Below are positions 1 through 64,000 of a stretch of 64,000 bases of DNA, piece by piece. The DNA is from Sphaerodactylus townsendi (taxonomy: Eukaryota): the NCBI RefSeq assembly GCF_021028975.2, contig NC_059428.1:109864001-109928000 (forward strand). The letters are read 5' to 3'. The number at the start of each line of letters is the position of its first letter. Position 1 is the stretch's first letter. The notes under the pieces are model-generated. The model was not told the DNA's origin. It searched no databases and was given only the letters and a program-made list of their open reading frames with translations. Made by a program: the position numbers and the translations under genes.

Positions 1-130
1 TGCAAGTCAAATGCATCTGTGGCACCACAACTCTGCTTGTTAAGAATCAGAACTCATCATACAGGCCTCAAGAATTATGAGGCAGACAATACAAATGGCT
101 GAACAAGTCATGCCAGCAATGCCTTTAGGT

Positions 131-415
131 CCGTGGTGGCGAACCTTTGGCACTCCAGATGCTATGGACTACAATTCCCATCAGCCCCTGCCAGCATGGT
201 CAATTGTAGTTCATAACATCTGGATTCCCAACTCCTACACATGAAGCCTGCTGGGTGACCTTCAGCTACTCACAGCTACTCTTCAAACTCTCTCAAGCCC
301 CACCTACCTCATAAGGTGTCTGTTGTGGACAGGGAAAGGGAAGGTGATTGTAAGTGGCTTTGAGACTGCTTAAAGATAGAGAAAAGCAGGGTAAAAAGCC
401 CAACTCTTATTCTTC
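131..415 (+). mobile_element. hAT-MITE fragment (131-~225) fused to a squamate CORE/MIR-like SINE fragment
   Basis: GGACTACAATTCCCATCAGCCCC motif, then GGGTGACCTT...CCCCACCTACCTCA...TGTAAG...CTCTT tail. Related SINE copies near 22075-22200, 24840-24965, 28745-28870 and 37870-38135. Confidence 0.6.
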
Positions 416-946
416 AGACATTAAACATGGAAACACATAGGCCAGCGGGAAAAGTTCATTCCTCCTTGGACATTCTCTAATAGGCTTAAATGTTGCAATA
501 CTTCAGCAGAAAAAATTCAAAGGTGGCCTCCAGCTAGAAGGTGTGGTTATGATACTATCTTGAGCTGAACACAGACTTGAGATGATTACCTCACTACAAA
601 AACCAATTGCTCCTGTCTGCAGGTTTCTGTATACCATTCAGAGTTATCCTATTTTGAAAATTCATCAACACTTGGGAGTGGATTGTTCACTCTTGACTGG
701 AATGCATTTTCATCTTGGAAGAGTTAAACACCAAATTATACTTCAGGAAAAAACAAGTCCCCCAAACACCAAGAAAGCAACACCAAGAAAACAACAACAA
801 AGCAACATTGTTCACATAAAATTCATTTTCACAATTTATTTTTCACAATTTATTTGCTAACTTGTTAGTCTCTCTAAATTTCTCAGAATACTATTGATTC
901 ATCAAGGCTGATTTTTTAGGAAGCATTAAAAATAGATCTTGCTTAC

Positions 947-1048
947 CTCTCCCTTCTTCCAACCTGTGTCTCCTGTTCACCCGCTGTCGTTTTTCTTCTT
1001 GACGTAACTGGAGGTGTTCTTCAATATTAACTCCAGGCACAGGGACAG
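947..1048 (-). CDS. MYCBP2: MYCBP2 exon 17 (AVPVPGVNIEEHLQLRQEEKRQRVNRRHRLEEGR)
   Basis: 102 nt, ACAG| acceptor, GAG|GTAAGC donor. Confidence 0.96.
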
Positions 1049-2121
1049 CTGTATCAGTTCAGAGGCAACAATGGTCAACACATCTACATACTGTTATAGC
1101 TCAAACAGGCGTTTACACAAAAATGCACCTGTATATGATTTCTAAAACACTTTCAAATGGAAGAACTGAACAAAAGACACTACCAGTCATTTGTCTCGAA
1201 AAGAATGTAACTGAAAATTTAAAATGTGAGGTCTTTACTATTCTCTATTGTCTGTGAAAGTCACATCTTGAGTTCTGAGTGAAAAATAAATGTAAAATTA
1301 AAATAAAAAGTAAAAATAAATAAAAATAGAGTAAAAATATTGTTTTTCTTCTAGTCACAAAGTCTGCATGACTGCTCTATCTCATACACACACAGAATTA
1401 GGAAGGCACTGGTTTGCCATAAAATCATTAATTATGTGACTATTTTATTAATAAAATTAAGTCACCATCATCAACAGCAATGTCATTGAAGCACAAAACA
1501 GACTTCTGGTGGAATGGGATTTTACTCTGATTGAGCCCACGAGTGCTCCCAGACAACACATGGCTGATAAGAGATATTCTGCTGGCTAGAGAGCAAGATT
1601 TTCTTAGCTTTTGCCTTCCCACATACTGGGGATCTTAAAATTTGGCAGGTGGACTGCAGAAGTCTGGATTCAGACCCACCAGTTCTGAAAAAAATTGAAT
1701 CAACAGTGTGAATTACTGCTCCCCTCCCCCCTTTTTCTTTGTTTTTTTCCTAATTAGTCTTTCTCTCCTTTTCTTATCTTTTCCCTTTTTAATCTTTTTT
1801 TGTTTTTTAATAACTGAAGCACAAGACTGGGCAAAATACATGAAGGAGATAAAAGGAGATTCTGAACCATATTCTTGAAAAGCAAGCAAAATTTTAAGTT
1901 TTGGCAGTTGTAAGTTGGTTTGGAGTCAATTTAATCCCCAATTAAGCCTGTGCGGAAAGTCCTCTGAGCTACTATCAGGAACTATGGTTGACAAAGAGGA
2001 CTGGTTTTAACATCAGCACCGAGCCAGCTCTAGAAAGAGCCTGATAATCAAGTTATCAGGAAACAGTGGAAGTGAAACCTTTCCCAGACGGTTTCACAGA
2101 TTCCAGTTTTCAATCACTTAC

Positions 2122-2267
2122 CTAGCAGAAGGTCCAGCGGTATCATCTCTTTCACAGCATCCAGGATTCCTCTCTGCCTTGCCTCCTGGCCGTCTAGTTC
2201 TCTAGCGCAGGCCTTGCAACACCCACACACAGCACAGCCAGACTCTCCAGAGCCACATCCACAGATT
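2122..2267 (-). CDS. MYCBP2: MYCBP2 exon 16 (ICGCGSGESGCAVCGCCKACARELDGQEARQRGILDAVKEMIPLDLLL)
   Basis: 146 nt; acceptor is poly-C followed by AAG|, donor TAG|GTAAGT. Confidence 0.96.
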
Positions 2268-3678
2268 CTTGGGGGGGGGGGGGGATTAGAAAAATATAGA
2301 TATTCACAACTCTGATTCATGGAATTTTTCTAAGGTCAGAATCATAAGCATCTTATTTCATCATAACTACATGTCAAATTTTGTGAAAAATATGTCATAC
2401 TTTCTATAGAAACCTTTCTAGAAGACCAAGGTAAAGAGGTTTCTTTCTTTTACTGTACCAGAAATCACTTCTGTCTCATGAAAGCTCATGCTGTTGGTCT
2501 TTAAGTGCCACTGGACTCCTGTTTTGTTTGCAACAATAGACTAAAATGGCCACACCACAGTATACTTATTGCAAGCTATGTATACAATTAGTAACGCCAC
2601 TCTTGACTATCTTTTCACATCCCCACCTGAAACAAATTTAGATGTTAGACACTCTCTACCCCCATCAGAATTTCAAGAACATCAGAATATAACACAAAAC
2701 CAGATTTCCTTGTAGTTTATACTGAAGCATACATGAAAGATGATTTTGAAATGTGAGTCTGTCTTCCAGTATGATCTTTTTAAAAAGAGAAATACTAAAG
2801 ATTTGACATCCACCCACAAAGCTACACTCTCCTGTATTTCATTCTCATTGTTAAGTTGTTTACAAACCATCAAGCCATAGTTATCGTTGCTTCTGAGAAG
2901 ACAAGTAATTACTTCCTCCAACAAAGGATCTTTTCCCCCAAATAGCTAAGTTTTGAAAAGTAGAAGTATTTTTTAAAAAGATTCCCTACAAGTATAAACA
3001 TCCATAAGATTCCCTGTCATGTTACCAAATAACTGAAGTGTGTTCTTGAAAAGTTTACTCCAGAAACTCACTACACACTGCCACTAAAGACCTGCCATTT
3101 TTCATCCTACCCAATGAGCACGTAAGCATTCGGTATCTACTAATCATAGGACTCTCAACCAGTGGAGCCTACATAATTCTTGGACCTTGGTCCTGATTGT
3201 GGCTCTCCGTCTATGACTTGTCCTAGGGAAAGTAATTTCTCAGATTAGGGTTTCTTTCAATCTACCTCTTACCTCAAACAAAGCTGTGAACTGAAGATAC
3301 TTGAATAAATGTAAGTTTTTCCTTTTACATTTATTTCTTGGGAAGTTTCTATAAACTGCACTCACACACATTACTGGGCTTGTCCATAATTAACTAAATT
3401 CAACATATAGATCCCACCTACCTTCCACCCGGGACCTGAAGGTACAATAGAAAGCTTCCCCAACCAGGCACTGGTCAGACCCATTTAACTATAGCAATGA
3501 TGTATCAGGAGTCTTCCAAACAATGCTTTTAAGCAATTATGGGGTATACTTTCTGCCAAGGAATGATCAAACTTGCAGGCAGCCCCACTATAGTAACTGT
3601 GACAGCACAGGTCAGCTGTATTCCATAAAAGCTTTTCTACAGTGTTTCCAAGGCAAAGTATGAATGATTTCTGCTTAC

Positions 3679-3883
3679 CCTCCAGGGACTCTGTCAGGAC
3701 GTCCACTGCTAACACAACTTGCTCCGTAACCAGTGCAGTCCCCACAAACAGTGCACACCATGCACTGCTCCAGCTTCCACTTATGCATGCCTGGTGGACA
3801 CATCATAGACTTCTCATCTTTGTCATCAAGTTCCTCTTCTAAATCTTCGTCCATTGCTGTTGCCATGTTCTCAACTCCAAAGG
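3679..3883 (-). CDS. MYCBP2: MYCBP2 exon 15 (AFGVENMATAMDEDLEEELDDKDEKSMMCPPG...DRVPGG)
   Basis: 205 nt, CCTAG| acceptor, GG|GTAAGC donor. Confidence 0.97.
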
Positions 3884-4130
3884 CTAGGAGAGAACCAGAA
3901 ACAATCCAGGCCAGATTCTATAAACCAGCACAGCGTTACGAGATTCATACAGTGGATCTAAGTTTGGAAAGCAATAAACCTGTAACTGCCTGACAGGCAG
4001 AAAATTGCTATATAAAAGTCAGGTGGCTACTTACATTGACAAAAGATCTGATGCAGAATTTGATTAATTCTGACACCACTCTATAGGCTCTTGGGGCTCT
4101 CAATAAATGGACTCATCTAGGATGAATTCA

Positions 4131-4329
4131 CCCTGACTTGGATGGCTCAGGATGACCTGATTTCATCAGATACTAGAAGCTAAGCAGGGTTAGCTCTGGG
4201 TGGGGTGGGAAACCACCAAGGAATACCAGGGTTGCTACAAAGAGGATGGCAACGGCAAACCACCTCTGTCGTCACTTGCCTTGAAAACCCTACAGGGTCA
4301 CGATAAGGCAGCTGTGACTTTACACACAC
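4131..4329 (+). mobile_element. 5S rRNA-derived SINE with Sauria/Bov-B-like 3' part
   Basis: CCTGATTTCATCAGATACTAGAAGCTAAGCAGGGT...GGGAAACCACCAAGGAATACC resembles 5S rRNA; followed by GGCAAACCACCTCT...GAAAACCC and a (CA)n tail. Confidence 0.75.
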
Positions 4330-5326
4330 AGGATGAAACTCATCTAAATATTTAAAACACTTGTATCATTGATGTTTAAAAATCTGTAACCTGCCTTTCT
4401 CGAGGAAGATTCAAGGCAGCTCACAAAAGAGTACTCCATAACAATGAACAAACGCACAACAAAATTCCTAACAGTAATACGAACTTAATCCAGCCTAAAC
4501 CCCCCATCCTGGACCACATGCTCCAATTCTCCCACCGCCTATCCAAAACCATAACTGGCAAGCACTACCAAACACAGCCTCACTCCTCTTTTAAAGATCA
4601 GCAATGAACAGTCTTTTCTTACGTCCACTGGCAGAGTATTCCTCAGCAGTGAAGCACACTCAAGAAAGCATAGGCTTGGACCAAGAAGGACTATGTCCTT
4701 GAGGGAGGGGGGATGATCATAAGCAACAGCTGACTAAGGGAATGTAAGGCTTATATAGTTCCCTTTAACAAGGTTTTAGTGTGGAAAGAAAAACTGCAGA
4801 AAAGAATGAGGCAGGAAACTGAAAAGTTTACACAAAACAGCAGGATCAGGTAGCAACTGAACTGGGGAACAGAAGACTGGGAACAGTGGCCAGCTAGGAT
4901 GTCAAATAAGAACTCATTGACACTATAATAGATGGACCATGAAAAGCTAAGGCAAGAATTTTAATAAACAGCTGAGCAATCCAGGTGCTCACCTTTACAA
5001 TGTAACAAGGGTATGAGACCAAAGTTGACCTATTTGGACTATGATATTCAAAGAAAGGGAAGAGCTACACTTAAAGCAGGAAAGACGGAAGGACATTCAG
5101 AACATTAACATCTTCAGCTCTGTGTGTGCGTGTATTTGCGTGCATGCGTATTTGCGTGCGTTCGAAAATGAGGACATGAATGGAAAAAATCCCCTATAAA
5201 AGCACAAAAAAAGTGAAATGGAAGACATGGGTGAAAGGAATGGATAAAATTGTCCTTGATAATTAAGTTCCACGAAAGGCAAGCTATAGAAATACAAAAG
5301 AAGGACTCTACCACAAAGGAACTGAC

Positions 5327-5485
5327 CTTTCCCTCCCTGGCTCATGGAACCAGTGTCTCGTCCACATTGTCCTTTGTTATTCACTCCAAATGTCCACACT
5401 TCTCCATTCTTCATTAGCACACAAGTGTGAGCTTTGCCCATGGCTACCTGAGTTGCAAAATGGCCTTTCAAATCAGTTACTAAAC
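5327..5485 (-). CDS. MYCBP2: MYCBP2 exon 14 (SLVTDLKGHFATQVAMGKAHTCVLMKNGEVWTFGVNNKGQCGRD...), RCC1 repeat
   Basis: 159 nt in ORF 5097..5561; ACAG| acceptor, AAG|GTCAGT donor. Confidence 0.97.
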
Positions 5486-5839
5486 CTGTGAGACAATACA
5501 CAAAGGAATGGTAAGCATCTGTCCAGAAATCTGGCATATTGTGATAATATATATTAAACATTTATATCCATCTAGAATTATACATCAAGCAATACAAGAA
5601 TCTGCAGAATCATTTTATCATTAAAATGATACAAAGATAAAAGGAAAGATAACAGAGATAAAAATAAGAGATAAACAAGGTCTGAGAATGCAAATACACA
5701 TGAAAGGCAGAACGCCTGGGAAATAAGTATGCTTTCACCTCGTACTTGAAGTTCAACAAGCTGGGGACCAGGAAAAATGGTGCAGGGGAGGGGTGTCACA
5801 GAACAGAGCACCCTAGAACCAGCAGTCACTAATCTTTAT

Positions 5840-6430
5840 TTCTGAAAGTGGAGACACACACTTTCCTAACTGTTTTTAACCAAGAAGCCAGGTCATGCGA
5901 TAGCAAGAGATTCTTTAGATACCATATTGTTTAGGGCTTTACAGGCACTTGAGGTTGAGCCCAAAAGCAGATAGGAAACCAGGGCACAGATCCATCAGAA
6001 TGTTCCCCGTAATTTACACCAGCAAGCAGCTTTTGTTGCAGTGTTTTTACTGACTGAAGTTTCCAAGTCCAGCAAGGACATGATAATGTAACCAACCTTG
6101 ATGCAATCAAAGCATGGACAACTGTGGGCAGATTATCCATCTCAAGGAAGGGCTGCAACTGGCAATATGTGCCATGGAGGAGAATTGCACCTCCATCTGC
6201 AGACACAAATGTAATATGTGCCCAGTAGGACAATCCAGTCTTTTAGGGGAGGAGACATACTGTCTGGCCACAGTACTAATTGAAAGCACCTCCATCTTAT
6301 CTGAACCAAGTTTCAATTTGCTGCCCTCATCCAGGCTATTAGCATCTTCAAACAACCATGTAGAACACCCACAGACTTAACTGACTTCATTGAAAAGGAA
6401 AAATAGATTTCCATGTCATCAGCATATTGA
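5840..6430 (-). mobile_element. Old L2 LINE fragment
   Basis: LKLGSDKMEVL, VVHALIASRL and KLQSVKT motifs. Confidence 0.65.
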
Positions 6431-6821
6431 TGAAACCTTCATTTTTGGTTTCCAAACAAAAAGGTAAACTGGGGTTTCTGTTACCAAGCAGAAGACAGAC
6501 CTCAAAAGCACGTAGCTACACAAACATAATCAGAGAACGACTTCATAGTGTACCACAGATGGTTAGCCTCCATTCCTCTAAGAGAGAAATTTCAAGTGGC
6601 CATTTAGGTGTAAAATAACTGCAAAGCAATTACATACCCATCCCTTCCTTGGAGGAATTATGGCAGTAAATGTAGTTCTCCCTATTCCATTTTAGCCTCA
6701 AAAGAAACCCAAAAGTTACATTAAACTGGAAGACTGATTGATTTAAGGTCAAGCAATGAACTTCATGACTGAATTAAGATTTTAAAATTAGGTCTTAGTC
6801 CAGCCATTAGATCACCTAACC

Positions 6822-7108
6822 CTGGGGTGTCAGACATGTGCAGTGGCCCCCTGAGGGGGCTTATTAGGCCTGCGAGCCAGCTGAGCAAACCCTCCCACTC
6901 ACCATGGCAGGTCAGGAGCAGGGGAGGATTGTTTCCACTGGCCTGAAGGCCTATTAAGGCCTCTCAAGGCAGCCACCTCACCCTGCTGCGGGCTCACCAA
7001 TCTGGGCACCTGCCCCTCTCCCCACACCATTCTGGGGCCAGTCAAGGTAGCTACCCCTCCCCCGCCCCCAGGGCCTGGCCCTCGTAACAAATTAGTTCAA
7101 CATCCTTG
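6822..7108. mobile_element. hAT-type MITE
   Basis: Degenerate TIRs CTGGGGTGTCAGAC / GTTCAACATCCTTG; 8-bp TSD ACCTAACC (6814-6821, 7109-7116); same family as 25967-26281. Confidence 0.85.
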
Positions 7109-7189
7109 ACCTAACCTTTATGCCAACCTTACTATCCTGATCAAATTGCCAATCCTACTTGTTTTAACACACTTCAAGTTTCAACTTAC

Positions 7190-7354
7190 TTGTGTTGTCA
7201 GAATAAATAGCATCCTTTCCAAACATGTAGAGTTCTCCATCTTTTGAAATGACTGAACTACTCCCATTATTGCATGAAGTATATACCACAATCTTTCCTT
7301 CCATTTTGATTATTTTTTTTGGCTTATACGGTTTACACTGCCGCCTGCTTTTGG
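7190..7354 (-). CDS. MYCBP2: MYCBP2 exon 13 (TKSRRQCKPYKPKKIIKMEGK...KDAIYSDNT)
   Basis: 165 nt, TTTGTAG| acceptor, A|GTAAGT donor. Confidence 0.96.
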
Positions 7355-8734
7355 CTACAAAGGAGGAAAGAGAGAAACATTACAGAGCGTGACTTTTAAC
7401 AAAAAGCTGAGTGTGTGCTAGGCAAATGTTCAGAATTATCACACTGTCAGTGGTATTTGTTTGGTAGATGTTCCACAACAACTAGACACAATGTGGGTAA
7501 TGGATACGCATTTTTCCCCTCTCATGATATCTACTATATTTTCCCATCTGTCCTTTTGCACTAAGACAAAGAAAAGAGCATGCCAATGTGGAAGTATATC
7601 AACTAATTTTCCCCTCCCCCTTTTTCAGAGTTATGCAAACATGTTCGAGGATGCACTTAAAGGTAACAAAAATCTATAACTATAAATCGCTTACATTTCT
7701 TTTAATAAGCTCAACCTCCCAAAAATATAAGACAAGCAGTATTATTTATTTAGAAACATCTGTATGCTGCTTTTCCACCAAACTTAGATCCCAAAGTGGA
7801 CATCAATCAAACTATTAAAACAGAGTTTAAAATACTAATATCTATAAACTATTTAACGCAACATAGAGAGCTGCCGGGTGCCACCTAGGTCCTTGCACCC
7901 AGCTTTTCCTGGGGCACAGCACCCAGCGGTCCTCTCCATGCCAGGGCCATATTCACCGGCTTTGGGCCTGCCGTGGGCCCGCCAGCAGCCACAGTTGCTG
8001 TTGCCTTCACAGAGAGAGCTGCCAGATTCCGGCAGCAGCAATCGCGCGGGGGCTGGGGGGGTGGGGAGCAGCTGGCTGGCTCCCCAGCTGGCTAACTTGC
8101 AGCCTGGCTTTTGTGACATGATGCCCAGCGGCTCTCTCTGTGAAGGCAGCAACATAACAAGTATAGAAAACAGAATCCACAAAAGCTGGCAAGTGCGGCC
8201 TTGGCATGGAGAGCCACTGGGCTGGCTGGCGAGCATGGGGGCCCATCCTAGGAGCCACTAAGCCTGCTGCTGCCTGGAGCCAGTTCTGTCTTTGTGGCGC
8301 CTGTGCGAGCCGCCTCCTTCAGGTAGCCTGCAGGGAGGCAGGGAAGGGGGCCCAGAGCAGGTGTTGTCCCTGGGCAGCATTTCCCCCTGATATGCCTATG
8401 TTTGAAAGAGACAGAAATGTACTTCATTGCTAACCAACTCTTCTTTTTTTTATGCAGTGGCATTATTCACACAAACTAATGCAAGTTTGTTCGTACCACT
8501 GTATTATCTAGTACTTAAATTAGTTGTACTGATATACGAAATAAGTATGTATACTGGAAAAGTTATTCACAGGAGAAGTGCATCCATGTTCCAGGACCTT
8601 AGACTGAGATATAACACAAAGGGAGAAGAGTGATAAACCCTGACACAAAGGACTGGAATAAAGTATCTTCATTTTCATTAGCATATCTCTACTGGCTATT
8701 GGAATAGGCATAAACATATTACTGCCAAACCTAC

Positions 8735-8939
8735 TTGATTCGCCATCCTCCCCTTTACTTGCAGAGCCTGTGAAAAATACACTTCCATCCTCCGCAACAA
8801 GCAAAGCATGTGAACCATCATGGCCAACGGAAAAATGAACAATCTTTGGAGATTTGGTAATTGGCAACTCTACCCATTTTCCAGCAGAAGGACCACCTTG
8901 TTTGATTCCAAGGCTCTGGTATTTTCCGGTATAATAAAT
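8735..8939 (-). CDS. MYCBP2: MYCBP2 exon 12 (IYYTGKYQSLGIKQGGPSAGKWVELPITKSPKIVHFSVGHDGSH...GEDGES), RCC1-like region
   Basis: 205 nt, TTTTCTAG| acceptor, CAA|GTAGGT donor. Confidence 0.96.
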
Positions 8940-10751
8940 CTAGAAAACAGAATCCACAAAAGCTACATGATCATCTAACACACAGTACAAGAGTCAGAGT
9001 GAAGTCATATAATTTCATTGGCGAAAAGAAAAAAAGAACTTGGCAAAAGTTGAACACTAAGAAGAACTCTATTTTAAAAAGCAGCACACCCCCCCCCCCC
9101 GCACATACACTATAGTCCATGTACCCCCCTCCCAATAGCTCTTAGGGGTCAGGACAACGCTCAGAGACAATGCTAGCCTGCAACGAGGATAGGAAATCAG
9201 CAAATATGCCCACCAATACCTTAGGTGAGCCAAACAGAAGAGCCATTCTGCTTGCAGAAGGAATTGGACCCAGCTCCACCACTTTATATGTTATTACAGG
9301 TACACACTGATTTGCTACATGATCAAGTTTTTGTTATTTGGCAAAACTAGAGGCATGCACGCAGATGCTTTCATCCTGTGAAAGTCTGTAAGTACTGAAT
9401 CACAGGGCTAAATGACACTAGTCACATGCAGCTTTTCTTTTCCTTTACAAAATGTAGTTGCAGAGGCTATCATCTGAGAAAGGTCAGGGGCTTCCTTCTG
9501 GCAATGTGTTCATTCAAAAGCCCCCAAACCCCACATTGGTTTTCTACTGCAGATCTTAGCTTCCCCAACTGCATTTTGTAAAAACAGAAAATGCAGAATA
9601 CATGATGTTAATAAACTGAGTGGCACCCTACAATTTCCTGTTCTTACAAAATCTTGGTTCAGGCTTCAGGCCCACTGTAAAATAATAAAATGGAATTCAA
9701 CTGTGCTGTGTCTGTTCAATGAACAGACCACTAACCTTTAGAAACTGACAAGAAGCCAGATTTGGGAGTAAAGTATCGTTTCTAGTTTGACTTCCTGAGC
9801 TACCAAGGTCACAGAATCTCAGCTCCACATTCCAAGCAATTAAACTGATGAAATTATTGTTGTGTCATCCTGACAAGGAAGGATTTACAGCTATGGAATA
9901 AATCCTACCTTGTTATTCCATCTTGTGCCTTGAGGTCACAGGGTTGCCTGATACCTTAGATCATCAGGCGTGGATATGATTGGTCAATGGGTCCTGGCAA
10001 TCACAAACCTTCTGCCCATAAGGATTGGCTGCTCAGTCTAGCGCTTGTGCTTCCCTGGACCTTGCTACAGATTCCTGGATTCAGTGTACTGGACCTTGAC
10101 AATTATGGTTGATGCCTAAAGCTATGGCTCCCTGACACCTTGGGATTTTGTTATGGATAGAGTGGCCACTGAAACTGAAGGATACAGCTGGAATTGAGTA
10201 ACATCTTGCTTTGAATCTTGCCATTGAACCCTATTATATTGCTGTGTAATTAGTTCTTACTGGTTTAAGTTTTATTATTTTATTCCTCACTGCTAATGTT
10301 CTTTTAATCTATATTCTTGCCCGATTTTAAATAAATTTCCTTCAATCATATTTGGAAATGTTTTGTCTTCAGGTGGCTTCAATCTAAATCCAGTCCTGGA
10401 CCGTATGGCTACACCCTACGAGGTTAACTATTTGGTGAAACTCATTCAGCAAGTGGTCTACCTTGCAGGGGTGAGTTTCTTCTTTGTACTCCTAAGAAGG
10501 TTGGAAGTTTGCCCTTTGGCTTCTGACTGTGGGATAAAAAAGGGCTGGTGATAGCTTACCAAGCTGGGGTTTGTAGACCTCGGGGTTTTAAGTATCTTGT
10601 TTGGGGCCTCTTGTTCCCTACCAGAACTTGTTCCCCACCTGGCACAAAACTCAGGATCATAGGTATCTGGGCCACATATGAAGTTATAATGTTTCTAACA
10701 AGTGCTATCATGAAGTACCCAGTAATTATACATAACCAAGATTTCCAATAC

Positions 10752-10828
10752 CTTTCCACTAGCCGTTTTCATTAGTGCAAATTCTCTTCCTGCACCAAGA
10801 ATAGCTGATTCCTCATCAAACCCTGTAC
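10752..10828 (-). CDS. MYCBP2: MYCBP2 exon 11 (STGFDEESAILGAGREFALMKTASGK)
   Basis: 77 nt, CTCAG| acceptor, AAG|GTATTG donor. Confidence 0.96.
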
Positions 10829-11358
10829 CTGAGTACAAAACCACAATTAGCCATCAATGTTTTTCAAAATATAGGTGGTATGAATTGCATGCTCTAAAGC
10901 ACCACAGTTCCCAGCTGTACATAGTTCATATCCATTCAAGCATTCAAGTAGAAACTTGAATGAAGTGCTGCATATTTTCAAGTGAATGTCACTAGCAATC
11001 ACTGCAAGACTGAAAACACTGAAGTATCAAAATGTAACAATTCTAGCCATAAGCAAACTTATATGCAATCCTCAGAACATTAAGCTATGAAAACTGGTAG
11101 ATTAAAAAGTAATCATTAATTGGCAAATAGTAACTGACATATTATTTGCAGAAAGTGGTACTACGGTCTTACACACAAGGCAAATATGACTTGTAAATGC
11201 ACTGTATTACATTGTGCAATTGTGTCTGTGTGCAACAAACCTGCCCATGACTACAACCCACATTCTCAGTCTTAAATGTTATCTTCAGATATTTCTTCAC
11301 TCTTATGGGTTTTCATGCAAAAGTTATGAAGATAAGAGTAGAAAAAGCAGTGCCTTAC

Positions 11359-11497
11359 TGATAATGTGCAAGTCTTTCTCCAGATCAAATAACGAGATAC
11401 CACATGCATGTAAACATTTTCTGGCCAGCTTCAGCTGCAGTTCTTGCTGTAGTACAGGTTTTGTACTTGTTGCAAATATTCGAACGACAAAACCATC
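11359..11497 (-). CDS. MYCBP2: MYCBP2 exon 10 (DGFVVRIFATSTKPVLQQELQLKLARKCLHACGISLFDLEKDLHII)
   Basis: 139 nt within ORF 11324..11524; GCAG| acceptor, A|GTAAGG donor. Confidence 0.96.
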
Positions 11498-13103
11498 CTG
11501 CACCAGAGAAAATATCAGTTTCAAGCACTTTAAAATTTATTGACAGGGAAAGACAAGATCATTCTATCTTTTCCAAATTACACGGAGAACCTTCTTCAGC
11601 TCTTTATAACGTGCCATTTAATAAGACACATGAAGGGTAAGGTAATTATCGACCTAAATAAGGATATGAATGCAACAAGCAAAATGACACACTGTTGAAA
11701 TGTTAGACCTACAAACCTAAAGCACTTCCATATTATTTCACATATGCTCATCTCCCTCTTGTCATTAAATATTAAACTCTCACTAGATGTAACAACTGAA
11801 ATTTATAAAACCTGCGCCCATGTTTACCTTCAATTTTATATGAAGAAAACAGCTTTAAATATTTGTATCTTAAGAAAAAGAAACAATGAAAGGATGATGA
11901 ATTTCACCAAATGGGCAGTGAGGAATTTTGTGGAAGTCAGAGGGACAGCAGAGATTTTTGGGACAGCAGGGGGCCGGAGAAGGGATTTCTGGAGGAACTA
12001 TTGTGTGAAAAGTTCTTGGGGCAAAACACTGGTGGTACAGCCCAGATCCAGCTGCAACAGCCTCTGGGAAGCAACCAGCCCTGCCCCGAGAAGCATTGCT
12101 CTGCACTGCCTCCAGATGCTACTGCTGGCTAGTGCAAGTGGGGCTGGGTTGGGAAGCAGCAGCGGGGGGGGGGGGGGGGGGGGGGGAGAGGAGGTGCCAG
12201 CCCTCATCCGTGTGAAGCAGCCCTGAAGGGTAAACAGGCGGCTGACTCTTCCTTGCAGGGAGTTGCCCAGGCCATACCCTTTTGGCAGCAGTGGCTGCAG
12301 GGCACAGACCAGCTGTTAGGGGAACCAAGATGCTCTGGTTGGGTTCCTATGGCAGCTTGAGGTTGAGGTGACTGGCAGGTTGGGCAAAAGCAGGGGGAGG
12401 TTGGCTTGGCACACACACCCCTCCTGATCCTGGCCAAGGAAGGGCTGCTGGGGTTGGTGGCCTCCTGTGTCACTCAGATCCCTAAAAAGAGGTTGGGAGC
12501 AGGTCACAATGAAACCCTCCTAATACTCTCTCACCTCGGTTGCCTCTGGCTTTGCAATTTTATTTTATTTTTAAAGAGAATGTTGGGTGGGCAAAGAGGC
12601 AGGAGCTGTCAGATGCAGAGTGTTCTGCCACGTAGGATTGGGAACCTCCAGACAGGCTTGAGAATTTGTCATGTTCGAATTCAAAATTGCGTAGTTGTGC
12701 CAGAATGTATGAACAAAGGCTAAGTTCTTGTAACCAGCTAGGCAGGGTTAAAGCTATTAATTGATTTCAGCCTGATTTTAATATTGATTTCTAAATTCAT
12801 GCAACCTCACCATGAAATCCAAAGATTATGCTTAAGTACTGGAGTAGGCAGGGTTTTGTGTGGTTTTTTGGGGAGGTGGTCAGACAGTAAAGCATGTGAG
12901 CATCTAAGGATGCCTTTCAAGCAGTTGGACTGTTAAAATCATGAACCAGATTCTGGGAGAAGAAAGAATTGTCTTTTTTAATAGTCAGCAATATATCCTT
13001 CTTCCTCTTCCCCTTCTTCTCCTATCAGAGTATCCCACCTTCCCATTTGTCCAGTACAGATAGACCAACAACCAGGAACTGCTGTAACGTAACTGTATTT
13101 AAT

Positions 13104-13209
13104 GTATTGTTGAAGGCTTTCACGGCTGGATTCAACTGGTTGTGGTGGGTTTTCCAGTCTTTGTGGCCAGACCACAGCCACACAGCCCAGAAAACCCACC
13201 ACAACCAAC
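13104..13209. mobile_element. Penelope-like element remnant with inverted structure
   Basis: GTATTGTTGAAGGCTTTCACGG start; internal inverted repeat; 14-bp TSD TAACTGTATTTAAT (13090-13103, 13210-13223). Confidence 0.75.
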
Positions 13210-14913
13210 TAACTGTATTTAATTTATTTTAGCTCTTTTTGTACCTCCTCTCTACCCAGCTCAGGGTTCTCCATGCAGCAAATGTTAAAGACGATTGGGG
13301 AAGTAAATGGCAAACCATCAAGTAAAAAAGCCAGTCTGTCTAGTAAACATTGTCATGAGATGTCACCCCATGAATCAGTAATTGCACAGAGGTACTTGCA
13401 CAGAGGACTACTTTTATCTTTACCTTTTTAGATGGAACAAGACTGATGTAATATGGCCTCTGTACCTTTGCTGTCTTCTGGTTTAAGGGGCTCAGGGATG
13501 TCAGATGGGGGGTGCAATGTCAGGGCTTGCCCTGGGCACCATTTTCTGTAGATACACCCCTGGCAACAGGCCACGGATGGCCTTCTTCCCCCCAGAGAAG
13601 CTGCCAAAGATGTTGAGCAGCCAGAACACACACACACTCTCCTTCCTTCCAATACCCTTTCATATTGCTAAAACAGATCCGTAAACTGGTTTACTTTTAC
13701 TCAGTCATGTTTTTACAGTGTGTTTACATTGTTAGAAGTGGTTTCGGATTTGTAATAGACCTAATACCAAGAAAGAGGTGTGTCTGAGTGTGGGGGACAC
13801 TAGAATGTTGTCTGGGAGTCCAGGGGGATAGCCCAAAAAAGTTTGGGAATCACTGATTTAAACAATGTGTTTCAGGTCCTGCAGTCTGAAAGCATACTAT
13901 GTTTACAAAAATCTTACATGCTGCTGCTAAATAGCAGTTACATTCAGAACTCATTGTTCAGGAAATCAGCAAGAACTGAAGCATTTTCCAGGAGTTTAAT
14001 TAGGTGGCAAAACAAGTTAAATTATTAGTTAATAAAATGAGGAATCCCATTTTTAACATTTGCTCTTGTCTGCATCAAACAGCAAACACATACACAATCT
14101 GACACCAGACGAACTAAAATGCTATCAAAAATCTCAGAGCTTCTCACATGCCTTTCACCTAGCTTCCCAGAATCCTTCCTGCAAACAACTGAATAAGTGT
14201 TAAACCTATCAACCAAACTGCTGAACTTCTAATTCTGAATGCAGAACAACATTCTTTAGAAAAGACTGAGTATTGGATCCTACCACCTAATATGTCCACT
14301 GTTGGAAGAAAGAAGGTAATTTCCCCAATTCCTCACTCCCACTGGTGACCTGTAACTCTCTCTCTCACAGTTGCTGAGGGTCTTACCCTCCCAGAAGTAC
14401 ATCAGGGTATATTTTAGGCTACAGCAGGAGTGGAAAGGTAAGATCCTTTTGCACTGCTGACAGAAACACTTCTAACAGTGAAATTTTTCAGCAGGCACCA
14501 AGCTTAATAGAGCAATCCTGTGCAGCTACTGAGAATCAGTAGGCTTGCATGGCAGTAGGTCTGCACAAGACAGCCATACAAAACAGGACAATCAGAATGA
14601 AGGTAACAAAATGTATGAGATCAGAGATTTGCAAAATCTAGGCATCCAGCTATGTAAAAGAAAAGCAGCTTTCTGGTTTCAATTGCAAGGGAAAAAAGAA
14701 AATTAACAAAAAAGAAAAGAGCAATGCAATGTGCTTATTTCAACTGTCTTTTTACAATTAAAATCAAGATTTAATGTTATAGTACTTGTTTCATGTAATA
14801 ATATTTCTATTTAAAATGAACTCTAAATATTACAGAAGCATGTTGAAGGCTATATTTCTCAACTCTTATAGAATTCACCACCAAAACATTATAAGAAAAA
14901 GAACTTGACTTAC

Positions 14914-14987
14914 GTCTCGTGAGGCTGCTATCTGATTAATATACTCTCCATCAGTGAAAAGGATGTTCTGTCCTTCAGTCTGGCAAT
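14914..14987 (-). CDS. MYCBP2: MYCBP2 exon 9 (DCQTEGQNILFTDGEYINQIAASRD)
   Basis: 74 nt, ACAG| acceptor, GAC|GTAAGT donor. Confidence 0.96.
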
Positions 14988-17129
14988 CTGTGTAGAACAA
15001 CCAGTGTCAACTCACATCGGGCAATACTTCACCCTCCAACTTTACAAAATTCATTCATAATCATAAGTGAAGTTCCCAAAAGAAAATAAATTTATAGGAT
15101 GAAAATGAATATACAGAAAATATGCCAACATAATAGCTGTGTTTTAGCCTTTTATAGCAAAACCCAAGAATCTTATGGTGCCTAAAACGTGTTTGATCTC
15201 GTTAAAGTGCATAGACTTGCTTAGCATATAGAAGTGGCTTCAGGGCTGATCAACCTTCACTAATACTTCATAACATAACATAGGATCCAGATCTCTGAAA
15301 TTACTGCTTTAAACTACATTGCATGTTTAAAAAATACATACTTCAATTACCCCACACATGTTTACCAAGGAATCCCTTCCAAGAAGGCAAAAGTATCAAT
15401 AATAAACAATGTATTTCCAAGGATAATATTCCAGTAACCATAATACATACTTTAGTAACATACTGCAGGACACAATGAAATAATATACAGCTCATACATA
15501 TATATTTTTCTAGATTTCAGGTAACAATGTTAAGTAGTAACAGTTTGATGTGGGAATTATACTAGCTGTAATTTGTACAGACATAAAATATAATCACTGG
15601 ATTTCTTTGTGTACAAACTGAACCTAGAATAATATAAGAACATATTAAGCTACCATATACTGAGTTGGTACCCTTGTCTGCCACAGTCAGTCTTGCCTCC
15701 TCTGACTGGCAGTGGGTCACCGGGGTCTCTGCTGGGTGGGCGTCTTTTGCATCACCTGCTACAGCACCTCATGCTTTTAACTGAGCATGTTGAGGATTGA
15801 ACCTGCAACCTTCTGCATGAAGAGAAGGTACTCTCCCATGAGCCCCTCTTTACCTAGAGATATATTTGTATTACAATATTGTACATCTATATTACCAATT
15901 TATAACTGTTAATACCTGAACTCTAAAAATGTATGTGCTACTAAAATAGTAGCTTCTATGTTAAACATTAGGAGGACCATACACAGTCAAAGGAGGTCAA
16001 CTGCAGCCACCACCTTTTGGGGTTCTTCCTCAGTAATGTGTTTTGGAAACCAAAATGTTGCTGTTAAGAGCATCAAGCCCAGTGGCCACCAATGTGCCAA
16101 GTAACCACCACACACAATTTTCATGTTCACAGACTGCTACTTGGATCTCTAAGACACTCTAGGCCTTAGTACAGCAGCATTGCTAACAAACCTCCCATAC
16201 AGGACAGGACAGAAGGCTGTCTGCTCAATCCTGAACACATTCCTCCACCAGGAAACCTCTCCTCCTCTCTCCCTCAACCTGCTCTCATGCTTGATGCCTA
16301 AAACTCCTACATGGTACAATTCTCCCCTCCCTCATTAAATTCTCCAGTGTCATGATGGCAGCATACGAGACCATTTTTGCCCATTCTCTGCTCAAGTGCC
16401 CAACATGAGCTCTTGAGACTTCGGCAGAGACAGTGGGGCTCTGCTTATTCCTGGTGTATCTAGCCTGGTACAACCCATGTCTCTCCCTACACTCCCTTTT
16501 GTCTCTCCCTACACTCCCTTTTGTTTGCTGCACACCAACATCTTCACTGCTCTAATACCTACATGGCTGCACATTACAAAATATCTGACTGCAACAGCCA
16601 AGGGATCTGTGAAGCAACTGACAGTAGTGTCTTTCCAAAATTACTGTGTCACAAGGCACACCTCTCTGTGTGGCTGAGCGCACTTCACTGGGAGAAAATA
16701 AAAGGAGTATTCAGTGCTGTGCTCCCCAGTCAACAACATGCTGCAGTTGCTTTACTCTGTGTCAACTTTAACTAGATCGAGATTGGGACACGACACCTTT
16801 GATCCTTCATTACAGCATTCCACAACACCTACAGCACAGGTCCCATTCTGTCACATAAAAACTGCTGCCCCACTGTCAGTTACATGATGCATTTCTAGGT
16901 GCTGGGATTCCATATACTAACTACATAGGTGGCAGAAGCATTTATATAATGCAGTGGTCCGTGGCAGCAGAAGGCAAGTGTCATCTCTGGAATTTCATAC
17001 AAACTTGGACTTCAGAGAAATGGGATTATTCATAAAAGATTGATCATACCATGTTTCTTCCTTCTCTCCCTGGTTTAAGTCAGCAGAATACGTCACTTAA
17101 TGATGTGTTATATTTTCTGTTATGTAATA

Positions 17130-17637
17130 GCATTTTCTATTGCTATGTATGGGTGTGAAAGCTGGACAATGAAGAATGCTGACAAGAATAAAGTAGATTC
17201 CTTTGAATTGTAGTGTCGGAAGAGAGTGTAGTGGATACTGTGGACAATCAAAAAAGACTAATAAAGGGGTTCTAGATCAAATCAAGCCTCACCTGTCCCT
17301 AGAAGCTAAAATGGCTAAACTGAGGCTACTGTACTTTGGTCACATTATGACAATACTACTCAAAAAAAGGGAGGGGGAAAGGGATATGGGCACAGTAAAA
17401 ATCCACCACATTCTCTTCTCCCGCATTATGACAAGAGTAACTGGAAAGACAACAGAAGTTAAAGGCAGCAGGAAAAAAGGAAGGCGCAACATGAGATGCA
17501 TTGATTCTATAAAGAAAGCCATTGCCCTCAGTTTGCAAGATCTTAGCAAGGCTGTTAATGATAGAATGTTTTGGAGGACATTGATTCACAGGATCACCAT
17601 GAGTCAGAAGAAACTTGATGGCCGTTTATACACACAC
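17130..17637 (+). mobile_element. RTE/Bov-B-like LINE 3' fragment
   Basis: YGCESWT-like start, LEAKMAKLRLLYFGHIM, 3' end ATGAGTCAGAAGAAACTTGATGGC with a (CA)n tail. Confidence 0.85.
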
Positions 17638-17830
17638 AATGCCTTAAAGTCCAAGGTTCATTTAAAAGGATATGCTCTTGTAAGTCAGTCAGGAATGAGA
17701 AATGTTCTCTGATTCAGCTGCTTCTAAAAGGCTAGCGAAAATTACATTGGACAGGTCTGCCAGTCTTCCCATTAAAGAACCCCATAGAAAGGAGTATTGC
17801 TTATCTCCTTGCCAATCTACTTTCCCGTAC

Positions 17831-17927
17831 CTGGCAAAGTTACTGTGCCATCTTGCTCCAAGGATTCAGGATTTATTCTTATGGCTGTCATGCTGTGATT
17901 GTTCACATCTCTATATAACAAGTAACC
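17831..17927 (-). CDS. MYCBP2: MYCBP2 exon 8 (GYLLYRDVNNHSMTAIRINPESLEQDGTVTLP)
   Basis: 97 nt, AACAG| acceptor, CAG|GTACGG donor. Confidence 0.96.
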
Positions 17928-18858
17928 CTGTTAAAAAGAAAATATAACCACACAAGTTTTAGAACTGCGCTGGCTGTATTTTGAAACTGACTTTTAAAAC
18001 CTTTAATTAATCTCTGATCATGCAGAGCATGCATAAACATGCATTTATGCCCATTCTACCTTTTAATAAACTACTTAAGCTATGAGCTAACACCAAAGAC
18101 AATTCTGACGGCTTAATATATCCACAAGTGGTACCGTAATATCCCCATGTATTTCTGTGTATTGGAAATGCAACATATTGCAACAACCATTTCATGAAAT
18201 GGCTTAGATCTGCCAAAACTGTTCACTTTATTTATAGCTCATGGCAGAATGGTTTTCATCAGTGGAGTGGAACTTTTTCATCTTCCCCTCCCTTTGCAGT
18301 CCAAAACACCCCCTGATATTCTGTTCCTGGAAGGCACAAAACCTCCAAGGAATGAAAGGGAAATCACATGGGAGTGGGGAATTGTTGAAAACCATCCACC
18401 TTCTGCCCATGGAAACACTCCATGGAATCTGATCCCATGGGAAGAGTTGTAAGGGCAAATATGCATACTAGAATACTAAGAACATTTAAATGTAGCTATA
18501 AACCATAACTACCAGTTGCCTTTAAAGGACTCCTTGCCAGAAGGAAAGAGACACCAGTAATCTTCTATGACCTTCTATTCTGCAACATTCCACACCGTCT
18601 CCCCCACTCTCCATATAGTAGCTACCAGGACTCTGATGCTGCATGTACAGTTAAGCACCAGAGTACAGAAGAATGGCCAAGAGCAATGATATCCGAGTCA
18701 TAAAATTAAAAAGCAGGAAGAGCTAAGGCAACAACAGTTTCTTTACATGTACACCAAAATAATTAGAAAGTTATATACATGGTTTTGTTCCATGTTTTAC
18801 TGTAGGTTGGTTCAGTGCAAAATTAATCCCTCTGTATTGATTAAAAAATTTCTCCTAC

Positions 18859-18930
18859 CTGAGCATAACCCAACCATGACTTTTTCTCTTTTCTGTTTTT
18901 GATGCGTGATGTAGAGTTGTATATATGACC
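18859..18930 (-). CDS. MYCBP2: MYCBP2 exon 7 (GHIYNSTSRIKNRKEKKSWLGYAQ)
   Basis: 72 nt, ACAG| acceptor, CAG|GTAGGA donor. Confidence 0.96.
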
Positions 18931-19048
18931 CTGTAATGTAGAAGAACAACTAGTATGACAACTGTTCTAATGAAAAAAATCTGCACAATACAGGTTTTAT
19001 TATCATTTTTAAAAAATTTAATCGACTTCAATCCAAGTTCAAATTTAC

Positions 19049-19291
19049 CCTGACTGTTCCACTGTATCCTGAACCAATTTTGTAAAGACCGTCTTTGCAT
19101 AATAAATACAGGAAGTAACCATCGCTCTGAAGGAGACACTGGTCATCTTCATCCACAGAAATGTCCTTGAATGACCACTTGTGCATTAGGGCTGCTTTCT
19201 TAATTCCATTGCTAAACCAATCTTGAATTTGTATTTTGCCCACCAAAACTGCCTGAACACTCCTCTGCAGAGAATTTAAGATAGTTGGCAC
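19049..19291 (-). CDS. MYCBP2: MYCBP2 exon 6 (VPTILNSLQRSVQAVLVGK...GSGYSGTVR)
   Basis: 243 nt, matches ORF 19028..19291; TTTAG| acceptor, AGG|GTAAAT donor. Confidence 0.97.
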
Positions 19292-21041
19292 CTAAAGGAA
19301 GAAAGCATAATATACAATTGTCAGTTATTAGAAATGTTCAACTACCAACATTACGCAAGAAAAAATCTAGAACAATTACCATAAAGTCAGTAGCTGTCTA
19401 CACATTTAGTCTGATAGTCAGAGTCAACATCTTACAGATTAATGTAAAATTTATTTTATCGAGTGTAAGAAAGAGAGGTTGCAACTTGGTCAGTACCATG
19501 GGCTGCATTTGTGTGCTACAAGCTTCTATCCTTACTGAAAATTAAGGTTAGAGGCCCAATGGAATGTACCACCATTCATTTTCCCTTTCCCAAAATATTA
19601 TTCTTAATTATTCTGATGACAAACTACATTTTTTCCTACAAGGCGGTGCTGAATTTTTCAACGGTTTCCTAAAAGGGAAATAAATACACTTCCTAATAGT
19701 GCTGTCAATTGTAAAACTGGAAGTCATTCCCAAAGTCATTCGTGTTTCAAATTTAAAGTGATTTAAATTAGTTCTCACAATCAGCGAGAACATTTCCTGC
19801 AGAGGTGGCGTGCTCACTGGGACATGGAGGGTCACAGGTCCCTGGGTGCACTCCAGCTGGTCACGTGGGGGGGGGGGGCGAAGAATCGCCACGGCGCCCC
19901 TCCCCTTGGGCCCACCCTGCCAGGCTACTCCTTCAGCCAGTGGAGCCACTGCCAGCTGAAAGAGCAGCCTGGTGGGACAGGGCCGAGGGGTGGCCTGTAG
20001 CAGGTTCCCGCAGGCTAAAGTAAGTGGGCTGCGCCGGGGGGAGGGAGGGGCGGCAGCTGGACCAGGTATTGCCCTGGTCGCCTCTGATTTCTTGCTAGGT
20101 ATGCATGAGCATGTAGTGTTACTAAGGTAATGCTACAGTCTGAAAATCTTCTAGAGAAAATCCATGTAGAGTTGTATATGCAAGATAGATGTAAAAGGGT
20201 TGCTGCTTCAGCTCCTGTAATATTTGAAGGGGAACTTTGGGGGGTGAGGGAACGTGCGAGCTTCAGACTGCCTACAGCTTTGCATATATCCCTAATATGA
20301 TTTCTTCGTTGCAGAAAAAAGTACGAATAGCAGGAATGAAAAACAAGCACGTGTATCCCCAAAAAGGTCTTCTCGTGCTATTTACAGCAGCTCTTGGAAT
20401 CTGAAGAACTATGACTTTCAGACAGAAAAATCCCAAACAAGGGAAATGAACAGAAAAGTCCAAATTCATTATAGCTTCCAGAAAGTTTTAGGCATGCTGA
20501 AGGCATAAGAATTTAAGGCTTTTTTTTTTGTTCCCTCTGAACAGCACACCCCTTGCCTTAAATTGCTTATCAAAACTTTCCTCAGTTTCATGCCATTGGA
20601 TGAAGAACACTGTTGGATGAAGAACACAAGTTCCAAGTTCCCTTGGGTCATAGAACTACTTGTGCAGTTCTTTGGATTGAGGCTAGAGTGCCTCAGCCCA
20701 GGATTTCAAACCAGATATTACAACATTTTTCAAAAACGGACTCAGATCTTTCATTTGGAATAGTCTCAGAATAAGATGACATGTGACCTGTCAATTTTTA
20801 GGGCATCTGTTATGTTCATGAAAATAACAAAGCTATATTTAAGCCAATTACACTGAACTCAGCTACACTATCTGTGGACTTTTGTCTCATGATACTTCCA
20901 GCATATCCCTTAACTTCTAAAATTGTCCACCATGGATTTATCAAGCAGCAAGCAACAAATGAACAGGAAATTCCAGTTACTAGGGATACAAGCATTCTTC
21001 CAAAATAACATGGCAACCAAGGAGTCGTTTTATCAAAACAC

Positions 21042-21238
21042 CTGAATAGTCTGACAAGCATGGCTTCCATTATTGGTGAGAATAGCAGAGATTGCTTGAA
21101 GCGTTCTTCCCGTTTCACCCCATGCAGCTACCAGACTGAAGAGGCAGGCGCATGAAAGTGCTGTCAAAGACTGGCCTGTGCTGTCACTCATTCCAGTACT
21201 TCGAACGGTTATTTCTAGAAGAAGCTGGAACAGAGACT
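21042..21238 (-). CDS. MYCBP2: MYCBP2 exon 5 (ESLFQLLLEITVRSTG...NNGSHACQTIQ)
   Basis: 197 nt, TTCAG| acceptor, CAG|GTGTTT donor; restores phase 0. Confidence 0.95.
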
Positions 21239-22284
21239 CTGAAGATAAAACAAAAAGTTACTTATGCAATGTAAGATTGCTGCTGAGTAACAATAACTAA
21301 CTAGCACAAAGAAATGCCCACTGATAAATTCCAAGACAGAAGTTTTATTAGAGAAGTGAAAGCAATGACAGGGCAAAACATCAATATTGGTAATGTTGCC
21401 CTGCAGGAATTACTAAGTGTTTTCCACCAGACTAACCCCTAATTAAATTTGGAAGAAGTAAACAAACACCCAAACAACAATATAAGCTCTACACTTCAAC
21501 AGAAACTATTCATAAACTCTTCAACCCCCTAAACAAAGCAATACTCAATGAGTAAAATATATGAAAGTAAGAGCAGTGTTGTGGTCTATGTAAACACCCT
21601 CGGCCTCCTTAGCAAAGTGTGATTCATAGCACTGCATTAAGAAATGCTCTCTCACACCATACTCAGGCTATATCTCCTTACTATTTAGGCAGTAGGAAAC
21701 AGTTGCACCACAACAGTTAATTGCAGTAGTAAGAGATACAACTCTGGAGTTGTTACGTCATCCTGAAGCCATGTCTTTTATTTTGTTACGTATAAACATA
21801 CTGACAGAAAACTATTCATCTCCATGAAACAAGTAGTACAACTGAGTACTATGCTAGTAATGTTCTGACTATAACAGAGATGCACTTTTGTTTGCTCTCC
21901 ATATGAATCATGTTCTATAGCGTTTTATTTGGCCTAAACATCTTCCTTTGGGAGCAACAAGGCAGTAACTTATCTGCATTCCTGGATGTTTCTCTTGTGT
22001 CTGTCAGATTATTTGCATTTGGTTTCCCTCTGCCCACCTCCACAATTCAGATGGATAATAATATAATCCAAATAATTGCCAGGGTCAGGGCTGAGAGTAT
22101 GTGACTGGCCCAAGGTCATCTAACAAGATTCCATGGCAGAGTGGGGATTCGTACCTGGATTTCCCAGCACTTAGTCCAACAACTACTATACCGCGCTGGC
22201 TACCAATGTTAAAAATCAGTATCTTTTAATTACCATTATTAATGAAAAGAATTTTCGAAGACATTACATGCAATACTGTTGTTT

Positions 22285-22730
22285 GCAACTGGCTGTTAAG
22301 ACCCTCTTTGGACCCTCTGGTGTTGGGCAATTATCACCCAGTGGCCAACATCCCATTTTTGGGGAAGGTCCTGGAGATGGTGGCAGTGGCTCAACAGCAG
22401 GCTTACTTGGAAGAAACTGATTTTCTGATTTTTGAGCTTCAGGTGATGGCGGTGGCCACGAGGACCTTCCAGCAGCGCCGTCTGATTCACAAGTTCTGCC
22501 TGTTTTAGGACAAAGGGGACCTGGCCACAGGGTTACACGATACGGTAACCTCTCGACTGGACTACTGTAATTCTCTCTATGTGGGGATGCCCTTGAAACA
22601 GTCCGGAAGCTGGAGGTGGTGCAGCATGCAGCAATTAGGCTGTGAGCTGATACATCTGGCCAGATACACATCACGGCAGTCCTTAAGGAACTGCATAGGC
22701 TCCTGGGCCCAGTTCAAGGTGTTGATGTAA
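22285..22730 (+). mobile_element. L2 LINE fragment
   Basis: NYHPVANIPFLGKVLE and VTSRLDYCNSL motifs. Confidence 0.8.
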
Positions 22731-22831
22731 TGTGATTTTTATTGTTATAATTATTATATTTTATCCATTATGTTTTTACATTATTGTTTTTCAGCCACCT
22801 AGTATGAGCCAGGGTGTAAATATCATAAATA

Positions 22832-23869
22832 CCATATATACTCGTGTATAAGTCGACCCGCATATAAGTCGAGGCACCTAATTTTACCACAAAAAACTGG
22901 GAAAACTTATTGACTCTCGTATAAGTCGAGGGTGGGAAATGCAGCAGCTACTGGTAAATTTCAAAAATAAAAATAGATGCCAATAAAATTACATCAATTG
23001 AGGCATCAGTAGGTTAAATGTTTTTGAATATTTATTTCAAAGAAAAACAGTAAACTGGCTCTGTAAGTGGAAAAGAGGGTCAACATGGACTGCTGTGTCT
23101 TGCGGGTTTGTATTGGATGTGTTTCGCTGTATTGGTTTGTTTTGTAGCTGCGGTGTTCTTTTAACATGCCAATAAAGGCTTTCTGTACTCTGAAGAGGGT
23201 CAACAAGAACAATATGGTATCAACAATAACTTTAAAAGTACAAAAACCTTAGCTCAAACAGCAACCAAGCTAAAACATAAGAGTTAAAATCCTTCAAAAC
23301 TGGATTCCTCATCATCATCTGTATGTCCAAATGTAACCCAACTTAGATTTTAAGAGGGATATTATCAGAAATGGAAAATCTACTATTAGATTCCATTCAT
23401 GAAGCAATGGGGGATGGGGCATCGCCTTAGAGGGTCCAATAACTTTGGATCCCCTGACCCAAACTTCCTGAAACCTGGCTGGTATCCATAAAGAGACTCT
23501 CCTGATAGGACCAGGTAGGTTTGATGAAGTTATTCGAAGAATCCCAAAAGTTATGGATCCCCTCAAAATTAGCCAAATCTCACTAACAACTCCATTATTG
23601 AAAACAATGGGGAGTGGGGGCACCTCCTTTGGGGGTCCATAACTTTGGACCCCCTGAGCCAAACTTTACCAAATTTGGCTGGTATCATCAGGAGCGTCTT
23701 CTGAGGGTACCCTGAAATTTTGGTGCCGCTAGCATAAAAACTGCGCCCCCTGCTGGTTGGCAAAGTAAAAACACAAAAAAAAATTTAATGACCCGCACAT
23801 AAGTCGAGGGGAGCTTTTTCAGCATTAAAAATGTGCTGAAAAATTCGACTTATACATGAGTATATACGG
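22832..23869. mobile_element. Non-autonomous Tc1/mariner-superfamily (Tc2/pogo-like) DNA transposon
   Basis: TIRs CCATATATACTCG / TGAGTATATACGG flanked by TA; subterminal TATAAGTCGA repeats. Confidence 0.85.
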
Positions 23870-24174
23870 TAAATAAACATGATAAATAAAACAATTAAAT
23901 AAACATGATCTGAAAAATGCAGCACATGCTTTAACTTTTCAACTCTATCTTCACCAATTCCTCTCCTTGCTACAGCTCCATTAGCTTTCGATCATGTAGG
24001 TTCCAGGATGCCCAGCATAACCTTTTTGTGTTGTCAAAGGGAGACCTGTTCTCCCTTTTTTGTCAGCAGAAAAGGTGGTTGGATCCACACCACTATTTGA
24101 AAAACTTGGAAGTGGTTTGAAAGAGAATCATATAAATCAAAGAACACTACCGAGAGAATCATATAAACCATTAC

Positions 24175-24328
24175 CGAGAACTTCAGGAGGTTCTGACTGG
24201 AGACCTTCTGGTTGCTGGCCCTGAAGCACATTAAGAAGAGCTTGCAGACTTCTTAGACAGAGAGATGGATGAGAAAACCTTGTCTCTTTGATAAGCTCAA
24301 AGACTTCACATAATCCAACTTCAATGAT
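24175..24328 (-). CDS. MYCBP2: MYCBP2 exon 4 (IIEVGLCEVFELIKETRFSHPSLCLRSLQALL...EPPEVL)
   Basis: 154 nt, CTCTCTCTAG| acceptor, TCG|GTAATG donor; translated by hand. Confidence 0.96.
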
Positions 24329-24442
24329 CTAGAGAGAGATGTACTATTATACAAGGATGCTTTGACTTCTGTACTGTAGAACATTATGAAGAACATTATT
24401 TCATCAGCATAGCAGCTTGAAGGACTGTCCTGGCATGCTTAC

Positions 24443-24658
24443 CTTTGGAAGCTTGATAGGGGGCTCTTTAGCCTCCTCCTCTTCATCACTATCTGAATCG
24501 CCACTCTGCACAGCATTTTTGGAAGCCAAAGCTAAAGAAGTTACCCTTTTTTGCCACTCTAGAACACAATGCCGCACGTTGCAGTAGACGTTGAATGCTG
24601 AGGGGTTACTGTGTAGTTTGATATCAGGTATGGTTACCATACTATCCAGGTTTTCACC
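24443..24658 (-). CDS. MYCBP2: MYCBP2 exon 3 (GENLDSMVTIPDIKLHSNPSAFN...EPPIKLPK)
   Basis: 216 nt, CAG| acceptor and AAG|GTAAGC donor; inside ORF 24404..24676. Confidence 0.96.
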
Positions 24659-24729
24659 CTGACAAAAATAAGACATTCTGTTTCAGTCATCAGTTCAGCA
24701 AAATCTTCCTGTTCTATTTTAATGTTGCA

Positions 24730-24745
24730 GGGTGGGTGGGTGGGT

Positions 24746-24776
<31 letters not shown>
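24730..24776 (+). repeat. (GGGT)n(GT)n microsatellite
   Basis: Read directly. Confidence 0.95.
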
Positions 24777-25966
24777 GTTTTGCTGTCGAGTCCCAGGGTT
24801 TCCAAGGCAAAAGACATTCAGAGGTGGTTTGCCACTGATTACTTCTGTGTGAGCTGAGAGAGTTCTGAGAGAACTGTAACTGGCCCACGATGACCCAACA
24901 GGTTTCATGTGGAGAATTGAACCCCATTCTCCAGATTAGAGTCCCCCACTCTTAACCACTGCACTCTCATTAATAGATAAATACTGAGACACATTCATGC
25001 ACTGCTTTAGGAATAAGTAGTTTCCCTTTTAACTCAAAGGGGGTAGGTAGCAAAAAAACCAGACCAAATTCAAGGTCAGGTTTACAACTGAACACAATCA
25101 CAATCTTCAGCATGCACAAAGAATGTAAAATTGCGGGCCTTGTGGGACCTTGGTGAATTCCGCAGGGCCTGTAAAACGGTTTTGTTCCACCGGGCTTTTG
25201 GTGAGGCCGGCTGTGGATTCCCCCCTCCAGGATGCCCCTGTGTTGCGTGCCATTCCATCATTGGCATGCCAATATAACATCTAATTTACACTGCTGCCCC
25301 CGACCGGCCTTGGGATCGAGCATCACACTTTTATAATCTTGTTGTACTGTATTGTACTGTATTGATGCTGCTAGGTTTTATGAAATCTGTAAATTGCTTT
25401 TAACTTAATTTATTTTATTTTATTGTGTGTAATGTAGTTTTTAGCCTATTGTGCGCAATACTGTTTTGGCCTGGTGTACACCGCCCAGAGCCCTCTTGAT
25501 ATTTATATTATATATAAATAAATAAATAAAATTGGGGGTTTATCTAATACTGCTGTAATAAGTCTACCATTGGTGGGAGCTGGACACCATCCACAGCAGT
25601 GAGAGAAGATTTTCTTAGTTAGCTTCCCTGCAGGAATCACTTATGAATTTACAGACGCAGGGATGCCAAGCTATAACACAGCAGGAGCTCACTCATTAAA
25701 TTGGATTCACAGCCAGTTTCTCCAGGGACATGGCACCAAAAAGACTGGCGTCAAACAGCTCCAGCAGCTTTTAATTAAGGGTAAAAAGGATGCCAAGCTG
25801 CTACTACTGTCCACCTTTGAGCCCTTCCCTTCCCTGCCACTTCCAATGCTGTTACAGGGCCTGTGACTGTAAAGGTGAACTTATAGAAACCAGAATTTAA
25901 GTGGAAATTGTACTTGCAAAATACTGTTACACTAGTGTTTAAGTATGTCAAATATGCATTCTAAGC

Positions 25967-26281
25967 CAGGCATGTCAAACATGTGACCTGAGGGCCAGAT
26001 CTGACCCCTTGAGAGTGCTTCTCAGGCCCGTGAGCCAGTTGAGGCAACACTTCCCTACACTCCTATTCTGACCTGGCAAGCAAGCAAAGGGGGGATTGCC
26101 TCAGCTGGCTCGTGGGCCTGATAAACCCTCTCAAGGCAGCTACCCCACTCTGCTGAGAGCTAGCTGGTCCAGACACCTCCCCCCCACCCCCGGTGCCATT
26201 TTGGGACCAGTCAAGGCAGCCACACTCTTGCCCCAGACCAACCAAGTCTGGTGCTCATAACAACTGAGTGCGACACCCCTG
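25967..26281. mobile_element. hAT-type MITE (same family as 6822-7108)
   Basis: CAGGCATGTCAAAC...CGACACCCCTG ends; TSD TTCTAAGC/TTCTAAAC; internal similarity to 6822-7108. Confidence 0.85.
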
Positions 26282-27545
26282 TTCTAAACGCTCACTGGCA
26301 ATGCCAAGCTGCAGTTCCCTGGCTGTGTCTAGGGATGTATGCTTAGCACTGTATAATGAGCAATACATACATTACAACCATATTCCAGGAAATACTGATG
26401 TGGTGCTAAGTACTGGCTATGGGAGTGAACTACCATTTTTTTAAAAATCCCCTGGTGAGATTTCTGCCACAAATTCGCCAGTCAGCTTCAGGAGAACCAC
26501 TCCCATGACCATCACGCCTCATCTGTAATATGGGAGTCATATTACCTTTGAAGGGAAGTGTGTAAGGAGCACAAGATGATGTATGTGAAACACTTTGAAT
26601 GTTCTAAGGTGATATATAAATGCTAAGTATTATTATCTAACACCTGAATAGTTGTGACAAAGATAAGTAAGGCATAGAATGTGATGAGGATCTGTTAGCT
26701 TCTTCCTCTCCAACCGCAGGAGACAGAATCAAGAGAAATAGTTGCTATGGTAAAATAAGACAGCAAAACTTGTTAAGTAGCAAAATACATTCAGACTGGA
26801 AGATTTACAGAGGTATGAAATTCAAATTTCCTTTGCACCACATTACATTTATTTGCAACTCGGAAGTGCTTTTAGGCTAGTCATTGAACCTATGATACCA
26901 AGAATGTTTTTTGTCAGTTCTACCTCAAAACACCACCCACCGTAAGCACCCCAATTTGGACATAACAACTACCACTGTGGCATTGTAACTTTCAATCTAG
27001 TTTACGCTAATGTTCTGTCTGTGGTCTACTCAATGATGTCTGAAAGTTCAACTTTTTTAAAAGCCTCCAGTGAAGGTTGGTCATGAGCAGAAAATTATAC
27101 CAGTGTTAAATCATTTCTTGCCTTCTTGGAACAACTGAAGGTACCAATTTTAATCTAAACAACTTGGGCTATGGAGACCATACAGTTTCACATGCTAACA
27201 TCATCTTTAAGAGGGTATGAAACTTATTCCTCTAGGACAGTCCAACATAAACATTTAGGACAGTCCAACATAAACATGAAATAAAATAATATATTTTCAT
27301 GGGGCAAAATAAAATTGTGAGCCCACACAACTCAGGGCTATATTTCCAGTGGAAAACTGAACGACGTTTAAATATGCAAAAAAAAAATCATGCACCTTAA
27401 ACATCTTCTGTTCTTCAAATTATGATTATTAAGCAGCTAATATTTATTAAAGCTCTGCTTCAATTCACTGCAATTGAACTTCAGCAAAAATATGGTATGG
27501 GTGGATAAGTGGATGGCAAGTAGAGAAACATGGAATATGATTTAC

Positions 27546-27621
27546 CTTGTTTCTTGTTTTTATTTTCAATTTTGTCTTCTGTTTCCTTTTTAATTTCTTC
27601 TTACTTAACAGTTTTTTACAC
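27546..27621 (-). CDS. MYCBP2: MYCBP2 exon 2 (R-CKKLLSKKKLKRKQKTKLKIKTRNK, basic stretch)
   Basis: 76 nt, TTAG| acceptor, AAG|GTAAAT donor; homologous to human NKKILNKKKLKRKQKSKSKVKTRSK. Confidence 0.93.
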
Positions 27622-29602
27622 CTAATATAAAAAGAAACACAGGCATTATTTCAAAGTAAAGACACATACAGTAGATTTTGTGGCTTTTAGATCCCATTGC
27701 TTCATACATAGCAGAAACAAAAGTATCATATGCTCTTAACAAAGCTATTGAAATTAGCCTCAGGCCAAGGCACCAAAATAGAGACATTTTATATCACTGT
27801 TTGATCTGATATGAAGCTATCACATGAAATAAGCTTCCATGTTTAATCATTCTTTTCACCCCATTATGAACAGGGTTAGACAAGTATCTTAGTAAACTTT
27901 CAATATTTTTTCTGGCACATCCCAGTAATAAATACCTCATTATTTCTTAACAGGCTTAAGTTGCTATAACACCCAGTATAAAAGGTGGATAGAATGCAAG
28001 AAAATTCACTGATACATGATCAATGATATTTTCACTGACAGTAAATTTCAGCCCATCTGAAAAAACTGGCATTCCACATTAATATTTCTCTGTCTCACTA
28101 CCATTAATTTGGAAACAGTTAAGCAGCTGATACAATTACACCTCATCTTCATGGTGCCCAATATTTCAGGCCAGCAAAGGACAACAATATTTCCATAATT
28201 TTTTTCTTTACTCCTTGGGATTCAATTTGCGGCGCTTCAGATTCCAAGGATCTGATTTTTGATTAGCAGAATCTATAGAGGAAAAAGAACAGGCTCATTC
28301 CTCACTTTTTAAACTATTTCCCCCTTGAGGCAACAAACATAAGGGACACTTTCCTTAAGTGACTTGAACGATTTTGGGGAGGCTTGAGAAAACTATATGG
28401 ACGCTTCCACTTATTCCTAAAGAGTGCTTTCCTGACACTTTTTAAAAAATGGCTGAGATCTCCATAGATGTCTTCATTGCAGTGGGGGAGGAAGGAATTA
28501 ATAATATATCTGATTATCACCATAGTCCAATCTGTGCATACTTAAATCCAGACAATGAACACATGGGGTCTTTACTAGGAAACCACAACAATACTGCCAG
28601 ACTTTAAGCCTTGGTTTCTGACTGCAGATGACAGGGTCTGTTCCAAGCCAGCAGCAACCAACAGGTGACTGTCTGCCTTCCAACTTCCATGACTCACCCA
28701 GAGCTGGCTACTTGCTACTACCAACAGCAGCCACCCTACAAAAGCTAGTGTGGTGTAGTGTTTAAAGTTTCAGACTAGGATTTCAATCTAGCCCATTCTG
28801 CCATGGAAGCATATTGGGCCAGTCACACACCCTCAGTCTCATGTACCAGGATTGTTGTGAGGATACAGTGGAGGAGAGAGACACAAGCTCATAGGGTCCC
28901 CAGTTGAAAAAAGATGGAGCACAAAGTAAATAAGTGAAGTTTTCTGCAGTAGGATAAAAAAAATGGGTGGGTGGGTGGGTGGGTAAGTGGATGGCAAGGA
29001 GAAAAGAAAGCAGATAAAGGTGGGGAAATGAGGGCTGCCAGGAGAAAGAAAACAGTTTTTCCAGGGACAGGCAATCAGAGAGAAGGAAAGAAAGAAAGCT
29101 GAAGATGGGGTGGAGATAAGGGTAGGCTGGATGATGGCTGGGGAGCAAAGAAAGAAGCAGGAAAGGAGGAGAGGTTGTGAGAGCTTTCAGGGAAGGAACA
29201 GAGTAGAGCGGGGGAAGGGGAAATGTAATGCCACTCACAAGTGCTTATGGTCCCCCACTTGTCATTCTTTAACTGCAAGACCTGATCTAATAGGATTGCT
29301 TTCTTCAAATCCCATATACATACTAAGCAGTGCTCACATACCACTAAACAGAACAACATAGATTATCATGAAACTTTACAAAGAACGGCCTAATGAGAAA
29401 TCATCCATTCCAAGGTGTAGGCTTACATAAACTCAAAAATTATTTCACCTTTTAAATATGTGCATTAGCAAACTCTTAAGAAATTCATCCATGACATAAT
29501 GACTGGGATATAGTTAATCACAGGTCACTGCTCATTGTCAGAAGAAAAGGTAACCTTTCTCCTATTATAATACAGCAAACTGAAAAAAGAAGCCCTTGTT
29601 AA

Positions 29603-29777
29603 ATGTATTGTTGAAGGCTTTCACAGCTGGACACAGTGTGTAACAGGACAGTGTGTGTAACAGACTTCTCTCTGTGATACACCTCTGAAGATGGCAGCCA
29701 CAGATGCATGCGAAACGTTAGGAACAAGATCTACCAGACCACGGCCACACAGCCCAGAAAACCCACAACAACCAAGT
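29603..29777 (+). mobile_element. Penelope-like element remnant with a hammerhead-like motif
   Basis: Same family as 13104; TSD CCTTGTTAA; CTGAAGA...GAAAC core. Confidence 0.75.
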
Positions 29778-30499
29778 CCTTGTTAATTTTACAAGATTGT
29801 AGTTAATCTACTAATTAAACCTTGTATCTCTATGCACAACTCCCTTTTGCAATGTCCTTTGCAGTGCTATGCATCTTCAACACTCCTTGGTTGCATAACA
29901 TCAACAATATCAAGGTTTGCTGAAAGAGCAATCTAGATCACAGCACTATCTGACTGGTGGACCATAGTAAAAAACATCTCCAGCACTAGCATCGCTATTA
30001 AGGAGCACTTATTTGGAATGTGTGACCTACATGTACAACTAACACTATAAAAAAGCATGGAGAGAAAACTGGTCACATGCGGATAATAAGCACGCACAAC
30101 TTGTAACCCTATCAACAGCCAGTTAACCACTAGTGAGCGGAACAATAATGTAAAGATCATAACAGAAAACAAGAAGCAATAACTAGACAAAAGGATTTCC
30201 CAACCATCAAAAGAAGCCAAGAAAGGGACTACATGGAGAACGACACAAGGCATAAGCATGATTATTGAGTACTGATTGTAAAAAAGTATACCCCACACTC
30301 CTCAGCCAATACAGGTTGTCAGGGCAGCTTACGAATCACAACACACATTAAAAATGAGTAGTATCATCAAAGCCCCCCCCCCAAAAGTATGCACTCAATA
30401 AAATGACTGAGTCTTCACTGGACGTTGCAGTCTTAACTAACTTGGCACCAGATGCTTCATTAAAAATTTCAAATTTATTTTAGTCTTCTTATTGATTTC

Positions 30500-31020
30500 A
30501 TAGCTTAAGAAAGATCCACTTTTTTCAATTTATTCCAATTGGGGCTTGAAATTGTCAGCCCCACAACATCAACATAACTTTTCATTATCAAACTCTCCTC
30601 CATCCACTTTCAGTCCTTTAATTGTAGGATCTTGTCTGATCTAGGTTGCCAACATCTCTAGCACAAGAGTGAATAAAAGTGGTGATAGTGAATATCTTTG
30701 ACGTGTTTCTTTTTCAATTTGAAATCTATCACTAAAAATTCCATTTATGTGTCTGCTACTTTGTATAAATATTCTATGTCCAATTCATACATCTTGAGAT
30801 TCAATTTAATGCTCCAGGCACTTTCAATAAAAAAGACTGAGCTGTATTACGGAACACTTTTTCAGCATCTGAACATAAATATTGGGTTTTTTTCTTTTTT
30901 CATTAATTCTATTGCATTAATCACAAAATGGACATTGTCCTTCATATAACTCTTTGGTACAAATCCAGTCTGGTCGAATGAATTATTTTTATTACACATT
31001 TATTTTAGTCTCTCTCCCAT
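30500..31020 (-). mobile_element. Old L1/Tx1-clade RT fragment
   Basis: Minus-strand DQTGFVP and LSPLLFTLVLEMLA-like motifs. Confidence 0.65.
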
Positions 31021-32016
31021 TAGGCAACACTGAATCAGGAAGTATTGTGAAGTCGGCAGAGAAGCACAGGCATATCTTGAGGCGGGGGTGGGTGGGTCTC
31101 GCAACCCAGACATCATTGATCCCAGTCATGTGAGAGTGCAGTTGCCCAGCCGCCCCCTCCCTCCCCATCTCATTTGCCTAACACCTCATTCCCACCTGCC
31201 GCCTCAGTCTTGCGCCCACCACCTAGCTCTCCCATCCACCCACTCCTTTGGAGTGGTAGAGGCATAATTTCGGGGGGGGGGGGGCGCAGTTTTAGTACTT
31301 GTTCCAGGCACTATTTTCTGGCAGTACGCCACTGCAGGAGGAAGTCAGCATGGGGGAGGCATAAGCTGAGCAGAAGAACATGGCAGCTGAAAGAGTGCTG
31401 GCAAAGGAGTTGGAAGGAACAAAGCACAGGACAAGAATGTGGTGAGCTAATAATCTCAAAGCTTTTGTGAGTAACCCAAAAACTGAGACTGTTATGACAT
31501 TTGTACTATGGTGGAGGTGCTGTCAACAGTTTATAGCCTCCCCTTCCAAAAGGCTGATTCGAGAGGAGCTCTGAGGACATCTTGGGAAGACCTGGTGAGT
31601 TGTTCCAGAGGCCTATGTGGATGGACAGCTGTCTGAGCATACCAGTATATCACCCATTGTGGAAACTCCTGAGTTCTCTGGGTCATGTAACCTACTGGGT
31701 GTTTTGGGAATACCTGGGGGGTGGGGTTAGGGTCCACTAGCAATAAGACTGCAGAGCTATTTGCAGAGCATAAAGTGGGCCTGGCATGCATGACTGAAAC
31801 CTGGGTGAAAAAGGGCAAGATAGTAGCCCCAAAAGAACTGCCCCCCACTGGTTTTCAGTCCTCCGCCAGACATGGACAACAGGTCGGAAGGTGGGGTGCT
31901 GATGTTTATCTGGGAGGCTTTCTGCATTAAGCCATTCATCAACCCAAACATCCCAGGTACTGAATGTGTAGGCCTCAAGTGAAATGCTGAAGAGTTTGGC
32001 TATCATGAAAACAGTA

Positions 32017-32368
32017 CATAAGAACATAAGAAAGAGCCTGCTGGATCAGACCAGAGTCCATCTAGTCCAGCACTCTGCTACTCGCAGTGGCCCACCAGGT
32101 GTCTATGGGAGCTCACATGCAGGAGGTGAAAGCAATGGCCTTCTGCTGCTGCTGTTCCCGAGCACCTGGTCTGCTAAGGCATTTGCAACCTCAGATCAAG
32201 AAGGATCAAGATTGGTAGCCATAGATCGACTTCTCCTCCATAAATCTGTCCAAGCCCTTTTTAAAGCTATCCAGGTTAGTGGCCATCACCACCTCCTGTG
32301 GCAGCATATTCCAAACACCAATCACACATTGCGTGAAGAAGTGTTTCCTTTTATTAGTCCTAATTCTC
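32017..32368 (-). mobile_element. CR1 3' end (same subfamily as 39242-42161)
   Basis: CATAAGAACATAAGAA tail and clear colinearity with 39242-39625. Confidence 0.9.
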
Positions 32369-33040
32369 CTACATGTGAAAGGGATCTGGGAGTCCTAGTA
32401 GACCACAAACTGAACATGAGTCAGAAGTGTGATATGGCAGCCAAGAAATCCAATTCAATTCTGGAATGCATCAATAAGAGTATAGTGCCTAGATCAAAGG
32501 AAGTAATTGTATCACTCTACTATACATTGGTCAGACCTCACCGAGAGTACTGTGTTCAGTTATGGGCACCGCTATTTAAGAAGGATATTGACAAACTGGA
32601 TTGTGTCCAGAGAAGGGCAACCAAAAATGGTAAAAGGTCTGGAATCCATGCCCTACAAAGAGAGACTTAGGGAGCTGGGGATGTTTAGTCTGGAGAAGCA
32701 AAGGTTAAGGAGGGACATGATAACTCTGTTTAAATATTAGAAGGGATGTCATGTTGGTGAGAAAGCAAGCTTGTTTTCTATTGCCTTAGAGACTAGGAGA
32801 CGGAGTAATGGATTCAAGGTGTAGAAAAAGAGATTCCATCTAAACATTAGGAAGAACTTTTGTCAGGGCTGTTTGACAGTGGACTTCACTGCCTCAGAGA
32901 GTGATGGAGTCTCCTTCTTTGGATGTTTTTAAACAGAGGTTGGATGATCATATGTCAGGAGTGCTTTGATTGTGTGTTCCTGCGTGGCAGGGGGTTGGAC
33001 TTGATGGCCCTTGTGGTCTCTTCTAACTCTATGATTTTAC
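32369..33040 (+). mobile_element. CR1 3' fragment of another subfamily
   Basis: [31 protein letters not shown] and VQRRATK motifs; 3' tail TTCTAACTCTATGATT. Confidence 0.9.
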
Positions 33041-33987
33041 CCACAGCCATGGATTACCTGTTGGCCTGGAACTAAAGAGCAATATGTTGTAATGGTTTCA
33101 TTCAAACTGGCAGATGGTACTGTGAAGCTACCACAGTTGCCATGGAGTTCTATAGGATCTTTCTCATGCTTTTAAATATCTACATTAACCTATCAGGAAA
33201 AGTACTGTTGAAGGCTTTCCGCCTGAATCAACTGGATGTTGTGTATTTTCCAGACTGTGTGGCCCTGATCTGGAAAAGGTCATTTGGATACCTGAGATAA
33301 GGCATCATCAGATGACACCAACTTCATTTCTCCTTTTCATTTGAAGCAGACAAGACAGTGGAAACTGAAACCATGTATAGAGTCTGTGATGGCATGGATG
33401 AAGTTAATAAACTGAAGCTGAATCAAGACAATACAGAGTACTACTATTGGAATGCAATTTTTCACACCAATGGAGGTGGTGTTCAGTCAACTGCATCTCT
33501 TGCAGCTTGAGATTTGCATACTGAACAGTATGTATGCTCAGGAAGTATCAGCGGCTTTGAGCACATTATACCAACCTGGGTTGGTACACCAGCTTTTACT
33601 CTCTTAGAAAAAGGAAGATCTTGCCATAGTGACCCATGTTACATCTAGACTTGATTATTATAATATGTTGTAAACTGGGATGTCTCTGAAAATTTCAAAG
33701 ATCAAAAACAACTTCTGCAACCACATTACTAACTGAGATATGCCACAATGAGAACAGGTCTCAGGTGCACTTTCAGACAGAATATAGAGTGCAGGTATTA
33801 ACCATTAAAATCCTAAAAGGGAAGGGACTGGGGGCTTTCCATGATGCAACTGGAGGAAGAAACAGAAGTAGCATTCTGCAGATGAAAATCCTTCTGCCTA
33901 TGGGAAAACCTGATGACCTAAGTCTGTCCTTTTTGTTCTGATATGTTCCCTCCCGCCATCACCACACACCTGCTTTTATCAGTGTTT

Positions 33988-34012
33988 ATATATATATATA
34001 TATATATATATA
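33988..34012 (+). repeat. (TA)n microsatellite
   Basis: Read directly. Confidence 0.95.
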
Positions 34013-34014
34013 AA

Positions 34015-34247
34015 GAGCCTGGGGTGTTGTATGAGCTTCATAGATGTATAACCATATAACAGTAGCAGAAGTTTCCCAAGACGTTTTGCCAGATTCTGTA
34101 TTGGCATCTTCAGTGAGATCCTCTGAAGATGCCAGCCACAGATGCAGGCAAAACGTCATGAGAAAATGCAACTAGAACACGGCCACGCAGCCTGGAAACC
34201 ACACAACACCCCAATGATTTCAGCCGTGAAAGCCTTCAACAATACAT
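34015..34247. mobile_element. Penelope-like element remnant, head-to-head inverted pair
   Basis: GGCATCTTCAG immediately followed by CTGAAGATGCC; ends GAAAGCCTTCAACAATACAT. Confidence 0.75.
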
Positions 34248-37200
34248 TATGCTATGTCTTTTCTAAAAACAACTATGGCTGTTTTCATTCTTGTTTTAAT
34301 TGTAAAATGGACCCAAAGATAAAGTAGTCCCAAGTCAGAAAAGAGGCAAAAGGTGTTTTGAGTACACAGGGAAAACTGGAAAAGAAGATCTGCAGGAGAA
34401 AGGTAATGACATTTGTGCCTCAGGCTTAGGGTGGCTAGTCAGCCAATAAAGGTTTTATCAACATAGAAAATACAAAACATGATATGCTTCTTGATTGAGT
34501 AGAAATGTAAATTTCAGTTTCTAATTTAACTTGGTTCACATTGTATAATACTGCTCAAAATCTATTCTACATTAAAAACACTAACAGTAATAATTATGTG
34601 CCATGAAGTCACAACCAACTCAACTAATAGTTAAGTAGATGCATTGTAAAAAAAAAAATCTAATGCATACATAAACATTAGCTAATTACTTAAAAGCTAC
34701 CAAATCCTACATTAACTGGATACAAGCCTATTCCCAGACATTTAACACAATGAAATCACTTAAAATTGAAGGGTAGGGATTTCTCAGCCTTGTCAGATTT
34801 CTACTATACTTGAAGAAGACAGTTCACCACATCCTGGAAAACCCCGAAACGGTGGATTAAGAAATTAGTAAGATCTTGAAGCCTCAGCATGCTAACCAGA
34901 CTAATTCATCAGGCTAAAATCCGCCAGAAAGGTAACCTCAAGGTGGATTCATTGCACTAAAAGAGGACATATGAATCAATTCCATGAGCCAATCCAATTT
35001 CGTTTATTTGCACAGAGGTCTGGAAGATGAAGATTGTTGTTTCAAGATACTGGATGGATCATGGACACACATGCAGATATATGCAGTATGGTTCCACGCT
35101 TCTCCACACAGTTGGCAAGCAGTCTCAAAGTCACTTCTTGATTTTGTACTAATATTTTCTTATCACAATCCCCCCCCCAAAACAAACACTGAACACAGTA
35201 TGAAAGAATTTCTTTGTTTTCTGAAACTAAACCTTTCATGTGTCAAAATGTAAGCTTTATCATCAAGTCAGCTTTATGAGAATCTTGTTAATTATATATA
35301 TCAGTAAGCAAGACTCTCTTGTTCTTCTTCAAGTCTACCAACAGCAAATTAAATTCCTCTTTTCCTTCTTGTATTTCTAGCATTTACTGTCAATATTTCC
35401 AAAATTTTAGATATAAAAGGTATTAAATAAGATTACACTATCATTTAATAGCAAATTTTCTTCACTGATAAATAATACAAACATTAATCAAAAATCTCAT
35501 AGTTGGACTTTTTTTTCCATTTCTGCCTATAACCTGGATGATTTATTTTATCTTCCTGTAACAAAATGAGCTACACATGAACATAAATGGTTTAAGTTTT
35601 CCAATACTGCACTGTCAGATCCGTTTCCCTCATGATCATAAGTGATGTTCCCAGCTTCCTTACAATAAGCCCTAATCTATATCTATCAGTCCCATCCAAA
35701 GGAGGAAGACTGAAAGGGCTAGAGGGAGCAGTGCAGCCATGCGCCAGCACATTCCCCTTCCCCGGTGCACTTGTCTTGGAGGAGGAGGTAGACAAGCCAG
35801 CAGCCACTTGTCCAGCAGCTCCACAAAGGCAAAAACTGGATGTCTGGGCCACAGCAGGGCTTTCCTGGTGTCCTGCTCAAATGTCAGCGGGGGGGGGGGG
35901 GGCAGGCTGGAGCCTCCCAGGGGGTGGGTCAGAGTTTAGGGTCAGTTGTGCAAAAGCACCAGCCCTCTGACATATGCTATATCGTATCTCCCTATCTCTC
36001 TATTGGTGTCATCATCATAACATATAATTTACTAAGGAATTGAATGAATCAACAACTAATTTTCCACCAATGGGTGAGCAAGATTCACTTCCAGCCATGA
36101 AAGTGAGTCCTGCACATTGATTGGTTGGAAGCCGCTACCCTGGCACCATTCTCCCCAGTGCCCCCCCCCCCCCCAAAGAATGATACAGACCTGGCAGGGC
36201 ATGGGCAACAAGCTGCCCTCCTGCCTGGCCTGGCAACTGCCTTCCCATTGTTATGGCCCTGATCACCCCCATATATTATTGCAATATATTTCTCTTTAAA
36301 ATCATATTGGCAGAAGCCAGTTTTCACAGCACCTCTCTGTGTAGGTAGCAGCATGTTCACCTGACAGCAAGCCAAAGGTCAAAAGTTTGCTTTAACATGA
36401 TCTAATTAAGAGAATGAGTTACTCCTGCATAACCTGTAGGTCTCATCCTGTTTAAGGGCATGATTGATTACCATGCAAAGATACTGTTAAGACAAAGAGT
36501 ATGGAAAGCCACCTTAGCATCAGATACTGCATTTCCTTATCTCTTCTGGAAACCAAGTCAGCAACCATGGTTGCTCCTCTGAATCTCCTCTACCTTTGTT
36601 ATGACTTTCCTAAACCACTCACCTTACCCTGGTCTAAATGTCTCAGCTAAATCTGAATATCTTGGGCAGTGACTCTAAAGAGTTAATCTGCATGGAAGCC
36701 TTTCAGCGTTTCCCACTCCGTTCTAAGCTTCTTAATCAAAGCGAATTTGGCCCCACATTGTCCCAAGGCTTAGCAATAATTGAGGCTGATTAACTTCAAG
36801 CTCTGCTCCCCCAAACCCAGCACAGATGTGAAACTTGGTGCAATTGGTTCCTTTTCCCGCCAAGAAACGATCTACCCTATAAAAGTTTAGTTCACCTGCA
36901 ACACCTTGCTCATTACTAGCCTGTGCCTCCCTTGGTCTGGTCAGTTTGAGACACGATATCATCTTCTACTGGGTTTCTGTGCTGGCATGGAATCCCTGCC
37001 TTCTACTGCTTCGTGTGCTTCTTAGATCGTTAGGTAACGTATCACCCTGCTAATTCCCAATTCCCTCTCTATCCTCCTACCTACTTTTCAAACCTTTCTA
37101 TATACTAGGAACTTGAATGTGTGTGCTCTTATGCCTTACTGGCCTGGCAACACCCTCCCCAATCTCCAATTCACCCTCTTCCACCTCCCAAAGGTCAAGC

Positions 37201-38511
37201 TGGGCCTGGTGGAGCAGCAACAGCAAAACCACCCTCCTGTTTAGACTGGCAGCAGCCTCCCCAATCCCCTTCCCCCCATCAACAAAACTTGCATCGAGGG
37301 GCCTCCGCAGGCAGAGAGACCAATCATGGCCACCAGAGGCTGTGGAAGAAGGCCGCCAGGGCAGGCAACCCTGGAAAGGTTTATTTTTATTTGCAGCGGG
37401 GTGGCAGCAGCGGGTGGCAAGCGAGAGGGTCAGCAGGCAAGCAAATGGGCCGGCAGGGGAGATGGCAGGTAAAGCAGAAGCGCATTGTGGGAGAAAATGC
37501 TTGCTCACCCCCCCTTTCCTCCAGCTTGTTGCATTTCCTCTGCAATAGGCTTTACTGCTAGTAGATACATAAAATGCAAGGTTTATTGGTGTCAGCTCAC
37601 TTTTAAAAAGTGGTTCAGGCACATCAGTGGAGTGGATAAGAAGCAGTGAAACAAGAGTATGCAAGGTATATTGGCAACAACTCAAGTTTTCTAGAGCTCA
37701 TTTTATTTTGTCGTACAAAGGGCTTTAGTGCTAGTTTGAAATGTTTTAATAGCAGCTGTATCTCCTCCCTCTTTTCTAAACAATGCTTATTTGATTACAT
37801 TTACTGTCTGCCTTCCATGCTGAAATTCACAGGTGGAATTACTAAGCCAGGTGTGTTCATGTTATTGGTAAAGACCAGGGTAGACTCCTAATCTGGGGAG
37901 GCCTAGATTTGATTACCCACTCCTCCACATGAGCTTAACGAGATTCCTTGCATCTGGTGAACCAGATTTTGTTTGTTCCCCTATCTCCCACATATCCAGC
38001 TGGAATTTGATTCTTTTGCAGCCCCACCTGAGATGCCTGAGGTGGGGAGAGGAACTGAAAGGAGTTTGTAAGTTACCTTGAGTCTCCTTACAGGAGACAA
38101 AGGTGGGGTATAAATCCAAACTCCTCTTCCTCTTCTCTATATAGAAATGGCCAATGCAACCAACAATATGAGACATCTAATAAACAGTATACTAGTATGA
38201 AGAAGATCTTAAACAAGCACAGAATATTAAACCTAATAGAGAATGCAGATACAATGGAGAAAGGTCCACCGTACCACTGAGAAAATAATCAGCTTATACA
38301 GAAAAAATCAGTCAGAGGAAAAAACAGATAACCAGCGAAAGCCAGAAACAAGGTAAAACACATTCAGGAAGGACCGATGTAGGCTCAATAACAACTACAA
38401 AACTATTTTAAACCAAGTAACTATCACTAAACCCCTGAGAAGAACTATAATAATATACATACCGAAGGACCCCAGAACACTACGTCAGGAAAGAATGTCG
38501 GCAAGGGAAGG

Positions 38512-38604
38512 CCAAGATGTCACCCTAGCCGTCCATAAGAAAGACTCTTCACGGTGAGTATCCGATGGACCTTTCTCATGGAGGCTGGTGACATCTTGTC
38601 TGGG
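38512..38604 (-). repeat. DIRS internal complementary region (ICR); second, inverted copy at 47445-47537
   Basis: Contains TTTCTCATGGAGGCTGGTGACATCTTGTCTGGG, the exact complement of the terminal 33 nt (48541-48573), abutting ...ATGGACC, which is complementary to the left-end remnant GGTCCA. Confidence 0.88.
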
Positions 38605-38657
38605 TCCTCCTACAGCAGTGTCCCAAAAATAGGGAGGGCCTCTACATTGAAACTCCT

Positions 38658-39241
38658 CTAATAACTTATGCTCCAAAATCGTCTCTTAAGGCCAAAGGAG
38701 GCTTGGACTTGCAGTTGATGTAACGCCAACTGATAAAGTGCCGCATACAAATCCGAAAAAGGGGTAGACCCCAGGTGGCTGCCACTGCAAATATCCTCTA
38801 AGGGGAACAGCAGCTTATAGAGCGCGGCGTTTGGTGCCGCGCTCCTGGTGGAATGGGCCGTGATTCCCTGCGGAATGGGTATGTCCAATGCCTTATGGGC
38901 CTCTACTATACAGGCTCTAATGGTGGAACTAATTGCTGCCTTGAACATCGGATTTCCTACATTTGGAGGAGTAACATTAATGAACGACGACTCAGACTTC
39001 CGAATCTCCTCAGTTCGAATGTTGAAGGCTTTCAATGCCCGTCGCACATCGAGATGATGCCACAGTCGTTCATTAGGATGCTCCAGCTTGGGACAGAAAT
39101 TGGGAAGCACGATGACTTGTTTAAGATGGAAATCCGAGGCCACCTTTGGACGAAACACAGGATCAAGCCGTAGAGTGACACTATCCTTTGAGAAGAAGCA
39201 AAGATTCTGATTAACCGAAAGCGCCTGGAGCTCAGAAACTC
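38658..39241 (-). pseudogene. DIRS tyrosine recombinase, C-terminal part (VSELQAL...HSTR...)
   Basis: Continues the RVSEL motif once the CR1 is removed; FRPKV, LDVRRAL and AHSTR motifs. Confidence 0.88.
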
Positions 39242-42161
39242 ATAAGAACATAAGAACAAGCCAGCTGGATCAGACCAAAGTCCATCTAGTCCAGCTCTCT
39301 GCTACTCGCAGTGGCCCACCAGGTGCCTTTGGGAGCTCACATGTAGGATGTGAACGCAATGGCCTTCATGCAAGTGCTGTTGCTCCCGCCATCACCTGGT
39401 TGCTGTTGAAGGCATTGTTGCGTAACCTCAGATCAAGAAGGATCAGAGATTGCAGCCATAGATCGACTTCTCCTCCATAAATCTGTCCAAGCCCCCCCTT
39501 TTGCAAAGCTATCCTCCCAGGTTAGTGGCCATTGTCACCACTCCCTCCACCGCGGTGGCAGCATATTCCAAACACCAATCACACTTTGCGTGAAGAAGTG
39601 TTTCCTTTTATTAGTCCTAATTCTTCCCCCCAGCATTTTCAATGAATGTCCCCTGGTTCTAGTATTGTGAGAAAGAGAGAAAAATGTCTCTCTGTCAACA
39701 TTTTCTACCCCATGCATAATTTTGTAGACTTCTTAATCATGCTCCATCCCCCCCTCAGCCGCCTCCTCTCCAAACTAAAGAGTCCCAAACGCTGCAGCCT
39801 CTCCTCATAGGGAAGGTGCTCCAGTCCCTCAATCATCCTTGTTGCCCTTCTCTGCACTTTTTCTATCTCCTCAATATCCTTTTTTTGAGATGTGCGGCGA
39901 CCAGAACTGGACATAGTACTCCGGTCGCGGTCGCATTCTCACTGCCTTTATATATAAGGCATGACAAATTAACTTTTTGCCCAGTTTTATTCTCAATTCC
40001 TTTTCTAATGATCCCAAAGTATAGAGATGATTTGCCTTTTCACATAGCTGCCGTGCATTGAGTTGAGCATTCTGGGCATGGAACTATCAACTAAGACGCT
40101 TCTAAATCCCTTTCACTGGTCTGTGACTGATAGCACTTTGGACTTCCCTGTAGCTGTTGTATGTGTGAAATTTGGATTTTTTGCTCCCTAAGTGTGCATC
40201 ACTTAACTATTTTGCCGTCAGACTATTGAACTGTGCATTTGCCATTTCTGGAGCCCACTCCACCTAATTTATCAAAGGTCCAAAGCTTGGAGCTCTTTCG
40301 CAATCCTTTGTGGTTCCCTACCACCCTACCATAATTTTGGTATCATCCTGCAAGAGCTTGGCACACCACATACCCACCCCTACTTCCAGGTCATTTATGA
40401 ATAGGTTAAAGAGCACATGGTCCCAAAAGCGGATCCCTCTGGGGGGGACACCTACTCCCGACATCTCTCCATTGTGAGAACTTCCCATTTACCAACCACT
40501 CCTTTTGTTTTCCCCTGTTTCCTCAACCAGTAGTTTTAATCCATAGGAGGGACTTCCCCTCTTATTCCTTCTTCATTAAGCTGAGTTTTTCTCAACAGTC
40601 TCTGGTGAGGAACTTTTGTCAAAAGCTCTTTGAAATCCAATGAACTAGACAATGTCCACCGGTTCACCCTCTGTCCACATGCCTGTTTCACACCCTTCTC
40701 AAAAGGAACTCTAGTAAGTTTGTAAGACAGGATTCTGCCTTCTCGCAAAAGCCATGGCTGACTCTTTCCTCAGCAGGTCTCTGCTTTTCTACATGTTTTA
40801 TAATTCTTATCTTTAATGATAGATTCTACTAATTTTACCAGGAACAGATGTCAAACTGACTGGCCTGTAATTTCCCGGGTCCCCCCTAGATCCTTTCTTT
40901 AAAGATTGGTGTGACATTGGCCATCTCTCCAGTCTCTCAGGGATGGAGCCTGATTTCAGGGATAAGTTGCATATTAAAGTGAGAAGATCAGCAATTTCAT
41001 GCTTCTTGAGCTCTTTTAAGAACCTCTTGGGTGAATGCAATCTGGGCACAGGGGATTTGGTAACATTTAGTTTATCAATGGCTGCCAGAACTTCTCTTTC
41101 CTTTGTCTACCACTATCTCTTCGCTTAGTTCCCTCCGGATTCAGCCTCCTAAGAAGCTTGGTTCAGGGGTGCAGGAATGTTCCTCACCTCCTCTTGGTGA
41201 AGACAACGGATGCAAAGAAATTCATTCAGCTTCTCTTGCAATCTCCCTGCCATCTTTTAGCACACCTTTTGTTCCTTTGTCATCTAATCCGGGTTTCCCA
41301 TACCAGCTTTCACTTGCTGGCTTCCTGCTTTTGATGTACTTGAAGAATCCTGCTTTTGTTGCTGGTCTCTCGATGTATTTCGTAGACCATGCGTTCCTCA
41401 TAATCCTTTTTTGCACTCCCTTACAGCTAACTTGCTTGCTACTTTGCCACCATTTGTGTTTCCCCTCTGGTATTCTTCATCAGCCATAATGAGCTGGACT
41501 TCTTCCATTTTCTAAAAGACATTTTCTTTTTTCTGATAATTTCCTCAAGCCTCCTCTCTTGTTAACCATGGTGGCTTTCTTTACTGGACTGTGTGCTGCC
41601 AGCACTCCTTTCTAACCTGTGGAACACATTCCAGCTGAGCTTTTATTACTGTGTTTTAAAATAACCTCCAAGCATCCCTGGACAGTCTTTGACTCTCTTT
41701 GGATTTTCCCTTTCAGCTTCCTGCAGCACTATCAACCTTCATCTCTTTACGAAGAGAATTTCCCTTTCTGAAGGCGGTAGATGTAACTACATTAGTGAGT
41801 TGCCACTTGTTCGCATGCTGAGAATCACTCGAATCGACGGACAGCATTGTGGTCAGCTTGTTCCCATCGGGCTCAACGCAACACTGACTTCCTGCACACC
41901 CAGGTCCTGGGTCCCACATAGAATTAGATCTAGGATCACCTCTCCCTGGTTGGTTCCACAACCATCTGCTCTAAGCCACAGTCATTTAGCATATCCAGGA
42001 ATGCTCTCTCTCCTTACTATGACCTGAACATGCATTTTTCCAGTTTATATGGGGATAGTTAAAATCACCCATTACCACTACATTGTTGTTTTTGTTGGCC
42101 TCTCTAATTTCTTTTTCCATCTCAGAATCCTCTTGTGCACTTTGGTCTGGGGGACGATAAT
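39242..42161 (-). mobile_element. 5'-truncated CR1 LINE inserted in the DIRS YR gene
   Basis: (TTCTTATG)n tail at 39242; ORF2 motifs [27 protein letters not shown] and YYRPPDQ (endonuclease); 5-bp direct repeat AACTC at 39237-39241 and 42162-42166. Confidence 0.93.
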
Positions 42162-42600
42162 AACTCTATGTGCCGAAGTGATGGCCACTAAAAACAACAC
42201 CTTCATCCGCAGCCATTTAAGGTGTATAGACTGCATTGGCTTGAAAGGCGATCTAGTTAAGGAAGAAAGAACAGCATGAAGGCGCCAGGACAGGAACCAG
42301 TGCACAATGGGGGGTTGAGACTGTTGGAGCCCCTTCAGGAATCTTGCTACATCAGGATGCCTGGTGATGGGAAACCCTTGAAACTCCGGCCAAACTGTCG
42401 CCAGAGCAGCCCACTGCCTACGAAGGGTGGAAGCTCGTAGTCCTGACTCGAAGCCGTCCTGGAGGAAGTCCATCACTACCAACAAAGAAGGAGGGTCTAA
42501 GGAAATCCGTTTCCTGCAACTCCAATGCACAAACGCTTTCCAAGAGCTATTATAAATACTGATGGTAGACCTGCGCCTAGCAGCTAGGATAGTAGAAGCC
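42162..42600 (-). pseudogene. DIRS tyrosine recombinase, N-terminal part (up to TSAHRV)
   Basis: ORF 42078..42530: DFLQDG...STLRRQWAAL...HPDVARFLKG...KVLFLVAITSAHRV; cut by the CR1 insertion. Confidence 0.88.
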
Positions 42601-42608
42601 CTTATCAG

Positions 42609-43256
42609 TCAGCCTGCGCCTTTCAATCTCCAAGCCGGATCCGGATGCCAGACTGGTCCCTGTGACAGCAAGTTGAGAATTACTGGAAGAGGAAAGGACT
42701 GCGTTATGCTCATCTCCAGAATGGATGATAGCCACAGTCTTCTGGGCCAATAGGGGGCCACTAAGATTACCTCTGCTCCGGTTTGGGCGATCTTCCTGAG
42801 GAGCCTGGGAATGACCTGGGTTGGCGGAAAGGCATAGAGAAGTCCCCTCAGCCGTGGAGCGGATAGGGCGTCGGTTGCCACTGCCCCACTGTGAAAGAAC
42901 CTTGTGATATAGAGAGGAAGCTGATGATTTTCTGGAGCAGCGAACAGGTCTATGAGAGGTTGAACCAGCCTGCGAACGATCTGTTGGAAAACCTCCTGCT
43001 TGAGCATCCACTCTGAGTTCTGAACCCTGCTCCTGCTGAGCCAATCCGCCGAAGTATTGAGAGATCCCTTGACATGCTCTGCAATCAGGGAGAGAAGGTG
43101 CCTTTTGGCCCACACCAGGATCCGGGAAGCCTCTTGGTGAAGAGCCGACGACCTGGATCCCCCCTGGTGATTCAGATAACATTTCGCCGATACATTGTCT
43201 GTGTGAATGACCACGTGCGACTGTATGATCTGCGGCAGAAAACGCTTCAGAGCCAA
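42609..43256 (-). pseudogene. DIRS RNase H C-terminal part plus DNA N6-adenine-methyltransferase-like domain
   Basis: HTDN...YLNHQGG...HVKGSLNTSADWLSR (RNase H), then IDLFA...LYAFPP...ILVAPYWPRRLW (DIRS methyltransferase-like domain). Confidence 0.88.
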
Positions 43257-44415
43257 CAGAATCGTCCTTGTTTCCAGTATGTTGATGGGTAACTTGGATT
43301 CGGCTTGAGTCTAAAGTCCCTGGGCAAAGCGGTTCTGAAGAATTGCTCCCCAACCTGAAAGGCGGGCATCAGTAAAGATGTGATATACCTGATAAGGGTC
43401 TGGAAGAATACCTTTCCCTGAGACAGATTCTGACGATGCGACCACCACAGCAGACTCATCCTGACGGAAGCGGTGACTTCCAAGAGACTATGTTGTTTCT
43501 TGGCGACCTGCAAGGCATAAGGCCGAAGAAGGAACTGTAATGCTCTGGTGCGAGCCCTGCCCCACTGCACCATGTCCGACACTGATAGCAAGGTGCCCAG
43601 CAGACTGGAGAGCTGAAGCATCAGAAGAGCCTTGGCCTGAATGGTCTTTTGGACTGCTTCCTGGATCTTCCGGATCTTTTCCTCTGGGACAAACAAAGCA
43701 CATCGATTAGTATCTATCACTGCACCTAGGTGCTCCAGATCTCGTCGGGGTCAAAACGCTCTTTTCCAGATTGACAACAAAGCCATGTTGTTCCAGAGTC
43801 TGTATGACCATCCGCGTGTCTTCCGAAGCTCGCTGGAGAGACCGGGCCCGGATCAGAATGTCGTCTAAGAAGGGGTAGACGTGCACCCTGTTCCTTCAAC
43901 AGAGCTATGGGAGCCAGTAACACTTTCGAAAAAACTCGCGGAGCTGTGGCCAGCCCGAATGGGAGAGCTGCATACTGGTAGTCTTCCTCTCTGATCGCGA
44001 ACCTCAAGAACTTGCGATGGACCACATTGAAGGGAACATGGAGATAAGCTTCCAATAAGTCCAGGGAAGTTAGAAAATCGTACCTCTGAATTGCAGCCAC
44101 TATGGAACGCAGGGTCTCCATTCTGAATCTGAAAATGCGCAAGTGACGATTGAGATGTTTTAAATTGAGAATGACACGCCTCTCTCCGTTTTTCTTGGGT
44201 ACCGAGAAAAGATGGGAATACACTCCGGAGTGATGTTGCTGTGTGGGCACTGACTCTATGGCTCGAATGTCCAGAAGATGGTGAATGGAATTGTGCATCA
44301 GCATCCGCATTGCCACATGGTCTGACAGAGGGGTCGGAATGATCACTGGCTTTGGCCAGGAGGCAAATTCGAGACAGTAACCAGAAGAAACAATTTCTAG
44401 AGTCCATTTGTCCAC
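43247..44415 (-). pseudogene. DIRS reverse transcriptase
   Basis: YSHLFSVPKKNG, RVILNLKHLN, LDLLEAYLHV, LPFGLATAPRVF; after a frameshift VYPFLDDILI (FLDD at 43860-43871). Confidence 0.92.
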
Positions 44416-44594
44416 ATGAGGGGCTTGCCAGTGTGCAGCGAAGGCTGCAAGTCATCCCCCTATCGGAAGAGTCCCAGTGTCACGCTGATTTTCCCTGCTG
44501 GGGACGGAAAGACCGATTTGTAGAGTTGCCAGTGGGTCGAAACTGTTGACGTCCGTGAGAGGATACAGATGGTCGCCAGTTGGAGCGTCTAGTT

Positions 44595-45028
44595 CAGGGG
44601 TAGGGAACCTTTAACACTCAAAGAGCCATTTGGACCCATTTTCCATGGAAAAAGAAAACACTTGGAGCCGCAAATAATTTTTGACATTTAAAATAAAGAT
44701 AACACTGTATATATTGGGGTTTTTTTACCTTTTACTCCGCTCATTCTGAGAAGCACATGGATGCATCCGCCCTGCTGCCTGCAGGGAGGGTAAGGATGGG
44801 GCCAGCGGCTCGGCCTTGCCGGCCGCCGGGAAAGTGCCCACCCCACTCCAACGGGGCAGGTGAGAGGGGAAGCCCGTGGCGTGGCCCAGCCGGCTGCAGG
44901 CAGTTGGTGCGCCCGCCCTGCTGCCTGCAGGATGGGCAAGGATGGGGCCAGCGGCTCGGCTTGTGGAGCCGCAGCGCAAGGGCAGAAGAGCCGCATGTGG
45001 CTCTCGAGCAGCAGGTTCCCTACCCCTG
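44595..45028. mobile_element. Non-autonomous hAT (Charlie-type) DNA transposon inserted in the DIRS
   Basis: Perfect 16-bp TIRs CAGGGGTAGGGAACCT / AGGTTCCCTACCCCTG; 8-bp TSD GTCTAGTT at 44587-44594 and 45029-45036. Confidence 0.95.
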
Positions 45029-45036
45029 GTCTAGTT

Positions 45037-46722
45037 TCTTCAGATGCCTTGGAAAGGAGCGAAAGGGACGAAAAGGTCGAGCAGCGGAGCGAAAAGGATG
45101 AGGCCTGTCACTGCGAACAGATTTGGGAAGAATCTTATGCTTGTCCTTGGATTCCATCAGGACACTGTCTAGGTCTTTTCCAAAAAGCTTGCCACCATGA
45201 AAGTCGAATCCAGCTACCACCGTCTTTGAATGCAAGTCAGCCTGCCAAGGCTTGAGCCAAAGAAGATGCCTGGCCACCGCAGCCGCTGTCAAGGATCTGG
45301 AAGAAACTAGAAGCCCATCAGAAGCCGCATCAGCCAGGAAGGAGACTGCAGAGATAACACACTCCACCCCCTCACAAAGCCCCTGACTTTCTGGGGGCAG
45401 GAGGGCCAGAATATGTCTAAGCCACGAGAGGGTTGCCAGCAAGACAAGGGCAGCTGGAGCTAAAATCTTGGAGGCAGTAGCCGAAGCCTTGTGGGCCTTT
45501 CGTAAAGCTGAATCAAATTTCTTGTCAACAGAGTCCTTAAGATAAGCCTCCCCATCCTTTGTGATTAGGCCGCCTGAGTGGAGGGAAGAAACAGGAGCAT
45601 CCACTAAGGGAACCTTGAGCATATCCTGGATATGCTGTGGGACTGGGTAGAGCTTCTTAAAAATAGTAGGCAAGGTCTTGGGAGCTGCCAGATTCTGCCA
45701 TTCCCTTCTCATGTTACGTTCATACAATGCAGGGATTGGGGAAAAATTAGTTGAAGTGCCCTCATGATGGAAAACCTCCTTGATGCCCCTGGGGCAGCCC
45801 TTGATGGGCCTGGACTCAGCAGAGGAAGTGGATCTAAAGCATCTTCCAGTCCTGCAGCTCCAAGTTCGAGATAGTTTTAGAAATCAGAAAGGGCAGGTCA
45901 TCCAAATTAAATAGCCTGTGTTTTTGTTCCTCTGGGGGGCCCCCTGTTCATCATTATCTGAAAAATGCTCAGAGGCCTGATCTACCTCACCTTCACTTAG
46001 CTCTCTCTCCCAAGAAGAGGACCTACAACTAACCAGCACACCACCAGGGGGAGATGGTGATCTATAATGCCTTCCCTGGATGGGAGATCTGGACCTGGAC
46101 CTATGACGCGAGGAGGGGAGGGCTCTGCCACAATAACTGCGGACCTCCGTGCGAATAGAATGACGCATAGCGTCCAAAAGAGCAGCAGCAGAGAAGGTTC
46201 GCCATCCCCCTAAATAATCCTGGGTCCCCAGCTCCCGCAAACTCCCCGATCTTGCCTGATCTGTGGGTCTGGGCCGTCCTCCAAAGCAGCAGGGCCTGCA
46301 GGAACCGGAGGCGCGACCTCTCCCTGCTGTGCTGAGGAATCATTGCGCTGGGAGACCTGCCCCGACTGGGGACTTCTGGGCGAATCAGCCCGACTATGGT
46401 GCTCGGTCCGCAGAAGCGCAGCTGCTTCATGCGCCCAAGAGGAGCCCTGCCCAGCCCCTCTCGCCAAGTCGTCAAAGCGCGCACTCAACCAAGCGGTTGA
46501 AGCCGGCGCTCGGGAATCCGCCGAAACTGCTCTTCTGCTGCGGGGAGCAGCAAGGTCGTCGAATGACCGCTCCAGCTGGCGTCCCCATGAGGTAAGCTTG
46601 TCAGCCCCGCTGCCAGAGCGCCCAGAGGCTGTTTTAGAAGCCTTCTTTGTGGCCTCTCGGGTGTTTTCAGCAGCTGATTTGATGAAGGAATCTCCCCTGG
46701 GGGAAAAAGAGCCTGATGCCAT
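45037..46722 (-). pseudogene. DIRS ORF1 (gag-like), frameshifted
   Basis: ATG at 46722 (MASGSFS...); fragments in ORFs 46210..46989, 45884..46240 and 45020..45727 with DIRS gag-like motifs (KVPLVDAPV, RHLLWLKPW, GGKLFG). Confidence 0.75.
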
Positions 46723-46974
46723 CTTGGGAGCTAGGCCCCTTTTGGCGGGAAAATAATAGCTGAGAGAAAGAATAGAAGAAAAAACAGCAAAAGAGATGGA
46801 ACTGCTCGACAGGGCAACCCTAAACAGCACAGAACACTGTAGAATAGAGAAAAGGTAGGAACAAGCAAAAAAAGACAAACTAGAGGTGAAAAAACGCACA
46901 GTTAACAAGAGCCTAGCGAATTGGTATGAACTCTCTGCGAGACAGGAAACATACTGGGGAAGGCGGCAATCAGT

Positions 46975-47404
46975 CAATTTCTGTCCCAAGCAGGAGCATC
47001 CTACTGAACGACTGTGGCATCATCTCGATGTGCGACGGGCATTGAAAGCCTTCAACATTCGAACTGAGGAGATTTGGAAGTCTGAGTCGTTGTTCATTAA
47101 TGTTATTCCTCCAAATTTAGGAAATCTGATATCCAAGGCAGCAATTAGTTCCACCATTAGAGCCTGTATAGTAGAGGCCCATAAGGCATTGGACATACCC
47201 ATTCCGCAGGGAATCACGGCCCATTCCACCAGGAGCGCGGCACCAAACGCCGCGCTCTATAAGCATGTTCCCTTAGAGGATATTTGCAGGGCAGCCACCT
47301 GGTCTACCCCTTTTTCGTTTGTACGGCACTATCAGTTGCGTACATCAACTGCAGTCCAAGCCTCCTTTGGCCAGAGGATTTTGGAGCATGTTGTCGGGGA
47401 TTAA
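46975..47404 (+). pseudogene. Inverted duplicate of the DIRS YR C-terminus
   Basis: ORF 46886..47404: LDVRRAL, AHSTR, DICRAATWS...FVRHY (catalytic H-x-x-R, W, Y); reverse complement of ~38650-39102. Confidence 0.92.
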
Positions 47405-47628
47405 TGTCGGCCCTCCCTATCTTTGGGACACTGCTGTAGGAGGACCCAGACAAGATGTCACCAGCCTCCATGAGAAAGGTCCATCGGATACTCACCGTGA
47501 AGAGTCTTTCTCATGGACGGCTAGGGTGACATCTTGGCCCTCCCTTGCCGACATTCTTTCCTGACGTAGTGTTCCGGGGTCCTTCGGTATGTATATTGTT
47601 ATAGTTCTTCTCAGGGGTTTAGTGATAG

Positions 47629-48273
47629 TGTTATGGAAAATATATTGATAAGTTGTGAGGTTTTCAGATATATATGCAGACTATATGCTATATGCTTGTG
47701 TGGTGTTAAGAAATATATATATAGCTATATGCTTCAGATATGAGTTCAAACTTTGCCCTAGCTATTTCAAGGTTGTTTATTAAACCGGATGCTTCTAGCT
47801 TGCATGGAAATAAGAAGTAGTGTGCCTGCGTGCAAGGAAAAGGGAACTGACACCATCATGTGAGGATCACTCACGGGTACATGGGTACAAAGTTGCCGTG
47901 AAATGGAAATAACCGTTGTGCTAGCTGGAAATAACCATTGCTCAATAACCTGTTGCTTAAAGTGGGTGAAACTAACAGAATAACAAGTTATGGGGATTTT
48001 TGGGGTGGGTTAGTAAAATTTGTAATACTGCCTTTTTAGGAAGATTGTGAGCCTTGGGTCAGCCCTAAGAGCCGTGTGGTGTCTTGGGATTGGTTCAAGA
48101 GACAGAGAGGGGATGCTTTAAATTGAGCTGCAGTGCGATGCAGACTTCAGAGAGCCACACCCTGATTCAGTTGGTTCTCTCCACCTCTATAGACGTGAAT
48201 AAACTGCTTACTGCTGACTGCTGCGTTTGTGAGTATTGATTTGATTGGGGATATCTGAAAATACTCCATAACA
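47629..48273 (+). mobile_element. Solo LTR (645 bp) inserted in the inverted DIRS duplicate
   Basis: TGTTATGGA...TCCATAACA termini; AATAAA near 48198; 4-bp TSD ATAG/ATTG; absent from the homologous arm at ~38420. Confidence 0.9.
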
Positions 48274-48454
48274 ATTGTTACTTGGTTTAAAATAGTTTTG
48301 TAGTTGTTATTGAGCCTACATCGGTCCTTCCTGAATGTGTTTTACCTTGTTTCTGGCTTTCGCTGGTTATCTGTTTTTTCCTCTGACTGATTTTTTCTGT
48401 ATAAGCTAATTATTTTCTCAGTGGTACGGTGGTATACTGTCATGCTCGGAGGTC

Positions 48455-48573
48455 AACATACTGGGGAAGGTGGCAATCAGTCAGGGCACAGGAAGTGATC
48501 GGAATTGGTTTCCTGCCTCTCGGAGAGTGGGCGGGAGCAACCCAGACAAGATGTCACCAGCCTCCATGAGAAA
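48455..48573 (-). repeat. DIRS 5' inverted terminal repeat; its inner 29 nt recur at 46948-46976
   Basis: AACATACTGGGGAAGG(T/C)GGCAATCAGTCA at both sites; ends in CCATGAGAAA, matching the ICR. Confidence 0.85.
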
Positions 48574-48724
48574 AATGGTAGTACATTAATAAAAAAACAA
48601 TGAAGGATTCAAGAGAACACTTGCAAACCGATACATACTACATATACAGCAGTATAGTTCAGTCCCATTCACTTCATAAAAGTACCTGCCAAACCCATTC
48701 CATTATAGTATAGCCCTAGTGCTC

Positions 48725-49215
48725 TACAGAAATGCCTTCCTTAACCCCTGTTTTACATACTCTGCAGAGAACAGAAGGGTAGGAGTCTTCCTAAACTTCT
48801 CAGACAGGATGTTACACAAGGTGGGGACCACAACACAGAATTGCTGATCTTGCCCATTTGCAGGGCAGCAACCACAGAATGCCCCGATCAGATGAGGGAA
48901 GGTGTCTTGGCAGAGCATACAAGAAGCAGCCTTCCAGATATGACGGCCCAAGGCCATGAAGGGCTTTAGATATGACAACCAGAACCTTGAATTGAACGTG
49001 GTAACTGATGAGCAGCCAATTATTGCAAAATGGGTGTAATATGCATGCCCCTCCCAGTTCCTGACAATAACTGTGCTGCAGCATTCTCTACCAACTGAGG
49101 AGTCAGCGCTGACTTCAAGGACAGACCCATGTAGAGTGGATTATAAAAGTCCAGTTTCCATGGAATGGATCCAGATGGCCAGGTAAGCCCAGTCAAGGTA
49201 CAGTCAAGGTACAGT
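48725..49215 (-). mobile_element. L2 LINE 3' fragment
   Basis: KLDFYNPLYMGL, QLVENAAAQLL, HITPILQ and VQFKVLV motifs. Confidence 0.8.
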
Positions 49216-52200
49216 GCTATCTTCACACTTACTTTTATAAACTAGTATATATGAACTTATTTTGGGTCAAAAACAACTGACATTATGGTGAATAATATAT
49301 CTGAGATATGAATATACTAGATCTTTAATACAGTTTTCAGAACTATGTTTTGATCTTTCCTTTGGCAATGATGGTAACAATGCACATAATAGGATTTTAT
49401 CCATTTAGCTACTTTTCTAGCAGCCTCTTATGGTATATCTAAATAGATTGTTTTCCCTTTCACTTAACAAGTTAATGCTACTTGCCATATAGTATACAAA
49501 CATATGTCAAACCAACCCGCAGCCTTTTTTACCTGCTGTCCTATATTCACCTAAAGAAAGAAGAAATTTATCAAAGGTTTTTTTAAAAAAGTAAATTGAT
49601 TTTCAATTGGAATAACTCTTCCAAGGAGGACCAATTTGGCAGGACTGTAAGTTAAGATCAACCTTTATTTTCTTCATTAAAATCTCATTTTTAGAAATGT
49701 CATTAATATTTCCTGTTAAAAAATCAAGTTTTTTCCTTCTGACATTGTACTGATGGAAGAGACAGGAAGGGTAATTTCATTCCCATCCCCTTCCTCATTT
49801 CCTCATCTTTCCCTTCCCCAAATCCACATTGCTATTAGTTCTGTAACCCCAGGAATCAACTTCCATGGCATCAGATGGGTCTACTTGGGGGAAAGGAAAA
49901 CAGGCAACAGTTTTTTTGAAAGAAGCACCAACAGGGCTTTTCAGAGTCTGGGTGGTTGTGTTTCAATTAGGCAACAGAATATCATGTTTGTTATAACAAT
50001 TTGTGTATCAGGTTCTGCGAATTCCTACCTTTTAAAAAAGTCTTTAGCTATCTTTGTTGTGAAGAAATATCTTGACCCTTATATATCTGTAATGACATAT
50101 GCTAAGAAAAAAAAGAAAGCTGGGAATTCAGAGAACCTTTTACAGATTGTTATAATATAATACTGTTCTAACCATACTTGATTGCTGATATTTTTCTCTT
50201 TTAATTACTAAGTATTTTTATCTGAAAACAGTAAACCTTATAGTTCTGTGGCCTGATGTTAACTATTAACACAAACCACATTTCTTGCAACATGGAAACT
50301 TGCTCACACAAAAATTTGGTATAAAATTATCAGTTTCCAGATGTTTGTAACGCCAGACAGTGATAAAATGTATTGGTCACTGGTTGATGTTACACACCCT
50401 ATAAGATGTATTTCTGGATGTCTCTTTAATAATCATGTTTTGTATTTATGACCACTGAGGAAGTCCCAATAGGCTGAAACATGTATGGTCTTATATTGGC
50501 CATTTATAATGAATGTATCATCAACTTTGTCTGAGATCTTTGTATTAGTTTCTACTGATGTTTTTATACATAGCCTGTATTCCAGACTCTGTATTTTTAT
50601 CAAATGTATTGTGTACCCCATATAATAAATATAAATCTTTAAATAGATTTTGTAGTTTTCAGTTCAATCTTTGAGGCTTCCTCTACTTTTTTAGCTGAAT
50701 ATTCCCCCCACCTTTTTTGTTGTTCACTTGTAACTCAACAATGTCAATGACCATATGCATCCACGTCTACTCTTCTGAATTACCACCATGCTGAAAAACT
50801 GCATGTATGCCGTGGGATCTCATCCTGATATTGTAGCCTATAGTGTTACAATTACATAATGCTGAAAGACAAGGTTGAACACAAATAGATTCTCTATGCT
50901 AACAACATAACATTTGGATTAGCCTTCCCTCATTATTTGTTTTTCATTTAGTCCTTAGTAGCAACTAGCATTACATCTCACTTCATCAACAGTGCAGTTC
51001 TGTACAGAATTATTCAAATCTTAGCCCACTGATTTGCCTAGATATAAACTGCACAAAACTGTACAACAAAACTTGTCTTTAGTTCAAGAATTTATTTTAT
51101 CTATTTGCAAAAGAAACATCCAGCTTTTAAATAATCTGGAACAGCAATAAAATGTAGATTCAGGAACACCCAAATTCAGAATATAGGATTAAAAGAAAAA
51201 CCTGAGTATCTATGATTCCATTAATCTGGGGAAAAACATACCAAAAAAAGGAAGTAAGTTCAAAAAGTTGGACTTATAACTGGACTAGTTCACGACAGGG
51301 CTTCTTTTCACTCTCTCAACTTTGTTAGCAGCATCACTAGAACAGGTTTACCAAAGAATATATTTCCAAACTGTTATTATATCATTACACTACTATGAAG
51401 CTAGGAATCTAAATAAATTGCAAGCACAAAGTCTTGGAAGCCAGACTAACAAATATTCTCAGATAATTTAGCTGTGCGAATCCCACAGCAGAAAATAAAA
51501 TACCATCGTTGATTTAAACAACGTTCTTATCATTATGGCGGCAAAGTTCATCCACTAAATAAACGCCCTGAACTCAGCATGATTTGCACCTAAGAAACCA
51601 TGCCTGGGATCAGCTTGTTAATCTGTTAACAAATGACTTCTATTATTAGCAATGAAGTGTCATATACAGCCTTCAGTTAAATGGCATTAATGCAGTATCA
51701 ATAAATTTAAAAACCTTTAACGAAATTCAAATGATATTGAGATTAAAAAGTGAACATGTTAAGTTTTTGTTTATTAACTCATTCAGTACTATGTTCCATC
51801 AGTACACCTATTTTTTGAAAACTAAGACTGAGAAATTGAAACAAATGCAAACTTTTCTTACCAAGCCTACTTAATTTTTCCCTTGCAGATACCATGAAAT
51901 CGACCATGTTTTATTTATAAAATATTAAGAAATTAATATTTATTTTATTTAAACAGTTACAAATACCCCAGTGTTAGTTAAAGACAGAAAAGTAAGTTGC
52001 TATACATTATCAAAATATGCTTTAATTTTTGTCAGTTGGGAAAACGGGAAAAAGCTGAACATAAAAGCCAACAACACTTATGTAAAAAAGAAAGACTGAC
52101 TTCAAAACAAGATGCAGATCTGACAGTAATAATAAAGAGAACTCTCCTATTTTTACTGCAAAGAAGGAAAAATCCCATTGTATTGGAATAATGGTAGTAA

Positions 52201-52818
52201 TACATTTTGCATGTTAAGTTAAACTTGATATTCTATTGAAGAATGCAATAGTTTTGAAATTATGCATGGAAAAATGTATAAAGGACAGCAGCCTATTTGG
52301 AGACAGAGCCATTGACAGACTCATATTTGTTTAGACAATTTCTATGCCATTGAACCAGTCCTGCTTGAGGCAGCTTACAATTAACAATGACATAATAAAT
52401 GTAGGCAAAACCAACTCTCCTCAGCCATTTATTTACACTCCACTTCATTTCAGTGAATGCATATCCCTGAAAACACTAGCATAATTGAAGTTCATCAAAA
52501 TCCTTGCCTCAGGTTCATTCCTTCACATTAACCTCTATAGACTTCAGAACCTGAGTACTGCCATAAACTGAAATGAATCTCCACTCTTCAGCATATCATT
52601 GATCCCTGAGAGAGATGATATTTTCAAAGAGTCATCTGTTTATTTAATTTGATGCATAAGGCAGAACAATCTGAGCAAGTGAAAAACACAAGGAGTCAGA
52701 ACCAAAGCCTTGTCATTATGCTTGGTGACCATTCAAATTGTACTCCTGGATCCAGTATCTGAAGATGTTCTATATTTCCCAACATCTGAAAATACTCTTC
52801 CAACATTAAATTCTAAGG

Positions 52819-54820
52819 CAGGGGTCTCCAATGTGTTGCCCATGGATGCTGCATACCGTTCCAAAACAACCCTCAAGACTTGTCCAGGGTGCAGCCACAC
52901 CCACCGTGCCCAGCCACTGACTGAACTCCCCCACCCTCCCACCACTTCCTCTACCAATCCCCCCTGTTCCTGCAAAAAAAAAAAAGAGTATGCACCAGGG
53001 AACAAGCTTGCGATGGCAGGGCCAGAGGTCTCTTTCCAAATCACTCTCTGCCTGGGGTAGAACTTGTAAACGCAGCCAAGGGATCATCTTGCCTTCTGGG
53101 ATCCATAGGATTTCCCTGTGATGCAGCTGCAAAGGATGTGTGTGCATGCATTTGTATGAGGGAAGCGGCAGGAGGAAATCTATGGCTCCTTCGCTTCTCT
53201 CAGTGGGGGGAGGGCATGGCAGGGGAGTTTGTCTGTGGGCTGGGCACAAGGGGGGAGAGAGGGAGGCGTGGGTGGACAAAATGTGCCCCCCATGTGACCC
53301 AGGCAAATGGCACCTGGAGTTGTCTGCCCCTCCCAGATACACTATTGGCCCATGGTGCCATGGCACCAACTAACACCATTGCTGGACTTTAGTAAGCATT
53401 TGGAAAGTGGGCAGGCCCAGGTAAAAGTTTTGCCCAGCAGGACTTTTGATTGGCTATGCAGACTTTTAAAAAATTGTTTCAGCAGCAGTTGCCACCACCA
53501 CCACCAAGGATCTTTACTGCATGCAGGGGCGTATCTGCCATGGGATCACAGGCAGTCAAATGTCCCTGGGCACCCCCATTTGGTCACATGGGGGCACAAA
53601 AATTTCAAGTTCGTTTGTGTTTTTTGGTATTTTGTAGTGTTTTTCCAGTTTTTAGGCTAGCAGCACAAAAATTTCAGGGATTTTTCAGGAGACTCTCCTG
53701 ATAATACCACCCAGGAGTGGTGAGGTTTGGTTCAAGGGGTCCAAAGTTATGGACTCCCAAAGGGGGTGCCCCAACCCACATTGTTTCCAATGGGAGCTAA
53801 TAGGAGATGGGGGCTACACCTTTGAGGGTCCATAACTTCGGACCCCCTGAAACAAACTTCACCATACCTGGGTGGTATCATCAGGAGAGTCTCCTAAAGA
53901 TACCCTGAAATTTTGGTACTGTTAGCTTAACAATTACACCCCTGACAGAAGGCACCCCCCAAATTTCCCCAGATTCTCCTTTTAATTCCAGCCCCTTCCG
54001 CATGGATTTAAAGGGAGAATCTAAGGTCCCCAGTTTAAACATTGAAAGTGATGCTGTTTCAGAGTGGGGGAGAATCCCCCCCAAACAACATCACTTTCAA
54101 TGTTGTTTTAACTAGGGACCCCAGACTCTCCCTTTAAGGTGGGCGCCACAGGTTGAGGGAGGGCACTGACCCTCCGGAGCCAGAGCCCGTGCCAGCACAC
54201 TGACTCAACCGCTTCTGGCCTGCCCAGCAGTATACCTGGGCCCCTTGCTGCCTGTCCAAGTGGTAGACCTGGGCCCCTTCCTGCCTGCTCAGTGGTAAAC
54301 CTGGGCACTCCTCCATGAGATCGGCAGATGGCTTGATTTCTCTCCCCCCCCCCCCGTATCTAGGGAAAATGGAGGGGGGGTGGAAAAAATCAGATTATGT
54401 CCAGGGCTCCATTTTCCCTAGATATGCCTCTGCTCCACCCTCTTGGAGTCCGTGCAGGGAGGCTTCTGCCCTCCCCAGGCCCTGGGGAGAGCAGGAGCTG
54501 GAAGCAGGAACGCGCAGGGGAGGGGTTACGCAATGCGTGGGGGCGGGGCTACGTGACCCACAGGGGCGCCCGGAGGATGCTTTGTCCCCAGGCGCCACTT
54601 CCCCCCATGACTGACAGAATGCTATGCACAACTAAGAAAATATTTTAAACACTACATTCATTTTTAAAAGCATCCTGTTAAACAGCGCTTCTGCCTAAAA
54701 CATTGAAGTATTACATTGAAGTATTACTAAAACATTGAAGTATTACATTGAAGTATTACTATTTATGCATGACCTTACTCCTTTATTTTTGGAGCTAATT
54801 CCATCTCCGCTGTACTAAGC
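52819..54820. mobile_element. Composite of nested non-autonomous DNA transposons
   Basis: hAT-like start CAGGGGTCTCCAA; inner element CAGGGGCGTATCT (~53524) ... AGATATGCCTCTG (~54432); internal palindromes. Boundaries approximate. Confidence 0.55.
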
Positions 54821-57800
54821 TGCTATACCATTAAGATGTAAGCTGATATATTTTAATCATCAAAATATCAAAGGTATTATATAAAAACAAGTGATTTATT
54901 CTCAAAGATTGCTTAACTGTTTGAATTTACTTGTTGCATGTGTAACTCAAAATTGTATTCAGTTCCAGTTGAAGATGCATGAACAGAAAGAAGTAAAGTA
55001 GTAAAACTAGTAGCTGCTAAAATTATTCAATTATAAAGAAATCAAAAGAAAACATTTAAATATCTGTACATCCATTCTAGAAATACACAATATATCAATC
55101 AAGCATGAATTACAATTCCATATAACATTAAAATGCAGATTCATGTTGGAAAACAATAAATTAAAACTAGAGAAGTAATCAAGGACTAATGCACATAGCT
55201 TTTGTATCAGGACAACATCTTCTCAAGATGATGTCATCTTTAAACATACAATTAATGAACGTAGAAAGCTGCCTTACACGTGTGCTTCAGTTGTTGCTTT
55301 GCATGTTGAAAATACCAAGTTCTGTCCCTGGCATCCCCAGTTTAAAAGGATCTCAGATAACAGGTCTTCCTGTGCCTGAGACCCTAAAAAGCATGCAGAC
55401 TCCAAAAGTGATCAGAAAAAATAATACATTCTCTCTCCCCTTCCTGACCTATCAACTTCATCTTGGAAACAAGAAAAGTTCAGAATATTATTCTATTAGT
55501 CAGTCAGTATTATAGATTTGGAACAACTACAAAGCATTTGACTGCCCAGCCCCTTTTTCCTTTTCAAATAAGAAAGTGATCATACCAGGTTAAGCTTGTA
55601 GTCATGCCTTTGGGCATTTGTCAAAACAAGGAATAAAACCATGCCACATTCAGGAATTTACTTTTTACCATTCATATGATTAACCTCTTCTCTATCTGTA
55701 GAGCTTTCATCTCCAGGGGATTGTGCAGGAGAACTTGATACATTAGTTCTCCCCCTTTCTCAAGCTAAATAAGTAAAATTGTCCATTTACACACTTGTGG
55801 TCTCCTTCGCACTGAGCATACATTCTCTTTGAGTTTGATTCTCAGTTACACACACATTTCCCCCACTTCTGCAGTAACCCCACCTTCAGATCAGAGAATC
55901 CCCATGGTTTCCAAATGCTCTGAAAGTGCGACTTGTCTTCCCCATTTGTAAGGAAAGTCAACGAGATCTGCATGCATTTAGCTTTCTTTGTGTTTTCGCA
56001 CTCCTCTCTGCATTTCCTTGCCCACATCACAGCATCCATTGTTGGAGCAATACACTCAGTGAAATTAACAAGAAAATGAAATGGTCTAGCAAACTCTGGA
56101 CCAAAGACAGCAGGAAAAAAAGGGGGCAGGCAACATCCCCAAATGGAGATTGAATAGAAACAATAAGGAAGCAGGGATGGGGGGCAAAATGGTAGATCAC
56201 CTCAGCTAGGGACACTTTGTAGAAGGAGAATCCCTGAGCAAGCAAAAAAAAAGTGGAAAAACTCCACTGTGAAGTAAACAGATGCGAGGTAAACAGTAAA
56301 TGCATAAATGGACATAGTTAGGATGTGGGCAGTTTAGTGAACATTTGCTAGGCTGGTATAATTAAGAAAACACATTAATGAAGTTTCCGCTGTATAAATT
56401 ACAAATTGGTCAAAAGCCTTCAGAAATCTTATTCTCAGTTGCACGAAACAACATCAGGGTTGAGGATGAACACAAACCTTCTAGTGCAAACAAAGATAGT
56501 TCAATTCCCATTTCATTTTTAGTCACAAACAAGAAATAGAGGACCTACTCCCCCAAAAATCACACTGGGAGAAGACAGCTAGGAGCTCTACATGGCAGCC
56601 CTGTCACTTCATGCTCAGGAATAGATAAAGTGTAGAGCTCAGGAATAGACAAAGTGTCACCTTGCATTTTGTCATCCTACCTCTGCTCAGCAAATGGCTA
56701 TAGTCCTCCCTACTTGGTTATAAACAGAAAGTGGGCACTGTACTTATCTGCAGGTGATAAATGCAGAGATTGGTTCCTCAAGAATGGTTAAATCATGAAT
56801 AGCTTCTTTGCCTTAAGTCTTATTTAGAGCTTCTGTGAACTTCACTTATCTGCAGTCAAGTGCTAGGCAAGCCCAGCTACAGCTCCTCTTGATAATAATG
56901 GCACATTTGAACCTGCATCATCTTTTATCTGTAAACAAGTAATTTGACTAACCAGGTTATTGGGATGGCATTACCTGCTCAAAGGGAAGATTATGAAACA
57001 CTCATCCTCTCAATCAGAAGACAAAGAAATGATACACCTTGACAAAGCGACTCCTCAATTACAAAAAAAAGACTCCTCAAAGCGAATCCTCAATTACAAA
57101 AAAGGCAACTGAAACATATTTCAAATCACCAGGAAACACTCAAATTATCACAACAAAGTACTATATTTAGCCACATACTATGTAAAGTCAAGGCACCCCT
57201 TTCTTCTTGTGTAGATCACATTTTGGGAGGTCTCTACAGTTAGTCCATCTACTAAAAAAATTAAATTCAGATACCTGAACTCCAGAAGGAACAAGTATAT
57301 CATTATTTTTGTCTACTCAAGCTATAATACTATCTTTGAAAACGGACAAACTGTTCTCATACAGCAGATCATCCTCTTCCCTTGCAGTGACATGACACAC
57401 TATGTTTTAGCATCCCTCTAACATTGGGGGTACTTTTAAGTCAGAAAACAGACCACACTAACTCCCTCATGATATTTTCCATTCCTAAATTAACAGCTTT
57501 TTAGATACACACAATATTAGAATCTCCTTATTCCACTATTTTACCAGTCTCACCTGAAAGCAGCTACAGGGAAGGAAGGATACTTCCCATATCTTATGAC
57601 ATAACAAAATTAAACCTCTACCTTTGCCAGAATATTCATATGGCCTTCAACTGTTTTATCTCCATTCAGGGGCTTTACCATCTCATCTCTCACCACTATC
57701 AATGGCAAATTCCACACAGCGGAGGCCTACCTTTTTATTTTTCCTACTATTACGCTCTTTTATTCAAAGGGTTTTTTTTGTTCTCCTAAAAAGCAGTGCT

Positions 57801-59039
57801 ACATTTTTGCAGCAATATATAAATATACAACCGATCTCCCTTATCAAACCGGTAGTAATCCACATTATATGTCGATTCACTGTTAGTATTCCGGCATCAT
57901 GTTTGGCTTCCAATGGGTGGGGGTTACCACCTAGTAATAATAGTAAGCATTTGACAACTGGTCATTTGTTAACTTACAATTAACATAGCAGATAGTTCAG
58001 TGATAATGTTATAACTGAAGTCTAATCTAACATGTTCTACAATTTTCATCTACTCTGGAAAGATCCACCACCTCCACAGTGTCAAAGTAATAGGTAGCCA
58101 GTTTCTAGATAACAGGTCGCTGCAAGCAAATATAAAGATAAATACATCCATTTTTAAAGTTACCTGGTAAATACCCATCCTAGCTATCCTACAACATCTC
58201 ACTAAGAACTGATTCTGAAATACTTATGAATGTCACAACCCATGTTATGAAAACAAAAGCAGGTATTTCCTTGTAAACAGACTTTACATTCTGCTATAAT
58301 TTTGACACGTATTCCTCAACAAGTGTTCCTACGTGGGATGGACTTGTATTGAATTAGACTCAAGGTCTCAGATCTGAATAGAGAATCCTCATGACCTGCT
58401 CATTGGTAGTGACAGAAGGCACTAATTCGCATTATGAACTGTTCAACAGAAGCTCCCAAACCACTCCTGCTTCTAATCTCTTCTCCCACCCCCCTAGTCC
58501 ACATGCACTAGGTAGCCGCAAGTTAAAATGCTATTAGGAAAGGAAAGTAACAATGACAAACACCCAAACATTACCTTGTTAACAGACATGAGGTAAGTGA
58601 TTTGTTGATGAGCAACACAATCTGCTATAGGACTGTGAGACTTCACACTGAGAAAATTTCAGTTACTCCAAGATGCATTGCTGCCTGCCTAAACGCTTAT
58701 GTGAAGCAGCCAAATTACCCACAGAATAAGGGCCCTCTCAAAACAAGTCCCCTAACCCAGATATAATGGGGGGGGGGGAGCATTTACAAGCAGGTACGAA
58801 GATCCCTTACACCAGAAAATCACAGGGATGAACAATGCCACCTTCCCTAGAGCCAAAGTTCACAAAACGACACCTTTTAAAAATAATTTGACCCTATTTG
58901 GGTGGCAATAGGTATCCTTCAATAAAATTTAAGGGAAGTGGACTGCGCCCGTGCATGAATGAAGGCAATGAATAAGGTGGAGGCCCGGATTCTGTTCCGG
59001 TGGGAGATCTTTTTGCTTTGAAATTATTTTAAGGGGATG

Positions 59040-60060
59040 GCGTTTCTTGGGGCCGTGACGTACTGAGGGACCACAACCAGCCCGGCCGCCCGCGGGGGGT
59101 TCGTCTGGGCGTTTGCGCACTAACAGCAGCAGCAGCGGAGGCGGCGGCATTACCTGCCCAAGTGGCCGGCCTGCTCCCGCTCACTCAGCGCCGCCGCGGT
59201 GTAAATCCTCCGGTAACGCTCGGCCAAGGCCCGGCCAGACAGCAGCAGCTGGTAGCGACCCCGGCAGCCGCCGCCGCCGCCACCGGGCGGGGAGGGAAGC
59301 CCTGAGGAGGCCATCTGAGGCGGCGGCGGCAGCAGCAGCGCCCCGAAGCCGGCCGCGCTCTCGCCGGGCCCCATGGCCACGCAAGACTCGTCGCCGCTGG
59401 GGAAGAGGAAGAAACCGGCGCCGGGCTCGGAACCGGTACAGGAGGAGGCGGCGGCGGCGGCGGCGGAGGCTGCCGCGCTCATGGCCCCCCTCCCTCCCCG
59501 CCCCCACACGCCCCGCCCCGCCCCGCGCCCGGACCCTTCGCCCCGCCCTCAGCGCCTCCGCGGCCCTGCCATAGGGAGGGGGACCCGCCGACGACAGGCA
59601 CTACCGGCCCTCCCGGCCGGCAGCGCCTCAATAACTGACTGACAGGCGTTCGACCCTCCCCTTTGGTGCTCGCGCGCACACGCGCGGGAAGGACGGAGAG
59701 GGGGGAGTGAAGCCCTCAGGACCCTGAACGCGGGGCGGGGCCACGTCAGCCACGCGGACAGGCGCGCGCTCCCTCTCTTTCGTTTCCTCCCACCCTTCCT
59801 CCTTTCTACCTATCCACCTCACACCCCTTCCGTGTGTCAAACCGCTGACATTGGGACGTCATTGCGCCTGCGCGGGGAGGCCCCCCTTCTTTACCCTCAA
59901 AACATACACATTGTCCCACCCTGAGGAAGCGCGAAAGCGCATGCGCGTTGGTGGGGTACTTTTCTTCCCTTTCGCCCAGTGTTTATTGTGGGGTTTTCGG
60001 GGGGCGGGGGGGGGTAGAGAGAGAGAGTGCTGGTCTCCTCCTTTCGCTCTTTGAGCTTTT
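59040..60060 (-). promoter_or_regulatory. CpG-island promoter / 5' UTR of MYCBP2 (no TATA box seen)
   Basis: Very GC- and CpG-rich, overlapping exon 1. GC boxes (e.g. GGGGCGGGG near 59732), NRF1-type GCGCATGCGC at 59937-59946 and TGCGCCTGCGC near 59863, and a full CRE TGACGTCA just upstream at 60457-60464. Confidence 0.85.
59154..59482 (-). CDS. MYCBP2: MYCBP2 exon 1 coding part (MSAAASAAAAAASS...GRYQLLLSGRALAERYRRIYTAAALSEREQAGHLG)
   Basis: ATG at 59482 (GCCATGA) within a CpG island; donor AG|GTAATG at 59153; 329 nt, ending in phase 2. The start codon is less certain than the donor. Confidence 0.9.
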
Positions 60061-63000
60061 TGCGGTGGGGGAGAGGGGGGAATAGACAGACGTAAGAATA
60101 AATAGGTATAGGAACCGAATAGCAGTAGACATGATAACTATTGTCGACAGTCGTTTTCTCTTAGCCTAGCCTATCTCGCAGAGTTCTTGTGAGGGAAAAA
60201 CTGGGAAAGGGGAGAACCACGTACGGCACCTTGGAATCTCTGGAGAAAAGGGCGAAATAAAACTGTACCCAGATGATTTGGAGGAGGAGAAAGGGGATGC
60301 ACAACGATCAGCAGGGTGAAGCGGAGATGCGTTGTGTTTGAGATGTCAGCCGTGGACACTTATTGCCCAGAGAGAATTGTGCGCGTGTTTAGACGAGCCC
60401 TGCAATGAATTATCTTAAATGGGTTCAGTCTGCAAAAGGACATCGTGCAGCAGAAATGACGTCATCGTTGTATAAAAATATTGTAAGAGGAAATGTGCAT
60501 AAACTGTTAACATATCTAGCAAATAAGGGAAGAGAGGGGGCAAAAAGGGGCACCGCTTTTGGGTACCACTTTGCACAAATCGCCTATCCTGTAAATAATT
60601 ACACGAAAGTCTTCCACAAGCTGCCGAGTTGACTTTGCTAAGTGAAGCAGCTGGAGAAAGATGATGTTGTGGTGACCCCTCTGGCCAATAACGTTTTTAC
60701 AAGAACGCTGTTAACAATATACTCTGAAGGGAACAACATGTCAAAACCAATATTCTTTCAAATCAGGTGCTTTATTTATTTATTAAATTTAAATCCTGCC
60801 CTTCCCCACTGAACTCGGGCTCATGGTGGTGTACAGACATTTTAAAAACAATTTTGCTAATACATAATCAAAAGATCCATTAAAACAAACCAGTTATTTC
60901 TAGAGATGGGGAGCAAATTTGGCCTATTAAGCTAAATTTGACCTATCAAGAAGACAATTGCTTTTCTGTGGGGCCTCATGTAGATTCCAAACAGCATTTC
61001 CTGCCCCTGGTATTCTGGAACAACTGCTTGTTGACAGAAGCAAACTGCTGAAACAAAAAGAAGTGTTATACTTAAGCTAAGAAATTTATAGAAACATAAG
61101 CTTTCGTGGTTGACAGATGCATGAAGTGAGTTCTCAGTCAGGAGAGAGGAGATGGTTCATCATGGCTCACTGTTTTATCTCTCCATCTGTCTGTATCTGC
61201 TGACTAAGGTTTCATTTTGTGCTTTAAAAATGTGTTTCCATGACTGTCTTGACAAAGGATGGGTGCCTTAAAATGACCCCAGTGAAAACTGACCTCAGAT
61301 ATGATTCAGCCTTCCAATATGCTGGTACAGAAAAGTACACCTTAAAATAGATGTGGGTAAATAGTTCATTCCTGAAGAGCAGGAAGATTAACAGTAAAAG
61401 GGGATATGATGTGGAAAACTACAGGAATGAGGGGTGACAGGAAAAAGCACTCTTTACTGTTTTGTGTGCACAGGTAAGTTGCAAAAATAAACTTCCCAAA
61501 GGTGTCTAGCAGTTTAATACTCTGCTTCTTATTCTACAGTGCCTGTTACTCAGTGGTACCCTTCAGTATAACTGCATGCTTTAATGACCTCGGCTAGCGA
61601 GCGCTGACAGATATTCTGTTTTGATCTTATACTTGTTAGCCAATGGCAACCTTATTCTGAATTTCATTGGGGCCCTTTTTATGACTGGCAGTTATCATCC
61701 TCCAGTGGGTGAATCTTGACAATCTACTTTGTTATGCAACTATTTCCGGACCACTTTTAGATAGTATAGTTGTTTTTCATACACATTGTTGCTTCAGCCC
61801 CTTTCATCAGGAGTTCCATCTATGGGAGATATGCCTCTGAATCCGTTGACAGCAGAAGTGGAATCTGCTTTGGCTGAACAACGTTGTAAGAGTAAGGATT
61901 CTATCTTTGTCATGCACTAAGCTGTCATACACTCGTCAGTGAAACAGAAGGCATGCAACTGGTTTGTAGGAAGAATAGGAGAAACATATTTACAGTGCTT
62001 CATCTCCACATTCCCAGGGCTATACTTTCACTTGGAAATCCTGTATCAGCAGCCAACACAGCTGACGAGTCCTCCCACAAACCTTCCCTCTTGGGTACAC
62101 AGGACTTGTTCAGTTCTTTGGATCCTAGAGTTTGAAAATGACATTTTATATTTGTAAGCATTAATTCCTAGGGTCAACATAAGTCAGAAGCAACTTGTTG
62201 ACACTTAGCACACACACATATACAGTCATTGATCATGTTTTAATGGTATGAGTTTTATTATACCTGGCAAATCTTTAATTTTGTATGCCTTAATTTTTGT
62301 AGGTTCTAAGAATTGTAATCACTGCTTTTTAGGCATCATCATCATTATTCATTATCATTATAATTATTAATTTGATTTGATATACCGCCCTATCCCCAAA
62401 GGGCTCTGGGCAGTGTACAACATAAGACATCATACATAAAATCATCATAAAACACCAGTATCACAGGAGGAGCAAGTAAATAATTAGTCAATAAATAAGC
62501 CTACAGTTAATACTCAAGCTCCATGACTATAAAATTAATCCCATTAAAACAGCGGTTATTTCATAACATCGGCATCCCACGAAAAACCCTTACTTAAACC
62601 CTCCTAAGGAGAAGGAGGGGGGAACGGTGGGTTTGCAGTGATGTTTTGGGACCCATATGGAGCAGAGGGGGGGGCACACTCAGTGACTGGCATAATAAAG
62701 AACAGGACTAGCACATCTGTATCAGTCAAGTGTTGGTCCTTCATCCTGCCAGACTACCAAGAGTGTCCCAACATGTTTGCAAAATTGTAACCCATCTTAT
62801 CAGACTGCAAAAGCAGGCATATTTCTGTTAGGGATATTTTGCAATTGGATTTACTTCCAAGTAAGCATCAGTACAATTGTGCTGCATAGTTTCAGCATGA
62901 GTTAGTCTCTGAGTTGAGTCAGACTTGCATCATAAACAAACATTAGGATTGTAGCTTTCATTTGATGCCACTTTTAGATGTTGCAGGAGACAATTTTTAA

Positions 63001-64000
63001 ACCCCATATTACATCTTGAACCTGATTAACTGGCATAGATTAGGGAATTGTTATTCCACTTTTAAGATTTGCAATTTTTATGGTGTCTGCCAGCTTGGAT
63101 AAATGGGGAGCAAATTTGATCCATACAGCATTCTTAAGGAGTAAGCCTAACTGGAGTAAGCCTAACTCCTTAAGAATACAGCATTCTTAAGCCTAAACCC
63201 AGCTGAGCAGTGCCACAGTTTTTTCCGGTAAAAAAAAAATCACAAGAACACTCCGTCATGCTGAGGTACAAGATATCTCATCTGTGTTGCTCAGCAGACT
63301 GTGATTCTGTTTTCTTGAGTTCTATAATGCAGTCTTAATTTATTTCAAATGAACATCTGCTCAAGTTTAGGGGGGGCTGCAAATCTTATTTTCTATTGTT
63401 GAAGTGATGTTTTTAAAATATTCAGAGCTGTGGGATAAGCAGCAATAGGTTTAAGATTATTGTCAGGTGTGACCATGGGGACATTACAATGATGTTTTGT
63501 GATTAGTCATGGTACAATGAAGCCAGTGGGTCAGCATTAACTCAGCCTAGTTCAGATTTTCGCTTTTGAATGGAAACTGATGTGCGATTAAGAATCCGCA
63601 GCACAGGACGCCTGTGGGTCATCACCTTCTTTGTCTGATGCTTACATTACTAGCTCATTGTCAATGTTTTATTTGATGTTTCACTTTTCTCTGTCCAGCT
63701 ATATAAAATAAGCAACCACTTCATTTGATCTGATAGAGCAGATCCGAGCCCACAAAAAGCTTTCGCCGCAGGATGGTTAGTCTTTAAAGATGCCGCAGGA
63801 CTGTTGCATTTGCTGCAGCAGAACACAGCTCCTCTCATCTGCAACTGTTGTTATTACTTCTTGCTTGCTACAGTAATAGAAAAGCTGACCCAGATGTGAT
63901 GATTGCGTCACGTAGCTGGAGGCCTACCTAGTTTAGTATTTTGTGAGTTTCTATCTAGTTCACAGTTGTTTCTCAGGGGAGGCCTTTATAAGTGAAACCA

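Follow-up and report, generated by a model that had tools for sequence, protein, structure and literature searches.

The window, by which we mean the whole stretch of 64,000 nucleotides analysed, contains a DIRS1-like element that occupies 38260..48573 on the minus strand, nested insertions included, and carries TTT at 48571-48573 and 38260-38262 as the NTT trinucleotide of both ends, judged from the inserted copy alone. Its gag region (45030..46722, minus strand) is broken and holds a LAP2alpha domain within 45023-45883 (E 1.3e-16), with gag homologues aligning across 45844-45059. The pol region (42612..44535, minus strand) matches RVT_1 (E 4.3e-7) and is interrupted by stops at 44454 and 43313 and by at least three frame changes. 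The match of pol to RT_RNaseH reached only E 0.016, below the cut-off, and homologues align throughout the RT/RNase H stretch, 44535-42612. No Pfam match was obtained for a methyltransferase domain after RNase H, though this stretch does align to YR-bearing homologues. The RT homologue search gave no match, and the PDB search with the homologue alignment matched only host domains fused to mis-annotated homologues.

The YR ORF overlaps pol with its N-terminal part (42162..43356, minus strand), which has one frame change near 42595, and resumes at 39239 beyond a nested LINE (39242..42161, minus strand) that splits it and is recognizable by an Exo_endo_phos_2 endonuclease (E 4.2e-9) and GAGTT flanks. 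Across pol and YR there are at least four frame changes, some of them possibly assembly errors. Tyrosine recombinase features are present in YR in the form of HSTR and RHY motifs; the YR fragment of the window has no Pfam match, and the YR homologues P0004 (54% identical) and P0007 (49%) match Phage_integrase but narrowly miss the cut-off. Among the named YR homologues, those from snakes and lizards are the closest, at 44-54% identity. DIRS YR sequence is also found in the host-gene protein models P0008, P0010, P0015, P0018 and P0019 (EphA7, EEPD1-like, ZIP11, NOL6, ZP2-like), which are probably mis-annotated fusions. After gag lies a nested MITE (44595..45028) with 15-bp inverted ends and an 8-bp target duplication, which we take to be hAT-like.

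At the level of the genomic setting, exon-like stretches on the minus strand are located at 59396-59185, 7354-7190, about 5330-5490 (an RCC1 repeat) and 3883-3679. Since they flank the element on the same strand, they suggest that it resides in an intron of a host gene transcribed in its own orientation. With its RCC1 repeats this gene presumably resembles MYCBP2; the Atlas search gave no name for it. The right flank after TTT starts CTCCATTG and resembles the element start TTTCTCATGG (flanks at 48574-48600 and 38236-38259), a similarity that possibly reflects target-site likeness. Short self-complementary repeats at 53649-53933, 54008-54137, 34072-34165 and 13137-13207 are probably MITEs, and partial copies of some of them occur near 23.4-23.7 kb.

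Structure of the inverted duplication

The left end of the element is formed by an ITR of 119 nt (48455..48573, minus strand) whose inner end continues into reversed 3' UTR and not into 5' UTR. The sequence that it enters, arm B (46975..48454, plus strand), comprises an inverted YR C-terminus, ICR and 3' UTR. With a 645-bp solo LTR excluded, 46975-48432 is the reverse complement of arm A (38266..39102, minus strand), which holds the native YR C-terminus, ICR (about 38509-38605) and 3' UTR. Self-BLAST of the window recovers this relation as two inverted matches, 38420-39102 against 47629-46975 (92.8%, 28 gaps) and 38266-38424 against 48432-48274 (98.7%). The rest of arm B, 48433-48454, is 3' UTR that arm B has kept and arm A has lost. 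The YR C-terminal 141 codons of arm B (46976..47398, plus strand) contain no stop and retain both motifs, and its ICR (47444..47540, plus strand) shows the AAA circle junction at 47475-47477 and a hairpin z of -6.9. The inverted segment measures about 0.86 kb and a single-copy interior of 7.9 kb lies between the arms.

Both borders of arm B lie in ITR sequence. The inner 29 nt of the left ITR, with the 5' UTR still attached, are found at 46948..46976 (minus strand) as a direct repeat of 48455-48483, 28/29 identical. The abnormal junction between inner ITR and YR (46975..46976) reads AATCAGT-CA-ATTTCTG; only CA is common to ITR and YR, and the flanking base beyond CA differs at either side. Taken alone, this microhomology is weak evidence, because at least 2 nt are expected by chance at about 15% of random junctions. 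On the other side, the ITR finishes in a left-type terminus (48540..48573, minus strand). Each of the two ICR copies has a left half that is complementary to this terminus at 34/34 nt, and in arm B that half, the 34-nt stretch 47444-47477, has stayed identical to 48540-48573 at 34/34. The ICR thus accounts for the left end over 34/34 nt, its predicted right end coincides with the element's last 9 nt, and it carries the AAA junction. The preliminary description had proposed this same arrangement, namely the inverted copy, a left junction 29 nt into the ITR with CA microhomology, and an entry into the ITR at 48455 that ends in the left-type terminus, and all three elements hold. Folding back of the sequence, whether at the junction or within the ITR, was considered as a candidate and rejected (z 0.06, 0.34 and 1.58). 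A 21-nt, 86% complementary pair is formed by 46930-46950 and 48508-48528, that is, the 5' UTR start and the ITR core; in a normal element it would place the junction site in a loop of about 50 nt.

The reality of the left junction was assessed in sequencing runs. Five runs contain the stretch, four of which were compared over 46500-49000, with 32 of 1193 pieces listed. The junction is bridged in three of the four (X2, X4 and X5), all from one study with two organism labels, and one of these runs may be the source of the window. The contigs of X2 and X4 each cover 46500-47034 with 0 differences and extend 58 nt past the junction. The X5 contig, under the other organism label, covers 46500-47022 with 7 differences in 523 nt and extends 46 nt past it; the rearranged junction is thus present under two organism labels. 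X1 offers hardly any cover there. The depth of the junction contig is flank-like in X2 (93 vs 88) and X5 (29.9 vs 24.6); in X4 it is 54 vs 29.7 for the flank, other single X4 contigs having 46-49, a scatter that would be explained by GC bias.

These data bear on the idea of an assembly artefact, or of real pieces in a wrong arrangement such as a flipped interior between the arms. It draws on the insertion-type noise seen in arm A as well as in the neighbouring LINE, and on the right junction and the two arms together being spanned by none of the contigs listed. Against it stand the bridging of the left junction in three samples, one of which, X5, differs from the window too much to be its source, and the behaviour of the sequence common to both arms, which assembles at about 1.7-2.5x single depth in contigs whose ends (47034, 47134, 47022) coincide with the positions predicted by the arm differences. 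Furthermore, arm B carries an LTR insertion of its own, and a flipped interior would still leave the rearrangement real. We regard an artefact as very improbable, and the check for misassembly that had been called for at 46975 comes out in favour of a genuine junction. Among the contigs listed (32 of 1193 pieces), none bridges ITR core, terminus and flank, and two hold just 30 nt of the terminus.

Contigs from relatives of the element carry both normal ends, in the window the left ITR being present but split and the right one deleted. Their left end appears in X4 as a joint from 46962 to 48505 with 36 homologous letters between, so that 5' UTR is continuous with ITR, and their right-type ends as opposite-strand joints 47536/48546 in X1, X2 and X4; their 3' UTR runs continuously into the ITR in contigs reaching 48481. 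Joints from 47558 to 48506 and from 47032 to 47430 point to another family copy that apparently has its ICR near the ITR and hardly any 3' UTR; it may represent a subfamily that is shorter or more distant. The copy number of the family was judged from contig depth.

The relatives also bear on another candidate explanation, in which arm B would be a separate DIRS copy, truncated at its 5' end, that entered the left ITR head-on and produced the 29-nt repeat as a target duplication. Direct repeats of 29 nt do flank arm B, and the available text of PMC7192593 and PMC5633606 indicates that DIRS-1 prefers to insert into DIRS-1 in Dictyostelium. Such a copy should nevertheless have TTT on the left of arm B, where there is none, and a right-type end like the relatives, where a left-type terminus is found. 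It also lacks a tail. Because family members normally pass from 3' UTR into ITR, the second repeat does not represent a target duplication; in addition, the arms lie only 2.4% apart compared with 10-11% to the nearest relatives. A second insertion therefore appears most unlikely, and the concern that 48455-48573 might be the normal 3' end of another subfamily is dispelled by the right-type ends of the relatives. Given that contigs bridge the junction and that relatives show normal left and right ends, the locus is one dead DIRS element, running from 48573 to 38260, in which the last 0.86 kb or so recur in inverted orientation inside the left ITR; it is neither a misassembly nor a copy from a second subfamily. 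The duplicated YR copy has no coding function and there is no sign of its spread.

Divergence of the arms and later changes at the locus

In the global alignment the arms differ at 16/659 cleanly aligned nucleotides (2.4%), a count that leaves out 38638-38815 with its 28 extra bases and 5 adjoining substitutions. The differences are distributed as 9/287 in YR, 5/213 in ICR and 3' UTR and 2/159 after the LTR. Among the contigs listed, the nearest relatives are 10-11% away (33/337 and 23/210 nt different), and no parent or sibling copy of at least 88% identity was found over 46500-46835, the gag start. These distances agree with the earlier view of a local copy as opposed to independent elements. 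All nine YR substitutions in the clean 287 nt change the amino acid, as had been counted before, when 77% of random changes would be expected to do so (P about 0.09). This count is compatible with the neutral drift then invoked, but it neither dates the duplication nor explains it. The arm differences also cluster, with 6 of the 16 packed in 43 nt (47091-47133 vs 38944-38986; post hoc P about 0.02). Likewise, three of the YR substitutions (47075, 47091 and 47127) do fall at CpG sites as proposed, but comparison with homologues shows that at 47091 arm A has gained a CpG, so that this site does not reflect decay. At least two of the six clustered differences are placed by homologues as clear changes of arm A, and the cluster may have originated by short-tract conversion from another copy.

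The timing of the duplication can be approached by comparing the decay of the element with the age of the arms. Two stops in 1434 homologue-aligned codons correspond to a decay of 1.3% (0.16-4.7%), a value of 5% being disfavoured (P about 0.017). Because the segments were taken from tblastn hits, this count may underestimate the stops. The arms have accumulated about 1.2% each (16/659 pairwise, 1.4-3.9%). On these sequence estimates, a duplication at or soon after insertion would fit and is not required, the wide limits also permitting an event well after. As for rare residues, H69 is present in both arms, in a column occupied by Y in 96% of 155 homologues (a rare Y-to-H change); the arms also have in common one three-base change, probably a family-level one, and each of them has 2 rare changes of its own. 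In the clean part, shared rare residues amount to 4 with 17 homologues and to 2 with 155/167, the leave-one-out control ranging from 0 to 16. Arm-to-arm gene conversion was considered and is not claimed: in X5 the arms collapse into single contigs (46993-47280 and 48282-48481), but such contigs can drop variants; identity of the X5 arms follows from contig ends and letters at 47004 and 47075 alone.

Several changes have been superimposed on the duplication. The solo LTR (47629..48273), with TG..CA ends, 8-bp inverted ends and an ATAG/ATTG target duplication, is younger than the duplication, given that it is present in arm B only; relatives' contigs with an empty LTR site have joints that skip 649 nt. 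At the opposite end of the element, a right-terminus remnant, TGG-ACCTTT (38260..38268, minus strand), is joined to the 3' UTR. Arm A halts at GGTGG and joins ACCTTT, the final 6 nt of the ICR-predicted right terminus, and the chance of these 6 extra right-terminus nucleotides at a given place is 2.4e-4. The joining of ACCTTT to the 3' UTR at TGG therefore means that the right ITR has been deleted in the window, and with it most of the right extension, via TGG microhomology (38260-38285). An X5 contig of depth 42 is unbroken across 48282-48481, which suggests that the deletion is absent from the X5 organism and hence a later event.

The 28 gap positions between the arms are all extra bases in arm A, within 38642-38812. 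They are probably assembly insertions or long-read errors, because a depth-240 contig equals arm B over 47282-47473 with 0 differences. Neither these insertions nor the right-ITR deletion, probably later, had been noticed previously. Insertion-type noise affects both 38642-38812 in arm A and the adjacent LINE (39242-42161), much like a poorly corrected long-read patch.

Possible routes to the duplication

The reading that we put forward, at about an even chance of being correct, is that the inverted copy was made before integration, when minus-strand cDNA mis-primed on YR through CA and the normal ICR step then rebuilt the left end. The plus strand of the window corresponds to the direction of minus-strand cDNA synthesis. 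Reverse transcriptase would copy the transcript until the template ended inside the left ITR, presumably 29 nt in, at 46976. The cDNA 3' end, which should pair with the ITR copy at its own 5' end, would instead mis-prime about 860 nt further in, on the TG of the YR antisense strand, either internally or at the end of an abortive cDNA. Copying of YR, ICR, 3' UTR and ITR would then yield arm B, the product observed, and the new end would pair with the left half of the ICR and copy the left terminus, giving a left-type end without a second error. Integration would follow, with the TTT observed at both ends, and finally decay, by the solo LTR of arm B (demonstrably a later arrival), the LINE, the MITE and, probably later, the right-ITR deletion.

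The Cappello model, as described in the accessible part of PMC7192593, has the cDNA end within the left repeat, be restored from the same-strand right repeat and then pair with the ICR, and the same source shows the ICR to be essential. An obligatory transfer is thus located in the left ITR and followed by ICR copying, which is a point for the cDNA route. Since ICR copying normally supplies the left terminus in this model, a single abnormal switch suffices. The preliminary description had invoked two switches; the microhomology junction stands as one of them, whereas the switch within the ITR need not be an error, ITR-then-ICR copying being the normal DIRS route in the consulted portion of PMC7192593. 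The linear single-stranded form predominates in Dictyostelium DIRS cDNA. Regarding the transcript, the parts of the three Dictyostelium papers available to us are inconsistent: PMC3950715 describes little left repeat and nearly all of the right repeat, PMC7192593 also little left repeat, yet with most of the right repeat missing, and PMC5633606 is ambiguous on the ends. In vitro, retroviral reverse transcriptases extend duplexes of 2 nt that include C or G, according to the available sections of PMC3035444. This clamp activity is known from retroviral enzymes on terminal, tandem templates and not from DIRS RT, which counts against the cDNA route, as does the use of a 2-nt match when a 29-nt perfect partner was available. 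Furthermore, the absent siblings and the 10-11% distance to relatives would fit an older insertion, and the H69 common to both arms may be a further point against.

A more specific proposal, which we hold to be rather unlikely, takes 46976 as the transcription start, so that the junction would be a frozen mis-transfer at the obligatory cDNA step and one member of a recurrent class with a fixed left-ITR breakpoint across vertebrate DIRS. If so, recurrent copies with variable 3' donors and left-type ends would supply genomic support for the succession of steps that the Cappello model proposes.

The main competitor of the cDNA route is repair after integration, a plausible explanation that we rate somewhat short of an even chance. 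Starting from a break or a stalled fork within the left ITR, a strand end would invade the right ITR, at least 6 kb off (or an element transcript or cDNA), copy about 860 nt backwards and be rejoined to the left ITR through microhomology. Both TTT ends are left intact by such an event, the single copy without siblings and the shared H69 all fit it, and the locus bears another microhomology deletion at its right end. The geometry is moreover that of the human case BAB8920, in which, in the available text of PMC6902434, a switch between opposite-oriented repeats is combined with a microhomology switch. Nonetheless, repair requires two abnormal switches with just about 100 nt of ITR homology, and makes the agreement between element age and arm age a mild coincidence. 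The choice between cDNA and chromosome had been left uncommitted at the outset; the data now lean to the cDNA route, and only slightly.

In the literature consulted, the rebuilding of DIRS ends rests mostly on the 1985 model, in which the order of strand transfers is proposed and not observed. By the cDNA route, the element would be an uncommon relic of a replication step for which a model is the main source of knowledge. The odd end of this copy agrees with the model's prediction for a single failed transfer, and it provides a test, namely whether such junctions are concentrated at the start of the transcript. Otherwise, the structure would be an ordinary repair scar in a dead repeat, a small case of DUP-NML-INV/DUP via the transposon's own inverted ends.

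Relation to known elements and rearrangements

Judging from the available parts of PMC3266345 and PMC9210276, the element resembles vertebrate DIRS1-like elements of the AcDIRS2 and XtDIRS3 type in its gag, pol and overlapping YR, an ITR of about 120 nt, an ICR matching both ends with an AAA junction and TTT ends, and a 12-nt block common to the ITR and both ICR halves. It departs from typical members in having a left ITR split by about 0.86 kb of inverted 3' sequence, two ICRs and a right ITR that is deleted in the assembly. The inverted-duplication structure was not found for DIRS in the literature searched, which covered few subscription journals.

Among chromosomal rearrangements, the closest likeness is to DUP-NML-INV/DUP, where, in the portions consulted of PMC6902434 and PMC9851044, a distal segment is inverted between proximal direct copies with copy-neutral DNA between. 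As in PMC6902434 (available text), one junction lies in inverted repeats, here the ITR, and one at microhomology, here CA. The scale is different, with 7.9 kb here vs copy-neutral regions of 3-8 Mb in the cases presented in the accessible text of those two papers. In addition, both repeats here come from one transposon and a reverse-transcription route gives the same product. The DUP-TRP/INV-DUP logic first suggested for the locus shares the switch in inverted repeats followed by a microhomology switch; it has to be abandoned, as no inverted triplicated segment lies between the duplications and the arm is present twice, the geometry of DUP-NML-INV/DUP.

Inverted rearrangements have also been described within transposons. 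L1 twin priming is said to generate 5' inversions in new insertions, and, presuming the cDNA route, it offers the analogy of a reverse-transcription accident that leaves an inverted segment. L1 inversions are truncated and target-primed, whereas here an otherwise complete element carries a duplicated segment. In maize, the catalytic gene of a transposon is reportedly duplicated in part and in inverted orientation at Mu killer, a hairpin RNA silencer. The present element likewise has a partial inverted duplication of a catalytic gene, from which host-gene read-through could yield hairpin RNA; unlike Mu killer, its arms are 7.9 kb apart, one of them is split by an LTR, and it is known here from DNA alone. 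Minus-strand exon-like stretches lie on both sides of the duplication, and none of the runs in which the DNA search found the stretch is an RNA run. That read-through of both arms from the host gene would produce a Mu killer-like hairpin helping to silence the family is a highly speculative notion. Inverted transposon rearrangements were thus already known from L1 twin priming and Mu killer, and what appears to be new here, within the literature searched, is a DIRS element with its own tail inverted inside its left end.
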